Origin: Bacteroidaceae bacterium
GTDB taxonomy: Bacteria; Bacteroidota; Bacteroidia; Bacteroidales; Bacteroidaceae
Direction of reading: 5' to 3'
Assembly: GCA_045629325.1 (NCBI GenBank)
Contig: JAZQQX010000027.1
Span: forward strand, 11,049-75,048
DNA: 64,000 nucleotides
This document shows, piece by piece, positions 1-64,000 of this stretch; position 1 is the first letter of the stretch; each line of letters opens with the position of its first letter. The translations under genes and the position numbers were made by a program. The notes beneath the pieces are model-generated. The model was not told where the DNA came from. It searched no databases and was given only the letters and a program-made list of their open reading frames with translations.

Positions 1-1
1 G

Positions 2-355
2 GGTACACCTTCGACAGAGCGCCCCTTGCGTGCGGACAACTTTGTGGGTGTCTATCCCCTTCGTTCGGAGATGGTACGCTTGGCCTACTATGAGGTGGGT
101 GACCACAGGAAAGCTTTGGACTATACGCTATGTAGCATCTTGTTGCAGAAACAGTTGAGCCAATTCTACAGAACGCTGTCACAATTCCCCGACTATGCGG
201 GACAAGACCTCCCTATGGCCTATCGTGAGGCTATGGAGATACTGCAGTCCGACGAGAAAGCCCTCCGGGATTCGCCTCCCGGCACTTATGCCTATTTTTA
301 TTATAATGTTTCCATACCCGAGGAAAGGGAGATGGAGCTGAAATCAAGGGATTAG
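2..355 (+). CDS. 3' end of a hypothetical protein (frame open to window edge)
   Basis: Frame is stop-free from nt 2 and ends at TAG 353-355. The tracked ORF begins at an internal TTG (26). No motif recognised. Confidence 0.4.
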   Translation, partial: GTPSTERPLRADNFVGVYPLRSEMVRLAYYEVGDHRKALDYTLCSILLQKQLSQFYRTLSQFPDYAGQDLPMAYREAMEILQSDEKALRDSPPGTYAYFYYNVSIPEEREMELKSRD

Positions 356-370
356 CATGTGAGGGCCTTG

Positions 371-487
371 TGGGAAGGTGCAAGGAACGGTTGTAAAAAG
401 GCCTTCGGAAAAAGCCGAAGGAACATTGGTAAAAAGGTTTTGTGAAGAAGCGTGAGGAACAGGCGACTTCGCAATAAAAATATAAAT
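371..487. repeat. Three tandem ~36-bp units, each headed by (A/G)AGGAAC, immediately upstream of metH
   Basis: AGGAAC occurs at 383-388, 419-424 and 455-460, an exact 36-bp period. Units 1 and 2 share AAGGAAC..G.TAAAAAGG (about 25/36 identical). A CCTTCGG/CCGAAGG hairpin lies at 403-421. Confidence 0.6.
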
Positions 488-491
488 AAGG

Positions 492-3311
492 ATGAAAGAG
501 ATATTGAAAGATAGGATCCTCTTGCTCGATGGAGCAATGGGAACAATGATACAGACTTTCCACTTGCGTGAAGAAGATTTCCGTGGTGATCGTTTCAAGG
601 ATCTTCCCGGTTTGCAAAGTGGCAACAACGACCTGCTGGTGCTCACCCGTCCCGATGTGATAGGGGAGATTCATCGTCGTTACTTGGAGGCAGGAGCGGA
701 TATTATCACGGCTTGTACCTTCAACAGCCAGCGTATATCGATGGCCGATTACGGTTGTGAACATCTCATCCGTGAGATCAATCAGACTGCGGTACGCCTG
801 GCCCGTGCAGAAGCAGAACGCTTCTCTACGCCCGAGAAACCCCGCTTTGTGATAGCCACGGTGGGCCCGAGCAACAAGACTCTGAGCATGAGTCCGGATG
901 TCAACAACCCGGGTTATCGTGCCCTGACCTTCGACGATATGGTGGAAGCCTATGTGGAACAGATAGAGGCTCTGCTTGAGGCAGGTGTAGATGCTTTGCT
1001 CCTGGAGACTATCTTCGACACACTCAATTGCAAGGCCACCATCTATGCATCTCAGTTGGCCATGAAGCAGACGGGTATCAAGGTTCCGCTGATGCTGAGT
1101 GTCACGGTAAGCGACCGTACGGGTCGTCTCCTGTCTGGTCAGAACCTGCGTGCCTTCCTTGCCAGTATCGCTCATGCAGATGTGATGAGCGTGGGTTTGA
1201 ACTGCTCATTTGGAGGTAAGGATATGTTGCCCTGCGTGAGAGAGATGGCCCAGTATGCCCCTTATTTTATCACAGCCCATCCCAATGCTGGTCTGCCCAA
1301 CCAGATGGGTAAGTACGATGAGACCCCGGAACTGATGCGTGAGCAGATACGAGCCTTCCTTGAGGAAGGATTGGTCAATGTGATCGGCGGTTGTTGCGGT
1401 ACTACCCCTGAGCATATCAAGGCTATGGCGGAGCTACTGGCCCCCCAATCCCCTAAAGAGGGAGACATTCTTTGTAAGGATGCTCAAGAGGAGTCAATGG
1501 TTCAGAATGAAGTAAGGACTTATAAACCCCATGTGCCCGTTGCTCCATCACCCTATATGCAGTTGAGTGGACTTGAGGTACTTGAACTCACGCCTGAGGT
1601 GGGTTTCGTCAATGTGGGAGAGCGATGCAATGTGGCAGGTAGCCGTAAGTTCTTGAGACTTATCAAGGAAGGAAGTTACGAAGAGGCGCTCAGCATTGCC
1701 CGTAAGCAGGTGGAGGATGGCGCATTGGTGATAGATATCAACATGGACGATGGTCTGCTCGATGCAGAGAAGGAGATGACCACCTTCCTCAACCTCATCG
1801 GTAGTGAACCCGATATCTGCCGTGTGCCCATCATGATCGACTCCTCCAAGTGGGATGTGATACGAGCCGGACTGAAATGTGTACAGGGTAAGTGCATCGT
1901 CAACAGTATCTCGCTGAAGGAAGGTGAGGAGAAGTTTGTTGAGCATGCCCGAGAGATCCGTCAGTTTGGTGCTTCTGTTGTTGTGATGGCATTCGATGAA
2001 GAAGGTCAGGCCACCACTTTCGCGCGTCGCTGTGAGGTATGTGCCAGAGCCTATCGTCTGCTTGTTGACGAGGTAGGATTCAACCCCTCCGATATCATTT
2101 TCGACCCCAATGTACTGGCTGTTGCTACAGGTATCCCTGAGCACGATGCCTATGCTTCCGACTTCATACAGACGGTAGGGTGGATCAAGCAGAATCTGCC
2201 CGGGTCGCATGTGAGCGGTGGTGTGAGCAACCTCTCTTTCTCTTTCCGAGGCAACAACTATATCCGCGAGGCTATGCATGCCGTTTTCCTGTATCATGCG
2301 CGTAAGCAAGGCATGGACTTTGGTATTGTCAATCCTTCGGCTAAGGTGATGTATAGTGACATCCCACAGTCGCAACTGGCTGTAATAGAGGATGTGATGC
2401 TCAATCCCTCACAAGAGGCATCTGAACGACTGATCACGCTGGCTGGCGAACTGTTGAGTCAGGAATTGGAAGCAAAGGCTAATGGACAGGTTGGTAATGC
2501 TGAAGGTCAGACGGATGGACCCAAAGAAGAGCGTACGCTGGAGCAACAGATCATGGATAAGTTGCAGAAAGGTATCGTTGAGGGGCTCGAACCACTTCTT
2601 CTCATGGCCATGGAGCGTTATCCTCGTGCTGTGGATATCATTGAGGGACCTCTGATGGCAGGTATGAACCGTGTAGGTCAACTCTTTGGTGAGGGCAAGA
2701 TGTTTTTGCCCCAGGTGGTCAAGACGGCTCGCACCATGAAGCAAGCCGTACAGATTCTACAGCCTTTCATTGAGGCCCAAAAGACTGAAGGAAGTGCCTC
2801 TGCCGGAAAGGTGCTGGTGGCTACAGTAAAGGGGGATGTACACGATATCGGTAAGAATATCGTGGCTGTGGTGATGGCTTGCAACGGATTTGAAATAATT
2901 GACATGGGCGTCATGGTGCCTGCCGAGGAGATAGTCCGCAAGGCACTTGAGGTGAAGCCCGACATCATAGGTTTGAGTGGCCTCATCACTCCCAGTCTGG
3001 AGGAGATGGCACATGTGGTGAGTGAGTTGCGCCGTGCCAATATCCATGTGCCCGTGATGATTGGTGGTGCCACCACGAGTCCTATGCACACAGCCTTGAA
3101 GATTGCTCCTGCCTATGAAGGTCCCGTGATATGGGTGAAAGATGCTTCGCAAAACGCCTTGCTTGCCAACAGGTTCTTGAGTGAAGACTCAAAGGGTGAG
3201 GCTATGCGCGAACTGGAAGAAGAGCAAAATCATCTGCGCGAAGAGTCGGGCGAATCTGCCCCCATCCTCTCTATTGAGGAGGCGCGAAACCGTAAGCCTA
3301 ATCTCTTCTAA
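492..3311 (+). CDS. metH: Cobalamin-dependent methionine synthase (Hcy-binding, pterin-binding, cap and B12-binding modules; no C-terminal AdoMet reactivation domain)
   Basis: 939 aa. N-terminus [12 protein letters not shown] and [11 protein letters not shown] match the homocysteine methyltransferase module. [10 protein letters not shown] is the B12 DxHxxG motif. The ORF ends about 90 aa after it. Confidence 0.93.
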
Positions 3312-3409
3312 AAGAACGCTCCCCGTTGGCCTTCGGTCGAGCCTGCTCTCGCTCGGCAGAGCAATTAAGCAGACTTAATGCTCTGCTCTCGCTTACTCGC
3401 AGCCTTCAT

Positions 3410-3514
3410 CGCTCATCGCTCAACGCTCAACGCTCAGCGCTCCCCGCTCATCGCTCCTCGCTCAACGCTCCACGCTCCCCGCTCCTCGCTCAACGCTCAA
3501 CGCTCCCCGCTTAC
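3410..3514. repeat. Heptanucleotide tandem array, CGCTCNN x15
   Basis: Read directly: 14 consecutive CGCTCNN units plus one degenerate unit, 105 bp. It lies between the convergent metH and DUF721 genes and its last unit overlaps the DUF721 stop codon (3511-3513). Confidence 0.9.
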
Positions 3515-3801
3515 CTGAAGACGATATTCTGTACCACCTGTGCCCCAACATGGGCATTGAGTTTCTGGATTATTTCCGTTCGCTTCATCTGAAGATTTTG
3601 GCGGAGAGAAGGATTGATGATGCTGACATAAAGGATGCCACCACGGATGTTGACATCCTTGGTGTACTTGCTAACGACATTCCCCATCACCTCGTTCCAT
3701 GAACTAACCACCCTGAACTCATTGAGAGGGGTCTCCAATCCTTCCTCGCGAAGAAATTGGCGTAGGACAGTTCCTAAATGTTGTGTCTTGACTCTTTCCA
3801 T
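3511..3801 (-). CDS. DUF721-family small protein (recF-associated)
   Basis: MERVKTQHLGTVLRQFLREEGLETPLNEFRVVSSWNEVMG is typical of DUF721 proteins encoded just downstream of recF. The ATG at 3801 is preferred over the tracked start at 3831, which overlaps recF. Confidence 0.75.
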   Translation of the reverse strand: MERVKTQHLGTVLRQFLREEGLETPLNEFRVVSSWNEVMGNVVSKYTKDVNIRGGILYVSIINPSLRQNLQMKRTEIIQKLNAHVGAQVVQNIVFR

Positions 3802-3815
3802 GTGTTGATGGGAGG

Positions 3816-4922
3816 TTATGTGTTTTTGCAAAGGACTTCTCCGTTGTTCACTTCAAAGAGTTTGTAGTGAACCTGTCCGTTTCTCAGTATGCTGTCGATG
3901 TGATCGCGATTGGTGTCGGTGATGATGGTCTGGCCGAAATTGCCTCCACTTACGAGTTTCACAATCTGTTCTACTCGTGCTGCATCCAACTTATCGAAGA
4001 TGTCGTCAAGGAGTAGGATAGGGGCGGTGTGGCTACCTGTTCGGTGAAGGAAGTCAAACTGTGCGAGTTTGAGGGCTATGAGGTATGTTTTGTTCTGTCC
4101 CTGACTGCCCTCCCGTTTGAGCGGGAATCCTCCGAGGGTCATCTCGATATCGTCTTTGTGTGTGCCGTGGAGCGAGTAGCCAATGGCCCTGTCCTTGTGC
4201 CTGTCTCGCTGTATCACCTCGAGCAAAGGACCTCTCTCGCAATGTGAGGTGTAACTAAGGCCCACCTTCTCACGACCCGCAGAGATATGCTCGTAGAACT
4301 GTTGGAAACAAGGTGTGAAGGCATTCACATATTCCTTTCGTTTCTGATAGATGAACTCACCCTCCCGTGCCATCATCTCCTCCCACATCGAGAGTAGATC
4401 GGCGTCGGGTTCTTCCTCCATCTTGAGCAGGGCGTTGCGTTGCTGAAGAGCCTTGTTGTAGCGCATGAGACTGTCCATATAAGGCAGGTCACATTGCGAT
4501 ATCATCATGTCCATGAATCGTCTGCGCTCCTCGCTTCCTCCTGCTATGAGCATCTGGTCGGAAGGCGACACCAACACGATGGGTATCAGTCCGATATGTT
4601 CGGCCAGACGCTTGTAAGCCTTCTTACTCCTGCGGAAGATCTTCTTCTGTCCTCTCTTCAGACCACAGTTGATCTCTTCGAGCGTACCGTCCTCTTTGGT
4701 GTAGTTGCCCTGGAGCATCATGAAATCGGCATCGTGACGAAGCACCATCTGGTCCTGGTTGCAATTCGAACTCTTGCACATCGACAGGAAATAGATGGCA
4801 TCGAGAACATTGGTCTTACCCATGCCGTTCTGCCCAATGAAACAGTTGATGCCGTCCGACAATTCGAGTTGGACATCTTCCAGATTCTTGTAGTTGAGGA
4901 TTGTGATTTTGTTCAATATCAT
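3816..4922 (-). CDS. recF: DNA replication/repair protein RecF
   Basis: 368 aa with Walker A GQNGMGKTNVLDAIYFL near the N-terminus and LLLDDIFDKLD (Walker B-like) near the C-terminus. Confidence 0.93.
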   Translation of the reverse strand: MILNKITILNYKNLEDVQLELSDGINCFIGQNGMGKTNVLDAIYFLSMCKSSNCNQDQMVLRHDADFMMLQGNYTKEDGTLEEINCGLKRGQKKIFRRSKKAYKRLAEHIGLIPIVLVSPSDQMLIAGGSEERRRFMDMMISQCDLPYMDSLMRYNKALQQRNALLKMEEEPDADLLSMWEEMMAREGEFIYQKRKEYVNAFTPCFQQFYEHISAGREKVGLSYTSHCERGPLLEVIQRDRHKDRAIGYSLHGTHKDDIEMTLGGFPLKREGSQGQNKTYLIALKLAQFDFLHRTGSHTAPILLLDDIFDKLDAARVEQIVKLVSGGNFGQTIITDTNRDHIDSILRNGQVHYKLFEVNNGEVLCKNT

Positions 4923-4964
4923 ACTGCAAAAGTAATCATTTTTGGGTAAAAATCGCTATGTTTT

Positions 4965-4978
4965 CACGAATATTCGTG
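4965..4978. promoter_or_regulatory. Perfect 14-bp palindrome CACGAATATTCGTG in the recF / TPR-ribH divergent region (candidate operator)
   Basis: Read directly. It lies 43 nt upstream of the recF ATG. Confidence 0.35.
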
Positions 4979-5029
4979 CTTACAATGAAAATATTGTGCC
5001 AAAGATTTCAATATCCCATATATTTTCAC

Positions 5030-5037
5030 TACATTTG
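5030..5037 (+). promoter_or_regulatory. Bacteroidota -7 promoter box TACATTTG (TAnnTTTG)
   Basis: Exact match to the TAnnTTTG consensus, 113 nt upstream of the ATG at 5151. Confidence 0.45.
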
Positions 5038-5150
5038 CATCGCTTTTTGCGTAGGTGCGCGTATAGCGTGTGTGAATTTTAAAGATTCCTACGCAGGATA
5101 TATGTGCTAACAAGTAACAATAACTGATTAAAATTAAAACTAAAAATACA

Positions 5151-5807
5151 ATGGCAAACAATCACAAGAACAACGAGGAAGAACTCGTACAGCCTAACTT
5201 CATTGAGAAGTATGGCAAGCAGTGTGGCATTTGCATCGCTGCTATCCTGGTAATCGTATTTTGCGCTATGGGTTACAAGAACCTGATCAAGGAGCCTCGT
5301 GAGGCTGCTGCTAACGATGCTGTAGTTGCTGCTCAGAAGGCACTCAACCAGCAGGACAGCGCTTCTGTAGCATCTCTGCTGAAGGCTGCTCAGACCGTTG
5401 CTGATGAGTATGGAAGCACCGACGCAGGCAACTTGGCTCACCTCTATGCAGGTATCGCTCTCTACAACCAGTCAAAGTATGAAGCTGCTCTCAAGGAGTT
5501 TAAGGCATACGATGAGTGCGATGATGCTAATGTAAGTGCAGCAGTATATGGTGCTATCGGTGATTGCCAGGCTTGCCTCAAGCAGTATGAAGATGCAGCA
5601 AAGAGCTTTGAGAAGGCTGCTGAGAAGGCTGGTAGCGAGAACATCGCTGTGATGCAACTTATCAAGGCTGGTGAGATCTACGAGTATGCTCTCAACAACA
5701 ACGAGAAGGCTCTCGCAACCTACAAGAAGGCTAACAGCTACAAGGCAAGCTACCAGGTTCAGGCTGGTCAGATTGATGCTTATGTAGAGCGTGCTGCCAA
5801 CAAGTAA
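5151..5807 (+). CDS. Membrane-anchored TPR-like protein (YfgM-like topology)
   Basis: 218 aa with an N-terminal TM segment (CGICIAAILVIVFCAMGY) followed by an Ala-rich helical repeat region. It sits upstream of ribH, as commonly seen in Bacteroidales. Confidence 0.6.
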   Translation: MANNHKNNEEELVQPNFIEKYGKQCGICIAAILVIVFCAMGYKNLIKEPREAAANDAVVAAQKALNQQDSASVASLLKAAQTVADEYGSTDAGNLAHLYAGIALYNQSKYEAALKEFKAYDECDDANVSAAVYGAIGDCQACLKQYEDAAKSFEKAAEKAGSENIAVMQLIKAGEIYEYALNNNEKALATYKKANSYKASYQVQAGQIDAYVERAANK

Positions 5808-5839
5808 TATTGATGATTTACAAATTGTAGATTTTTTAG

Positions 5840-6331
5840 ATGGCTACAGCCTTTCATAACCTCTCTGACTACAATCCAGAGAGTGTACCCAATGCCGAAG
5901 ACATGCGCTTCGGCATTGTAGTTAGTGAGTGGAATTCGGATGTGACTGGCGCGCTTATGCAGGGCGCTGTGGATACTTTGCGTAAGCATGGTGCCAAGGA
6001 AGAGCGTATCAAGGTGTTAACTGTTCCCGGTAGTTTTGAGTTGGTGTTTGGTGCAAGCCAGATGGTCAAGAGTGGCAAGTATGATGCTGTGATTGCTATT
6101 GGCTGTGTGGTTCGTGGTGATACTCCTCATTTTGACTACATCTGCGAAGGTACTACTGAAGGTCTCGCCCTACTTAACAAGGACCATGATGTACCCGTTA
6201 TCTATGGTCTGCTCACCTGCAACACCATGCAACAGGCACTTGACCGTTGTGGCGGTTCATTAGGCAACAAGGGCGATGAGTGCGCCATTACCGCTATTAA
6301 GATGGTAGATTACAAGCGCAAACTGATGTAG
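5840..6331 (+). CDS. ribH: 6,7-dimethyl-8-ribityllumazine synthase
   Basis: 163 aa. [21 protein letters not shown] and VPGSFELV match lumazine synthase. Confidence 0.92.
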
Positions 6332-6412
6332 TATCGGATAATCAGATTGCACGGTCTCTCTTAATGTTTATTTCCTTAATGAAGGAATAAGGAATATTAA
6401 GATATTGTAGAT

Positions 6413-6455
6413 ATAAAAATGGTGCCGGTCATTGTGACGGGCACCATTTGTTTTT
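6413..6455. terminator. Bidirectional intrinsic terminator between ribH and the GH5 gene
   Basis: ATGGTGCCGGTCA / TGACGGGCACCAT stem with one mismatch, flanked by AAAAA and TTGTTTTT. Confidence 0.7.
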
Positions 6456-6474
6456 ATGTATAGATTCTCGTAGG

Positions 6475-7794
6475 CTACTTGGATTGTTTTCCCTTAGAGA
6501 AATCCTTGATCAACTTGAGGGTAGTCTTGTCGGTGTCGAATACCGAGTTGAGGCCTTGCTCCTCCTGTGCGGGGTCGCCTGTGTAGTCGTCCCAAGGTTG
6601 CCAGAAGGGGTGTACGGGACGGGCACATCCTGCCCACGACCAGAAGTTACATCCTTGTATCTTTCCGCTGGTACGGATGATGTCGAATATATATTTATAA
6701 TATGTATCGCGTGCGTGCGTAGAACTCTTGCGGTCAAACTTGAATTTGTCGCGTGGGTAGCCAAACTCTTCCAGCACGATAGGTTTGCCCGTATCTTCCA
6801 CATATTGGTACGCCTCGTCGATATACGCCTTGGTCTCCTCGCATGCTCTTCCTACTGACTTTTCAGGTGCTTCTTCGCCGATACCTTTCAGGGCCTCCTC
6901 TATGGTGGCAAAATAGCCTCCAAGCCAGGACCAGTTGAAAGGCCAGATGTGTATGCAACAATAGTCTATGGAGGGCAGGCTGTGGATGTTGCGGAAGAGT
7001 TCCATGTCCGATTCACAACCGTACTTTCCCTCAGAACCTGTAGTTACGAGGTGGTTGGGGTCGATGCTTTTGATAAGTTCGGACTGCTCCTTGATCCACG
7101 ATGTGAAATAGACCTTCTGTTCAGGTGTGGTGGCAAAAGGACGGGGCTCGTTGCAAAGTTCCCAAGCCATCAGGGCAGGGGAGTCCTTGTAGGGCTTGCC
7201 CGTCACGGTGTTGATGCGTGACACCACATAGCGCGTGTGATTAGCGGAGAGTTGGCGAGCCTTGTCGTTGCGCACAAACTGAGAGGTGTAGGCTTGCCAT
7301 GCCGTCCAGTCTTTGCTACTGGGAGGTGTACCCATGCCGGCCCATTGCAGGTACTGGTTGAAACCACCGCTCCAGTCCCATGCATTGTTGAGATAGAGTA
7401 CGGCTTTCATGTTGCGCTTTTCCAGTTCGGCCATCAGGTAGTCCAGTCCGCGGAAGATGGTATCATTGTACACTCCGGCTTCTCTCTGCAAAGTGGGGCG
7501 TATCTGATGCAGGTCGCCTTCGGGACCGTCACCTCCCACAAGTATGCGCAGGTTGTCGATGCCATACTTCTGCATGATGTCCAGTTGTTTGCGGAGCATC
7601 TTGCGATTGCCCCCTTGTCCCTCACTTCCGAGTATGGCACCATACCAGAAGTTGGTTCCCACAAAGGTATAGGGCTGGTCACCGATATAAAAACGACCAT
7701 TGCGCACCGTGACGAACTGGCCGGGTGCGCAATGAACCTGTAAAATGACAAACCATGCTATAAGCGTGGCAATCATCTTTATGCGTATACGCAT
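6475..7794 (-). CDS. Glycoside hydrolase family 5, endo-beta-1,4-mannanase-like, secreted
   Basis: 439 aa with a signal peptide. WELCNEP is the acid/base motif and LEEFGYP the nucleophile motif, typical of GH5 mannanases. Confidence 0.8.
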   Translation of the reverse strand: MRIRIKMIATLIAWFVILQVHCAPGQFVTVRNGRFYIGDQPYTFVGTNFWYGAILGSEGQGGNRKMLRKQLDIMQKYGIDNLRILVGGDGPEGDLHQIRPTLQREAGVYNDTIFRGLDYLMAELEKRNMKAVLYLNNAWDWSGGFNQYLQWAGMGTPPSSKDWTAWQAYTSQFVRNDKARQLSANHTRYVVSRINTVTGKPYKDSPALMAWELCNEPRPFATTPEQKVYFTSWIKEQSELIKSIDPNHLVTTGSEGKYGCESDMELFRNIHSLPSIDYCCIHIWPFNWSWLGGYFATIEEALKGIGEEAPEKSVGRACEETKAYIDEAYQYVEDTGKPIVLEEFGYPRDKFKFDRKSSTHARDTYYKYIFDIIRTSGKIQGCNFWSWAGCARPVHPFWQPWDDYTGDPAQEEQGLNSVFDTDKTTLKLIKDFSKGKQSK

Positions 7795-7812
7795 GGTATA
7801 TGGGTCTATGGA

Positions 7813-8412
7813 TTATTCTTCAGTCTTGTTCAGTTTCTCTTTCATCTCAGGCTTTGCCTTGTAGCGAGCGTTGAGTCCCTTCACGATGTCTTCGGTCACA
7901 TCGTATGCAGAATCAGCAAAGAGGATGTTGTTGCCACTCTTGCTCAGGATATAACTGTACTTACGACCTTTGTTGAAATCCTTGATAAACTTCTGAAGAC
8001 TGTCGTTGATCTCCTTGTAGAAGCTCTCCTGATTCTCGTTGAACTGAACAGAAAGACGAGCGTCGAGTTCCTGCAAGTCCTGCTGTTCGCGCTGGATGCT
8101 GGCCTGTGCACGCTCCAACTCGTCGCGAGTGGTATAACCGTTGTTCTCGTACTTCTTCTGTACGGTAGCCATATGCTGTTGCAGGTCGTGCTGTTTGCTT
8201 GCCAAGGTGCGCTGTGCATTCTCGTATTCCTGTGCCATCAGTTCGTTGTAGTCCTTGCAGAACTGATACTGACTTACCAGGCTGTCCCACTCTACATAAG
8301 CCACGATCTGACCACCTTCTGTGGGTTGAATATTCTTCTCTGTGCTTGCCTCCTTGTTGCCACAGCTTGCCATAAGTGCGATGGCTGTAGCAAATAAAAT
8401 TGTTTTCTTCAT
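7813..8412 (-). CDS. OmpH/Skp-like periplasmic chaperone lipoprotein
   Basis: 199 aa with lipobox LMASCGN, followed by a Q/E-rich coiled-coil typical of the OmpH family. Confidence 0.75.
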   Translation of the reverse strand: MKKTILFATAIALMASCGNKEASTEKNIQPTEGGQIVAYVEWDSLVSQYQFCKDYNELMAQEYENAQRTLASKQHDLQQHMATVQKKYENNGYTTRDELERAQASIQREQQDLQELDARLSVQFNENQESFYKEINDSLQKFIKDFNKGRKYSYILSKSGNNILFADSAYDVTEDIVKGLNARYKAKPEMKEKLNKTEE

Positions 8413-8451
8413 TATATGATTTTGAATTTATTTGTTTATATCTTTATGAGT

Positions 8452-8667
8452 TCAGTTTTCACTTCGTTCATTCACCCTGTTGGGGTTCTCCTTTCGCATC
8501 ATGACATCCATGCTCTGCACACAATTGATACCTCTTTCGCGCATAGCCTTGCTATGCCCAATGTGCTGGCTTCTGAATGTGTGACGCTTGCCGAAAAGGA
8601 TGCCAACGCATAAAAAGAGCATGCTTGTAGCAATTATTCCAAGGCAAAGAAGTGCGACTTTCAACAT
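8452..8667 (-). CDS. Small predicted single-TM membrane protein, unknown function
   Basis: 71 aa with a hydrophobic N-terminus (VALLCLGIIATSMLFLCVGILF). It has its own TATCTTTG -7 box 22-29 nt upstream. Confidence 0.5.
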   Translation of the reverse strand: MLKVALLCLGIIATSMLFLCVGILFGKRHTFRSQHIGHSKAMRERGINCVQSMDVMMRKENPNRVNERSEN

Positions 8668-8674
8668 TATTTAT

Positions 8675-8682
8675 TATATTTG
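8675..8682 (+). promoter_or_regulatory. -7 box TATATTTG for pepD
   Basis: Exact TAnnTTTG, 67 nt upstream of the ATG at 8749. Confidence 0.45.
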
Positions 8683-8688
8683 CAAGCG

Positions 8689-8696
8689 CAAAGATA
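8689..8696 (-). promoter_or_regulatory. -7 box TATCTTTG (minus strand) for the small membrane protein / ompH unit
   Basis: The plus strand reads CAAAGATA. It sits back-to-back with the pepD box. Confidence 0.45.
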
Positions 8697-8748
8697 CGAA
8701 TAAGTGCGTGAAAACGCAAATTTTAATACACATAAATCGGATAAAACC

Positions 8749-10182
8749 ATGATAGAATTGAAGCCTGCAAGCGTTTTTGAATGCTTTAGCCAAGTGAACA
8801 AAGTGCCCCGCCCCAGCAAAAAGGAGGAGCAGATGATAGAGTTCTTGATGAATTACGGTACTAATCTGGGCTTGCCCACTAAGCGTGATGCGTGTGGCAA
8901 TGTACTGATTAGTAAGCCTGCCACTCCCGGTATGGAAGGTAAACCAACCGTGATCCTGCAAAGCCATATGGACATGGTTTGCGAACCCGTGAGCCATGAT
9001 TTCACCCAACCCATTGAAACCTATGTGGATGGTGAATGGATGAAGGCCAAGGGTACCACTCTCGGTGCTGACGACGGTATTGGTGTAGCAATGCAGATGG
9101 CTATCCTGGCCGACAAGGATATTCAGCATGGTCCTATCGAGTGTCTTTTCACCCGTGATGAGGAGACAGGTCTGACTGGCGCATTCGAGTTGGAGGCAGG
9201 TTTCATGACCGGCAAGTATCTCATCAACCTCGATAGTGAGGATGAGGGCCAGATTTTCGTAAGTTGTGCTGGTGGTTGTCGTACCAAGGCTGTATTCGAC
9301 TATCAGGACGAGGCTACAACCGCTGGTATGTTTTTTGCCCGTCTGAAGGTAAGCGGACTTACAGGTGGTCATAGTGGCGATGATATTGAGAAGAAGCGTG
9401 CTAATGCCAACAAGTTGCTCGTATGGTTCCTCTACCAAACCATGCAGAAGACCGATCTTCGCCTTGCAGATATTCAGGCTGGTGGTCTGCACAACGCTAT
9501 TCCCCGTGATGCAGAAGCCGTAGTGGCTGTACCCATGAGTTACAAGGAGCAACTCCGCATAGACTGGAACATCTTCAGTAGTGAGATGGAGGAACTCTAC
9601 AATGTGACGGAGACAAAGGCACAGTTTGACCTGGAGAGCGAGGAGGCTTCGGCCACTTTGATTGACAAGAACACCTCAACCCGCCTCATCACCGCATTGC
9701 AGGCCGTTGATAATGGTGTATTTGCCTTCTGTCAGAATATTGAATTGGTTGAGACCAGTAGCAACCTCGCCAGCATACATCGTTTGCCCGAGAGCCATAC
9801 CATAGAGATCAACAGCAGTCAGCGAAGCAGCCTGCTTCAGGCGCGTCATATCATGAGCAACACCATCAAGGCAACCTTTGAGTTGGCTGGTGCCCGTGTT
9901 GATGTAGGTGAGGGTTATCCTGGTTGGGCTATGAATCCCAATAGTGTACTGCTCCAGGTTGCTGTAGCCCAGTACAAGACTCTCTTCGGCAAGGAACCCC
10001 TCGTTCGTGGTATTCATGCCGGTTTGGAGTGTGGCTTGTTCAGCGAGAAGTATCCTGGTCTGGATATGGTAAGTTTCGGTCCCACACTCCGTGGTGTACA
10101 CAGTCCTGATGAGAAGTTGCTCATCCCCACCGTACAGATGGTATGGGATCACCTGCTGGCCATCCTGAAGAATATTGAATAA
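8749..10182 (+). CDS. pepD: Aminoacyl-histidine (Xaa-His) dipeptidase, M20 family
   Basis: PRPSKKEEQMIEF and VILQSHMDMVCE are PepD-like. The ATG at 8749 is preferred over the tracked GTG at 8704. Confidence 0.88.
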   Translation: MIELKPASVFECFSQVNKVPRPSKKEEQMIEFLMNYGTNLGLPTKRDACGNVLISKPATPGMEGKPTVILQSHMDMVCEPVSHDFTQPIETYVDGEWMKAKGTTLGADDGIGVAMQMAILADKDIQHGPIECLFTRDEETGLTGAFELEAGFMTGKYLINLDSEDEGQIFVSCAGGCRTKAVFDYQDEATTAGMFFARLKVSGLTGGHSGDDIEKKRANANKLLVWFLYQTMQKTDLRLADIQAGGLHNAIPRDAEAVVAVPMSYKEQLRIDWNIFSSEMEELYNVTETKAQFDLESEEASATLIDKNTSTRLITALQAVDNGVFAFCQNIELVETSSNLASIHRLPESHTIEINSSQRSSLLQARHIMSNTIKATFELAGARVDVGEGYPGWAMNPNSVLLQVAVAQYKTLFGKEPLVRGIHAGLECGLFSEKYPGLDMVSFGPTLRGVHSPDEKLLIPTVQMVWDHLLAILKNIE

Positions 10183-10237
10183 GTAAGACGCTCTCCTTGA
10201 ATCATATAGATATTAGGAGAAGCGTGATGAACAGATT

Positions 10238-11719
10238 GTGAAGAAACTGCTATACATTATATCACTCATCGCAGGACTACTTGTGGTAGCCTGCGATGAT
10301 TATGATAAATGGACATCATCTGCTGATGCCCGTCTGACCTTCTCGTGCGATACGGTCCGGTTTGATACTATCATAACTGGGCAGAGCAGTAGTACTAAGA
10401 CGCTCATAGCCTTCAATAATGGCGATGCAGGTCTTCGCAGTATAGCCGTAAAACTTCGTGATGGTGCGAAAAGCCATTTCCGCATCAATGTAGATGGGCA
10501 ATATCTGGCAGGAGGTGAGGGTGACGACTTCGAGATACGCAGACGAGACAGTATCGTGGTGCGTATTGAAGTTCTTCTGCCCGAAGTGGGCGACACCGTG
10601 ATCCGTCACTATGAAGATCAACTCTACTTCACGCTTGAGAATGGTCACACACAGGAGGTTCGTCTGCAAGCTGATGGCATGGATGTACAGATGGTACACG
10701 GCTTGATAGTGGACCACGACATGACCTTAACCGATGGCATGCCTTATCAGGTCTTCGACTCTCTTGTCGTGTGCCCCGGTGCCACTCTTACTCTTGCTCC
10801 TGGCACGAGGTTGCTTTTCCACGACAATGTGTCGCTTCTCGTACACGGTTCGCTCTGTGTGAACGGTACGACGGATAGGCCCGTAGTGCTCCGTAGCGAC
10901 AGAATGGATAGGATGTTCGACTATCTTCCTTATGACAATACGCCCAACCACTGGGGGGGCGTGCATCTCTATGCTGACAGCCACGACAATGTGATAGAGT
11001 ATTGTGACTTGCATGGTGGCGACTATGGTATTATCTGTGACAGTCTGCCGTCCCTTGATGCAGAGCATCCTTTCCTTACACTCCGTCACAGTATGCTTCA
11101 CAACATTGGAGGTGATGGACTTGTTCTTCGCCATACTTCTGTACTCGTGGTAGGTACGCAAATCAGCAATATCCAGAACAACTGTGTTGACATCCTGGGA
11201 GGTGATGTGGTGATGGTACATTGCACCGTGGCTCAGTTCTACCGCTTAGCTATTCCTGGGAATGCCCTCTATCTGAGCAATCTTGATGCCGATGAACAGT
11301 TGGTGCCCATTCGCAGGGCTCATTTCCTGAATTGTGTATTCACAGGATATGCTGACGATGTGATCATGGGAAATCTTGCGCCAGAGTATGATGCACCTTG
11401 CGATTATCTCTTTGCCAACTGTCTGCTTCGTACGGAGAAGAGTGACGACACAGATCGTTTCCGCGATGTGGTGTATGACAACAAGGAGCTTGAACCCTAC
11501 AATTATTACGACCATTTCGTGCTGTTTGATTCCTACAATTTCCTATACGATTTCACCCCTTGGAAGGATAGTCCTATCAGTATGATTGGCAATCCTCTGT
11601 ATAGCGAACAATACTGTACCTCTGACCGTTATGGTCGTCCCTTTGTCGTTGTTGACAGCAAGGTGCCTTGTGGTGCCTATGCATCGAGTGCTGAGAACAA
11701 ACCTGAAGAAGAAAAATGA
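10238..11719 (+). CDS. Lipoprotein with right-handed beta-helix-like repeats, unknown function
   Basis: GTG start, lipobox LLVVACDD. Repetitive ...NVIEYCDLHGG.../...NIGGDGLVL.../...NNCVDILGG... segments suggest a parallel beta-helix. Confidence 0.6.
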   Translation: MKKLLYIISLIAGLLVVACDDYDKWTSSADARLTFSCDTVRFDTIITGQSSSTKTLIAFNNGDAGLRSIAVKLRDGAKSHFRINVDGQYLAGGEGDDFEIRRRDSIVVRIEVLLPEVGDTVIRHYEDQLYFTLENGHTQEVRLQADGMDVQMVHGLIVDHDMTLTDGMPYQVFDSLVVCPGATLTLAPGTRLLFHDNVSLLVHGSLCVNGTTDRPVVLRSDRMDRMFDYLPYDNTPNHWGGVHLYADSHDNVIEYCDLHGGDYGIICDSLPSLDAEHPFLTLRHSMLHNIGGDGLVLRHTSVLVVGTQISNIQNNCVDILGGDVVMVHCTVAQFYRLAIPGNALYLSNLDADEQLVPIRRAHFLNCVFTGYADDVIMGNLAPEYDAPCDYLFANCLLRTEKSDDTDRFRDVVYDNKELEPYNYYDHFVLFDSYNFLYDFTPWKDSPISMIGNPLYSEQYCTSDRYGRPFVVVDSKVPCGAYASSAENKPEEEK

Positions 11720-12189
11720 ACACCACACTCATAGTTATTGGTAAAACCAATGATGACCGCTTTCGTACAATTATTGACGAATACACAGGGCGCGTCAATC
11801 ATTATATGCCTTTCAACATTGAAGTCATCCCCGAACTGAAGCAAGCCAAGAACCTGAGTTTTGACCAGCAGAAGGATCGTGAGGCAGAGATGCTACAGAA
11901 GGTTCTCAAACCGGGTGACTATATCGTGTTGCTCGACGAACATGGTCGTGAGCGCCGTTCGATGGATTTTGCACAATGGATGCAGAAGAAGATGTCGGCT
12001 GGACCAAAGAGACTGGTCTTTGTGGTGGGCGGACCTTATGGTTTTGCTAAGCAGATTCACGAATTGGCTCATGAGGAGATATCCCTCAGTCAGATGACCT
12101 TCAGCCATCAGATGATTCGCATGCTTTTCGTTGAACAGATATACAGAGCCATGACCATACTCCACAACGAACCATATCATCACGAATAA
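11716..12189 (+). CDS. rlmH: 23S rRNA (pseudouridine1915-N3)-methyltransferase
   Basis: 157 aa. LDEHGRE, FVVGGPYGF and TFSHQMIR match the SPOUT-fold RlmH. There is a 4-nt ATGA overlap with the upstream gene. Confidence 0.9.
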   Translation: MNTTLIVIGKTNDDRFRTIIDEYTGRVNHYMPFNIEVIPELKQAKNLSFDQQKDREAEMLQKVLKPGDYIVLLDEHGRERRSMDFAQWMQKKMSAGPKRLVFVVGGPYGFAKQIHELAHEEISLSQMTFSHQMIRMLFVEQIYRAMTILHNEPYHHE

Positions 12190-12270
12190 TAATTTATCTC
12201 ATAAGCATACAACCCCAATAATCCACCACTCCTTGTAGTCTTACGCAAGGCTCATATCCTTACAACCACC

Positions 12271-15200
12271 TTGGAAATAACCGATTTACTTTCTCAATAT
12301 GCGAAACACCCTGGCGTGAAGTCCATGGGTAAGGTGTTTCTGTCAGACAACACAGCACGGCGTATCTATCTGGAGGGACTCCAGACCTCTGCCTGTGCCT
12401 TGGCCTTTGCATCGTTGAAAGTAAGTCAGCCTAAGGCTATGAAGGTGCCTTATCTCTTCGTGATGGACGATCAGGAGGATGCAGGTTATCTTTATCACGA
12501 CCTTGTGCAACTCTTAGGCGATGAGGATGTGTTGTTCTTTCCCAGTTCGTTCCGCCGTGCCGTGAAATACGGACAGAAGGATCCTGCCAATGAAATTCTG
12601 CGCACCGAGGTGTTGAGCCGTATTGCTTCTGGCAGGTTGCCTCTCTTTATTGTCAGTTTTCCTGATGCTCTTGCTGAGTTGGTCGTTTCGCATGAAGAGT
12701 TGAGTGACCAGACCTTGGTGCTTCGCCGAGGTGAGACGGCTGACCTTGAGGTCACAGAACAGGTGCTTTTCGAATATGGTTTTGAGAGGGTGGACTATGT
12801 GTACGAGCCTGGACAGTTTGCCGTGAGAGGTAGCATCCTTGATGTATTCAGTTTCTCTTGCGAAAATCCTTATCGTATTGATTTCTTTGGCGATGAGATT
12901 GACTCTATCCGTACATTTGAGGTACAGACTCAGTTGTCGCTTTCCAAGAAAGATGAGATAAGCATCGTACCCGAACTTCAGCATACGCGCAACAAGCAGG
13001 AGTGTGTGCTTCGCTTTTTGCCTGAGCAGACCATACTTGTCACCAAGGATCTTCTTTATCTCTGTGAGTGCGTTGGTCATATCTACGAAGAGGGTTTCTC
13101 GCTTCAGGCTTTTCGCGAGCAGGAGGCTACAGGTGAGCAGAAGGTGTGGAACCGTGAGGAGACGCTTGTCAACGGAGAGCAGTTCATGCGCGATGTTACG
13201 GTGTTCAGGACGGTAGAGATGGGACAGAACGGGGCAGACGGCCATGATGCCGTGATTCGTTTTGATATATCTCCACAACCTACCTTCCATAAGAATTTTG
13301 ACTTGGTTCATTCCACGCTTCTTCGTTATCAGGCCAAGGACTATGCTCTCTTTATACTTGCCGATTCGCTCAAGCAGACTGATCGTCTGAAGGCCATCTT
13401 CCAGGATCAAGGTAGAGAGATTGGTTTCTCTGCTGTGAAGAAGACGCTTCATACTGGTTTTGTGGACAATACGATGAAGATGTGTATCTTCACCGATCAT
13501 CAGATTTTCGACCGTTTCCATAAATACAACTTGCGTAGCGACAAGGCTCGTAGTGGCAAGGTGGCTCTTTCCTTGAAGGAGTTGCAACAGTTCGAATTGG
13601 GCGATTTCGTGGTGCATGTGGATCATGGTGTAGGTACTTTCAAGGGACTGAAGCGTATCCCGCAGGGAGGCACCATTCAAGAGGTCATTGAGATTGGCTA
13701 TAAGGATTCGGGATCTATCTTTGTGAGTATTCACTCGCTCCATAAGATCAGCAAGTACAAGGGTAAGGAGGGTGAACCTCCTCGATTGAGCAAACTGGGA
13801 AGCGGGGCGTGGGAGAAACTGAAGGAACGCACCAAATCCAAGATCAAGGATATTGCACGCGATCTCATACTGCTCTATGCACGGCGTCGTGAGGAGAAGG
13901 GTTTCGCATTCTCTCCGGATAGTTTCATGCAACATGAGTTGGAGGCTTCTTTCCTCTATGAGGACACGCCCGACCAGAGCAAGGCTACGCAGGATGTCAA
14001 GCACGACATGGAGCGTCCACGCCCCATGGATCGTTTGGTTTGTGGCGATGTGGGATTTGGCAAGACAGAGGTGGCTGTGCGTTCTGCCTTCAAGGCTTGT
14101 GTGGACAACAAGCAGGTGGCAGTCTTGGTTCCTACCACCGTACTGGCTTATCAGCACTATCATACTTTCCTCAACCGTTTGAAGGATTTTCCTGTAAAGA
14201 TTGAATACTTGAGCCGTGCTCGTTCTGCTCAGCAGACCAAGCAGGTGCTTGAGGGGCTGGCTGATGGTAGTGTCAATATTGTGATTGGTACGCATAAGTT
14301 GATTGGCAAATCGGTGAAGTTCAAGGATCTCGGTCTGCTGATCATCGATGAGGAGCAGAAGTTTGGCGTGAGCACCAAGGAGAAGTTGCGTCAGATGAAG
14401 GCCAATGTTGATACGCTGACGCTTACAGCGACTCCCATTCCCCGTACGCTTCAGTTTAGTCTGATGGGTGCACGCGACTTGTCTGTCATCCAGACTCCTC
14501 CTCCCAATCGTTATCCCATACAGACCGAACTGCATACTTTCAACGCTGAAGTTATTGCTGATGCAGTAAACTTTGAGATGAGTCGCAACGGACAGGTGTA
14601 TATCGTTACCAATCGTATTGCATCATTGTCCGACTTGGTGGCTATTGTCAATAAATATGTACCCGACGCTCGTGTATGTGTTGGTCATGGGCGTATGAAT
14701 AGTGAGGAACTGGAGCATGTCATCCTCGACTTTGCCAACTACGATTATGATGTGCTGATTTCTACCACGATCATTGAGAATGGTATCGATATCTCCAATG
14801 CCAATACGATCATCGTTTGCAATGCTCAGAACTTTGGTCTGAGCGACTTACATCAGATGCGTGGTCGTGTGGGGCGTTCCAATAAGAAAGCCTTCTGCTA
14901 TCTGCTTTCTCCTCCGCTCAGTCTGCTTCCTCCTGAAGCTCGTCGTCGCTTGCAAGCGCTTGAGAACTTTTCTGATCTGGGTAGCGGTATTCATCTGGCC
15001 ATGCAGGACCTGGATATCCGTGGTGCGGGCAATCTTCTGGGTGCTGAGCAGAGTGGTTTCATCTCCGACCTGGGTTATGAAACTTATCAGAAGATTCTCA
15101 ACGAGGCTGTCAAAGAGCTTCGCAATGATGAGTTCCGCGAACTTTATGAGCAGGAGTTGCAACAGGGTAGGCAGGTGGATGGTACTGACTTTGTGGACGA

Positions 15201-15651
15201 ATGTCTTATCGATTCCGATCTTGAGATGTTCTTCCATGAGGACTATGTGCCTACAAGTAGTGAGCGTATGTTGCTTTATCGTGAACTCGATGGCTTGGAG
15301 AGCGATGAGCAGATTGAGCAGTTCCGTCAGCGTATGATTGACCGTTTCGGAGCACTACCCGAACCGGCAGAGGAATTGGTCCGCGTGGTCAAGCTTCGTC
15401 GCCTGGGCAAGCATTTCGGTGCAGAGCGTATTGTGCTTAAACAAGGTCGTATGCGCTTGTTCTTTGTGTCTAATTCGGACAGTCCCTTCTATCAGAGTCC
15501 TGTCTTTGGCCAGGTCATTTCCTTTGCCAGTGTGAATGTGCGACTTTGCAAACTCGAGCCACAGTCTGGTCACAACACTTTCAAGGTTGATGGTATCCAT
15601 AGTGTGGCCGAAGCCATCGCTATGCTCGAACGAATATCAAAATGTCGCTAA
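12271..15651 (+). CDS. mfd: Transcription-repair coupling factor
   Basis: 1126 aa. Contains GDFVVHVDHGVG (CarD-like), helicase motif I GDVGFGKTEVA, LIIDEEQKFG (DExx) and the RGRVGRS motif. TTG start as tracked; the first in-frame ATG (12325) is an alternative. Confidence 0.93.
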   Translation: MEITDLLSQYAKHPGVKSMGKVFLSDNTARRIYLEGLQTSACALAFASLKVSQPKAMKVPYLFVMDDQEDAGYLYHDLVQLLGDEDVLFFPSSFRRAVKYGQKDPANEILRTEVLSRIASGRLPLFIVSFPDALAELVVSHEELSDQTLVLRRGETADLEVTEQVLFEYGFERVDYVYEPGQFAVRGSILDVFSFSCENPYRIDFFGDEIDSIRTFEVQTQLSLSKKDEISIVPELQHTRNKQECVLRFLPEQTILVTKDLLYLCECVGHIYEEGFSLQAFREQEATGEQKVWNREETLVNGEQFMRDVTVFRTVEMGQNGADGHDAVIRFDISPQPTFHKNFDLVHSTLLRYQAKDYALFILADSLKQTDRLKAIFQDQGREIGFSAVKKTLHTGFVDNTMKMCIFTDHQIFDRFHKYNLRSDKARSGKVALSLKELQQFELGDFVVHVDHGVGTFKGLKRIPQGGTIQEVIEIGYKDSGSIFVSIHSLHKISKYKGKEGEPPRLSKLGSGAWEKLKERTKSKIKDIARDLILLYARRREEKGFAFSPDSFMQHELEASFLYEDTPDQSKATQDVKHDMERPRPMDRLVCGDVGFGKTEVAVRSAFKACVDNKQVAVLVPTTVLAYQHYHTFLNRLKDFPVKIEYLSRARSAQQTKQVLEGLADGSVNIVIGTHKLIGKSVKFKDLGLLIIDEEQKFGVSTKEKLRQMKANVDTLTLTATPIPRTLQFSLMGARDLSVIQTPPPNRYPIQTELHTFNAEVIADAVNFEMSRNGQVYIVTNRIASLSDLVAIVNKYVPDARVCVGHGRMNSEELEHVILDFANYDYDVLISTTIIENGIDISNANTIIVCNAQNFGLSDLHQMRGRVGRSNKKAFCYLLSPPLSLLPPEARRRLQALENFSDLGSGIHLAMQDLDIRGAGNLLGAEQSGFISDLGYETYQKILNEAVKELRNDEFRELYEQELQQGRQVDGTDFVDECLIDSDLEMFFHEDYVPTSSERMLLYRELDGLESDEQIEQFRQRMIDRFGALPEPAEELVRVVKLRRLGKHFGAERIVLKQGRMRLFFVSNSDSPFYQSPVFGQVISFASVNVRLCKLEPQSGHNTFKVDGIHSVAEAIAMLERISKCR

Positions 15652-15703
15652 ATGACTCACTTTAGGTGGATATTCTTTCTTCAATAACTTAAAGTAGATT
15701 AAA

Positions 15704-15738
15704 TTTTAATTTTCAATTTTCCATTTTCAATTAAATTT
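15704..15738. repeat. T-tract heptamer repeat (TTTTMAT/TTTTCMA units) overlapping the -33 region of the sigma-54 activator gene promoter
   Basis: TTTTAAT TTTCAAT TTTCCAT TTTCAAT read directly. It shares the 17-mer ATTTTCCATTTTCAATT with 19008-19024. Confidence 0.7.
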
Positions 15739-15740
15739 CT

Positions 15741-15748
15741 TACCTTTG
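15741..15748 (+). promoter_or_regulatory. -7 box TACCTTTG
   Basis: Exact TAnnTTTG, 20 nt upstream of the ATG at 15768. Confidence 0.5.
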
Positions 15749-15767
15749 TGCGCTTAAAAGGATTAGT

Positions 15768-17024
15768 ATGCACACACCGGGTTTAGATAACATCAAGAAT
15801 AAATATGGGATCGTAGGTCGTGACGAGCGACTCTACCGTGCCCTTGATACTGCTGTTCAGGTGGCGCGTACCGACCTTTCTGTCCTTATTCAGGGAGAGA
15901 GTGGTGTGGGTAAGGAGGTCATTCCTCGTATTATTCACGATTACTCTCCACGCAAGACAAAGAGATATATCGCCATCAACTGTGGTTCGATACCTGAGGG
16001 TACTATCGACTCCGAACTTTTTGGTCACGAGAAGGGCTCGTTCACGGGTGCCATAGGTGAGCATGATGGTTATTTCGCTGCCGCCGATGGTGGCACACTC
16101 TTTCTCGATGAGGTGGGTGAGTTGCCTCTCAGCACCCAAGCCCGGCTCTTGCGTGTGTTGGAGACGGGTGAGTATATCCGTGTGGGTAGCAATGAGCCTC
16201 GCAAGACGAATGTGCGCATCGTTGCCGCTACCAATGTCAATATGCAGCGTGCCATCCGTGAGGGTAAGTTCCGTGAGGATCTCTACTTCCGTCTTTGCAC
16301 CATCAGCGTGAAGATGCCTCCCTTGCGTGATCGTGGCAATGATGTGTTGCTTCTTTTTAAGAAGTTTTGCTACGATACTGCAGAGCGCTACCAGATACCC
16401 CAACCTCTGCGTCTCTCTCCCGAGGCTGAGGATGTGATGCGCACTTATAAGTGGCCCGGTAATATCCGCCAGCTTCGCAATTTGGCTGAGCAGATGAGCA
16501 TCCTTTGCTCTGATCAGCGCATCATAACGCCTGAAATATTGGCTGGTTTCGATATCTATCCTGGCTCTGACGGCACCGACATGGCTCCCTTGAGTGGAGA
16601 TAGTGCCAATGATATGTATACATATTCGAAGGAGCGCGAAATGATATTCTCTATTTTGGGCAGATTGACCAATGAGGTTCGAGACTTGAAGAATACTGTC
16701 GGCCAAATTCTTTCCAAGGGGCAGATTGGTGAGGTTTCAGACGCTTTCCATCCTGCCATGGTTCCTTTACCTGAACCCTTGCCCGATGTTCAGAAGGCAG
16801 AACCAGCACCTTCTTATATCCACACTATTGAGGAGGAAGAGGACGATGATGCTGTTGTGATAGAGGAGAAGACGGATCTTAATCTTGAGAAGATGGAGCG
16901 TAAGTACATTGAGGAGGCTCTTCGTCGCAATCATTATCACAGGCGTTCTGCTGCTCAGGATTTGGGCATCAGCGAGCGTACGCTTTATCGCAAGATAAAG
17001 GATTATGGTATTGAGGAGATTTGA
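15768..17024 (+). CDS. Sigma-54-dependent transcriptional activator (AAA+ plus C-terminal Fis-type HTH; no receiver or sensor domain)
   Basis: 418 aa. Contains GESGVGKE (Walker A), GSFTGA (GAFTGA-type loop), LFLDEVGEL, WPGNIRQL and C-terminal ISERTLYRKIK. Confidence 0.88.
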   Translation: MHTPGLDNIKNKYGIVGRDERLYRALDTAVQVARTDLSVLIQGESGVGKEVIPRIIHDYSPRKTKRYIAINCGSIPEGTIDSELFGHEKGSFTGAIGEHDGYFAAADGGTLFLDEVGELPLSTQARLLRVLETGEYIRVGSNEPRKTNVRIVAATNVNMQRAIREGKFREDLYFRLCTISVKMPPLRDRGNDVLLLFKKFCYDTAERYQIPQPLRLSPEAEDVMRTYKWPGNIRQLRNLAEQMSILCSDQRIITPEILAGFDIYPGSDGTDMAPLSGDSANDMYTYSKEREMIFSILGRLTNEVRDLKNTVGQILSKGQIGEVSDAFHPAMVPLPEPLPDVQKAEPAPSYIHTIEEEEDDDAVVIEEKTDLNLEKMERKYIEEALRRNHYHRRSAAQDLGISERTLYRKIKDYGIEEI

Positions 17025-17054
17025 TTTTTATTACTGACTGTTGATGATTATTCT

Positions 17055-17582
17055 ATGATACGGGTTTTACACAGATATTCGGCATTGATAATGATGATTC
17101 TGTCATTGTCTTTTGTCGTGTCTTCTTGTATCATATCCTATAAGTTCAATGGTGCAAGTATTGACTATAAGGTCACGAAGTCTATTCAGATCGACAATTT
17201 CCCTATTCGTAGTGCTTATGTATGGGCTCCCATGCAGAGCATATTCCAGAACAAGCTTTCGGACATTTATGCATCTCAGACCCGACTGAAGCAGGTGAAG
17301 CGCAATGGTGACTTGGTTCTTTCCGGTGAGATTACGGGATTTGACCAGTACAACAAAGGTATAGCGAGTGATGGTTATAGTAGTCAGGTTCAGCTGAAGA
17401 TGACTGTCAATGTCCGTTTCGTCAATAAGAACAATCATAATGAAGACTTTGAGCGTACATTCTCTGCTACTACCGAATATGATGCCACACAGCAACTTAC
17501 TGCTGTACAGGAAGAACTTGTAACGCAGATGGCCAAGGATATTACCGACCAGATATTCAATGCTACGGTAGCCAATTGGTAG
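17055..17582 (+). CDS. LptE-like LPS-assembly lipoprotein
   Basis: 175 aa with lipobox VVSSC. Size and position between the sigma-54 activator and secG match Bacteroidales LptE-family genes. Confidence 0.6.
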   Translation: MIRVLHRYSALIMMILSLSFVVSSCIISYKFNGASIDYKVTKSIQIDNFPIRSAYVWAPMQSIFQNKLSDIYASQTRLKQVKRNGDLVLSGEITGFDQYNKGIASDGYSSQVQLKMTVNVRFVNKNNHNEDFERTFSATTEYDATQQLTAVQEELVTQMAKDITDQIFNATVANW

Positions 17583-17631
17583 TCTTAATCTCTTATCTAC
17601 TATTTTTCATTTCATATAACCTTCTCCCAAC

Positions 17632-18453
17632 ATGCAGAAAGCTCTCCTTGATATTCGCTCCGTTCTGTCGCAAGATGGCATTGTAGATGCTTCTGCCTTG
17701 CCTGTTTTGCGTGAGGTTGTTGATCGGTTCCCGTTCTATCATGCTGCTCGCATGCTACTGCTCCGCTTGCTCTATCAGCAACGCGATTCGCAGTTCAATG
17801 AGGAACTTCGCATTGCTTCGCTTTATTTGCCCTCTCGTGCTCGTATTTATCAGGAGATTGAGGGGGATTCTATGCGTCCTTCTGCTGAGCCTGAACGGGC
17901 TATGACGGGTGCCACTCATTCGCGTAAGAGTTCTACTCCGGTCGATGTGACAAGGTCGCATGGCGAGGATCGCACGGGTACGCTTATCGATTCTTTCCTC
18001 CAGACCACTCCTTCTGTTCTTATGGATAGTCGTTCGGGGCGTCCTGTCGATGCCACTACCGACTATATCTCTTATCTGCTTCAGGAGGAGGCTCAACAGT
18101 CTGCTCAGCAGAGTGGTGCTACTACTCCTATAAGCGAGTCGATAACAGATTCTGCCTCTCCCCGTCAGTCGCTCATCGAGGACTTTATTTCTACCCAGGG
18201 TGACGGTCGAATCCGCTTGTCGGAAAAGAAGGATAGTGAGTTGCAGAAACCTACTCTCGTTGAGAGTGATAATACCGACAATCAGGGTGCTTTGACCGAA
18301 ACTTTAGCCCGAATTTATATAAAACAAGGTAAATTTGAGCAGGCAATTAAAATTATTAGGCAATTATCCTTGAAATATCCAAAAAAAAATCGTTACTTTG
18401 CAGACCAAATTCGATTCTTAGAGAAACTTATTATCAACAATCAGGCTAAATAG
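17632..18453 (+). CDS. Hypothetical protein with C-terminal TPR-like helix pair
   Basis: 273 aa. C-terminal ARIYIKQGKFEQAIKIIRQLSLKYPKK is TPR-like; the middle region is low complexity. Confidence 0.55.
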   Translation: MQKALLDIRSVLSQDGIVDASALPVLREVVDRFPFYHAARMLLLRLLYQQRDSQFNEELRIASLYLPSRARIYQEIEGDSMRPSAEPERAMTGATHSRKSSTPVDVTRSHGEDRTGTLIDSFLQTTPSVLMDSRSGRPVDATTDYISYLLQEEAQQSAQQSGATTPISESITDSASPRQSLIEDFISTQGDGRIRLSEKKDSELQKPTLVESDNTDNQGALTETLARIYIKQGKFEQAIKIIRQLSLKYPKKNRYFADQIRFLEKLIINNQAK

Positions 18454-18519
18454 GTGTTTTCTCTATATCGTTCTGTAAATATCAAGTTGTAAGATTAATA
18501 ATAAAAACATATAAAATTT

Positions 18520-18927
18520 ATGATTTACACTATCATTGTAATTCTCGTTGTTTTGGCATCTATTCTGATGTGTGCTATTGTATTCATTCAGGAGTCTAAA
18601 GGTGGCGGTTTGGCAAGCGGTTTCTCAAGCGGAAACTCTATGTTGGGCGTGCGTAAGACTACTGATGTAGTTGAGAAGACCACCTGGTCATTGGCTGGTA
18701 TCATGGTAGTACTTTGTGTACTTTCTGTTTTCTTCCTCAACAATGGTAATAGCGCTAATGCCAATCAGTCGGTTACTGAGTCACAGACTGGTGCTGCTAC
18801 TGAGCAGGCTACCAATGCTGCCAATCAGGCTCCCGTACCCTCTACCCCTGCTGTAGTTGAGCAGGCAGAGGCTCCCGTTGAGGCTGCAGAGGCTCCCGCA
18901 GAGACTGCTGAGACTCCCGCAGAGTAA
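18520..18927 (+). CDS. secG: Preprotein translocase subunit SecG with Ala/Glu/Pro-rich C-terminal tail
   Basis: Two TM segments flank QESKGGGLASGF. The tail is AEAPVEAAEAPAETAETPAE. Confidence 0.85.
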   Translation: MIYTIIVILVVLASILMCAIVFIQESKGGGLASGFSSGNSMLGVRKTTDVVEKTTWSLAGIMVVLCVLSVFFLNNGNSANANQSVTESQTGAATEQATNAANQAPVPSTPAVVEQAEAPVEAAEAPAETAETPAE

Positions 18928-18954
18928 ATTTGTTTTTACTTCAATCAACAAGAT

Positions 18955-18993
18955 AAAGGATGTACTCTGTCATGGAGTGCATCCTTTGTTTTA
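18955..18993 (+). terminator. Intrinsic terminator after secG
   Basis: AAAGGATGTACTC / GAGTGCATCCTTT stem with one G-U pair and loop TGTCATG, followed by GTTTTATTT. Confidence 0.7.
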
Positions 18994-19003
18994 TTTCGCG
19001 CTG

Positions 19004-19046
19004 CCTTATTTTCCATTTTCAATTTTCCATTCTCAATTCGTCACTC
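19004..19046. repeat. Heptamer repeat ATTTTCC ATTTTCA ATTTTCC ATTCTCA ATTCGTC, directly upstream of the lipoprotein ATG
   Basis: Read directly. It contains the 17-mer also found at 15716-15732. Confidence 0.7.
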
Positions 19047-19048
19047 CT

Positions 19049-20509
19049 ATGTTTCGGTTTTTCTTGCTTCTTTGCATTGCATCTCTTTTCTGTTCTTGTG
19101 AGCAGATTGTGATTGATGACGGGGATGATGTGCAGCAAGGTGCTCTTACATCTTATCGCATCACTACGCGTGCAGTGGAAGGCACGGAATTGGTATATCC
19201 TCTTCATATTTATGCTTTTTCTTCTGACGGTGTGCTCCAGGCTGAAACCGAAGCCAGTAATCCTGAGAGTCCCATCAGTCTCTCACTCGTGCAGGGTAGG
19301 GAGTATCGTTTGGTGATTGTTTCTGCTCATTCTGAGGCTTTTGACTGTCCTTCGCGTCCTACTCTTAGTTCGCTGATCTCCCTCAAGTCTTTGTCTGCAT
19401 CCAAGACTTCGACTGATGCTGTGGGTTATACGGTTACCGAACCTCTGGTTATGGGTTTTGCCACACTTTCTCCTTCTTCTGCTCATTCGGTCAACTGCAA
19501 TGTTCAGATGCAGCATCAGATGTCTGCTTTGCGCATCACCTTAAATAGCATCCCTTCTCATGTGGATGAGGTGAGTGTTTGCATCAATTCTCCTTATCAG
19601 GGTGTTACTTTTGCTGGTGCTTTGCAACAGGGATCTGGGCTTTCTCGTATTCCTCTCTCACGCAAGGCTTCTTCTCCCGAAGAGGGTGACACATGGGAGT
19701 CGGGTGATGTGTATGTCTTCCCTACGGTCGATCCTCAGACGGTTTTCACTATTGTTTGTCGTAGTGGTGACAACGAGATTTGTTCTTCTGTTACTTATAG
19801 AGGTGTTTTGCATGCAGGTACTCCTTATGTCTTGAATGGCTCATTCTATGATGATTCATTCCATGCCAGCGCCAATATTACTCCTCCAGAGTGGTTGTCG
19901 CCTATTTTCCTCAATTTCAATTTTGGAGAGGGGCTCAATCCTACGATCTCTGTTAGTGGGACTGGTGAGGATGTACCTACGGCTGGTGAGGATTCTCCCG
20001 TGTCGGTTACTCGTATTCCTCGTGCATACTCATCGTGGGATGGTCACATGGTGGTTGCTGTTACTGATGATGAGGGCAAGGATGTTGATCCCGATATGGC
20101 TCGTGAGGCCAACTTGCTTCTTATGTCGCTCGATGAATGGACCGGACTTACTTCTGTCTCCAACGAGTCAAGTCCTACCATGGCATTTGAGATTGCGAAG
20201 GGTTATTCGGAAGCTGGCCTGCAAGGTTGGCGCATACCAACCGAGGATGAGGGGCGTCTTCTTTATCGTGCGTACAACGAACTGGTTGTGCTGGACGATG
20301 GTACTGTTTCTGCTCCTCTTCCTCTTCTTCTGGAGTCTATGGATGCGGTCATGGTGTCATTGACGCAAGAGAATGGCGATAAGGTTCGCTACCTTTGTGC
20401 TGATGCTTCCAAAACCTTCTCTTTTGGTGTCAATTCTATCTTGTCAGCGGGTAAGACGGTGAAGAACTATCATCTTCGACTTGTTCGCTCTGTTAAAGTT
20501 TCTCTTTAG
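19049..20509 (+). CDS. Lipoprotein, fimbrillin-like N-terminal region with a DUF1566/FISUMP-like C-terminal module
   Basis: Start at MFRFFLLLCIASLFCSCEQ (lipobox). C-terminal GWRIPTEDEGRLLY resembles the GW(R/H)LPT motif of DUF1566/FISUMP domains. The tracked start at 18857 overlaps secG and is rejected. Confidence 0.55.
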   Translation: MFRFFLLLCIASLFCSCEQIVIDDGDDVQQGALTSYRITTRAVEGTELVYPLHIYAFSSDGVLQAETEASNPESPISLSLVQGREYRLVIVSAHSEAFDCPSRPTLSSLISLKSLSASKTSTDAVGYTVTEPLVMGFATLSPSSAHSVNCNVQMQHQMSALRITLNSIPSHVDEVSVCINSPYQGVTFAGALQQGSGLSRIPLSRKASSPEEGDTWESGDVYVFPTVDPQTVFTIVCRSGDNEICSSVTYRGVLHAGTPYVLNGSFYDDSFHASANITPPEWLSPIFLNFNFGEGLNPTISVSGTGEDVPTAGEDSPVSVTRIPRAYSSWDGHMVVAVTDDEGKDVDPDMAREANLLLMSLDEWTGLTSVSNESSPTMAFEIAKGYSEAGLQGWRIPTEDEGRLLYRAYNELVVLDDGTVSAPLPLLLESMDAVMVSLTQENGDKVRYLCADASKTFSFGVNSILSAGKTVKNYHLRLVRSVKVSL

Positions 20510-20548
20510 CGAGTTATTTTATATTATTGATTCTGATTACTTATTTAT

Positions 20549-21490
20549 ATGGAAAAGAATAGTAAGATTTATGTAGCTGGTCATCGTGGCATGGTAGGTT
20601 CTGCCATCGTTCGCGAACTCCAGCGTCAGGGATATACCAATATCATTACTCGTACCCATAGGGAACTTGACCTCACTCGTCAGGATCAGGTTGAGGCTTT
20701 CTTTGCCGAGGAGAAACCTGAGTATGTATTCCTTGCTGCTGCCAAGGTTGGTGGTATCATTGCCAATCAGAGTGCATTGGCCGACTTCATGTACGACAAC
20801 ATGATTCTTGAGATGAATGTTATCCACTCTGCGTGGAAGAATGGCTGTAAGAAGCTGGAGTTCCTCGGTTCTTCATGCATCTATCCTCGCATGGCTCCTC
20901 AGCCCATGCCTGAGTCTTGTCTCCTCACTTCCGAGCTTGAGAAAACCAATGAGGCTTATGCGCTTGCTAAGATATCGGGTCTCAAGTATTGTGAGTATCT
21001 CAACAAGCAGTATGGCACCGATTACATCTCTCTCATGCCTACCAACCTCTATGGTCCCAACGACAATTATCATCCTGAGCACTCTCATGTGCTTCCTGCT
21101 CTCATCCGTCGCTTCCATGAGGCGAAGGAGGCTGGCCTGAAGGAGGTTACTTGCTGGGGTGATGGCAGTCCTCTCCGTGAGTTCCTCTATGTGGATGATC
21201 TTGCCAACCTTTGTGTGTTCCTCATGAACAACTACTCGGGTGATGAGACTGTCAATGCGGGTACGGGTAAGGAGATCACCATCAAGGGCCTCACCGAACT
21301 GGTTGCTAAGGTTGTTGGTTTCGAGGGCGAGATCAAGTGGGACACCACTCGTCCCAATGGTACTCCACGCAAGCTTCTCGATGTCAGCAAGGCTGAGAAA
21401 CTTGGATGGAGATATAGGGTTGAACTCGAAGATGGCATCCGTCTTGCATACGATGATTTCCTCCACAACCCGATGAGAGCTGAAAGATAA
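20549..21490 (+). CDS. fcl: GDP-L-fucose synthase
   Basis: 313 aa. [14 protein letters not shown] (Rossmann), SSCIYP and YALAK (SDR Yxx(x)K) are present. Confidence 0.9.
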
Positions 21491-21528
21491 ATCAGAATAT
21501 TATACAACTTAACAATATAGAAAAAACT

Positions 21529-22623
21529 ATGGCAAACAACATTGCACTTATCACTGGTGTCACCGGTCAGGATGGCTCATACCTGAGCGAGTTCCTTTTG
21601 GCCAAGGGCTATGAAGTACATGGCATCATACGCAGAAGTTCGGTGGACTATCGCGAGCGTATCGCCCATCTTGAGGGTACGCCCAACTTCCACCTCCACT
21701 ATGCTGATATGGGCGACTCCATGTCGCTTGTCAAACTCGTGGGTAAGGTTCAGCCCACCGAGATCTACAACCTCGCAGCGCAGAGCCATGTGCAGGTTAG
21801 CTTCGATGCGCCTGAGTTCACGGCCGATGTTGATGCTGTGGGTGTGCTCCGTATACTCGAGGCCGTTCGCACCAATCATCTGGAGAAGACTTGTAAGATC
21901 TATCAGGCTTCCACCTCCGAGCTCTATGGCAAGGTAGAGGAGGTGCCACAGAATGAGAACACCCCCTTCCATCCCTACAGCCCCTATGCTGTGGCAAAGC
22001 TCTATGGCTACTGGATCATCAAGGAGTACCGTGAGGCGTACGATATGTTCTGTTGCTCAGGCATCCTCTTCAACCATGAGAGTGAGCGCAGAGGTGAGAC
22101 CTTCGTCACCCGTAAGATCACCCTCGCTGCCGCTCGTATCGCACAGGGCAAGCAGGACTGCCTCTATCTGGGCAACCTCGACTCGTTGCGCGACTGGGGA
22201 TATGCCAAGGACTATGTAGAGTGCATGTGGCTCATCCTTCAGCACGACAAGCCCGAGGATTTCGTCATTGCTACAGGTGTACAGCACACCGTGCGTGAGT
22301 TCGCCACTCTCGCCTTCAAGCATGCCGGTATCACTCTTCGCTGGGAGGGCCAGGGCGTTGATGAGAAGGGTATCGATGTGGCCACGGGTAAGGTTCTCGT
22401 TGCTGTCAGTCCCGACTTCTACCGTCCCACCGATGTTGTCAATCTCTGGGGCGATCCCAGTAAGGCCAAGCGCGAGCTCGGTTGGAATCCTCAGACCACC
22501 TCTTTCGAGCAGTTGGTTGAGACCATGGTCAAGCACGACATGCAGAAGGTTGCAGCCGACCATGTGGCTTCTGTCATGCGTACCAACCTCGCTGAGTATC
22601 TCGAGAAGGGCGTGGTGAAGTAA
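21529..22623 (+). CDS. gmd: GDP-mannose 4,6-dehydratase
   Basis: 364 aa. Contains [30 protein letters not shown] and [10 protein letters not shown]. Confidence 0.93.
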
Positions 22624-22691
22624 ACCTATTTTCTTTGGTGAAGTACTAATTCTTTTTGATTTTGGCAATCTTTTTTGCCATTCTCAGTAGA

Positions 22692-23135
22692 ATGAAAGAA
22701 GATATTCGCAGTATTGTTAAGCGCGATGTTGGGATTACCGAATTCCAGCGTCGCGTTTATTTGGCTTTGTTAGATGTTCCCAAGGGACAGTGTATCACCT
22801 ACAAAGTACTCGGTGAACGGATTTCTTGTCGTTCTGCCCAGGCTATCGGTCAGGCTCTGCGTCGTAACCCTTTTGCTGTTGGTTGCAAGATAGTTCCTTC
22901 ATCCCCTTCACCTCTTTCTTCTGCATCTTCCTCCCTTTCATCTCCTTCTCCTTCCTCTTCTTCTCCTTGTTTTATCCCTACGGGAGGTGAAGAGTATTAT
23001 ACGATAGACTACTGTGTTCCTTGTCACAGAGTTATTTCTTCATCTGGTAAGATAGGTGGTTTTTGTGGTGAGACGGAAGGACCGGAGATCGAGCGCAAGC
23101 GTGCCATTCTTTTGCAAGAGGGAATCATTCTTTAA
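22692..23135 (+). CDS. MGMT/Ogt-family DNA-binding-domain protein with a ~45-aa Ser/Pro-rich insertion before the PCHRV active-site motif
   Basis: FQRRVYLALLDVPKGQCITYKVLG...ALRRNPFA, then an insert, then VPCHRVISSSGKIGGF...KRAILLQEG. The ATG at 22692 is preferred over the tracked TTG at 22656. Confidence 0.7.
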   Translation: MKEDIRSIVKRDVGITEFQRRVYLALLDVPKGQCITYKVLGERISCRSAQAIGQALRRNPFAVGCKIVPSSPSPLSSASSSLSSPSPSSSSPCFIPTGGEEYYTIDYCVPCHRVISSSGKIGGFCGETEGPEIERKRAILLQEGIIL

Positions 23136-23139
23136 TGTA

Positions 23140-23296
23140 TCTTTCTTCTCTTCTTTCCTCCCTTTTTTCTTTTTCTCTTCTCTTTCTCTCTTCTATCTTC
23201 TCTTTTTCTCCCTTCTCTTTTCTCCCTTCTCTCTACTCCCTTTTCTCTTTCCCTTCTCTCTTCTCTCTTCTCTCTTCTCTCTTCTCTCTTCTCTTC
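23140..23296. repeat. 157-bp polypyrimidine (plus strand) tract, including TTCTCTC x5
   Basis: 155 of 157 bases are C or T (A only at 23195 and 23235). Perfect TTCTCTC heptamers run 23254-23288. It lies between the convergent ogt-like and CoiA-like genes. Confidence 0.9.
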
Positions 23297-23300
23297 AATA

Positions 23301-24611
23301 CTATACTTTCTTGCATCCTACATTATAGCTTCCATCTTCGGTCTTTTCGTATCGTGTCACATAGTCACATTTTGTGCCGTGGAGTCTTATGATCTGGGGT
23401 AGGGTGTATAGGAAGAAGTTGATGGCCCTTTTGTTTTGTTGTAGTCTGGTGGGTGTGATGGCATTACCGTATATATCTGGACTTGTTGTGGGTAGATAGA
23501 TGGTGTCGTTACCTACGGTCATTACATAGTCTGTGGGGCGTGCGGGGAAGGGGGACAGGAGTGTCTCAGTGAACCAATGCAGGGGGTGGCGCATAATGAG
23601 TTCACGATAGTAGGTAGGGAATTTCTGCTGATTCATCTCATGCAGTATGGCCTCCCGTGTAGTATGGCTCTTACATACCGCACAAGCTCCCTTCTTTACC
23701 AAGGTCTCACCCGGATACTTCCTTTTATATTCCTCCACCCTGTGATAGAATGCGATACTTGCTCTCTGCGAAGGATGTATATTAAGGTTAGGCTCCTTCC
23801 CATTGGATATGCCCTGCCCCATAGTCGATGTACCCTGCCCCATAGACGATGTGCCCTGCCCATTAGACGATGTGCCTTGTTTTGTCGATGTAAGGTTTGT
23901 GGTTGTATCGTTGGCATGCTGCATGGCATATTGTCTGCGCCTCTGTTGAAGAAGGGTTCTTGCTTGTATCTTTTGATCGAGCACGGGATTATTGACCCAT
24001 TTTCTATGGCTTTGGCTTGTGAGGAGGAAGTTGCGTATGGTTTGCTTGTTTACTTCTGCATCTTTGAAGAGTGACAGATCTACTTCGATGCATGAGATCT
24101 TCTGTTCCTTAATCTTCTCATATTTCTCAGGTTCCACCTCATGGGTCACTTTGATCTCAATCCATAAACGGCTCACTTCCTGTTCTTTCCCATTTCCATT
24201 TCCATTCCCATTTCCATTTCCATGTTCATTCCCATTCCCATTACTCTTCCTCTTCTTTACCCCCACAATGTCAGGGCGAAGCATGGTGTCCTTATGCCAT
24301 TCCTCCACCTCAATCTTATCAAAGTCCTGCAATCCACCACCATACACACTTCCATACGAAGGAAGCATGATGGCTTTCTCCTCAGCCAGAACCTCTTTCG
24401 CCAACAGATGTAGTTCCGACTCATGCCCAATGTCACATGCCTGATTGCCCGCATGAGCAAAATGTGGATGTACATTCACCCCTCTATTCTTTGCCACAAG
24501 CATCGCACCACATCCCGGACAATAGCATGCACACCTAAGCCCATTCTCCACCTCAAGAATGTGGCATAGCCTGCCCTCGCTATTCAATCCGTATGTCAGT
24601 TTGACATCCAT
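23301..24611 (-). CDS. CoiA-like PD-(D/E)xK nuclease-family protein with low-complexity insertions and an uncharacterised C-terminal half
   Basis: 436 aa. N-terminal CYCPGCGAMLVAKNRG..HPHFAH....C...HESELH resembles the CoiA family. RPDIVG ... IEIKVTH fits a D...ExK nuclease core. Confidence 0.6.
   Translation of the reverse strand: MDVKLTYGLNSEGRLCHILEVENGLRCACYCPGCGAMLVAKNRGVNVHPHFAHAGNQACDIGHESELHLLAKEVLAEEKAIMLPSYGSVYGGGLQDFDKIEVEEWHKDTMLRPDIVGVKKRKSNGNGNEHGNGNGNGNGNGKEQEVSRLWIEIKVTHEVEPEKYEKIKEQKISCIEVDLSLFKDAEVNKQTIRNFLLTSQSHRKWVNNPVLDQKIQARTLLQQRRRQYAMQHANDTTTNLTSTKQGTSSNGQGTSSMGQGTSTMGQGISNGKEPNLNIHPSQRASIAFYHRVEEYKRKYPGETLVKKGACAVCKSHTTREAILHEMNQQKFPTYYRELIMRHPLHWFTETLLSPFPARPTDYVMTVGNDTIYLPTTSPDIYGNAITPTRLQQNKRAINFFLYTLPQIIRLHGTKCDYVTRYEKTEDGSYNVGCKKV
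23812..23880. repeat. In-frame 21-bp tandem repeat (~3.3 copies) inside the CoiA-like gene
   Basis: CCCTGCCCCATAGTCGATGTA / CCCTGCCCCATAGACGATGTG / CCCTGCCCATTAGACGATGTG encode GQGTS(S/T)(N/M) units on the minus strand. Confidence 0.85.
24190..24243. repeat. In-frame hexanucleotide repeat CCATTY x9 (Asn-Gly dipeptide run) inside the CoiA-like gene
   Basis: Read directly. It encodes NGNGNEHGNGNGNGNGNG between the putative D and ExK nuclease motifs. Confidence 0.85.
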
Positions 24612-24686
24612 ATCATCAACTTATCTTCTTCGCCCTATTTCATCAGCATATCATCTTCACACCATATCACAGACTATGGACCTCAA

Positions 24687-25802
24687 TCAGTTTTCGTTGC
24701 GGAATTTCATGAGTGCATTGATGATCTCTTCGTTGTCGTCGCTTATCTCGAGAATGAGGTTCTTGTATTTGCCCTTGGCAACCAGTTCTTCAATGAGTGT
24801 GTATATGGGTACTTCTTCTCTCCAATATTGCTCCCCGAGGAAACACATAGGGCTGGAGTAGCCGAAGGTGAGATAGTGGTTTTGAACAGCCTCCTGGAAT
24901 ATCTCCTGAAGGGTGCCTGCAGATCCAGGCGTATAGATGATACCTCCCTTGGCAATGGTGAGGATGCCGTCCTCGCGTATGCTGTTATCGAAATACTTTG
25001 CGATATGCGTAGCGAGTGGGGTAGAAGGCTCATGCCCGTACAGCCATGTAGGAATGGCCAGACTGCAGTAGTCCAGTTGTGGCCATCTTTGGCGTACCCG
25101 CATTGCCGTTTCGAGCCAACCACTGTCGCAGAACGACGGTGCAGTGCGCAGTAGTTGCAGAGCCTCCATGAACTCCTCCTCCGTACGGTCGGCCATCCAT
25201 GCACCCATGTGTGTAGCCTCCATAGCACCCGGTCCACCTCCACTTATCATAAGACTCCCCATCTCGGTGAGACGCTTGCTGATGCGTGCAATGTTCTCAT
25301 ATTGCTGTTCGGTACGCTTCAGGCCATGGCCGCCCATTACTCCTACGATGCACTTGTCATTGTATTGCTTGAGAAACTGATGAAGGGCATTGCTGATGCT
25401 ATGATCATGAAGTGCCCGTGCCAGTGTCTCCTTGATGTTGTCGGCCTTCTTGCCCATCTTCAGATAGTGACGATAGACAATGCTATCGTAACAATGCTCG
25501 AAGGAGTCGGGATCGCCCAACCTGTACCCATCATAGAGCGTATCGGCAGAATATAATTGTGATGGAAAAGTGTCGAAAGTCTCACCCATGCGAGGAAATA
25601 CAAGACTGTCGGTCATCCTTCTCTTGATACCCTTGGGTAGATTGCATCCCAGGAAAATACAGTCCCGGTAGGTGTGACTCAATGAGAGTTCGGTTTCTGC
25701 AGTCATATCCAGCCCCTTGAATGCACAGCGTCGAACTTCCTCGTTGTTCTCGTGCAAAACCTGCGAAAGTTGCCAGTCGTCACTAATCTCTCTGTAGTTC
25801 AT
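24687..25802 (-). CDS. LOG-family (TIGR00730-like) nucleotide-binding/nucleosidase protein with ~150-aa N-terminal extension
   Basis: 371 aa. Contains GGGPGAMEA and TPGSAGTLQE (PGGxGTxxE-type LOG motif). Only 75 nt with no promoter box separate it from the CoiA-like gene. Confidence 0.7.
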   Translation of the reverse strand: MNYREISDDWQLSQVLHENNEEVRRCAFKGLDMTAETELSLSHTYRDCIFLGCNLPKGIKRRMTDSLVFPRMGETFDTFPSQLYSADTLYDGYRLGDPDSFEHCYDSIVYRHYLKMGKKADNIKETLARALHDHSISNALHQFLKQYNDKCIVGVMGGHGLKRTEQQYENIARISKRLTEMGSLMISGGGPGAMEATHMGAWMADRTEEEFMEALQLLRTAPSFCDSGWLETAMRVRQRWPQLDYCSLAIPTWLYGHEPSTPLATHIAKYFDNSIREDGILTIAKGGIIYTPGSAGTLQEIFQEAVQNHYLTFGYSSPMCFLGEQYWREEVPIYTLIEELVAKGKYKNLILEISDDNEEIINALMKFRNEN

Positions 25803-25826
25803 AAGTAAGTTTAAGTATGTTTATTG

Positions 25827-25834
25827 CAAATATA
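25827..25834 (-). promoter_or_regulatory. -7 box TATATTTG (minus strand) for the LOG/CoiA-like unit
   Basis: The plus strand reads CAAATATA, 25 nt upstream of the ATG at 25802. Confidence 0.5.
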
Positions 25835-25877
25835 CAAAACATTTTTATAAAAAGTGAATTGTTGGATAAAATTTAAT

Positions 25878-25885
25878 TAATTTTG
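25878..25885 (+). promoter_or_regulatory. -7 box TAATTTTG for the serine hydrolase gene
   Basis: Exact TAnnTTTG, 91 nt upstream of 25976. Confidence 0.4.
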
Positions 25886-25975
25886 CAAGTAGAAAGGAAT
25901 GAATCACCATGTGGTGTCCGTTTCACACCTCGCAGAAATGCGTGAGAATATAGGACTTTTAAAGATAAAAATGAA

Positions 25976-27463
25976 ATGAGAATGAGATATTTGTGGATTT
26001 TCATATTGTGGAGCTTGTCTGATGTGTTGATTGCCCAGACAGGCGATTTGCAACGCGCAACGCCAGAATCGCAGGGACTATCGTCGAAGGCAGTACTCCA
26101 GATGGTAGACTCTATGATGGCGCAAACAGATACCGACATACATGGTGTAATGGTGATGCGACATGGAAAGGTGATTGCGGAGAAATACAATCAGCCTTGG
26201 TCCGCTCCATACGGTCATACGCTGTATTCATGTTCGAAGACCTTTACCGCAGTGGCTGTAGGTCTTATCAGCGACTCCCTATTGACCCTGGACACCCGCA
26301 TGAGCGATGTCCTTTATGACTACCTTCCCGAACAGCCAAGCGACACCCTGATGATGATCACTGTGCGCGACCTGCTCCTGATGCAATCAGGTCTGCCTGT
26401 AGATACCAATATGCGCACACAGCGCTATGACTGGATACGCAACTATCTTTCACACACGATGGTAGCAATGCCCGGCACGCTTTTTGCCTATGACAGCATA
26501 GACACCTACCTGCTCTCTGCTATCGTACAGCGTGTGACGGGAAAGACCATAATGTCCCTACTTGACGAACGCGTGTTTGGTCCGATGCACATAGAACAAG
26601 CCTATTGGGAAGAATCGCCCGAAGGCGTGTCGTGTGGTGGTTGGGGACTCTATATGCAACTGGAATCCATGGCCAAGTTCGGCCAGTTGCTACTCAATAG
26701 AGGCAGTTGGGGCAACAAGCAACTTGTTTCGGCAGAATGGGTGGACCAAATGCTTACCAAACATGTAGATGTGCCCAACGGGACGAAATACGGATACCAC
26801 ATCTGGCAATGTCCCTATCCCAGTATGTGGCGAGCAGACGGGGCATATGGTGAGTATATATTCGTCCTTCCACAAAGTGACATGGTGGTGGCCATAACAC
26901 AATGCATGAGAGGTAATGGTAATAAAGAGATGATGTGGATCAATAAGTTGGCATCCACCTCGAGCAACCAAAGTTTGTCGGCCGACCCAATGTCGCAGAA
27001 GATTCTCGCTGACAAAGAATATGTGATGCCCTATACCAAAGGAAAAGACTCCTCGCCCCGTCACTCTATGAACTTCACCGTAGACCTGGGGAGCAATGAT
27101 CTTGGATGGAGGAGACTTGAGTGCATCCCGCAGAAGCAACAGTTGAGAATACGAGTGACGACAACAACAGGCCGAACCTTTGACCTCATGTGTGGGTATC
27201 AGCAATGGACGCTAAACAGCATAGAAGGCATGCCCCTGAACTTCCGACCTTTCAAGAACAACTTCAGCAATATACCAGAGCCCTTCCTTGTGTCATGCAG
27301 TTATGGGTGGACTACCTCAGACGACCTTTATCTGCGTCTGCATTTTGTAAACTGGCTCTCGTCGTGCCGTCTGCATCTGAATATGAAAAAAGGACAGGAG
27401 TCCGCAGACATCCTGTCCTCGTATACTACGAAAACCGTTGGTATAAAAGCCTATCCGAAATAA
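25976..27463 (+). CDS. Beta-lactamase-fold serine hydrolase, secreted
   Basis: 495 aa with a signal peptide. SCSK (SxxK) occurs in the context HTLYSCSKTFTAVAVG, typical of class C beta-lactamase/esterase-like proteins. Confidence 0.75.
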   Translation: MRMRYLWIFILWSLSDVLIAQTGDLQRATPESQGLSSKAVLQMVDSMMAQTDTDIHGVMVMRHGKVIAEKYNQPWSAPYGHTLYSCSKTFTAVAVGLISDSLLTLDTRMSDVLYDYLPEQPSDTLMMITVRDLLLMQSGLPVDTNMRTQRYDWIRNYLSHTMVAMPGTLFAYDSIDTYLLSAIVQRVTGKTIMSLLDERVFGPMHIEQAYWEESPEGVSCGGWGLYMQLESMAKFGQLLLNRGSWGNKQLVSAEWVDQMLTKHVDVPNGTKYGYHIWQCPYPSMWRADGAYGEYIFVLPQSDMVVAITQCMRGNGNKEMMWINKLASTSSNQSLSADPMSQKILADKEYVMPYTKGKDSSPRHSMNFTVDLGSNDLGWRRLECIPQKQQLRIRVTTTTGRTFDLMCGYQQWTLNSIEGMPLNFRPFKNNFSNIPEPFLVSCSYGWTTSDDLYLRLHFVNWLSSCRLHLNMKKGQESADILSSYTTKTVGIKAYPK

Positions 27464-27511
27464 GATAAGAAACCAAATCTTCTGAAGTTAATTTTTAACC
27501 ATTACTAAATA

Positions 27512-28435
27512 TCACTCAAGGAGAGCAGTAGATAGATAGCGCTCACCCGTGTCAGGAAGAAGTGCAACGATTCGCTTACCCTTGTTTTCAGGACGCGAAG
27601 CCAGTTGAATAGCGCCATAGAGAGAGGCCCCTGAAGAGATACCCACAAAGATACCCTCCACCTTGGCAATCTCCCTTGCTGTGGAAATAGCCTCATCGTT
27701 ACCGACGGGGATAATCTCGTCAATCACCTCAGCGTTGTAGTTCTTTGGAATGAAACCAGCTCCGATGCCCTGTATCTTGTGAGGACCTGCAGGATTGCCC
27801 GAAAGGACAGCACTTGAGGCAGGTTCGACGGCCACGGTGCGTATGTTCGGATTGTGAGCCTTGAGAGCCAAGCCCGTTCCGCTAACCGTTCCGCCCGTTC
27901 CAACCCCCGCAACAAAGATATCAATCTTCCCTTCAGTCTGCTCCCAAATCTCCTCGCCCGTGGTACGAGCATGAATAGCAGGGTTGGCAGGATTCTCGAA
28001 TTGCTGAAGAATAACAGCTCCAGGTATGCTGTCGCGTAAACTCTCGGCCTTCTTTATGGCACCCTTCATGCCCTCAGCCCCAGGAGTGAGCACAATCTCA
28101 GTACCGTAGGCAGAAGCCAGTTTTCGGCGTTCTATACTCATCGTCTCAGGCATTGTAAGAATCACCCGATACCCCTTGACTGCACCTACCAGACTCAAAC
28201 CAACTCCCGTGTTACCGCTGGTAGGTTCGATGATAGTAGCACCAGGTTTTAGGATGCCACGAGCCTCTGCATCCTCGATCATATTCAGAGCCACGCGATC
28301 TTTAACGCTACCTCCAGGGTTGAAAAATTCGACCTTGGCAACGATTTCTGCCTGCAAGCCATGATTCTCTACGATTTTGTTGAGCGAAACGAGAGGCGTC
28401 TTACCTATCAGTTCCAAGATGCTGTTGTGTACCAT
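27512..28435 (-). CDS. cysK: Cysteine synthase A (O-acetylserine sulfhydrylase)
   Basis: 307 aa. Contains NPGGSVKDR (PLP lysine), TSGNTG and GTGGT. Confidence 0.93.
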   Translation of the reverse strand: MVHNSILELIGKTPLVSLNKIVENHGLQAEIVAKVEFFNPGGSVKDRVALNMIEDAEARGILKPGATIIEPTSGNTGVGLSLVGAVKGYRVILTMPETMSIERRKLASAYGTEIVLTPGAEGMKGAIKKAESLRDSIPGAVILQQFENPANPAIHARTTGEEIWEQTEGKIDIFVAGVGTGGTVSGTGLALKAHNPNIRTVAVEPASSAVLSGNPAGPHKIQGIGAGFIPKNYNAEVIDEIIPVGNDEAISTAREIAKVEGIFVGISSGASLYGAIQLASRPENKGKRIVALLPDTGERYLSTALLE

Positions 28436-28481
28436 ATTTATTTATATTAGTGGGTTATTGTTTATTCCTTAATTTGTTACT

Positions 28482-28496
28482 TGGCACTATATTTGC
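28482..28496 (+). promoter_or_regulatory. Sigma-54-type -24/-12 element TGGCAC-N5-TTGC (also readable as inverted repeat TGGCA-N7-TGCCA)
   Basis: TTGGCACTATATTTGCCA read directly. All 10 consensus positions match. It lies in the cysK 5' leader, pointing away from cysK toward the hairpin array. Confidence 0.35.
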
Positions 28497-28509
28497 CATT
28501 TTGATGATG

Positions 28510-28517
28510 CAAAGTTA
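28510..28517 (-). promoter_or_regulatory. -7 box TAACTTTG (minus strand) for cysK
   Basis: The plus strand reads CAAAGTTA, 75 nt upstream of the cysK ATG. Confidence 0.5.
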
Positions 28518-28603
28518 TGAAATACAGTGGATTGTGCCAATAAAAATGTATAATATGGAATAAAATTGAAGAATTCGGGTGTCTGAGCAGAATAATATTC
28601 TAC

Positions 28604-28633
28604 AAAAGCCCCCAACTTGTGTATTGGGGGCTT
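28604..28633 (-). terminator. Probable intrinsic terminator of the uxa/uxu operon
   Basis: AAGCCCCCAA / TTGGGGGCTT 10-bp stem. On the minus strand it is followed by TTGTAG, so the U-tract is short. Confidence 0.5.
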
Positions 28634-28657
28634 GAGTGGAGTGGGGTGTATGGCTGC

Positions 28658-28797
28658 CTCGCGGAGAAACGCGAGAACAGTGACGGGACGAACTCGCGTG
28701 AACACGCGAGGAACAGTGACAGGGAAACTCGCGGAGAAACGCGAGGAACGGTGAAGGGACGAACTCGCGTGAACACGCGAGGAACGGTTAGCTCATA
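28658..28797. repeat. Array of four GC-rich hairpins (CTCGCG-N6-CGCGAG) at 35-bp spacing, forming two ~70-bp tandem units
   Basis: Hairpins lie at 28658-75, 28693-710, 28728-45 and 28764-81, with loops alternating GAGAAA and TGAACA. Linkers read GAAC(A/G)GTGA..GGGA(C/A)(G/A)AA. Confidence 0.85.
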
Positions 28798-28832
28798 TTT
28801 AACGCACGGAGCGTACGAAGTGTACGGAGGGG

Positions 28833-30419
28833 TTAGCGAGCCTGGGTGTACTTGTGAAGCGTAGCGCGTACGGCACCGGGGCCAGCGTAGAGTTCCTTGA
28901 CCATGCCCTCGATCTGTTCACCCAATCCTATCTCGTAAAGATCAACACCGAAGACATCCTTGCGCGAGAAAAGCTGTTTCAGACAACTCCAATCCTGGTC
29001 GGGCTTGCCAATCTCAAGTGGAGCAACGATAACCTGCAGTTCGTCGAGCATGGGGTCGGGAGAAGGAGTGAAAGCCTCGCCGTTGTCCTTGATTCCCTTT
29101 AAGAAACGAGCATAACCCGCTAAGGTGAGAGGAATGAGGATGAGGTTCTTCTTGTCCAGTCCACGCTCATGATACTTACGAAGTGTCTCACCAAAGCGGA
29201 TAGGCAACTTCTGACTGGTATCCATAGAGATACGCTGAGGAGCATCAGGCATGAAGGGGTTGGGGAGACGCTTGTTGATCACATCACCGATGAACTCGTA
29301 AGGATTGAGCACGCCGGGATCAGTCACTACAGGCATCGCCTCCATGTAACCAATCTTCTGGATGAAGGGTCGCAGGTCCTCATCCGCCATCTCTGCAGAG
29401 ATGAGCGTATAGTCGAGCATCACACCATAGATAGACATGGCCGTGTGGAGTGGATTGAGACAAGTAGTAACCTTCATGGTCTCAACCTGATCCACGATCT
29501 CACGCGTGGTGTAGAGTGCGCCACCCAGATCCAATGGAGGACGGCCATTGGTGTACTTGTCCTCGATGACCAGATACTGAACCTCCTCCGCATTGACGAA
29601 TGGAGCCGTGAAGGTATGCTTCTCCGTCTCGATATAATTGTTGTCCTCAAACCCGTCCTGTGCCAACATAGCCTGTACCTGCGAGTGAGGACGAGGCGTA
29701 ATCTTGTCGATCATAGACCAAGGGAAGGTGATCTTAGTCTCATCCTTGAGGTAAGAGAGGAAAGATTCGGGAACCAATCCATCGTTTACCCAACGCTCAG
29801 CATAAGCCATCACGCCAGCCTTAACCTTGTCGCCATTGTGAGAGCAGTTGTCCATAGACTGCACGGTGAGTGGAAGCGCACCAGCATTGAAACGCTCGAG
29901 CAAGAGCGCACATACCTTACCCATAGCAAAGACAGGCGAGAGACCGCGAGCCAAGTCAGCCTCATTGTAGGTGTATCCCTTCTCCGTAATGGTGAAAGAG
30001 ATCATCTGCAAAGAAGGAGCCTTGAACACCTCAACCAATCTTTGCCAGTCGGGGAATTGAGGGTCAGCCTTCAACGATTCGGTAACCGAAGCGATGACTT
30101 TCTTCTCGATAGTGCCATTAGAGCAAAGAGAGACAGCCAGAGAAAGATTATTGTAAGGCGTATAAGCCTTGTCGATCACCTCATAGTCGAAAGTCTCAGC
30201 TACGATGACGCCACGATCATACTTGCCCGTGTTGAGCGCATCATTGAGGATAGATGCAGGGAAAGCACGGAAGATGTTACCACCACCGAAGTGAACCCAT
30301 GTAGGTTCGTCGTGTGTCTTTTTGGCTACTTTAGCAATGTCAAACTTGGGAAGCAGGTAGCCCTTAGCCTCCCATTCGGCAGGATTAAAATCCGCCTTCA
30401 GTATGTCTGTAAGTTTCAT
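28833..30419 (-). CDS. uxuB: Fructuronate reductase (D-mannonate oxidoreductase), mannitol dehydrogenase family
   Basis: 528 aa with N-terminal VHFGGGNIFRAF (Rossmann). It sits immediately downstream of uxuA and uxaC. Confidence 0.8.
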   Translation of the reverse strand: MKLTDILKADFNPAEWEAKGYLLPKFDIAKVAKKTHDEPTWVHFGGGNIFRAFPASILNDALNTGKYDRGVIVAETFDYEVIDKAYTPYNNLSLAVSLCSNGTIEKKVIASVTESLKADPQFPDWQRLVEVFKAPSLQMISFTITEKGYTYNEADLARGLSPVFAMGKVCALLLERFNAGALPLTVQSMDNCSHNGDKVKAGVMAYAERWVNDGLVPESFLSYLKDETKITFPWSMIDKITPRPHSQVQAMLAQDGFEDNNYIETEKHTFTAPFVNAEEVQYLVIEDKYTNGRPPLDLGGALYTTREIVDQVETMKVTTCLNPLHTAMSIYGVMLDYTLISAEMADEDLRPFIQKIGYMEAMPVVTDPGVLNPYEFIGDVINKRLPNPFMPDAPQRISMDTSQKLPIRFGETLRKYHERGLDKKNLILIPLTLAGYARFLKGIKDNGEAFTPSPDPMLDELQVIVAPLEIGKPDQDWSCLKQLFSRKDVFGVDLYEIGLGEQIEGMVKELYAGPGAVRATLHKYTQAR

Positions 30420-30448
30420 TCGATCAATTATGAATTGTGAATTATGAA

Positions 30449-31720
30449 TTAGTCAAAGAATCCAGGTTGTTTGTATTCAATTCCAAGTTCACGATCAACA
30501 GTTGCCATGATACCCTGCATCTGACCCATGGCGAACATACGACCTAAGAGCGTGTAGCCCGAGTTGTGGCCATGAGCCGACTCGTCGAAGATACCACCAG
30601 GCTGATCGGTGAAAGTCATACCATGGTCCACACGCATGGGGAGACGACGACCGCTGTTGCATACACCACGACGCTCAACCTCCTCGAAAATACGAGTCAG
30701 TTCGATGAGATCACCACGACCACCCAGATGACTTGCCTCAGTGAAGTTGCCATTGGGGAAGATGTGGCATGAACGCAGATGAACGAAATGTGTACGATCA
30801 GCAAACTTGCGAGCCATAGCCGTTACATCGTTGTGCTCACCAGCAGAGAGCGAGCCGGCACAGAAGGTAAGACCATTGTGCTTATTGGGTACAGCATCGA
30901 GGAACCACTGAATATCCTCATCCGTGCCGATGATACGAGGAAGACCAAAGACAGGGTAGGGAGGATCATCAGGATGAACACACATGTTGATGTCGTACTC
31001 CTCACATACAGGCATGATTGCCTCCAGCCAATACTTCATGTTAGCCTGCAACTGCTCCTTGTCGATACCATCGTAAAGCTTAAGCAAGTCACGGAACTTC
31101 TGTACGGGAGCCTCATCACCCTCGCTGAAATTGCCAGATACGAAGCCCTGGGTCTTGATGATGATATTCTCCACCAACTCGTGGTCGAACTCCGGTGTGG
31201 CCGTCTCCTTGATCTTGTCAGCCTCAGCCACGAGGTCACGACCCCACTTGTGATTCTGCGAGAATGCAGTCCATTCCTCACGAGCACCCTCGCGCTTGAG
31301 GATGTAGATGTCGAAATAAGCAAACAGCCCCCAATCCATGTACAGATTGGTAGAACCATTAGGATTGTTGTGTGAGAGATCCGTACGCGCCCAATCCAAT
31401 ACAGGCATGAAATTGTAGCAGATACACTTGATACCCTCTTCGCCCAGGTTGCGCAGACTCTGCTTGTAAACCTCAATCTGCTCCTCACGGTCGGGACCGC
31501 CATATTTGAGCGTCTCAACTACGGGCAGACTCTCTACGACGCTCCACTTCATGCCGTAAGACTCAATATACTCCTTCAGTTCGTGAATCTTCTCACGCGT
31601 CCATACCTGACCCAGAGGTACATCGTGGAGTGCAGTCACGATACCCTCTACACCTATCTGTCTGAGTTGGGCAAGGGTAATCTTATCCTTCTTGCCAAAC
31701 CATCTCCATGTTCTTTCCAT
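30449..31720 (-). CDS. uxuA: Mannonate dehydratase
   Basis: 423 aa. MERTWRWFG...ITLAQLRQIGVEGIVTALHD is the canonical UxuA N-terminus. Confidence 0.9.
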   Translation of the reverse strand: MERTWRWFGKKDKITLAQLRQIGVEGIVTALHDVPLGQVWTREKIHELKEYIESYGMKWSVVESLPVVETLKYGGPDREEQIEVYKQSLRNLGEEGIKCICYNFMPVLDWARTDLSHNNPNGSTNLYMDWGLFAYFDIYILKREGAREEWTAFSQNHKWGRDLVAEADKIKETATPEFDHELVENIIIKTQGFVSGNFSEGDEAPVQKFRDLLKLYDGIDKEQLQANMKYWLEAIMPVCEEYDINMCVHPDDPPYPVFGLPRIIGTDEDIQWFLDAVPNKHNGLTFCAGSLSAGEHNDVTAMARKFADRTHFVHLRSCHIFPNGNFTEASHLGGRGDLIELTRIFEEVERRGVCNSGRRLPMRVDHGMTFTDQPGGIFDESAHGHNSGYTLLGRMFAMGQMQGIMATVDRELGIEYKQPGFFD

Positions 31721-31726
31721 ATATGA

Positions 31727-33130
31727 TTAAAAATTAAAGAAGTTCTTAGCATTGTAGTAACTGATATCCTCTACCATCTGCTTGATGCGAGGCATCTCCT
31801 CTGCAGGAATCTCGCCATTCTCAACATCGCGACCAATGAGGTTGCAAAGTGTACGACGGAAATACTCGTGACGAGGATAAGACACGAATGAGCGACTATC
31901 CGTAAGCATACCTACGAAACGACTCAAGAGACCCAGTACGGAGAGAGCATTCATCTGTCGCTCCATACCATCCTTCTGATCGTTGAACCACCAACCAGAA
32001 CCAAACTGAATCTTACCCGGAGTAGGACCTTGCTGGAAGTTGCCAAGCATGGTGGCAATCATCTCATTGGCAGAAGGATTGAGAGGATAGAGAATGGTCT
32101 TGGCCAGGAGGTTCTCCTTGTCGAGCGTGTCGAGGAACTTGCTCATAGCAATAGCCGTGTTCCACTCACCAATGCTGTCGAAGCCAGTGTCGGGGCCCAG
32201 AAGAGACATCATGCGACTGTTGTTGTTGCGCAAAGCTCCATAGTGGAACTGCTGTGTCCAACCCGATCGAGCATCCATGCGAGCAAAGTCAAGCATGAGA
32301 GCCGACTTGAACTTGCGATCTTCCAGTTCGGTAGGAGCCTGTCCACCCATAACCTTATTAAATATATTATTAATCTCAGCCTCAGTGAAGTCCTCTGCAT
32401 AGAACTCGCAGATACCATGGTCAGAGAGTCGGCAACCCTGAGATTCGAAGAAATCGTGGCGCTTCTGTAATGCATCAATCAACGCATTGTAGCTGTTGAT
32501 CTCAACACCAGACACCTCACTCAATTTCTCGATATACTGACGATAAGCCTCTGGATTCTCAACAGCCATAGCCTTGTCAGGACGCCATGTGGGAAGCATC
32601 TTCACCTCAAAGCCCGACTCACGGGTAGCGATGTGATGCTCCAGAGAATCGATGGGATCGTCGGTGGTGCATACGCTCTCCACATTGTAGTGACGCATCA
32701 AGCCACGAGCACTAAACTCAGGTTGCTTCAACATCTCGTTGCACTGATCGAAGATCTCGCGAGCGGTATCAGGATTCAAAAGCTTCTGAATACCGAAGCA
32801 AGTGCGGAGCTCGAGATGAGTCCAGTGATAGAGAGGATTGCGCAGTGTGTAGGGCACAGTCTCTGCCCACTTCTGGAACTTCTCCCAGTCGGTGCTGTCA
32901 CCAGTAATATACTTCTCGTCCACGCCATTGGTACGCATGGCACGCCACTTGTAGTGGTCGCCACCCAACCACAGTTCGGTGATGCTCTGGAACTTATGGT
33001 CGCTTGCCACCATCTGAGGAATAAGGTGGCAGTGGTAGTCGATGATAGGAAGACTCTTGGCATGCTCATGATAGAGCATCTGTGCAGTTTCGGTTTCCAG
33101 CAGGAAATCCTTGTCCATGAATTGTTTCAT
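31727..33130 (-). CDS. uxaC: Glucuronate isomerase
   Basis: 467 aa. Contains FMDKDFLL...LYHEHAKSLPIIDYHCHL and WWFND. Confidence 0.92.
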   Translation of the reverse strand: MKQFMDKDFLLETETAQMLYHEHAKSLPIIDYHCHLIPQMVASDHKFQSITELWLGGDHYKWRAMRTNGVDEKYITGDSTDWEKFQKWAETVPYTLRNPLYHWTHLELRTCFGIQKLLNPDTAREIFDQCNEMLKQPEFSARGLMRHYNVESVCTTDDPIDSLEHHIATRESGFEVKMLPTWRPDKAMAVENPEAYRQYIEKLSEVSGVEINSYNALIDALQKRHDFFESQGCRLSDHGICEFYAEDFTEAEINNIFNKVMGGQAPTELEDRKFKSALMLDFARMDARSGWTQQFHYGALRNNNSRMMSLLGPDTGFDSIGEWNTAIAMSKFLDTLDKENLLAKTILYPLNPSANEMIATMLGNFQQGPTPGKIQFGSGWWFNDQKDGMERQMNALSVLGLLSRFVGMLTDSRSFVSYPRHEYFRRTLCNLIGRDVENGEIPAEEMPRIKQMVEDISYYNAKNFFNF

Positions 33131-33147
33131 ATTAGACTCTCCCCCCG

Positions 33148-33165
33148 CCCTCCCTCTAGGGAGGG
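33148..33165. other. GC-rich palindrome CCCTCCCT-CT-AGGGAGGG 18 nt upstream of the uxaC ATG
   Basis: Read directly. It is flanked by C6 (33141-46) and G-rich runs. Confidence 0.6.
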
Positions 33166-33221
33166 GGCTGCATGTCCTTTTGGGGGGAAGATTGCAGATG
33201 TTGTTATTTATTTGAGATAGA

Positions 33222-33275
33222 TTTTTTTTTCGAGATTTCGAGGTTCCGAGATTCGGGATTCCGATGTTTCGTGAC
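33222..33275. repeat. T9 homopolymer followed by six ~8-nt units (TTCGAGAT TTCGAGGT TCCGAGAT TCGGGAT TCCGATGT TTCGTGAC)
   Basis: Read directly in the 162-bp spacer between the MFS transporter stop and the uxaC start. Confidence 0.75.
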
Positions 33276-33292
33276 TTCTTAATTATGATTGC

Positions 33293-34738
33293 TTAATCAA
33301 TAGGCTTGTATTTGGGAACGAGAACCTTGATGACACACCATGCCAATACATAAGCAATGGCACAGTAGCAGAATACTACCATGTAAGCACCGGGCTTGCC
33401 CTCAACACCAAAGAAAGAGAACGCATTCTCAGGTTGCTCAGCATAGGTGAAGAATGCACCAGCACTCTTCATGATGATGAAGCTACAAAGACCACCAAAC
33501 ATAGTACCGATACCTGTGATGGTAGCAATAGCGCGACGAGGGAACATGTCACCGATGGTAGAATAGAGGTTGGCCGACCAAGCCTGATGACCAGCACCAG
33601 CCAAACCAATAATGATAGCAGGCCACCATACACTTACACCAGCCAGAGGTTGAGCCACAAGTGCAAAGATAGGAAGGAGAGCGAAAAGCAACATGGCGCG
33701 CATACGACCAGCATAGGGATGCATGCCCTTCTTCTCAACAAAATACTTGGGTGCGTAACCTCCTACGATGCTGACGAGCGTAACGATGAGGTAGAGTACG
33801 AAGAGCAACATCTGACCAGTGAAGGTAGATGCGGGGTGACCCAACTCCTTGAAGTAAGCAGGAGCCCAGAACAAGAAGAACCACCATACACCATCGGTGA
33901 GGAACTTACCCATGATGAAAGCCCAAGTCTGACGATACTTGAAGCAATCGATGATGCCAAACTTGGCACCTTCCTCTTTCTGCTCCTCTGCAGGAGCCTC
34001 AACGGTGTCGGCATCCTGATTGATATAAGCCAGCTCAGCCTCGTTGACGAATTTGCTCTCTTTGGGGTGGCTGTAGAAGACAATCCAAAGACCTGCCCAG
34101 ATGAAGCCGATACCACCGATGATGATAAATGCCATCTCCCAACCAAAAGCATTGGCCAACTGAGGAATAGTGAGAGGAGCCAGAAGTGCACCTACACTGG
34201 CACCAGCGTTGAAGATAGAGGTGGCAAATGCACGGTCCTTCTTGGGGAAATATTCAGCCGTAACCTTGATAGCTGCAGGGAAGTTGCCCGACTCACCCAT
34301 TGCGAGGAAGCAACGACAAGCAATGAAGAACCAAACGCTGAGCGTCAATCCCAGCAGACCCACCTGCGAAGCCTTCTCCATACCACGCAAAGCCTCCATG
34401 CTATCCACATTGTTGCAAACCATGGTGAGCCAACCACAACCTGCATGCATACAAGCTGCTACACTCCAGAAGATAATGGCCCAAAGGTAACCCTTCTTGG
34501 TGCCCATGATGTCGATGAACTTACCAGCAAAGAGGCTGATGAAAGCATAGAAGATGGAGAATGTTGCGGTAATCGTACCGTAGTCATTGTCATCCCACTG
34601 AAAATCCTTGGCAATGAAGTCTGTGTAGGTGAGTGAAAGTACCTGACGGTCCATGTAGTTCACCAATGTTGCCAGAAACAGCATTCCGCAGATCATCCAA
34701 CGGAATTGCGAGAGTCGTTGTTGTGTGTTGTTACTCAT
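33293..34738 (-). CDS. MFS transporter, hexuronate (ExuT)-like
   Basis: 481 aa and highly hydrophobic, with about 12 predicted TM segments. It sits upstream of uxaC-uxuA-uxuB. Confidence 0.75.
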   Translation of the reverse strand: MSNNTQQRLSQFRWMICGMLFLATLVNYMDRQVLSLTYTDFIAKDFQWDDNDYGTITATFSIFYAFISLFAGKFIDIMGTKKGYLWAIIFWSVAACMHAGCGWLTMVCNNVDSMEALRGMEKASQVGLLGLTLSVWFFIACRCFLAMGESGNFPAAIKVTAEYFPKKDRAFATSIFNAGASVGALLAPLTIPQLANAFGWEMAFIIIGGIGFIWAGLWIVFYSHPKESKFVNEAELAYINQDADTVEAPAEEQKEEGAKFGIIDCFKYRQTWAFIMGKFLTDGVWWFFLFWAPAYFKELGHPASTFTGQMLLFVLYLIVTLVSIVGGYAPKYFVEKKGMHPYAGRMRAMLLFALLPIFALVAQPLAGVSVWWPAIIIGLAGAGHQAWSANLYSTIGDMFPRRAIATITGIGTMFGGLCSFIIMKSAGAFFTYAEQPENAFSFFGVEGKPGAYMVVFCYCAIAYVLAWCVIKVLVPKYKPID

Positions 34739-34760
34739 AATAATTATTTTTAGGTTTGTA

Positions 34761-35999
34761 TTATTCTAATTCAAGTTGTTTTTTCCAAAGATTCCTGACA
34801 TCCTCCCATCGGTAGAAGCAATCGTTGATGGCCTTGAGGGGTAGGTGTGCATCGCGCTCGTTGAGGAGTAGGCGAAGGATGATGTCATGACTCGCCATGC
34901 CCTGATAGAAAACCAGTTGGAGGTTGGCCCCCATAGGTACGAGTTCATAGTCGTGCCATTGTGATGCTACGCGATTGGGGTCGGTGTCATCACCCTTTAC
35001 TCGTTTACACTCCTCCAATTTCATGAGCGTGATGAGACGCAAGAGTGCACTATCGTGCCCGAAACGAAGATGAATGCGGTTTCCGTTGCCCTTTTGTAGC
35101 TCAGGCAGAAGTTGGTCAGCCTCACTGATGATGTTGTTAAGCAGGTTGTGAGAACTTCTGGCCGTCACTCCACCGTTTAAGCTACCAGGACCGTTGGTTA
35201 CATACATACGATAATTAACAGCCTTCCAGTAACTTAAAAGTTCCTCACGCTCGAAGATATCATACATACTGTTGAGCATGACATCCTGCATGTTTGACAC
35301 AATCCAATAGAGCCCGTCGAAGAGTTGAATCGGATCGTCAATCTCCTCTGGCCTTTGGAAGATACTCGCCATCAGTCGTTTGTGAATGCAATACCTTTCG
35401 TAGATGGAGTCTTCAAACTGAGTCCAAAAATCACCTTTCTTGAAAGCCTTCAATTCATCAGACTCCTGGTTGATGACCGCCATGTCCCGTTCATAAGCAG
35501 AGCGCTGTATCTTGATCTCGGGGATAAGTTCCTTGATCCCTTCGCAGGCCGACATCATGCTCATCATGCATCGTCGCGAAGTGCTACTCTGAGCCGTGAT
35601 AGTTTGAGTTCCTTGAAAGAGAGACGGAAAATTGGATACCATGCGCTGTGCGATGTCGTGATGCTGTTTCTCGCCCAAGAGAGTCAGTTCGCCACTACGC
35701 CCTTTGGCATCCTCCCATACCGCTTCAAGTTTTTTGCGTATAGCTTTGCCCGTTTCTGTCAGATTGTGACTATCAAAAACATTCAGCACTTCCTCGTAAC
35801 GCCTGTCCTCTGTCAGCCAACGACTGCCATGACGCCCATAATGGCACAGGAAAACCGGTTTGTAGCCCTTAGGCGCAGGAGTGAGAGCAGGAGGGGCGGG
35901 ATATGCAAAATAGGAACTGCCCAACTGTTCGTTGGACTGTCCCCATATAGGCGAAGCCAGAGCGAGGAGCGTGAATATGATCAGAGCTCTAACGCGCAT
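34761..35999 (-). CDS. Histidine acid phosphatase-family protein (MINPP/phytase-like), secreted
   Basis: 412 aa with a signal peptide. The RHGSRW (RHGxRxP-type) motif occurs in CHYGRHGSRWL. An HD-type motif (FGHDSAL) lies in the C-terminal part. Confidence 0.75.
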   Translation of the reverse strand: MRVRALIIFTLLALASPIWGQSNEQLGSSYFAYPAPPALTPAPKGYKPVFLCHYGRHGSRWLTEDRRYEEVLNVFDSHNLTETGKAIRKKLEAVWEDAKGRSGELTLLGEKQHHDIAQRMVSNFPSLFQGTQTITAQSSTSRRCMMSMMSACEGIKELIPEIKIQRSAYERDMAVINQESDELKAFKKGDFWTQFEDSIYERYCIHKRLMASIFQRPEEIDDPIQLFDGLYWIVSNMQDVMLNSMYDIFEREELLSYWKAVNYRMYVTNGPGSLNGGVTARSSHNLLNNIISEADQLLPELQKGNGNRIHLRFGHDSALLRLITLMKLEECKRVKGDDTDPNRVASQWHDYELVPMGANLQLVFYQGMASHDIILRLLLNERDAHLPLKAINDCFYRWEDVRNLWKKQLELE

Positions 36000-37329
36000 A
36001 TTCGTAACGAATGTTGTTTGTTGTCACATGGTCGGCACACTCAATGTGTATCGGTTCGTTCTCAGGAGCAGGTACGAATCCTTCGCCTACACGAGGACGG
36101 AGGTCGTAACGGCCACCTTCATAGTCCGTCTTCTTCACTAGGCGAAGGTCGATGTTTTCGAAGTGTATGTCGTGCACCTTTCCCGGTACATCACCCCCTA
36201 CAAAGCAACCATTCTCACCTACACAAGTGATGTTGTTGAAGAATATGCGACTCACCTCGCCACACTTCCCCTCGGTAGCCCCCTTAGGGAAGCGCCATCC
36301 TGCATCCTTGTGGTTGCCAATAGCACGAGGATAACTGGTTACATAGATGGGTTCGGCCTTGCCCCACCATACATCGCTGAAATACTGGCAATCCATGATG
36401 ATATTAGAAAAGATGACATCGGTCACTGTTCCCTCGTCACGGTTTTGAATGCCCAGACCTCGGTTGCTGGCACGGATCACGCAGTTTTCTATGATCACAT
36501 GGCTTATGCTGTCCATATTCTCACTACCAATCTTTATGGCACAAGATCGACCCGTCATGACGCAGTTTGTCACCACGATGTCCTGACATGCACCATATTT
36601 CTCATATTCGCGTCTGTTCTTCAGGCAGATACAGTCATCTCCACTCTCAATGAAGCAATTGGCTATACGAACCTTCTTACTGTGATCAAGGTCGATACCG
36701 TCGCCGTTTCGTATCTTCAGGTTGTTGAGCAGAGATATACCCTCTATCAAAGCATCGTAACACCCCACGAGATGTACGGTCCAGTAAGCCCCTTGACGAA
36801 TGGTGACATCACGGATGGTAAGATGATTTACACCCATCAGGGTCAGTACATGCGGACGAGGATCAAACTTAGGATCTTTCAATTCCTTTAATTCATAACT
36901 ATCCTCCAGCTCGGCCCCCATAAAGGCAATGCCATTACCATCAATTGTTCCTCTACCCGTAATGCTAAGATTTTCAATGCTGTCACACCAAAGCCACATC
37001 ATACCCTCTCCGCGATTCTCGCCGAAAGTGCTTAGTTTATAGATATCCTCATTGGGATTGGCTAATAAAGTTGCATTGATGTCAAGATGGAGATCGATGT
37101 TACTTTTCAGTTGGATAGGTCCCGCCATGAAAGTGTAACCTGTAGGCAGAAGTACCTGTCCACCTCCCTTAGCCGAACATTCATCGATAGCCTTTTGTAT
37201 GGCAACAGCGTCGTCTGTTGTGCCGTCACCTTTGGCTCCAAAGTCCAAAACATTGTACACATTGCCTTTCTCTGCACACCCAACAAAGTTGAGCAAAGTC
37301 AGTATAAGTATGACAATCTTGAATCTCAT
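35989..37329 (-). CDS. Glycoside hydrolase family 28 (polygalacturonase-like), secreted
   Basis: 446 aa. YNVLDFGAKGDGTTDDAVAIQKAID, NGDGIDL, ESGDDCICLK and RGLGIQN are GH28 beta-helix motifs. Confidence 0.88.
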   Translation of the reverse strand: MRFKIVILILTLLNFVGCAEKGNVYNVLDFGAKGDGTTDDAVAIQKAIDECSAKGGGQVLLPTGYTFMAGPIQLKSNIDLHLDINATLLANPNEDIYKLSTFGENRGEGMMWLWCDSIENLSITGRGTIDGNGIAFMGAELEDSYELKELKDPKFDPRPHVLTLMGVNHLTIRDVTIRQGAYWTVHLVGCYDALIEGISLLNNLKIRNGDGIDLDHSKKVRIANCFIESGDDCICLKNRREYEKYGACQDIVVTNCVMTGRSCAIKIGSENMDSISHVIIENCVIRASNRGLGIQNRDEGTVTDVIFSNIIMDCQYFSDVWWGKAEPIYVTSYPRAIGNHKDAGWRFPKGATEGKCGEVSRIFFNNITCVGENGCFVGGDVPGKVHDIHFENIDLRLVKKTDYEGGRYDLRPRVGEGFVPAPENEPIHIECADHVTTNNIRYEYAR

Positions 37330-37354
37330 GCTTTTCGTGGTTTGTAGTGCTCCT

Positions 37355-37732
37355 TTAATCGTAGAGGAAAAATATGCGTTTCATCCCTTGCCACTTCTCG
37401 TCGCTCGTAGCATCTTTGGCACATTGCTGGAAAGCTGATACCGTGGCCTCCCATTCCTCCTGTCGGGGCAGGGTGGCGAGTCGGCTCATGGCTGAGTCCC
37501 AGTCAAAATCGATAGGAGTCTCCACAATCATAAATAGATTGTTGCCGGCTCTATAGATTTCCATCTCCAAGATACCCACTTCGCGGATACCGTCACGGAT
37601 CTCTTTCCAACTATATTCGGGACTATGAAGGCGCTCATATTCAGCGATTAACTCTGGAGCGTCCTTCAACTTCAGGGTTTGACAATATCGTTTTGTAGGT
37701 GTGTCGAATCTTTTTACGGGATATCCTTCCAT
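37355..37732 (-). CDS. rhaM: L-rhamnose mutarotase family protein
   Basis: 125 aa. KRYCQTLKLKD.PELIAEYERLH...VWPEI-like pattern and YRAGNNLFMIVE match the RhaM/DUF718 fold. Confidence 0.75.
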   Translation of the reverse strand: MEGYPVKRFDTPTKRYCQTLKLKDAPELIAEYERLHSPEYSWKEIRDGIREVGILEMEIYRAGNNLFMIVETPIDFDWDSAMSRLATLPRQEEWEATVSAFQQCAKDATSDEKWQGMKRIFFLYD

Positions 37733-37753
37733 GGTATTTTTTACTTATTGTTG

Positions 37754-37761
37754 CAAAGATA
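37754..37761 (-). promoter_or_regulatory. -7 box TATCTTTG (minus strand) for the rhaM-GH28-...-uxuB operon
   Basis: The plus strand reads CAAAGATA, 22 nt upstream of the rhaM ATG. Confidence 0.5.
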
Positions 37762-37855
37762 ATGAATATTTGCATGTAAGTAAAATAATTTACTTATAAT
37801 TTTCTCGTTTGTTCATATATTTTGTATAATGTTTGTACAAATCGCAGTTTATTTA

Positions 37856-37863
37856 TATTTTTG
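37856..37863 (+). promoter_or_regulatory. -7 box TATTTTTG for the GH92 gene
   Basis: Exact TAnnTTTG, 34 nt upstream of the ATG at 37897. Confidence 0.45.
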
Positions 37864-37896
37864 CGTACTTGAATTTGTATTTTCACTACATTGTCT

Positions 37897-40422
37897 ATGC
37901 ATTTGCTCTCAACGATAACACGCTCAAGATTCGGCTTAGCATGCTTGCGTTTCTGCTTAGCGATAGTTATGTTTTACAATGCTTCCTTTCTTTTTGCACA
38001 AGGCAATATGGTTTCGGAAGTTGTGTCTTACTATGTGGATCCCAGGATAGGCAGTGAAGGTCTTGGTCGTGTTTTCGTTGGACCCTGTGTTCCATTTGGC
38101 ATGGTGAAGCCCGGTCCGGACTGTGGTGTTTCCAACAATGCAGGTTGGGCACCAAGTCCAGCAAAAGTATCAGGATTCTCGCAGACTCATGTAAGCGGTA
38201 CGGGAGGTGGTCCGAAGTATGGAAACATCCTTGTCAGACCCTTTAGTGGTCCCGATCAGACGCGAAAAGGTGAATCAATCAAGTTGGGTCTCTACAGATG
38301 CGAATTTGAGGAAAGTGGCATCTCTGCAGAGGTTACAGCATCAAGTCGCACCTCCTTCTATCGCTTTGTCTACCCCGAAGATGTCAAGCCTTATGTAGAG
38401 TTCGATCTTACACACTTCTTGGGACGCAATCCTGTACCAAAATCCCGTGAGGCTCAACAGTTTGAGGGGTCAGACTTAAAGCATCCCAGCGAGAATGAAT
38501 GGACCGGTTGGCAAACCATCAGTGGAGGGTGGAACAACGGCAAACCATATACCGTTTATTTCTACGCCTGTCAGCAGAGAGACGATGATACACTATTGCT
38601 GAAGATCGGTATCTCCTATGTGAGTGAAGAGCAGGCAAAGGCAAATTGCCTGAATGATATCCCTCATTGGGATTTTGACCAAACCTATGATGAGTGTGTT
38701 GCCTTGTGGGAGAAACTACTTACGCGTTTACCTCTTTCACTCTATTCGTCGCGCCAGGTAAAACGCATGTACTATACCGCACTCTACCATATGTGTCTGA
38801 TGCCTACAGAGCGTGAGGATGGTACCTACGATGACTATTATGCCATATGGGATACCTACCGTACTTCCACCCCTTTGCTTACCCTGTTGGCTCCAGAACG
38901 AGCTACAGCTATTGCACAGTCCTTGCTCACCATCTATCAGCGAGAGGGTTTCATGCCCGATGCTCGGAGTGGTAATAGTAATGGTAGGACGCAAGGTGGC
39001 TCGAATGCAGAAATCGTACTCGCTGATGCTTTGGCACGAGGTCTGGATATTGATGCCAATCTCGCCCTTGAAGCCATGATTAAGGACGCAACCGTTGCAC
39101 CTGAAGACGATGAGGCAGAAGGGCGTGGTGGACTGAAGGAGTACAATCAGTATGGCTATATTCCGTACATTATAAACGATCCATCAACTGGAGAGTACAC
39201 CCGTATCCCCCGTGCTGGCAACCGAACGGTAGAATACTCTTTCTGTGATTGGGCCATTGCCCAAGTAGCCAAACGAGTAGGTGAGGATGCACTCTACGAA
39301 CAGTATATGAAACAGAGCGAACGCTGGAAAAATCTCTGGCGAGCAGATTACAAACACAAGGGTACGACAGGATTCATCATGCCACGCGATGAGCAGGGAG
39401 AATGGCTTGACAGTCTGCCATATGGTCACAGCAAAGTGCGCCGTCTGCTATTCCCCTATACGCCCGATGTGAGTTATGAAGGACCGTGGTACTGTAAGTG
39501 GTGGGATTGTTTTATGTACGAGGCTTCCTCGTGGGAATATTCTTTTGCCATACCACATGACATTCCCGGTTTGATTGAACTGTGTGGAGGTAAAGAGGCT
39601 TTTGAGGCGAGACTTGATAAATTCTTTGAAAATGGGTATTATAATGTAGCCAATGAACCTTCTTTCCTCACTCCTATGCTCTTTCATTGGGTAGGAAAAC
39701 CCGAGAAGTCCTCGGCTCTCATCAAGCGGATTATTGAGGAGAATTTCAGTGACCGCCCTGATGGACTTCCTGGGAACGACGATGGAGGAGCTATGAGTTC
39801 ATGGTTGGCCTGCCATCTTTTGGGTAAGTATCCCTTGGCAGGCACGGATCAGTGGATTGAATATGAACCGTTGTCCGAATCTGTCGTTATTCCCGAACCG
39901 GAATATGAAGAGTCGGTTAATCCCGAATCATCTACAGGCAAAATCTTGAGTCAGTACACTCACATCCTGAAATTCTCGCTTCATGGACAGACGCGTAAAT
40001 TCTATGTGAAACAATCGTCTAATCCCCAGAGTGAAAATATTAGATGGACTATATTGCGCAACCTCAAATGGTGGACGGGTAATTATAAAATGTCGCGCAT
40101 TGCTATGGATGAAGGTCGTAAACTCTGTTATGTCCAACCTCTTGACAAGCAAAACCTAACACTGGACGATGACGAACTCTTCTGTATGGTTTCACGCAAG
40201 GTTTTGAAAGAAATCCGCTCGAAAGGTTCTTGTGATTTTGACTGTACAAGTTGGAAAGTTGTTGACAAAACAAAGATTGCACTCAAGTTGATTCAATATC
40301 ATCTAACTTCGGTTGAGGGTGCTGAGATGTGGGTGAACGGTGATCCTTTTGCTCCCTATATTGTAAGAATGAAAAACAATCCTGCCGAGATAGATTGGGA
40401 ATGGACCCGTATTGACGAATAA
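37897..40422 (+). CDS. Glycoside hydrolase family 92 (alpha-mannosidase-like) with divergent C-terminal ~190 aa
   Basis: VDPRIGSEG..GPCVPFGMVKPGPD, GFSQTHVSGTGGG and GLPGNDDGGAMSSW are GH92 signature regions. The ATG at 37897 is preferred over the tracked TTG at 37891. Confidence 0.8.
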   Translation: MHLLSTITRSRFGLACLRFCLAIVMFYNASFLFAQGNMVSEVVSYYVDPRIGSEGLGRVFVGPCVPFGMVKPGPDCGVSNNAGWAPSPAKVSGFSQTHVSGTGGGPKYGNILVRPFSGPDQTRKGESIKLGLYRCEFEESGISAEVTASSRTSFYRFVYPEDVKPYVEFDLTHFLGRNPVPKSREAQQFEGSDLKHPSENEWTGWQTISGGWNNGKPYTVYFYACQQRDDDTLLLKIGISYVSEEQAKANCLNDIPHWDFDQTYDECVALWEKLLTRLPLSLYSSRQVKRMYYTALYHMCLMPTEREDGTYDDYYAIWDTYRTSTPLLTLLAPERATAIAQSLLTIYQREGFMPDARSGNSNGRTQGGSNAEIVLADALARGLDIDANLALEAMIKDATVAPEDDEAEGRGGLKEYNQYGYIPYIINDPSTGEYTRIPRAGNRTVEYSFCDWAIAQVAKRVGEDALYEQYMKQSERWKNLWRADYKHKGTTGFIMPRDEQGEWLDSLPYGHSKVRRLLFPYTPDVSYEGPWYCKWWDCFMYEASSWEYSFAIPHDIPGLIELCGGKEAFEARLDKFFENGYYNVANEPSFLTPMLFHWVGKPEKSSALIKRIIEENFSDRPDGLPGNDDGGAMSSWLACHLLGKYPLAGTDQWIEYEPLSESVVIPEPEYEESVNPESSTGKILSQYTHILKFSLHGQTRKFYVKQSSNPQSENIRWTILRNLKWWTGNYKMSRIAMDEGRKLCYVQPLDKQNLTLDDDELFCMVSRKVLKEIRSKGSCDFDCTSWKVVDKTKIALKLIQYHLTSVEGAEMWVNGDPFAPYIVRMKNNPAEIDWEWTRIDE

Positions 40423-40474
40423 ATTACCTTAAAACCTTTCCTTGCTTTTTTCGCAAGGCTTAATTTTTATCATC

Positions 40475-42805
40475 ATGAGAAAACTCTTTATCTTGATACT
40501 TTTGTTTTTTAGCACTCAGGTCTTTGCTCATCCCCTTACTGGACTGCTCGAACGCATCGATCCTGGAGCCTCTAAGCGCATAGCCCTAGAGGTCAAAACA
40601 GACAAGTCTGGTAGGGACTATTTTGAGTTAGACCAGAAAGGAAATAAACCTCTCATACGTGCTAATAACTATGTCAATGCGGCCGTTGGCTTAAACTGGT
40701 ACTTGAAGTACTATTGTGGCATCCATCTCTCCTGGAATCAGATGCGTGCCAACCTGCCTGCCGAGCTCCCCAAGGTGGAGAAGACGGAGCGCCACGAGAC
40801 CGATCTTACCTTGCGCTACGATTTCAATTATTGCACCTTCTCTTACTCCATGCCCTTCTGGGACTGGTCGCGCTGGGAGACGGAGATAGACTGGATGGCC
40901 TTGCATGGCATCAACATGCCTTTGGCGGCTGTGGGTACCGAGTGTATCTGGCGCAATATACTCCTCCGCCTCGGCTATACGGAGGATGAGGTGGGACAGT
41001 TCATCGCCGGCCCTGCCTTCCTGGCATGGTGGGAGATGAACAACCTCGAAGGGTGGGGTGGCCCCCTGCCTATCAACTGGTACCGTCAGCAGGAAGCCTT
41101 GCAGAAGAAGATCGTACAGCGCATGAAGGAGTATGGCATGCATCCCGTACTGCCTGGTTACAGTGGCATGGTACCCAGCAAATTGAAAAATGAGAATGGC
41201 AAATTGAAAGACGGTGACGCCCTGGAAGATACAGGTGAATCTTCGCAGTCTTCCTTGGATCTCTGGAATGGCTTCACCCGTCCCGGCGTGCTCTATCCCG
41301 GTGACTCCCGTTTCGACGAGTGGGCACGCCTCTACTATGAGGAGGCAACCAAGCTCTTCGGCAAGGCCGACTATTATAGCATGGACCCCTTCCATGAGGC
41401 TAAGAATCTGCCGAAGGACCTCAATATCGGTGAAGCGGGCAAGGAGATCATGCGTGCCATGAAGGAGTATGGCAACCCTAAGGCCAAGTGGGTCTTGCAA
41501 GGATGGAGTGAGAACCCACGCGACGAGATGATCATGGCCATAGAACCTGGCGATCTGCTCATCCTTGACCTTTTCAGCGAGTGTCGTCCCCAGTATGGCG
41601 ACCCCAATAGCGTGTGGTATCGTCCCGAAGGATACAGAGGTCACGACTGGCTCTTCTGCATGTTGGAGAATTTTGGTGCCAATGTGGGTTTGCATGGACG
41701 CATGGACCAGCTCATCAACAACTTCTACAATGCGCGTGAGCACTATGCCGAGCACATGAAGGGCTGGGGCTTCACGATGGAGGGTAGCGAGACCAATCCT
41801 GTGATGTACGAGTTGATGAGCGAACTGCCTTGGCGTAACGAAAGAATCCAGAAGTACAATTGGGTGGCGGAATATGGTCTGGCTCGATATGGCATAGCAC
41901 CCCGATGCTATGATCCTGGTACGGCAGATCTTCCGACACAGGATTGTGTGTTGAAAATAGATATGTCATGGGATCTCCTAGCCGATTGTATCCTCAATTG
42001 CCCTCAGGGCAACAATCAGCAGGGCCCCAGCGAGAGTATCTTCTGCAGCCGTCCCTCTCTGGATAGTTACCAAGCCTCCTCGTGGTCCAAGATGACACCC
42101 TATTATGACCCCAACACAACCTTGCAGGCTGCATTTCTTCTTCTACAGTGTGCAGACCAATTGAAGGGTAATGGCAACTATGAGTACGACTTGGTGGACG
42201 TTTGCCGTCAGGCCATTGCCGATAGGGCTCGTGTGGTCTACCATCAGTTGGTGGCCGACTTCAAGAGCTTTGATCAGGACTCTTTTAGAAAGCATAAGTG
42301 TGAGTTCCTTGATCTTCTCCTCTCACAGGATAGTCTCCTGGCCACCCGGTCTGAGTTTCGTGTGGGGCGTTGGCTGGAGCAGGCTAAGAGCGTAGCCGCC
42401 AATGACGAGGAGGCCAGACTCTATGAGTGGAATGCCCGTGTGCAGATCACCACTTGGGGCAATCGCTATTGTGCAGACACCGGCAAGCTCCGCGACTATG
42501 CACATAAAGAATGGGAAGGCCTCCTCCGAGACTTCTACTATCCACGCTGGAATCACTATCTCGGCATCCTCGAAGACGAACTACGTGGTAAGCTACCCAT
42601 GTTGCCAGTGGGTAACTCTTCTCAGCTCAAGAGTGCCCAGGACAATCCTGCGCTCACGGTCGACTGGTACGCCATGGAAGAACCCTGGACTCTCCTGCAA
42701 AATCTCTATGCCTCAGAGTCCGAAGGCGACCCCATCACTGTGGCCAATCGCATTATCTCTCGAATCTTAAAAGACTTATTAAACCAATATGAGCACATCT
42801 TCTAA
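40475..42805 (+). CDS. Alpha-N-acetylglucosaminidase, GH89 (NAGLU-like), secreted
   Basis: Signal peptide MRKLFILILLFFSTQVFA. NAAVGLNWYLKYYCG..SWN, MALHGINMPLA and AFLAWWEMNNLEGWGGPL match NAGLU. Confidence 0.88.
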   Translation: MRKLFILILLFFSTQVFAHPLTGLLERIDPGASKRIALEVKTDKSGRDYFELDQKGNKPLIRANNYVNAAVGLNWYLKYYCGIHLSWNQMRANLPAELPKVEKTERHETDLTLRYDFNYCTFSYSMPFWDWSRWETEIDWMALHGINMPLAAVGTECIWRNILLRLGYTEDEVGQFIAGPAFLAWWEMNNLEGWGGPLPINWYRQQEALQKKIVQRMKEYGMHPVLPGYSGMVPSKLKNENGKLKDGDALEDTGESSQSSLDLWNGFTRPGVLYPGDSRFDEWARLYYEEATKLFGKADYYSMDPFHEAKNLPKDLNIGEAGKEIMRAMKEYGNPKAKWVLQGWSENPRDEMIMAIEPGDLLILDLFSECRPQYGDPNSVWYRPEGYRGHDWLFCMLENFGANVGLHGRMDQLINNFYNAREHYAEHMKGWGFTMEGSETNPVMYELMSELPWRNERIQKYNWVAEYGLARYGIAPRCYDPGTADLPTQDCVLKIDMSWDLLADCILNCPQGNNQQGPSESIFCSRPSLDSYQASSWSKMTPYYDPNTTLQAAFLLLQCADQLKGNGNYEYDLVDVCRQAIADRARVVYHQLVADFKSFDQDSFRKHKCEFLDLLLSQDSLLATRSEFRVGRWLEQAKSVAANDEEARLYEWNARVQITTWGNRYCADTGKLRDYAHKEWEGLLRDFYYPRWNHYLGILEDELRGKLPMLPVGNSSQLKSAQDNPALTVDWYAMEEPWTLLQNLYASESEGDPITVANRIISRILKDLLNQYEHIF

Positions 42806-43898
42806 ACGACTTCTTTCTCTCGATGTACTTCGTGGTCTCACTGTTTTCGGAATGATTCTTGTAAACAACGGTGCTGGACATGAACATTTCTATCCTTTGA
42901 CCCACTCTGCTTGGAATGGTTTGACTCCCTGTGACCTTATCTTTCCATTCTTCCTTTTTATGGTTGGCCTGAGTATTCCTATGTCCAATCGAACAGATGT
43001 GCGTCGCATCGTTTGGCGTAGTGTCAAGATGTTTGTGCTCGGTGTGGCACTTCATGCCTGGGATATGTGGATTGGTGGCAAGGAAGACATCATCGGCAAT
43101 CTTCGTCTTTGGGGTGTGTTGGAGCGTATTGCCTTATGCTATCTTGCTGTGGGTGTTTTTCATCATTATGTCAAACCTGCGAGCCATTATATTAATATAA
43201 TGTGGGGAACAATCATCGCCCTGCTTGTGGGGTATGGTGTTGTTCTTTTGGTTGGAAATGGTTATGCCCAGGATGAGACCAATATAGCGTGCATCATCGA
43301 CCGTTGGTTGGTGGGTGAGGCACATCTCTATCATAAGAGTCCTATCGATCCTGAAGGTTTGTTGGGTACCCTTCCTTCCATCGCTCATACAATGATTGGA
43401 CTATATGTTGGTTGGATTGTCAAACAACAGACATCGCTTTCCAATCGTCTGATCCAACTCTTTTCTCTGGCATCCTGCCTCATTCTCTTTGGATATCTCA
43501 TATCTTTCGGCTTGCCTCTCAACAAGCGTATATGGTCACCATCGTATGTATTAGTTACCTGTGGTTTCGCCTCTTCGCTTTTAGGTTTGCTCATTCTCTG
43601 TGTGGATTCAGAAGGAATCTCCAAAGATAAATCATCTGCCTTCCTTTTACATTTGAAGAATGGATTGTTCCAAATCTTCACCTTCTTTGGACTCAATGCC
43701 ATTGCTTTGTATGTGATTAGTGAGATGCTTGCTCCGGTGATGGGGTATTTCGGGGTGGGGGATGCAATGAGTTCATGGCTTATTGATTGTGGTCTTTCTC
43801 CTCAATTCTCCTCTCTTTGCTATGCGCTCTCCTTTGACCTTCTTATGACATTGATAGCATGGTTGATGTATAGGCGTCGTCTTTTCATTAAGTTGTAA
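42789..43898 (+). CDS. Polytopic membrane acyltransferase, heparan-alpha-glucosaminide N-acetyltransferase (HGSNAT)-like, DUF5009/DUF1624
   Basis: 369 aa with N-terminal RLLSLDVLRGLTVFGMILVNN and about 10 TM segments. The start overlaps the GH89 stop by 17 nt. Confidence 0.75.
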   Translation: MSTSSKRLLSLDVLRGLTVFGMILVNNGAGHEHFYPLTHSAWNGLTPCDLIFPFFLFMVGLSIPMSNRTDVRRIVWRSVKMFVLGVALHAWDMWIGGKEDIIGNLRLWGVLERIALCYLAVGVFHHYVKPASHYINIMWGTIIALLVGYGVVLLVGNGYAQDETNIACIIDRWLVGEAHLYHKSPIDPEGLLGTLPSIAHTMIGLYVGWIVKQQTSLSNRLIQLFSLASCLILFGYLISFGLPLNKRIWSPSYVLVTCGFASSLLGLLILCVDSEGISKDKSSAFLLHLKNGLFQIFTFFGLNAIALYVISEMLAPVMGYFGVGDAMSSWLIDCGLSPQFSSLCYALSFDLLMTLIAWLMYRRRLFIKL

Positions 43899-43974
43899 GA
43901 CTTGGAGCAGGTTGTCAATTATGGCGTGCCTGACATAAATTGTACATTTATTTGCAACTCTTATTATATTATTG

Positions 43975-43982
43975 TATCTTTG
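43975..43982 (+). promoter_or_regulatory. -7 box TATCTTTG for the acyl-CoA ligase gene
   Basis: Exact TAnnTTTG, 33 nt upstream of the ATG at 44015. Confidence 0.5.
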
Positions 43983-44014
43983 CGAAACCAAAACAATATT
44001 TTTGCTGATAATAT

Positions 44015-45700
44015 ATGGAAAACTGGAAGAATGAAGGAATCATCGCTACAGAGAGTATGATTAAGCGATTTGAGTGTGTATTTCGTACGGCTTGGGACCA
44101 ACCTGCCCTTAGCAACTTCGGTACCTCCCTCACTTATACTTATGGAGATGTGGCCACTCGCATCGCCTACTATCATATTCTTTTCAAGGAGATGGGGTTG
44201 AAGCCTGGTGATAAGATTGCCTTGTGTGATAAGAATAGTGCCAACTGGGCACTCACGATGCTTGCTATCACAACCTACCACGCTGTTTCTGTTCCTTTGC
44301 TTCCTGATTTCAGTGAAAAGCAGATTGCTTCGCTTTGTGAGCATAGTGAAGCAAAGGTTCTTGTTTGTGGTAAGAAGTTGATTGGTGTGCTTTCTCAGTG
44401 TGACTGTAATATGCAACTTCTTGATATAGATGTAGTTCCTACTCTTGACGAGAAACTGTATGAGGCAGAAACGGATAAAGACCTTGCTGAGGTTTTGATT
44501 CGTGCACTGCATGTCTACCACAAGACTTATCCTGCAGGTTTACAGAAAGAGGATGTACAGTACGAGGCTGAAAATCCCGAGGATTTGATGTTGCTGAGTT
44601 ATACCAGTGGTAGTACGGGTAATCCTAAGGGAGTAATGTTGCCTTTCCGTTCTATATGGTCGAACAATACTTTTGCCATTGAGAAACTGCCTATCTATGA
44701 CAATTCTCGCTATTTCGTAGTGTTACCTATGGCGCATATGTTCGGTTTTTCATTCGACTTTCTTTTTTCTGTATGTAAGGCTTCTCATGCTACCATTCTC
44801 ACTAAGGCACCTGTTCCCAAAGTACTACTTGAAGCTTTTAAGACTGTTCGTCCTCATGTGTTCCTCTGTGTGCCCTTGGTGATGGAGAAGATTATCAATG
44901 GAAAGGTGCGTCCCGTTTTGGAAAAGCCTCTTATGAAATGTTTACTCAAGGTGCCAGGCATTCGTCAGGTAATACTTTCGAAGGTTCGCAAGCAACTTAT
45001 TGAAGCGCTTGGTGGTGAGGTCTATGAGGTAATCATGGGCGGAGCTGCTTTGAGTAAGGAGGTAGAGAATATCCTTCGAATGGTCAAGTTCCCTTATACT
45101 GTGGGCTATGGTATGACTGAGAGCGGTCCTCTGCTTTCGTATGTGGATTGGCATAACACTCGTTTTGGTTCTTGTGGTCAGGCTGTGGATCGTGTCGAGA
45201 TGAAGGTGTTGAGTTCGGATCAAGAGAATGTGCCCGGAGAGATTGTTGTTAGGGGTATGAATGTGATGACCGGTTATTACAAAAACCCCGAAGCTACAGC
45301 TGAAGCTATTGATGAAGAGGGATGGCTACATACGGGAGACTTGGGTGTGATTGACCGTGACGGTTTCCTGTATATCCGTGGTCGTAAGAAGAATATGCTC
45401 CTGAGTAGTAACGGTCAAAATATCTATCCTGAAGAAATTGAAGACCAGATGGTTAGTCATAGTGTCTTCGATGAGTGTGTAGTTGTTCAGCGCAATGCTA
45501 AACTTGTTGCTCTGGTCTATGCTAATGACCTTACTCTGCAGTCGTTGGGACAAACTCGCGAGTCTCTTGATTTGGAGACAATACGAGCAGAGGTGAACCG
45601 CACTTTGCCTAAGTATTGCCAGATTGCTGAAATCGAACAGCGAGCTGAAGAATTTGAAAAGACACCAAAGAAGAGTATTCGCCGTTTCCTTTACCAATAA
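44015..45700 (+). CDS. Long-chain fatty acid--CoA ligase (AMP-binding enzyme)
   Basis: 561 aa. Contains LSYTSGSTGNPKGVML (AMP-binding motif), GYGMTE and GWLHTGDLG. Confidence 0.88.
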   Translation: MENWKNEGIIATESMIKRFECVFRTAWDQPALSNFGTSLTYTYGDVATRIAYYHILFKEMGLKPGDKIALCDKNSANWALTMLAITTYHAVSVPLLPDFSEKQIASLCEHSEAKVLVCGKKLIGVLSQCDCNMQLLDIDVVPTLDEKLYEAETDKDLAEVLIRALHVYHKTYPAGLQKEDVQYEAENPEDLMLLSYTSGSTGNPKGVMLPFRSIWSNNTFAIEKLPIYDNSRYFVVLPMAHMFGFSFDFLFSVCKASHATILTKAPVPKVLLEAFKTVRPHVFLCVPLVMEKIINGKVRPVLEKPLMKCLLKVPGIRQVILSKVRKQLIEALGGEVYEVIMGGAALSKEVENILRMVKFPYTVGYGMTESGPLLSYVDWHNTRFGSCGQAVDRVEMKVLSSDQENVPGEIVVRGMNVMTGYYKNPEATAEAIDEEGWLHTGDLGVIDRDGFLYIRGRKKNMLLSSNGQNIYPEEIEDQMVSHSVFDECVVVQRNAKLVALVYANDLTLQSLGQTRESLDLETIRAEVNRTLPKYCQIAEIEQRAEEFEKTPKKSIRRFLYQ

Positions 45701-45731
45701 TGTAGTGTATTCGTTGTCTCTTTCATAGATA

Positions 45732-46556
45732 ATGTATCGTTTTCGTCTCCTTGCATTACTGTTTTGGATACTTTTCAGTATTCCTAATTTTTCTTCACTA
45801 ACATTTGGACAGGTGAGGGATGGTAGGGGTATTGTGATAAGTTCACCTATAGAGAATGTGCAGGTGTATGTTGACGGCAAGAATGTGGGTTTTGCACCGT
45901 TTAAGGGTATTCTGAGTATTGACCGCCATACTATTTTTGCCGTTACCACAAACGGATTGCATTCTGAGATAGTTCATCTTACAGTAAATAAGGGTACAGG
46001 TCTTATGCCCGAATTGCAAATGGTATTTCACGACTATGTGGATCTTGGTTTACCATCAGGTACGATGTGGGCCACTTGTAATGTGGGGGCTTCCAGTCCC
46101 GAGGAGGTTGGCGAATACTATGCATGGACAGAAACTCAACCGGTAGATGAGAACACAAGTGCCAACTATGTCTATAAAACAAAGATGAAGAACACTGATG
46201 ATGTGGCGTATGTCAAGTGGGGACCGAGTTGGAAGATGCCTTCGCTGCGAGACTTCAACGAATTGGTTGATAAGCACTATACATCTTGTGTCTTTACAAC
46301 TCAGAATGATGTTAAGGGTTTGTTGGTGAAAAGTCTGAAGAATGGTAATTCTATCTTTTTGCCTGCCGGAGGTTTCAACTATGACGGTAAAGTCAATGAT
46401 GTGAATGTTGTGGGCAACTACTGGACATCAACGGCAGGCGATGCATTTCTCAATGGTTCATACCAGTTTTGTTTCTACGAAGATGATTTTTTTGAACACT
46501 ATTGTGACCGATTTCTCGGTCGTTCAGTGAGACCTGTCTGGAAGTGTCGTGAATAG
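45732..46556 (+). CDS. Secreted protein: PEGA-like N-terminal domain plus DUF1566/FISUMP-like C-terminal domain
   Basis: 274 aa. VQVYVDGKNVGFAPFKG is PEGA-like. YYAWTE, WKMPSLRDFNELV, FLPAGGF and NYWTS fit the FISUMP/DUF1566 pattern. Confidence 0.6.
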   Translation: MYRFRLLALLFWILFSIPNFSSLTFGQVRDGRGIVISSPIENVQVYVDGKNVGFAPFKGILSIDRHTIFAVTTNGLHSEIVHLTVNKGTGLMPELQMVFHDYVDLGLPSGTMWATCNVGASSPEEVGEYYAWTETQPVDENTSANYVYKTKMKNTDDVAYVKWGPSWKMPSLRDFNELVDKHYTSCVFTTQNDVKGLLVKSLKNGNSIFLPAGGFNYDGKVNDVNVVGNYWTSTAGDAFLNGSYQFCFYEDDFFEHYCDRFLGRSVRPVWKCRE

Positions 46557-46564
46557 CAACTTTA

Positions 46565-46613
46565 ACCTCACTGCTATAAAACTTTTTTATCTTTTAAGAT
46601 ATAGCAGTGAGGT
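46565..46613. other. Perfect 14-bp inverted repeat ACCTCACTGCTATA / TATAGCAGTGAGGT with 21-nt loop between convergent genes (possible terminator without clear U-tract)
   Basis: Read directly. Confidence 0.45.
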
Positions 46614-46654
46614 ATGAGTGCCTGAAATTACTAACGTTTTTTTGTCCTTTCCCG

Positions 46655-47782
46655 TTATTTTTTGTTTATATCTATCTTGGCTGTAAAGCAGTATCGCTCA
46701 TCTTCTCGTTCGTAGAGTGTAGAACGCAGAAGTTCTTTGCTTCTCTGTAGTTTGCCTTTGAATACCTTTTTGCCAGCAAGATAAACTGTCACCGGTTTGT
46801 CAAGGTCTACAATCTCATCGTTGAGATAGAGCGTGATGTGCTTGTAGTCTGACTGGCTGATACGGATGTTGTTCTTCTCAACCTTAAGTCGCACCTCCAT
46901 ACCTCTCTTCATCTCGTCCTTGTCCACGCCGATCCAATAAAAGTAAGGATGCAATACCTCTTCCTGTCTCCACACAATATTGGTAGGATAGGGATTACGC
47001 TTGTATTGAGCCATCCACGATATGGCAACAGTGTCCACCTGGTCCATCCAGTGGGGTTTGCCTGCTACGATATGACCTTCGTGAATGTAACCTTCGGGAT
47101 CTGCTTTGCGGAGCGAGTCGAGTTCTACGATACGCTCTTTGCACTTCTTGTTGCGATCATATGCAGCATCAAGAGCTCCACACCACACCATGAAGGGAGT
47201 GTTGCGCAGATTCACAAGCGACACATCGCCGGGATGACCAGCCATCATCGATGCTGCAGCCCATGTATCGGCCATGCGGGGAGCAAGGCGCCATACACCG
47301 TCACCACCTGCACTATAACCTAATATATATACTTTGTCTGGATTGACTTTGTAATGTGTTACTGCAAAGAGTATCAGTTCGTGATAGAGGTCGTCGAGGA
47401 GAGGTTTGAAGTGCATGTCCCAGTCATCGTAGGGCGCACGAGGACAGATATACAATCCCTCTGTAGGTTTGTAGAGATACCATTGGTTTTGCCACTGTGA
47501 GTCGTTGAGTTGTGTTGGAGCATTGCCACCTCCGTGAAGTGAGATGAACAGGCTGTATCCATCCTCAGGCATTTCACCGAAACGCTGTGCTGTGATACGC
47601 ATCTTGAGCGAATCTGTGACGATAGCAATGCTGTCCATCACATAGTCTGTGCGTTTCTTCATTTCGGCCTTCCATTGCTTTGTGATTTCTACTCTTTCAG
47701 CATTGGCCTGCTCTTTGGTTATACCTTGTGCAAATACTTGACTTGTAATAAATGCAAATAGGAGTGTATAGATGTATTTCAT
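46655..47782 (-). CDS. Alpha/beta-hydrolase esterase, secreted
   Basis: 375 aa with a signal peptide. Contains HGGG (SLHGGGN) and a GYSAGG nucleophile elbow. Confidence 0.7.
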   Translation of the reverse strand: MKYIYTLLFAFITSQVFAQGITKEQANAERVEITKQWKAEMKKRTDYVMDSIAIVTDSLKMRITAQRFGEMPEDGYSLFISLHGGGNAPTQLNDSQWQNQWYLYKPTEGLYICPRAPYDDWDMHFKPLLDDLYHELILFAVTHYKVNPDKVYILGYSAGGDGVWRLAPRMADTWAAASMMAGHPGDVSLVNLRNTPFMVWCGALDAAYDRNKKCKERIVELDSLRKADPEGYIHEGHIVAGKPHWMDQVDTVAISWMAQYKRNPYPTNIVWRQEEVLHPYFYWIGVDKDEMKRGMEVRLKVEKNNIRISQSDYKHITLYLNDEIVDLDKPVTVYLAGKKVFKGKLQRSKELLRSTLYEREDERYCFTAKIDINKK

Positions 47783-47831
47783 TGATACAGAAATCTTTAT
47801 ATATCAAATATGTAATTTGTGGTTCTTTGTG

Positions 47832-48875
47832 TTAGCCGGGAATAATCTCCTCTGGTTCATCATCGTTGCCTTGTTCGGTATTCTCGTTTTTTTCTTCTTC
47901 TTTCTTTTCTTCTTTATCTTTCTTTTTTGTTTCTTCTTCTGTGTCTTCTTTCTCTACTTTATCACGCTGTCGGCGTGCAGATACCACTGGCTCTTTTGAC
48001 TTGGCATCAGCCTTGTCTACTTTTGCACGGCCTTTTTCTTCATTTTTAGCTTGCTTTTCAGCCTCTTTCTTGGCTTTTTGCTTTGCTTTTGCTTCTTCGG
48101 CCTCTTTCTTTTTCTTTTCCTTCAGCTGTTTTTCGTAGTATTCGTTTCTTTCCTTTTGTTGGCGGAGAGCCTCTTTTTCGCTTATGCGTCGAGGGTTGGC
48201 AGTTGTAGTCTTTGTCTTGGGCTCTTCTGATGTTTTATTTTCGGTACCTTTTGACTTTTCGGTTTTTTCTTCAGCTTTTGTTTCACCCTTTGTTTCTGTC
48301 TTTTTTTCAGCCTCTGCCTGCTTTTGTGCCCTGGTGTTGGACGCCTTCTCTCTAATCTTTGCCAGAAGTTCCTGATTTTCCTTTTCCTTCTTTGCTTTCT
48401 GCTCCTCTTCTGCAGAAACATCCTTCTTGTCAGTTACATCAGCCTTATTACTTGATATATCAGCTTTCTTGTCAGCTACATTAACCTTCTTGCCAGTTGC
48501 ATCAGTCTTCTTGTCTTCCTTCCCTGCAGTAGTCTTTTTATCTACTGTTGCTACGGTCTTTTCAGTAGGGACTGCATATTTGCTGACATAGGTTCTTGCG
48601 AATTCCTTGGGTGTGAAATCCTTGTGTTTTTGCTTGGCATTGCGTGCTCCTTCCTTGTTTTTTTGGATAGTAGAGCGAACCTTCTCCATTTCTTTGGTTA
48701 GCTGTCGTAGATCTCGGTCCTGCTCTTTAAGTTCAGCGCGTGTCGCCTTTTGTCTTTCCTTTACTATACGGATGTCTTCCTTGATGGCTTGTAGGATAGA
48801 GTCGTTGTGATCTGCTCGCAAAAGATTTGGGCAGAACGAGAGGAAAAGCAGTAGAACTAATATGTGTCGTTGCAT
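47832..48875 (-). CDS. Secreted, extremely Lys/Glu-rich low-complexity/coiled-coil protein
   Basis: 347 aa with signal peptide MQRHILVLLLFLSFCPNLLRA, then K/E/A/T-rich sequence with degenerate ~7-aa (21-bp) repeats (ADKKADISSNKADVTDKKD). It starts 15 nt after the upstream gene. Confidence 0.6.
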   Translation of the reverse strand: MQRHILVLLLFLSFCPNLLRADHNDSILQAIKEDIRIVKERQKATRAELKEQDRDLRQLTKEMEKVRSTIQKNKEGARNAKQKHKDFTPKEFARTYVSKYAVPTEKTVATVDKKTTAGKEDKKTDATGKKVNVADKKADISSNKADVTDKKDVSAEEEQKAKKEKENQELLAKIREKASNTRAQKQAEAEKKTETKGETKAEEKTEKSKGTENKTSEEPKTKTTTANPRRISEKEALRQQKERNEYYEKQLKEKKKKEAEEAKAKQKAKKEAEKQAKNEEKGRAKVDKADAKSKEPVVSARRQRDKVEKEDTEEETKKKDKEEKKEEEKNENTEQGNDDEPEEIIPG

Positions 48876-48890
48876 AATATAAATAATGTA

Positions 48891-51833
48891 TTATTCAGTC
48901 ATTATGACTCCTTCGCGATGAATACCATCAACCTTGATGTTGAGTGGTTGCTCAAATCGCACATGGCGTACATGTTGAGTTTCATTGATAGCTGCGAGTT
49001 GGTCAAGAATCTCCTGTCGGTATATACCGTCACCGCAGAAAGCATTGATGGTGAAATAAGCAACACCCAAAGAAGTTAGATTCTGGAAGAAATGTGTACC
49101 CTGACTGGGATCAACTTGGAAGTCGTGCAGACCTGCCTCCACAATGACGCGAGCAGCGGAGATGTTTGGCCATTTTACGGGTATGCCCAACCAAGGATCA
49201 CTACTGCCCCAACGGCCCGGACCGATGAGCAGATAACCTCGTCCTTCCTCCATGATCTTTCGGTTGATACGCTCTATCTCCTCTGCAATGGCAGGATTGT
49301 TGGAAGCCAGATAGCCTTCGGTCTTGACATACACCACATCGCATACATCGCTGATGATACCATGACCGATAGCGCTATGTGAGCGGAGTAGGGTGTCTTC
49401 ATCGGGTATGAGCGTGAGGTCTTCATTTAGCATCATGCGGTTGTCCACCATGGGTCGTATCTGCAAGAGATAGAATTCTCCACTTCGGTCCTCATCGAGG
49501 TTGACGGCAAATTCAATCTCAACGGGTCGGCGCATCTCCTCCTCGCCATATTTCAGTATGAGTTGGAGCATCTCTGGCAAAGGGAATACTCCATGCTGAA
49601 GCACTCCGCAGAAGGTGAGCACCTTGCGCCCTCCTTCATATATTCCGTCACGAATCACATTGTCGTATGGATCGAAGGTAGAGGCAATATAGCGCAATGT
49701 GCCGTCCTTCTCGGCCTCTCTTACAGAAAGACGTTTGAGGTTGAAACCGTCGTTCACCTGAAATTCCAGTTGTGATTCATTGAGATCGAGGGCATAGAAG
49801 CGTGTCTGTGTGTCGCGTAGTGCCAGTTCCATCTCACTTGTCTGCAGTACATGATCGGGATGTGCGGGACAGACACGGAGGCTTACTCCTCCATCTACAA
49901 TATATTTACCCAGTCCCAAGGCCAGGTTTACTGTGCCCTCGTCTGCTTTCTCCTCATCGATGGGATAGTAGTTGATGCTTCTTGCCACACCAGAGAAGGT
50001 GGGATAGAAACGGTTGTCATACTGACGGCCTGCTACCTCTTGTAGTATGACGGCCATCTTCTCCTGGTCGATGACATTGGATGTGGCTGTCATATAGTCC
50101 TTGCTCGACTGATAGTAGACACTGGCATAAACCGATTTGATGGCATCCGAGAGTATGCGCAGACGCTCATATTTGTCGTCCAGATAGGGAATCATATAGG
50201 TGGAGTACACACCTGCGAATGGCTGGTAGTGCGAGTCTTCAAGAAGCGAAGATGAACGGATGGCAATGGGCGACTTTACTACATCAAGGAACGCCATCAA
50301 GTCTCCAATAAGGCTCTGGGGCAATCGGGCGTGGAGGAAATGACGAAGTATCTCATCGTCGCTCGTATCGCTCAAAGCAATCTGATAGAGTTCGTTGGTG
50401 TCCATAAATTCGTCGAAGACATCCGTACAGAGCACCACCGTCTTCGGTATCATCGTGTACACATTGTCATAACCGTTGAGGTCAGGATGACGCTTGATGA
50501 TGTGGTCGAGGAAGGCCAGACCACGACCTTTGCCTCCCAGACTTCCTTCACCAATTCGTGCAAAGTTACTATAGCGGTCGAAACGCTCACGCTGGAATAC
50601 GGCTACTACACCTTGGTTCCTCATCTTACGATAGGACACGATGGCGTCAAAGATGATCTGTCGGTGTGCATCCACATCCTGCAGAGAGTCCCAAGTGATA
50701 TGCTTCAGGAACTCCGATATGGGGAAGAGTGCTCGGGAGCAGAGCCAGCGCGACACATTGTTGTGCGTGATATGATAGAGCAGTGACTCTCGTGGCAAGG
50801 TGAAGATGTTGTCTTGCAAATCCTTCAGATTCTTGATGCGTGCCACTTCTTCGAGTGTCGTTGGATTGCGGAACACGAAGTCGCCAAATCCGAAGTAACG
50901 GCGCAATATGTCGCGCAAGTCCACATCAATCTTCTTGGAGTTCTTGTCGATGAATCGAGCATGGCATTCCAGGGCCAGTTCTCCCGCATTGCTTTCGCTC
51001 GACTCCAGCACGAGGGGTATGTATCGGTCGCATTCGCGAATGTGAGTAAGCAACTTGTATCCGGCTTGTTCGTCCACCTGTCCTTCACGCGGGAAACGGC
51101 AGTCTGAAATTACGCCCAAGGTGTTTTCTCCATATTGGGTGTAGAGGTCAAGCGCTTCCTCGTAGTTGCGTGCCAACACAATCTTTGGTCTTCCTCGCAT
51201 ACGCAACTGCTCCAATTGCGAGTTGAGGGCTTCGCTGGCAAACGCCAGACTTTGCTGGAGCACAAATCGGTAGAGGTGGGGTAGGATGGAACTGTAGAAG
51301 CGTATGTTGTCTTCCACGAGTAATATCATCTGTACACCGGCCTCCACATCGTGTGCAAGGTTCATCTTGTCCTCTATCAGCTTAATGATGGAGAGCAGGA
51401 GTTCGGTGTTGCCCAACCAACAGAATACATATTCGAAGATAGATAGGTCCTCATGTTCCATTCTGCGGGTAAGACCGTGACTGAAAGGCGTCAGTACTAC
51501 GATGGGCAGTTCTGGATGTGCCTGCTTGATGCCTCGTGCAATGTCAAACACATCATTGTTGTCCGTACCGGGCATACATATAAGAAGGTCGAATTCGCGC
51601 TGCTGCATTACTTCGTCAGCTTCCTCTCTTGAGGCAACCTGCGTGAATCGGGGTGGGAATCGTAGTCCCAATTTGGCATACTCAAAGAATATCTTTTCAT
51701 CGATTCGGCCGTCATCCTCTAGCATAAAAGCATCGTAGGGATTGGCCACGAGCAGTACATTGAATACGCGTCGGGCCATGAGGTCTACAAACGAGGTGTC
51801 GTGTAGCACGAGTCTTTCTTTCTTCTTCTCCAT
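48891..51833 (-). CDS. Response-regulator-like (two REC-like modules) fused to a PEP/pyruvate-binding (PPDK_N ATP-grasp) domain
   Basis: 980 aa. MILLVEDNIRFY...VISDCRFP is a receiver-like module. GEGSLGGKGRGLAFL matches the ATP-grasp of PEP synthase/PPDK. I recognised no swivel His or PEP-utilising C-terminal domain. Confidence 0.7.
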   Translation of the reverse strand: MEKKKERLVLHDTSFVDLMARRVFNVLLVANPYDAFMLEDDGRIDEKIFFEYAKLGLRFPPRFTQVASREEADEVMQQREFDLLICMPGTDNNDVFDIARGIKQAHPELPIVVLTPFSHGLTRRMEHEDLSIFEYVFCWLGNTELLLSIIKLIEDKMNLAHDVEAGVQMILLVEDNIRFYSSILPHLYRFVLQQSLAFASEALNSQLEQLRMRGRPKIVLARNYEEALDLYTQYGENTLGVISDCRFPREGQVDEQAGYKLLTHIRECDRYIPLVLESSESNAGELALECHARFIDKNSKKIDVDLRDILRRYFGFGDFVFRNPTTLEEVARIKNLKDLQDNIFTLPRESLLYHITHNNVSRWLCSRALFPISEFLKHITWDSLQDVDAHRQIIFDAIVSYRKMRNQGVVAVFQRERFDRYSNFARIGEGSLGGKGRGLAFLDHIIKRHPDLNGYDNVYTMIPKTVVLCTDVFDEFMDTNELYQIALSDTSDDEILRHFLHARLPQSLIGDLMAFLDVVKSPIAIRSSSLLEDSHYQPFAGVYSTYMIPYLDDKYERLRILSDAIKSVYASVYYQSSKDYMTATSNVIDQEKMAVILQEVAGRQYDNRFYPTFSGVARSINYYPIDEEKADEGTVNLALGLGKYIVDGGVSLRVCPAHPDHVLQTSEMELALRDTQTRFYALDLNESQLEFQVNDGFNLKRLSVREAEKDGTLRYIASTFDPYDNVIRDGIYEGGRKVLTFCGVLQHGVFPLPEMLQLILKYGEEEMRRPVEIEFAVNLDEDRSGEFYLLQIRPMVDNRMMLNEDLTLIPDEDTLLRSHSAIGHGIISDVCDVVYVKTEGYLASNNPAIAEEIERINRKIMEEGRGYLLIGPGRWGSSDPWLGIPVKWPNISAARVIVEAGLHDFQVDPSQGTHFFQNLTSLGVAYFTINAFCGDGIYRQEILDQLAAINETQHVRHVRFEQPLNIKVDGIHREGVIMTE

Positions 51834-51855
51834 GATTGGTATAAATAATTTGCTT

Positions 51856-51863
51856 CAAAGTTA
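51856..51863 (-). promoter_or_regulatory. -7 box TAACTTTG (minus strand) for the REC-PPDK_N operon
   Basis: The plus strand reads CAAAGTTA, 23 nt upstream of the ATG at 51833. Confidence 0.5.
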
Positions 51864-51957
51864 CAAAGAAAATGCCAAAACTGATGGCTAATTGAAAGAA
51901 AACAACACGATATATGAAAAAAAACGCGAAAATATTGTGGCATTTGCAAATAATTTG

Positions 51958-51965
51958 TAACTTTG
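51958..51965 (+). promoter_or_regulatory. -7 box TAACTTTG for the aromatic amino-acid operon leader
   Basis: Exact TAnnTTTG, 20 nt upstream of the leader ATG at 51985. Confidence 0.55.
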
Positions 51966-51984
51966 CTTCATCAAACGATACAAT

Positions 51985-52077
51985 ATGAAGAGTTATTTCG
52001 GTGCATACTATTATTCCTTTTATTTTTACTTTAGCAATGAAGTGAAGCGGGTCGGTATGTGCGATATAGATATGTAA
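51985..52077 (+). CDS. Tyr/Phe-rich leader peptide (30 aa) of the pheA operon
   Basis: My own translation is MKSYFGAYYYSFYFYFSNEVKRVGMCDIDM followed by a stop. Ten of residues 4-16 are Tyr or Phe. It is not in the ORF track because it is shorter than 60 aa. Confidence 0.6.
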   Translation: MKSYFGAYYYSFYFYFSNEVKRVGMCDIDM

Positions 52078-52105
52078 TTAAGATTTAACAATACGGTCCC
52101 GCTTC
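52044..52105 (+). promoter_or_regulatory. Candidate antiterminator pairing GAAGCGGG (52044-51) with CCCGCTTC (52098-105)
   Basis: An 8-bp perfect complement. The 3' arm overlaps the terminator left arm, so the two structures are mutually exclusive. Confidence 0.5.
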
Positions 52106-52124
52106 AATGAGGCGGGATTTTTTT
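52097..52124 (+). terminator. Attenuator terminator: TCCCGC / GCGGGA stem plus T7
   Basis: Stem 52097-52102 / 52112-52117, a 9-nt loop, and TTTTTTT at 52118-52124. It ends 17 nt before the pheA ATG. Confidence 0.65.
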
Positions 52125-52141
52125 ATGTATATATATTTAGT

Positions 52142-52984
52142 ATGAGTAAAGTTGCCATTCAAGGTATTAAAGGATCTTTCCACGACATCGCTGCTCATCG
52201 CTATTTCGAAGGCGAGGACATAGAGTTGCTTTGTTGTAATACCTTTGAGCAGGTGTTTCAGCACTTAAAGGAAGATAAGGAAGTTGTGGCGTTGGTTGCC
52301 ATTGAGAATACAATTGCGGGTAGCCTCTTGCACAATTATGAATTGCTTCGCGAGTCGGAATCCACCATTGTAGGTGAACACAAACTTCGTATCAGTCACA
52401 GTATCATGTGTCTGCCTGAAGACGATTGGGCAGATCTTCAGGAGGTCAATTCTCATCCTGTTGCTTTGATGCAATGTCGTGATTTTCTTTCCAATCATCC
52501 TGGCATGAAGGTGGTCGAAGTTGCCGACACTGCCGGGGCTGCTGCTGATATCAGTCAGGCCCAACTGCGTGGTCATGCTGCCATTTGTCACAAGGATGCA
52601 GCGAAAATCTATGGCATGAAAGTTCTGCAGGAAGGTATAGAGACCAACAAGCATAATTTCACGCGTTTCCTTGTACTTTCTTCGGAGCAGAATGCAGAGC
52701 ATCTTCGCAGTAGGAATGAGGTCAACAAGGCAAGTCTTGTCTTTAGTCTTCAGCACGAAGAAGGCAGTCTGTCGGCCGTATTAAGTGTACTTTCATTTTA
52801 TAAGTTGAATTTGACAAAGATTCAGTCCCTTCCCATCATCGGTAAGGAGTGGCAGTATTTGTTTTATGTGGATATTGCTTTTGCCGAGAGAGAGCGATTC
52901 GCACAGGGTATCCGTGCTATTGAGCCCTTGACCAAGGAACTGAAAATTTTAGGAGAATATGCAGATGGAAAACAAAGTATTTAA
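52142..52984 (+). CDS. pheA: Prephenate dehydratase
   Basis: 280 aa. IQGIKGSFHDIAA, NFTRFLVL (TRF motif) and a C-terminal ACT-like region are present. Confidence 0.9.
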   Translation: MSKVAIQGIKGSFHDIAAHRYFEGEDIELLCCNTFEQVFQHLKEDKEVVALVAIENTIAGSLLHNYELLRESESTIVGEHKLRISHSIMCLPEDDWADLQEVNSHPVALMQCRDFLSNHPGMKVVEVADTAGAAADISQAQLRGHAAICHKDAAKIYGMKVLQEGIETNKHNFTRFLVLSSEQNAEHLRSRNEVNKASLVFSLQHEEGSLSAVLSVLSFYKLNLTKIQSLPIIGKEWQYLFYVDIAFAERERFAQGIRAIEPLTKELKILGEYADGKQSI

Positions 52985-54140
52985 GCCTGCAGACAGACTC
53001 AGTTCTGTCTCTGAATATTATTTTAGCCGCAAACTCAAGGAGGTGGCTCGCATGAATGCTGAGGGCAAGGATGTAATTTCTCTTGGTATTGGAAGTCCTG
53101 ATATGCCTCCCTCGTTTCAGACCATTCAGACGCTTTGTGAAGAAAGTCAGAAGCCTGACGCTCATGGATATCAGCCTTATGTGGGCATCCCTGAACTGCG
53201 CGAAGGTATGGCTTATTTCTATAAGCGTTGGTATAATGTTGATCTTGATTCCAAAACGGAGATCCAACCTCTCATTGGAAGCAAGGAGGGCATTCTGCAT
53301 GTCACATTGGCATTTGTCAATCCTGGTGAGAAGGTGCTTGTGCCCAATCCTGGTTACCCTACATACACTTCTTTGAGTCGTATCTTGGGTGCTGAGATTA
53401 TCAATTATGACTTGCTTGAGCAGAACAATTGGCAACCTGATTTTGATGCTTTGGAGCAGATGGACCTGTCGGATGTAAAACTGATGTGGACCAACTACCC
53501 CAATATGCCTACTGGTGCACAGGCTACCATTGAACTGTATGAGAAATTGGTTGATTTTGCTCGTCGTCACCACATCATCGTGGTCAATGATAATCCTTAT
53601 AGTCTCATCCTTAATGAACATCCCATCAGTATCCTTCAGGTTGAGGGCGCCAAGGAGTGTTGTATTGAATTCAACTCTATGTCTAAGAGTCAGAACATGC
53701 CGGGCTGGCGTGTTGGTTGGGTTAGTTCCAACGCTCAGTTTGTGGAATGGATATTAAAGGTGAAGAGCAATGTGGATAGTGGTATGTTCCGCCCCTTGCA
53801 ACTGGCTGCTGTCCAGGCTTTCCACAATGATGATGAGTGGCATCGTGACTTCAACCGTGTACTCTATGGTAATCGTCGTCGTTTGGCCGAAGATATCATG
53901 CGTGCATTAGGTTGTACATGGGATCCTCGTCAAGTGGGTATGTTCCTTTGGGGACGCATTCCCGACTCACTCCCCGATGTGGAATCACTTACCGAGAAGG
54001 TACTTCAAGAGGCCCGCGTTTTCATTGTTCCCGGTTTTATCTTTGGAAGCAATGGTAGTCGTTACATTCGTATCAGTCTCTGTGCTACGGAGGAGAAACT
54101 GGCAGAAGCTTTGCGACGAATCGAACAAATAGAAATGTAA
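52959..54140 (+). CDS. Class I/II PLP-dependent aminotransferase (probable aromatic/prephenate aminotransferase)
   Basis: 393 aa. SMSKSQNMPGWRVGW contains the PLP lysine. It overlaps the pheA end by 26 nt. Confidence 0.85.
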   Translation: MQMENKVFKPADRLSSVSEYYFSRKLKEVARMNAEGKDVISLGIGSPDMPPSFQTIQTLCEESQKPDAHGYQPYVGIPELREGMAYFYKRWYNVDLDSKTEIQPLIGSKEGILHVTLAFVNPGEKVLVPNPGYPTYTSLSRILGAEIINYDLLEQNNWQPDFDALEQMDLSDVKLMWTNYPNMPTGAQATIELYEKLVDFARRHHIIVVNDNPYSLILNEHPISILQVEGAKECCIEFNSMSKSQNMPGWRVGWVSSNAQFVEWILKVKSNVDSGMFRPLQLAAVQAFHNDDEWHRDFNRVLYGNRRRLAEDIMRALGCTWDPRQVGMFLWGRIPDSLPDVESLTEKVLQEARVFIVPGFIFGSNGSRYIRISLCATEEKLAEALRRIEQIEM

Positions 54141-54169
54141 ACATCTTTGGATTAGTAAGTTATCAAAAT

Positions 54170-55234
54170 ATGGATTTAGAACTTCAACCCTTACACCTAC
54201 CAAGTGATAACGAACGCCCCTTTGTCATTGCTGGACCTTGTTCGGCTGAGACGGAGGAGCAAGTGATGAAGACTGCCAAGGAACTGGCAGATAAAGGGTG
54301 CCACATGTTTCGTGCTGGTGTGTGGAAGCCTCGTACCAAGCCTGGAGGTTTTGAGGGTCATGGTGTTGAGGCACTTCCTTGGATGGAACAGGTTAAGAAG
54401 GAGACGGGTATGTTGACAGCTACTGAGGTTGCTACTCCCGAACATGTTGAGTCTGCTTTGAAGGCTGGCATTGATGTTCTCTGGGTAGGAGCCCGTACCA
54501 CGGCCAATCCTTTTGCTGTACAGGCTTTGGCTGATGCTCTGCAGGGTGTTGATGTGCCTTTGCTTGTCAAGAATCCTGTCAATCCCGATCTTGAACTCTG
54601 GATTGGTGCTTTGTTGCGTTTCAACCGTGCTGGTGTTAAGCGCTTGGGTGCCATACATCGTGGTTTCAGTAGTATCGATCAGAAGTTGTATCGTAACACT
54701 CCCATGTGGCATCTCCCCATTGAGTTGAAGCGTCGTTATCCCAATCTTCCCATTGCTTGTGACCCCAGTCATATAGGTGGTCGTCGCGATCTTATTGCAC
54801 CTCTTTGTCAGCAGGCTATGGATATGGGTATGGATGGCTTGATCGTAGAGAGTCATTGCAGTCCCGACGATGCATGGAGCGATGCCAAACAGCAGGTTAC
54901 CCCCGATGTACTTGACTTTATCCTTGATCGTCTGGTCATTCGTAACAATGCTGAGATGACAGAGTCATTGGGTCAGTTGCGTAAGCAGATTGATATGATG
55001 GACGATCAGTTGATGGATCTTCTCACTCGTCGTATGCGCATCTCTCGTGAGATAGCAACCTACAAAAAGGAGCATAATATGAGTGTTGTGCAGACTGGTC
55101 GATACACTGAGATTCTCGATAAGCGCGGTGCCCAGGGTACACTCTGTGGTATGGATGCTGATTTCGTAAAGAAGGTTTATGAGGCTATTCACGAAGAGAG
55201 TGTTCGTCAGCAGATAGAGATAGTCAATAAGTAA
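54170..55234 (+). CDS. Bifunctional 3-deoxy-7-phosphoheptulonate synthase / chorismate mutase type II
   Basis: 354 aa. The N-terminal part is a KDO8PS-like DAHPS (IAGPCSAE, CDPSH). C-terminal LRKQIDMMDDQLMDLLTRRMRISREIATYK is an AroQ-type chorismate mutase. Confidence 0.88.
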   Translation: MDLELQPLHLPSDNERPFVIAGPCSAETEEQVMKTAKELADKGCHMFRAGVWKPRTKPGGFEGHGVEALPWMEQVKKETGMLTATEVATPEHVESALKAGIDVLWVGARTTANPFAVQALADALQGVDVPLLVKNPVNPDLELWIGALLRFNRAGVKRLGAIHRGFSSIDQKLYRNTPMWHLPIELKRRYPNLPIACDPSHIGGRRDLIAPLCQQAMDMGMDGLIVESHCSPDDAWSDAKQQVTPDVLDFILDRLVIRNNAEMTESLGQLRKQIDMMDDQLMDLLTRRMRISREIATYKKEHNMSVVQTGRYTEILDKRGAQGTLCGMDADFVKKVYEAIHEESVRQQIEIVNK

Positions 55235-55254
55235 GATTGTCAAAATTCTTTTAT

Positions 55255-56028
55255 ATGAAAATATTGATTCTCGGTGCAGGTAAGATGGGAAGTTTCTTCA
55301 CGGATGTGTTGAGCTTCGAACATGAATGTGCCGTATATGAGGTTGATCCAAAACGGATGCGTTTCCTCTACAATACTCAGCGATTTACCTCGCTCGATGG
55401 GGTCGATGAGTTCCGTCCTGATCTTGTCATCAACTGTGTTACGCTTAAGTACACGCTCGATGTCTTCCGTCAGGTTATTCCTCATTTGCATCGCGATTGC
55501 ATTATATCGGATATATCAAGTGTGAAGACAGGCTTCAAGGAGTTCTATGAGAGCACGGGTATGCATTATGTCAGTACTCACCCTATGTTTGGTCCTACCT
55601 TTGCCAACCTTGGTGCATTGAGCAATGAGAATGCTATCGTTATTAGCGAGGGTGATTATTTGGGCCGTGTGTTCTTCCTTGACCTCTATCGTCGTTTAGG
55701 ACTTAATGTTCATGAATATACTTTTGAGGAGCACGATGAAGCGATGGCCTACAGTCTTTCTGTGCCTTTTGTCAGCACCTTTGTCTTTAGTGCTGTGATG
55801 AAACATCAGGATGCTCCCGGTACCACCTTCAAGCGTCATTTGGGTATAGCACGCGGTGTATTGAGCGAGGACGACACCTTGCTTCGTGAGATACTTTTCA
55901 ATCCTCGTACCAAGCATCATGTGGAGCAGATCCGTGCTGAACTCAAGGATCTTATTTCTATCATCGATGCGCGTGATGAGGAAGGTTTGACCAACTATCT
56001 CACTCGTATTCGTGGTAATATTAAGTAA
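55255..56028 (+). CDS. tyrA: Prephenate dehydrogenase
   Basis: MKILILGAGKMGSFF (Rossmann) and SVKT..HPMFGP are present. The ATG at 55255 is preferred over the tracked TTG at 55237. Confidence 0.85.
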   Translation: MKILILGAGKMGSFFTDVLSFEHECAVYEVDPKRMRFLYNTQRFTSLDGVDEFRPDLVINCVTLKYTLDVFRQVIPHLHRDCIISDISSVKTGFKEFYESTGMHYVSTHPMFGPTFANLGALSNENAIVISEGDYLGRVFFLDLYRRLGLNVHEYTFEEHDEAMAYSLSVPFVSTFVFSAVMKHQDAPGTTFKRHLGIARGVLSEDDTLLREILFNPRTKHHVEQIRAELKDLISIIDARDEEGLTNYLTRIRGNIK

Positions 56029-56052
56029 ATAACCTTCGTTTGATAGATTTGA

Positions 56053-56096
56053 TTTAGGCACTTTTGATCATCGTCAAAAGTGCCTAAATATTTTTA
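56053..56096. terminator. Terminator hairpin between tyrA and the inositol-3-phosphate synthase gene
   Basis: Perfect 15-bp stem TTTAGGCACTTTTGA / TCAAAAGTGCCTAAA with a 6-nt loop, followed by TATTTTTAT on the plus strand. Confidence 0.75.
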
Positions 56097-56120
56097 TAAT
56101 GTGATTTCGTCGAGTTCACT

Positions 56121-57428
56121 TTAATCTATCTCTTCGTCAGGTTCATATCCACCCATCTCACGAATAGCATTCTTCAGCATTGTGTGCTGTTCGTAGAGGT
56201 TGTTGACAGGTTCCTCGCCTTGTGTGTAGTTGTGCATGGGTGCTTTTAGGAAGAAGGAGAGGAATCGCTGTATTCCAGATTTTCCAGCACGCATAGCGAG
56301 ATCAGACAACAACACGAGGTCGAGACAAACTGGTGCGGCTAGGATAGAGTCACGGCAAAGGAAGTTGATCTTTACTTGCATGGGATAGCCCATCCATCCA
56401 AAAATATCGATGTTGTCCCATGCCTCTTTTTCATCGTTGCGTGGAGGATAGTAGTTGATACGCACCTTGTGGTAGTAGTCGCCATAAAGGTCTGGCTGAT
56501 CCTCTGCCTTTAATATTGTTTCAAGAGTTGATAGTTTTGATACTTCCTTTGTATGGAAGTTTGCAGGCTCATCAAGTACCAATCCGTCACGGTTGCCAAG
56601 AATATTGGTTGAGAACCACCCTCTAAGTCCGAGGCATCGTGTGCCGATGATGGGGGCAAAACCCGATTTAACCAGTGTCTGACCCGTCTTGAAGTCCTTT
56701 CCACATATAGGAAGACCTGTCTTCTCTGCCATTTCCCACATTGCTGGAATGTCAACTGTAGTATTGGGGGCGCCCATGATGAAGGGGGCGCCTTCAGCCA
56801 GTGCTGCGTATGCATAGCACATGGAAGGGGCTATGTTCTCGCAGTCGTTATTCTTCATTGCCTTAACCAGCGCCTCAAGGCTATTGTGTACCTTGTCGTT
56901 GATGGGAACATAAATCTCTGTAGAGGCGGCCCAGAGCACCACAATACGGTCACAACCATTCTCGGCTTTGAAGTTTCTTATATCGTTCCTTATCTGCTCC
57001 ACCATGTCCCAACGGTCCTTGCAGTCCTTCACATTGGTTCCATCGAGACGCTTTGCGAAATTCTTGTCAAAGGCTGCAGTCATGGGAACAATGGCTTTCA
57101 GTTCTTCCTGTACGGGTATGATGTCCTTGGCTCTCAGTACATCTGCATTGACTGCTGCGTCGAATGCATTTGCAGGATAGATATCCCATGTGCCGAACAC
57201 GATGTCATCGAGCTTTGCCATAGGTACTATCTCGCTATACTTCAGATATTTCTTTTCCTCTCCCTTTCCTATGCGTATCTTGTCATATTGGGTCATGGAG
57301 CCAATAGGTTTGGCAAGACCCTTACGAGCCATCAGCACTCCAGTCATGAATGTTGTGGATACGGCGCCACAACCTACTATCATTACACCGAGTTTGCCTG
57401 TTGCTGGTTTTATATTTGTCTTTTTCAT
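56121..57428 (-). CDS. myo-Inositol-3-phosphate synthase
   Basis: 435 aa. Contains LGVMIVGCGAVSTTFMTG (NAD-binding), APNTTVDIP and SKLSTLETILK. Overall it resembles bacterial/archaeal MIPS. Confidence 0.85.
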   Translation of the reverse strand: MKKTNIKPATGKLGVMIVGCGAVSTTFMTGVLMARKGLAKPIGSMTQYDKIRIGKGEEKKYLKYSEIVPMAKLDDIVFGTWDIYPANAFDAAVNADVLRAKDIIPVQEELKAIVPMTAAFDKNFAKRLDGTNVKDCKDRWDMVEQIRNDIRNFKAENGCDRIVVLWAASTEIYVPINDKVHNSLEALVKAMKNNDCENIAPSMCYAYAALAEGAPFIMGAPNTTVDIPAMWEMAEKTGLPICGKDFKTGQTLVKSGFAPIIGTRCLGLRGWFSTNILGNRDGLVLDEPANFHTKEVSKLSTLETILKAEDQPDLYGDYYHKVRINYYPPRNDEKEAWDNIDIFGWMGYPMQVKINFLCRDSILAAPVCLDLVLLSDLAMRAGKSGIQRFLSFFLKAPMHNYTQGEEPVNNLYEQHTMLKNAIREMGGYEPDEEID

Positions 57429-57569
57429 ATTACTGCCTATGCAATGTTACACAATCTTTTTGTCTTTATAAATTGTTGGGTATTTTGATTCCCATTTAGT
57501 TAATCATGCGAAGATAGTAAAATTTCTGCAAAAATGAAAGTTTGAATTGATTATTCCAACAATTTTGCA

Positions 57570-57577
57570 TAAATTTG
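57570..57577 (+). promoter_or_regulatory. -7 box TAAATTTG for the GH3 gene
   Basis: Exact TAnnTTTG, 35 nt upstream of the ATG at 57612. Confidence 0.5.
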
Positions 57578-57611
57578 CAGATAGAATTGATAGAATTAAT
57601 AATATAAAGCC

Positions 57612-60203
57612 ATGAAATGTAACATTTTAATTTTGTTTCTTTTAACTGGAACTATGAGCTTGCATGCTCAGCAGTTGCCTTATCAAAATCCTAATCTTTC
57701 GCCCAAGGAGAGAGCGAAAGATATTGTGTCTCGCATGACGATAGAGGAGAAGGCCAGGGTGATGCTCGATATCTCAGAACCTGTAGAGCGTCTTGGTATC
57801 AAGAAGTTCAACTGGTGGAGCGAAGCGCTTCATGGTATTGCCAATATGGGTAATGTTACCGTTTATCCCGAACCTATCGGCATGGCTGCATCTTTCAACG
57901 AACCTATGGTTTACAAGGTATTTGACCAGGTAAGTACGGAGGGTCGTGCAGCATACAATCAGTGGATTGCTACGGGACATGATGATCAGCGTTTCCATAG
58001 TCTTTCGGTATGGACACCCAACATCAATATCTTCCGTGATCCTCGTTGGGGTCGTGGACAGGAAACCTACGGAGAGGACCCCTTCCTTACATCACGAATG
58101 GGTGTTCAGGTGATCAAGGGCCTTCAAGGACCATCTGATACCAAGTATCGTAAGTTGTACGCTTGTGCCAAGCACTATGCCATTCACAGTGGTCCAGAGT
58201 CGTCTCGTCACCATGACAACATCAATGATGTCACACCTCGCGACCTTTGGGAAACCTATATGCCAGCCTTCAAGGATGCTGTGCAGAAGGGTGATGTAAG
58301 AGAGGTGATGTGCGCCTATCAGCGTTGGGATGATGAACCCTGTTGCGGTAGTACGCGCCTTCTTCAGCAGATACTTCGTGATGAGTGGGGGTTCAAGTAT
58401 ATGGTAGTGTCGGACTGCGGAGCAATTACCGACTTTTGGGATTCGCACAAGACAAGCAGTACTCCACGCCATGCAGCCAAGGTCGGCACGCTTGCAGGAA
58501 CCGATGTAGAGTGTGGCTACAACTATGTATATCGTAGCATTCCTGAAGCTGTTAAGATGGGACTGATTACCGAAGAAGAGGTAGATAAGCATGTCATCAG
58601 ACTGATGGAAGGTCGTTTTGAATTGGGAGAGATGGACGATCCCAAGTTGAACTCATGGAGCAAACTCGGTCCCGAACTCTTGAGTTGCAAGGAACATAAG
58701 GAGACAGCACTTGACATGGCGCGTCAGACTATGACCCTGTTGCAGAATCGCAACAATGTATTGCCTCTTGCAAAGGGGGAAAAAGTGGCTGTCATTGGTC
58801 CCAACTTTAATGATCAGGTATTGATGTGGGGTAATTATAATGGTACACCCAACACAACGGCTTCACTCCTCTTCGGTATTCGTGAGAAGGTAGGTAAGAA
58901 GTGTGCTGTAGCTTTCCAGGGTTGTGACAAGGTGAGTGACCAGGTTCTTACCTCTTATTATGATCAGTGTAGCATCTATGGTAAGAAAGGTTTCCATGGC
59001 ACTTTCTGGAATAATACAAAGTGGGAAGGTGATCCTGTCGCTTCTCGCCAGCATACCGAACCTATCAATGAGACAACCTTTGGTCAGCATCAGTTTGCTC
59101 CGGGTGTGAACCTGACTGACTTTTCTGCTGTGTACGAAACTATCTTCCGTCCCTTACAGTCCGGTAAGGTATTGGTCAATGTAGAGTCTGTAAGTGATTT
59201 TGAAGTGCTTGTTGATGGCAAGTCTCTTGTACACGAGCGTACATGGCGCACTACTGATACTCGCAATTTCATTGATGTAGAAAAAGGTAAGGAATATCAT
59301 ATCACTATTCGCTTTGCCCACATCCCAACCTACAATGCCAATTTGAAGGTAAATATTGGTGTGGAGAATACAGTTGACTATGATGCCTTGATAGCGCGTC
59401 TGTCAGGTATCAATACTGTTATTTTTGCTGGTGGTATATCTGCTGGTCTTGAGGGTGAGGAGATGCCCGTTGATCTGCCCGGTTTTGCTGGGGGCGATCG
59501 TACGGATATCGAACTACCTGCTGTTCAGCGTCAGTTCCTGCGTAAGTTGCACGAAGCTGGTAAGAAGGTCATCTTCGTCAATTTCTCCGGTTCTGCTATG
59601 GCTTTGGTTCCAGAGACAGAGAGCTGTGATGCAATTCTTCAGGCCTGGTATCCGGGTCAGGAAGGTGGCCGTGCCATTGCCGATGTGCTCTATGGTGATT
59701 ACAATCCTTCTGGCAAACTTCCCGTTACCTTCTATCGTAGTACGGCACAGTTGCCCGATTTCAAGGATTATAGCATGAAGGGCCGTACCTACCGTTATAT
59801 GACCGAGGAACCCCTCTTCCCCTTCGGTTTTGGCTTGAGCTATACAAGCTTCAATATTGGTACTGCCAAGGTTGACAAGACCACCGTTTCACCCCTCAAT
59901 GGAGACAAGTTGACTGTTACCGTTCCTGTTAGCAATACAGGTAGCCGTGAAGGTACAGAGGTTGTACAAGTCTATCTGCGTCGTCTATCTGATGTCGGTG
60001 GTCCTCGTATGAGTTTGCGTGGTTATGCACGAGTATCACTCAAGCCAGGAGCAAGTAAGGAGGCTGAGATCGTATTGGACCGTGATTGCTTCGAGACATT
60101 CGATGAGAGCAGCAATGCCATGAACATTGTAAGCGGAGACTACGAACTGTTCTATGGTAATAGTTCGAAGGAATTGAAGTCGCTCAAGATTAAGTTGATG
60201 TAA
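57612..60203 (+). CDS. Glycoside hydrolase family 3 (beta-glucosidase/beta-xylosidase-like) with inserted PA14-like domain
   Basis: 863 aa with a signal peptide. WWSEALHG and VVSDCGAI (nucleophile Asp) are present, with a PA14-like insert around GTFWNNTKWEGDPV. Confidence 0.85.
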   Translation: MKCNILILFLLTGTMSLHAQQLPYQNPNLSPKERAKDIVSRMTIEEKARVMLDISEPVERLGIKKFNWWSEALHGIANMGNVTVYPEPIGMAASFNEPMVYKVFDQVSTEGRAAYNQWIATGHDDQRFHSLSVWTPNINIFRDPRWGRGQETYGEDPFLTSRMGVQVIKGLQGPSDTKYRKLYACAKHYAIHSGPESSRHHDNINDVTPRDLWETYMPAFKDAVQKGDVREVMCAYQRWDDEPCCGSTRLLQQILRDEWGFKYMVVSDCGAITDFWDSHKTSSTPRHAAKVGTLAGTDVECGYNYVYRSIPEAVKMGLITEEEVDKHVIRLMEGRFELGEMDDPKLNSWSKLGPELLSCKEHKETALDMARQTMTLLQNRNNVLPLAKGEKVAVIGPNFNDQVLMWGNYNGTPNTTASLLFGIREKVGKKCAVAFQGCDKVSDQVLTSYYDQCSIYGKKGFHGTFWNNTKWEGDPVASRQHTEPINETTFGQHQFAPGVNLTDFSAVYETIFRPLQSGKVLVNVESVSDFEVLVDGKSLVHERTWRTTDTRNFIDVEKGKEYHITIRFAHIPTYNANLKVNIGVENTVDYDALIARLSGINTVIFAGGISAGLEGEEMPVDLPGFAGGDRTDIELPAVQRQFLRKLHEAGKKVIFVNFSGSAMALVPETESCDAILQAWYPGQEGGRAIADVLYGDYNPSGKLPVTFYRSTAQLPDFKDYSMKGRTYRYMTEEPLFPFGFGLSYTSFNIGTAKVDKTTVSPLNGDKLTVTVPVSNTGSREGTEVVQVYLRRLSDVGGPRMSLRGYARVSLKPGASKEAEIVLDRDCFETFDESSNAMNIVSGDYELFYGNSSKELKSLKIKLM

Positions 60204-60248
60204 GTCTCTTTGTTTCTATATAAACATTTCAAGATATAAAGTAACAAA

Positions 60249-60301
60249 AATAAGCGAAGATAAACGAGGCTGAAATATGTTCTCGTTTATCTTCGCTTAT
60301 T
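60249..60301. terminator. Bidirectional terminator between convergent GH3 genes
   Basis: Perfect 20-bp stem AATAAGCGAAGATAAACGAG / CTCGTTTATCTTCGCTTATT, flanked by A5 upstream and a T-rich run downstream. Confidence 0.8.
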
Positions 60302-60361
60302 ATATTTTATAAATCATTACCCTTTTGGGCTAAACTTTGTATCATTGTATCATTTGGCTTC

Positions 60362-62761
60362 TCATTTTGCTTCCCATTTTGAGAAGTACTTGGTACGAAG
60401 GGGCTTGGTCATCTTCTCGCCTGTAAGTTTCACCATTTGTTTGAGGCGAATGTCTTTGCTTGAAGCACCAATCTTTACCTCGTACTTACCCGGATCGATA
60501 TTCCATTGTCCGTCAGCATAGTAACCAAACTGCTCGGTATTGATATCAAACGATACCTGCTTGGTTTCGCCAGGAGCCAGCGAGATACGGGCAAAGCCTT
60601 GAAGTTGGATGGGACGGATAGGTAGCGTCTCTGTAATGGGCGAGAGGTACACCTGTGCCACTTCATCTGCCTGCATCTTACCGGTATTGGTCACCTCAAA
60701 AGTAAGGTGGACGGTCTCGGTAGTAGTAGGCACCAGTTTGTCGGCACTGAGATTCTTATACTCAAAGTCTGCATAACTCATACCATAACCAAAAGGCCAC
60801 TCGATGCGTGCATCATCTTCTACAGAATAGTTGTAGCAAACAGGTGTGTTGATCTCTACATTGGGATAACTGACACTCAATTTGCCCGAAGGTGAGACAT
60901 TACCCAACAAGATATCAGCAACTGCATTTCCACCTTCCTCACCTGGATACCAAGCCTGAATGATGGCAGAACAGCGGTCTGCTATCTCCGAGATGATCTG
61001 TGCGCGACCACCAAAGACAACCAAGACAACGGGTTTGCCTGTAGCGATAAGTTTCTCCACATATTCGGCCTGCTTGCCAGGGAGATGCATGGTGGGACGC
61101 TCTCTGTTTTCACCACTTAGCAATACATTCTCACCCATAGCAGCAATGATGATGTCGCTCTCTTGGGCCAACTTGAGAGCCTCTGCCTCGTTGGCTTCTT
61201 CGGGATGCTCCACCTTTCGGTTGAGGATACGCTTCAGCCAGTCAGCACGCTGGTCACCGCCATCTTCAATCCAAGTCTCAATGATCTCGGTCCAGTCACA
61301 ACCTCTGCTGTAAGTCATCGTGATATTTTGAGGCAGTTTGCTCTCCATACCCTCCTTGAGACTTACAATCTTTGGATGCATGTCATCCTCATTCTTTACC
61401 TGCCAGAAGTAGCGCATACTCTGGAAAGTGTAGTCGCCCAGCATAGCCCACATGGAGTTGGCATTGGGACCCGTGAGGAAGACCTTCTTCTGCTCACCTT
61501 GAAGTTTCTCTTGTGCGTCTTGACCGCTCTCTGGTGACCCTTCTGCATAAGTGTTGGCGAGAGGCAGTACACCGTCGTTTTTCAGCAATACAATACTTTG
61601 TGACGCAAGTGTATAGGCCGTCTGTCTTTCCTCTGGTGTGTCAAACTCGATATGCTCTGTACTGTAGAGTTGTGGATTCTCATCGAGCAGCCCCACACGA
61701 GCCTTGTACATCAATACATTCTTTACCGCCTGTTCGAAGCGCTCTTCAGAGACAAGTCCCTTATCGAGTGCCTCTTGCAGATAGGCATAGTTGGAACCAT
61801 AGGGGAAATCTACATCGTTGCCCGCATTGATGGCAGCCACACAACGCTGTAAGGTATCATTGATACCCACAATCTGGTCGATGGAATAGTAGTCGCTCAC
61901 CATCATTCCGTCAAAGTGCAGATAGTCGCGTAAGATGCCTTGCTGAATCTTGGCATTAGCCACACAGCTTACCCCGTCGATGGCATGATAACCCGTCATG
62001 ATGACTTTGTTGCCTGCCAGTCTGATCATTGTCTCATGTGGCAGAAGGATCTCCTCCATCAATTCCTTTTCAGGAGCATCACCTCCACCACCATAACCCA
62101 AGAAGTGCTTGCTACATGTGCCCACACCTTTCCTCAGGTCTCCTAACTGAAGACCTTTGGTAAAGGCAGTGCCGAGCATAGCCGAGAGATAAGCATCCTC
62201 ACCATACGACTCCTCCAGTCTGTTGAACGAAGGCGTGCGTACCACATCGACCATGGGCGAGAGTGAAAGCAGTCCACCAATCTGGCGAAGCGTGTGTGCA
62301 GTCTGCTCTGCCTTGGTCTGTGCCAATTCGGGATTGAAAGCACAAGCCAAACCTATCTGTTGAGGATAGACCGTTGCGTCGCGTGTACAAGCACCGGTCA
62401 ATACCTCTTCGTGGAACAAGGCAGGAATGCCGTTTGGCGTATGGTGCATCAACCAATCCTGCATGATGGCCACCTTATCCCTGATCTCGTCGGGAGAAGC
62501 CGACATCTGACTGGCATACTGTGAGAAGTGTCCCATTCCGTTGGGCATCTCACGCTCACATTTTGCTGTATCAAGTTGTCCGTCCTCCGTAAACCAATCG
62601 TTGAGATAGGTGCTTTGCAATTGTGCAATACGCTCACCTTGTGTCATTCGCGCATAGAGATCATCTACAATCTCTTCTGGTGTAGTAAGGCGTTGTGTAC
62701 AACTGGCCATCAGCATAGGAGTGAGAAGTGCAATTGTCTTAATGTTTCTATATTTGCTCAT
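60362..62761 (-). CDS. Glycoside hydrolase family 3 beta-glucosidase-like lipoprotein
   Basis: Start at MSKYRNIKTIALLTPMLMASCTQ (lipobox). MMVSDYYSI carries the nucleophile, and a C-terminal Fn3-like domain is present. The tracked start at 62875 overlaps the upstream gene and is rejected. Confidence 0.85.
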   Translation of the reverse strand: MSKYRNIKTIALLTPMLMASCTQRLTTPEEIVDDLYARMTQGERIAQLQSTYLNDWFTEDGQLDTAKCEREMPNGMGHFSQYASQMSASPDEIRDKVAIMQDWLMHHTPNGIPALFHEEVLTGACTRDATVYPQQIGLACAFNPELAQTKAEQTAHTLRQIGGLLSLSPMVDVVRTPSFNRLEESYGEDAYLSAMLGTAFTKGLQLGDLRKGVGTCSKHFLGYGGGGDAPEKELMEEILLPHETMIRLAGNKVIMTGYHAIDGVSCVANAKIQQGILRDYLHFDGMMVSDYYSIDQIVGINDTLQRCVAAINAGNDVDFPYGSNYAYLQEALDKGLVSEERFEQAVKNVLMYKARVGLLDENPQLYSTEHIEFDTPEERQTAYTLASQSIVLLKNDGVLPLANTYAEGSPESGQDAQEKLQGEQKKVFLTGPNANSMWAMLGDYTFQSMRYFWQVKNEDDMHPKIVSLKEGMESKLPQNITMTYSRGCDWTEIIETWIEDGGDQRADWLKRILNRKVEHPEEANEAEALKLAQESDIIIAAMGENVLLSGENRERPTMHLPGKQAEYVEKLIATGKPVVLVVFGGRAQIISEIADRCSAIIQAWYPGEEGGNAVADILLGNVSPSGKLSVSYPNVEINTPVCYNYSVEDDARIEWPFGYGMSYADFEYKNLSADKLVPTTTETVHLTFEVTNTGKMQADEVAQVYLSPITETLPIRPIQLQGFARISLAPGETKQVSFDINTEQFGYYADGQWNIDPGKYEVKIGASSKDIRLKQMVKLTGEKMTKPLRTKYFSKWEAK

Positions 62762-62792
62762 TATTTCTACATGAGTTTCTTTTATTTGCTCA

Positions 62793-64000
62793 TTATTTCT
62801 GCATGAGTTTTTTGTATTTGAGAACAGCCTTCTCATAAGCCTTAACAGCCTTGGCGTTGCCAGAAGCCTGTGCATCGTAGAGAGCCCAGAGGTTGCAAGC
62901 CTTTACGGCAGCCTTCTGTGCTTCAGTGCTTGCCTGCGCATCAGCCTCCTGCTGTGCCTCATCCTCTGCACTTGCATAGGCGTGACGATAACCGTTCACC
63001 TTGTTCCACTCACCGCGTGTGAAGTCGGGGAATGCAACAGAGGCACAGTTGTGGTCCATTGAGAGAGAACCGAGCTCAGCCAGACAGCACCATTCAGCAA
63101 GGTCATATACATCCATGTCGAGAGGAAGACCATTCTGCAAGCAATAAACAAGACGGCTATCCATGATAAAGTCCATACCGCCGTGACCCATCTCACGACC
63201 CAGTTCGCCATACTTGGCAAGGATGGGGTGATAGTACTTCTTCACCAATTCATCCTGTGCAGCCTTGGGAATGAAACTGTGACCGCTCAGGTCGTCCATC
63301 TTCGTAGCCATACCCGATGACTTTACAGCATCGCCTGTAAGAGAGAAATGCTCCTGGGGATACTTGGTAGCGTAACCCTTCTCACCGATGAGTTTGAAGA
63401 GACGGTTGTAAGGCTGAGGAGTCATTACATTGTGCTGAATCTGTACCATCTTGCCGTTTGCGGTACGCATAAGTGTGGTAGTCTGGTCACCGTTGCGATA
63501 CTCCTTCACAGGCTTGCCAGTCTTCTTCTCAACCCACTCCTTACCGTGTACACTCTTTGTATCCATGGCAACGAGAGTAGTGAAACGGTCACCACGGTGA
63601 ATGTTCATACACTGAGCAACGGGACCAAGGCCGTGAGTAGCGTAGAGATCGCCACGATTCTCCATGTTGTACTTCATACGCCAGTGAAGACCATCCTTGT
63701 CAGTCTCGGGATTCTGCCAGTAAGCGTCCCAGAAAGGATCGAGATTGTGAATGTAAGCACCTTCAGCAGCAACGATCTCTCCAAACACACCATTCTGAGC
63801 CATGTTGAGTGCATTCATCTCATAGTAGTCGTAACAGCAGTTCTCAAGAATCATACAGTGCAGTCTGGTTTGCTCTGAGAGGTTGATGAGTTCCCAGCAC
63901 TGCTCCAGGTTCATTGCACTGGGCACCTCGATAGCCGTATGCTTACCGTTGAGAAGGGCACACTTGGCTACGGGGAAATGATGATCCCAGTCGGTAGCGA
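62793..64000 (-). CDS. Gfo/Idh/MocA-fold NAD-dependent glycosidase, GH109-like (alpha-N-acetylgalactosaminidase family); 5' end outside the window
   Basis: The frame stays open upstream of the tracked Met (..LLNGKHTAIEVPSAMNLEQCWELI). GLHWRMKYNMENRGDLYATHGLGP is GH109-like. There is an Ala/Gln/Lys-rich C-terminal tail. Confidence 0.7.
   Translation of the reverse strand, partial: ATDWDHHFPVAKCALLNGKHTAIEVPSAMNLEQCWELINLSEQTRLHCMILENCCYDYYEMNALNMAQNGVFGEIVAAEGAYIHNLDPFWDAYWQNPETDKDGLHWRMKYNMENRGDLYATHGLGPVAQCMNIHRGDRFTTLVAMDTKSVHGKEWVEKKTGKPVKEYRNGDQTTTLMRTANGKMVQIQHNVMTPQPYNRLFKLIGEKGYATKYPQEHFSLTGDAVKSSGMATKMDDLSGHSFIPKAAQDELVKKYYHPILAKYGELGREMGHGGMDFIMDSRLVYCLQNGLPLDMDVYDLAEWCCLAELGSLSMDHNCASVAFPDFTRGEWNKVNGYRHAYASAEDEAQQEADAQASTEAQKAAVKACNLWALYDAQASGNAKAVKAYEKAVLKYKKLMQK

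Follow-up and report, generated by a model that had tools for sequence, protein, structure and literature searches.

In the enterobacterial pheL attenuator (Phe_leader, RF01859), a leader ORF rich in cognate codons is combined with alternative 1:2, 2:3 and 3:4 helices, and in the E. coli thr (Thr and Ile) and ilvGMEDA (Ile, Leu and Val) leaders the codons are mixed and shortage of any one of the amino acids relieves termination. The Bacteroidetes are a phylum in which Shine-Dalgarno-led initiation is largely absent, and to our knowledge very little has been established about amino-acid regulation in Prevotella, Bacteroides, Phocaeicola and Paraprevotella. Some attenuators in Bacteroidetes/Chlorobi were reportedly included in the work of Vitreschak and colleagues of 2004 (FEMS Microbiol Lett).

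Two described elements of this phylum are relevant here. One is Bacteroid-trp (RF01692; Weinberg et al. 2010, PMC2864571), a cis-regulatory motif of leader type that belongs to an aromatic amino-acid operon, and it has been mapped 5′ of trpE in Flavobacterium psychrophilum (PMC9723704). In the same species a leader of the pheA-aspC3 genes was predicted (Guérin et al. 2021, ISME Commun, PMC9723704, Table S7 and SI Appendix D9); the 5′ region of pheA has a mapped transcription start site after an equivalent promoter box and shows condition-dependent read-through, in nutrient-poor conditions, and the leader recurs elsewhere in the Flavobacteriaceae and has no Rfam entry (PMC9723704). An earlier note on the DNA studied here was aware of no described Phe/Tyr leader for this operon in the phylum, a view that the F. 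psychrophilum prediction qualifies. Our full-text literature search found no description of a Phe/Tyr leader for Bacteroides, Prevotella or Bacteroidales, an earlier in-silico mention being possible. The B. thetaiotaomicron transcriptome paper treats leader-like sORFs generically and has no prephenate or chorismate mutase entry in its supplements, and Naville & Gautheret 2010 mention neither Bacteroidetes nor pheA.

We analyzed a 64,000-nt stretch of DNA from a Bacteroidaceae bacterium (hereafter the window), in which a leader element of this type precedes a pheA operon. Its features, with the evidence used to assign them, are as follows.

51958-51965, + strand: -7 promoter box TAACTTTG of the Bacteroidetes type TAnnTTTG (sequence)
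51985-52077, + strand: leader ORF of 30 codons, MKSYFGAYYYSFYFYFSNEVKRVGMCDIDM* (ORF list and translation)
52006-52032, + strand: Tyr/Phe codon run Y8-F16 (in-frame aromatic codons across leaders)
52018-52032, + strand: near-invariant core TTT TAY TTT TAC TTT (15-mer TTTTAYTTTTACTTT)
52024-52033, + strand: region 1, candidate 5′ strand of the 1:2 (anti-antiterminator) hairpin, UUUUACUUUA (MFE folds)
52038-52051, + strand: region 2, UGAAGUGAAGCGGG, of which 52038-52047 is predicted to pair with region 1 and 52043-52051 with region 3 (alignment and folds)
52052-52094, + strand: A-rich spacer of variable length between regions 2 and 3 (alignment columns 83-145, poorly conserved and A-rich)
52095-52105, + strand: region 3, the 5′ arm of the terminator, GGUCCCGCUUC, common to the antiterminator over 52098-52106 (terminator scan and alignment)
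52109-52119, + strand: region 4, the 3′ arm of the terminator, GAGGCGGGAUU (terminator scan and covariation)
52095-52119, + strand: attenuator terminator, stem GGTCCCGCTTC/GAGGCGGGATT with loop AAT (terminator scan)
52118-52124, + strand: U-tract (T7) of the attenuator terminator (sequence and terminator scan)
52142-52984, + strand: pheA, prephenate dehydratase (PDT), first structural gene (Pfam PF00800, E = 4.9e-57)
52959-54140, + strand: class I/II aminotransferase, aromatic or aspartate type (Pfam PF00155)
54170-55234, + strand: bifunctional DAHP synthase/chorismate mutase (DAHPS/CM; Pfam PF00793 and PF01817)
55237-56028, + strand: tyrA-like prephenate dehydrogenase (PDH; Pfam PF02153)
56052-56089, + strand: terminator-like hairpin at the end of the operon, with a 17-bp stem and a T-rich tail (terminator scan)

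The Pfam assignments bear out the operon order pheA-aminotransferase-DAHPS/CM-tyrA that had been read from the open reading frames alone, and the terminator scan recovered the hairpin and T7 tract (52095-52124) said to end 17 nt before pheA, the distance from the end of the U-tract to the pheA ATG (52142) being exactly 17 nt. A cmscan of 51000-53000 against Rfam 15 at E ≤ 10 returned four chance-level matches only, none of them to RF01859, RF01743 (Leu/phe leader) or RF01692, and over the whole window no Rfam family attained its gathering score. The element thus falls outside Phe_leader, Leu/phe leader and Bacteroid-trp. Taking together the results below, we consider it very probable that it is a ribosome-mediated leader-peptide transcription attenuator of the pheA-aminotransferase-DAHPS/CM-tyrA operon, answering to charged tRNA-Phe and tRNA-Tyr.

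Translation confirmed the 30-codon ORF at 51985-52077 with 6 Tyr and 4 Phe (10 F/Y) in residues 4-16, its stop codon (52075-52077) lying inside the A-rich spacer, and the TAACTTTG box proposed to stand ahead of it was found 19 nt before its ATG. Searching both strands of the 64-kb window revealed no other ATG ORF of 8-45 codons with at least 6 F/Y/W per 8 residues. The 15-mer core TTTTAYTTTTACTTT is unexpected in shuffled sequence, and a search of the window for a second copy gave only a chance-like match with 2 mismatches at 5131-5145 on the minus strand. The leader ORF is missed by gene finders.

The upstream regions of related pheA genes were collected by means of a PheA alignment (A1) as 80 loci from species-representative genomes of Prevotellaceae, Bacteroides, Phocaeicola, Paraprevotella, Alloprevotella and further Bacteroidales, the PheA proteins being 65-78% identical. 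By its nearest loci the window itself can be assigned no more closely than to Prevotellaceae-like Bacteroidales. The same element was present in 78 of the 79 assessable Prevotellaceae/Bacteroidaceae genome loci; the remaining locus of the 80 (L061) comes without upstream sequence. In 76 of the 80 loci an ORF that begins with ATG, spans 16-35 codons and contains a dense F/Y run lies 145-250 nt (up to about 400 nt) 5′ of pheA. Locus L015 has the same element with a GTG start, and L012 carries the complete element (promoter box, leader and terminator) before a methyltransferase gene inserted ahead of pheA. No leader was found at L057, in which pheA comes after a TrpB-like PALP gene. The three closest relatives, metagenome-assembled genomes and metagenomes with 80-85% PheA identity, carry the leader and have the same gene order as the window, including a divergent PPDK_N-like gene; at L081, L083 and L084 the aminotransferase gene stands in the same order.

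Comparing the leaders revealed a coding signature that is frame-specific and limited to the F/Y run. A start codon is present in 78 of 78 leaders (ATG in 77, GTG in L015), and the run is in frame with it throughout, although neither the sequence nor the length of the N-terminal part is constant; the leaders are 16-35 aa long. Within the run, 94% of the codons in frame 0 are aromatic (F/Y/W), a share that falls to 28% and 12% when the two alternative frames are read, with a median of 9 aromatic residues per run across all leaders. All four Phe and Tyr codons are in use (TTT 290, TAC 226, TAT 101 and TTC 79), so the variation within the run is synonymous or exchanges Phe and Tyr, and the final five codons, TTT TAC TTT TAC TTT, are almost invariant. 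The amino acids encoded by the run are the end products of the downstream operon. A TAnnTTTG box stands 18-45 nt 5′ of the leader start in 74 of the 78 leaders, compared with 3% of random 80-nt windows.

A metagenome scan for the leader-plus-terminator pattern returned 120 loci, 103 of which have pheA downstream (46-77% identity) and encode 72 distinct leader peptides. Among the other matches, 11 are chance occurrences within coding regions, 4 are truncated, one is a genuine leader directly before the aminotransferase gene (L179) and one is a genuine leader before an unrelated small ORF (L106). With pheA at 103 of the 120 loci and few other targets, the element is essentially dedicated to the pheA operon.

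The RNA structures were assessed in an alignment (A2) of 77 sequences and 187 columns, covariation being compared with that in 500 shuffles and pairing with that in slid registers. In the window the terminator hairpin has an energy of -16.1 kcal/mol. Across A2, 91% of the cells of the terminator helix are paired (39-54% in slid registers), compensatory changes occur in 6 of 11 pairs, and the observed covariation was reached by 0 of 500 shuffles. Examples are the pairs 147:179 (AU 36, GC 27, GU 13), 148:178 (UA 63, CG 10), 149:177 (CG 72, UA 4) and 155:171 (UA 34, CG 14). The helix was also predicted unaided by RNAalifold, and almost every one of the 77 sequences has a T-run after the stem.

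The perfect complementarity of 52044-52051 to 52098-52105, described previously as overlapping the left arm of the terminator, was reproduced: GAAGCGGG is the exact complement of CCCGCTTC, and the antiterminator extends to 9 bp when U52043:A52106 is counted, with -16.8 kcal/mol as a duplex. In A2, 91.6% of the cells in the antiterminator columns are paired (35-54% in slid registers), and at the pair 74:155 AU occurs in 51 sequences and GC in 21; the observed covariation was reached by 0 of 500 shuffles. Further compensations were found outside A2, where L015 combines GCGAG with CTCGC and L081 combines GCGGGT with ACCCGC. The two helices overlap in alignment columns 148-156 and are mutually exclusive. 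Column 155 pairs as AU or GC with column 74 and as UA or CG with column 171, and so covaries with both of its alternative partners; this column of region 3 is under a three-way constraint. The alignment of the relatives' pheA upstream regions, which had been suggested as a check, confirmed that the aromatic run is conserved and that the terminator and the antiterminator both carry compensatory changes, and this conservation of the element across Prevotellaceae and Bacteroidaceae supports the classical ribosome-mediated attenuation layout that the earlier note had proposed. The ORF with its run of aromatic codons, the promoter box and both helices, terminator and antiterminator, exist and are conserved.

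Region 2 (GTGAAGCGGG) is near-invariant as RNA. The frame of 39 leaders turns it into VKR(E) and that of 11 into CEAG; in 27 the stop codon falls on it or immediately before it. Being read in all three frames or carrying a stop codon, region 2 is conserved as RNA.

Region 1 overlaps the last Phe-Tyr-Phe codons of the run, and in the window UUUUACUUUA would pair with UGAAGUGAAG to form the 1:2 hairpin. Across the 77 sequences 85.7% of the cells of this hairpin are paired, compared with 54-57% in slid registers, and covariation is zero because region 1 is invariant. RNAalifold favours a shorter register, in which columns 56-60 pair with 72-76, and the hairpin is weak in isolation (-6.8 kcal/mol). 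An anti-antiterminator hairpin of regions 1 and 2 is therefore best regarded as a plausible structure that fits the data. An outer long-range helix in the window MFE fold (52001-52009 with 52054-52062) was rejected, its pairing reaching only 58% in a part of the alignment whose variable length makes it unreliable.

The spacing of the codon run and region 2 agrees with the size of a ribosome. The last Phe codon begins at 52030, 13-14 nt before the antiterminator part of region 2 (start at 52043/52044); a ribosome covers roughly 12 nt 3′ of its A site, which would place the start of region 2 just past the 3′ edge of a ribosome at the last Phe codon. By the same geometry a ribosome stalled anywhere in F12-F16 would cover region 1.

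Folding with and without a ribosome mask was another of the checks suggested for this locus. For transcripts of the 77 sequences cut before region 4, the antiterminator formed in 97-99% when a footprint was masked on the FYFYF codons, and still in 71% with no ribosome. At full length the unmasked MFE structure contained the terminator in 77 of 77 sequences, and under the ribosome mask the terminator was kept in 81-95%. As the terminator wins at equilibrium even when the ribosome is in place, the switch must be kinetic and co-transcriptional, and the 71% antiterminator obtained with no ribosome means that the default-to-termination step would rest on kinetics or on ribosome occupancy. Equilibrium MFE switching was consequently dropped as evidence, since masked full-length RNA mostly keeps the terminator, and support for the switch is taken from the truncated-transcript folds and from covariation.

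We propose the following mechanism for the attenuator. Transcription would start a few nucleotides past the TAACTTTG box and a ribosome would initiate at the leader ATG (51985). When Phe-tRNA or Tyr-tRNA is scarce, the ribosome would stall in the F-Y-F-Y-F block (52018-52032), masking region 1 (52024-52033) and leaving region 2 free, so that UGAAGCGGG (52043-52051) could pair with CCCGCUUCA (52098-52106) as soon as the latter is made, blocking the terminator and permitting read-through into pheA. When both amino acids are plentiful, the ribosome would run on, region 2 would be occupied by the ribosome or recaptured by region 1, and region 3 would then pair with region 4 (52095-52119), leading to termination at the U-tract (52118-52124). 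We infer both the kinetic competition and the role of the 1:2 hairpin; the outcome would be set by the order of synthesis and the position of the ribosome, as in the E. coli trp attenuator.

Alternation of the Phe and Tyr codons fits an operon that encodes a Phe-specific PDT, a Tyr-specific PDH and shared enzymes, and the ribosome would be expected to stall when either amino acid runs short (OR logic). We lean, by a narrow balance, towards a wider reading in which the alternating F-Y-F-Y-F block is at once sensor and hairpin strand, making the element a two-input (Phe OR Tyr) attenuator that was inherited across Bacteroidales, possibly across the whole phylum by way of the Flavobacterium element, and whose conservation would imply that the lead ribosome is tightly coupled to the polymerase, in a phylum with little Shine-Dalgarno-led initiation.

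Two sub-designs can be distinguished among the leaders. In about one third the terminating ribosome would sit on region 2, and the others, including that of the window, are translated through it. The stop codon of the window (52075-52077) lies 24 nt beyond region 2, which a ribosome halted there would leave uncovered, a point against the proposed mechanism. For termination, leaders of the second kind would have to depend on occupancy of region 2 in passage and on re-formation of the 1:2 hairpin behind the ribosome.

Other explanations of the same conservation were weighed against this attenuator. A switch operated by a trans-acting factor (an RNA-binding protein like TRAP or PyrR, an uncharged tRNA or a small molecule) that recognises UUUUACUUUUACUUU and GUGAAGCGGG, with the ORF incidental, would account for the near-invariance of the core 15-mer and region 2 at the nucleotide level, which could mark a binding site, and would sit well with a 1:2 hairpin that lacks covariation. 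However, such a factor gives no role to a start codon that is found in all 78 leaders and in frame with the F/Y run despite the variable N-terminal length, nor to codons 5′ of the core that vary among TTT, TTC, TAT and TAC yet stay aromatic (94% in frame versus 12-28%) and correspond to the end products of the operon. The absence of any T-box, riboswitch or other Rfam family match at E ≤ 10 also speaks against it, and we regard this explanation as very unlikely.

It is less probable again that the ORF encodes a functional small hydrophobic/aromatic peptide, or a TnaC-like arrest peptide sensing free Phe/Tyr in the exit tunnel, with the hairpin merely as its terminator. As a peptide motif FYFYF is strongly conserved, and leader peptides with functions in trans exist (peTrpL), but conservation of the peptide ends with the aromatic run: the leaders range from 16 to 35 aa, with a variable N-terminus and a C-terminus that is differently framed or absent. 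A simple terminator would not need its 5′ arm to covary with a segment in or just after the ORF, as the arm does here, and induction by high Phe/Tyr would have the wrong sign for a biosynthetic operon. Lowest in our estimate stands the idea that the terminated leader transcript (about 150 nt) acts also, or mainly, as a trans-acting small RNA, attenuation being secondary. Attenuator-derived sRNAs are known in other phyla (rnTrpL, Sinorhizobium), and the terminated product would be expected to be abundant in rich conditions; against this, the element is almost exclusively tied to the pheA operon and the conservation pattern is wholly explained by attenuation in cis.

As a ribosome-mediated attenuator, the element offers a concrete cis-regulator candidate for the synthesis of aromatic amino acids in Prevotella, Bacteroides, Phocaeicola and Paraprevotella, the genera that dominate in gut and rumen. 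The 77-sequence alignment with its supported helices could seed a new Rfam family and better genome annotation, and the element could become a Phe/Tyr-responsive part for engineering Bacteroides. Conserved ribosome-dependent attenuation would also be indirect evidence of transcription-translation coupling in Bacteroidota.

With the enterobacterial pheL the element shares the class of mechanism and the function of the first structural gene (pheA). The pheL leader has Phe codons only and controls pheA alone, E. coli tyrA being under TyrR, whereas in the window Phe and Tyr codons alternate and the operon adds tyrA, DAHPS/CM and the aminotransferase. The thr and ilvGMEDA leaders, which likewise mix codons, differ in the amino acids and in phylum, and in the window element the two codon types strictly alternate in a block that also forms a strand of the competing hairpin. 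Bacteroid-trp differs in having Trp codons and another operon, and shows no match in sequence or structure to the window element.

The nearest counterpart is the leader predicted for F. psychrophilum, which belongs to the same phylum and shares the head of the operon (pheA, then an aminotransferase), a promoter of TAnnTTTG type, a short ORF whose aromatic run is mixed (…SFYFYW…), a downstream segment complementary to the 5′ side of the terminator, and a terminator ATCCCG…CGGGAT with a U-tract. Searched with the Bacteroidales A2 profile (nhmmer), it aligned only weakly, with 11.1 bits confined to the spacer and terminator, and none of 500 shuffles scored above -0.1. It differs in that its run is shorter and includes Trp, and in that the partner of its antiterminator strand is the base of the terminator together with its 5′ flank (GGGAUUGU with ACAAUCCC) and not the whole 5′ arm; it is, moreover, a single-species prediction made without comparative or covariation analysis. 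The element of the window will hold no surprise for attenuation specialists: its kind is known in the phylum, it involves no new mechanism, and the Bacteroidales Phe/Tyr leader is a further, well-supported case.

The aromatic operon, which runs from pheA through the aminotransferase and DAHPS/CM genes to tyrA and is preceded by the Tyr/Phe-rich (F/Y) leader and its attenuator, lies between two genes on the opposite strand:

48891-51833, minus strand, divergent gene of 980 aa with a PPDK_N (PEP-utilising, ATP-binding) domain
56121-57428, minus strand, myo-inositol-1-phosphate synthase gene, convergent to the end of the operon

Near its N-terminus the PPDK_N protein carries a weak, sub-threshold receiver-like match. 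The same gene adjoins the leader in loci L081 and L082, and probably does so in L084.

Elsewhere in the window, about nine ATGGRA hexamers are repeated in tandem on the minus strand (about 24186-24241, atgggaatgggaatgaacatggaaatggaaatgggaatggaaatggaaatggga), one frame of which translates to MGMGMNMEMEMGMEMEMG. When both strands of the window (1-64000) were searched with cmscan, no family reached its Rfam gathering score, and tRNA, riboswitch and known sRNA models were without a match.

Among the species-representative loci fetched by PheA alignment, insertions of 85-220 nt separate the attenuator terminator from pheA in L052, L067, L076, L002 and L060, and these are built from short direct repeats, for example:

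L052, repeat units GCCCCC(G)GCCCCCTAAAGGGGG
L067, repeat units GAAGAATTGAA
L076, CAGCGGGGATTGYAAATCCCCTTAAA, present twice

A whole gene occupies this position in the Prevotellaceae MAG locus L012, in which a complete leader and attenuator (1367-1545) are followed by an inserted class I SAM-dependent methyltransferase gene (1564-2481; Pfam Methyltransf_11/25) and then by pheA; the attenuator would control the methyltransferase gene as well as pheA. Two of the metagenome loci matching the leader-plus-terminator pattern also have something other than pheA behind the leader. Downstream of the genuine leader in L106, a short, low-coverage contig, lies an unrelated 84-aa ORF. In the other, L179, the aminotransferase gene comes directly 3′ of a genuine F/Y leader with its terminator, pheA being absent from that interval:

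L179, about 1337-1428, minus strand of the metagenome contig, F/Y leader

The leader is absent from a single assessable genome locus, L057 (1016-2488), from a high-GC Prevotellaceae MAG. A TrpB-like PALP-domain gene stands immediately upstream of pheA there, which suggests that this pheA belongs to a different operon context.
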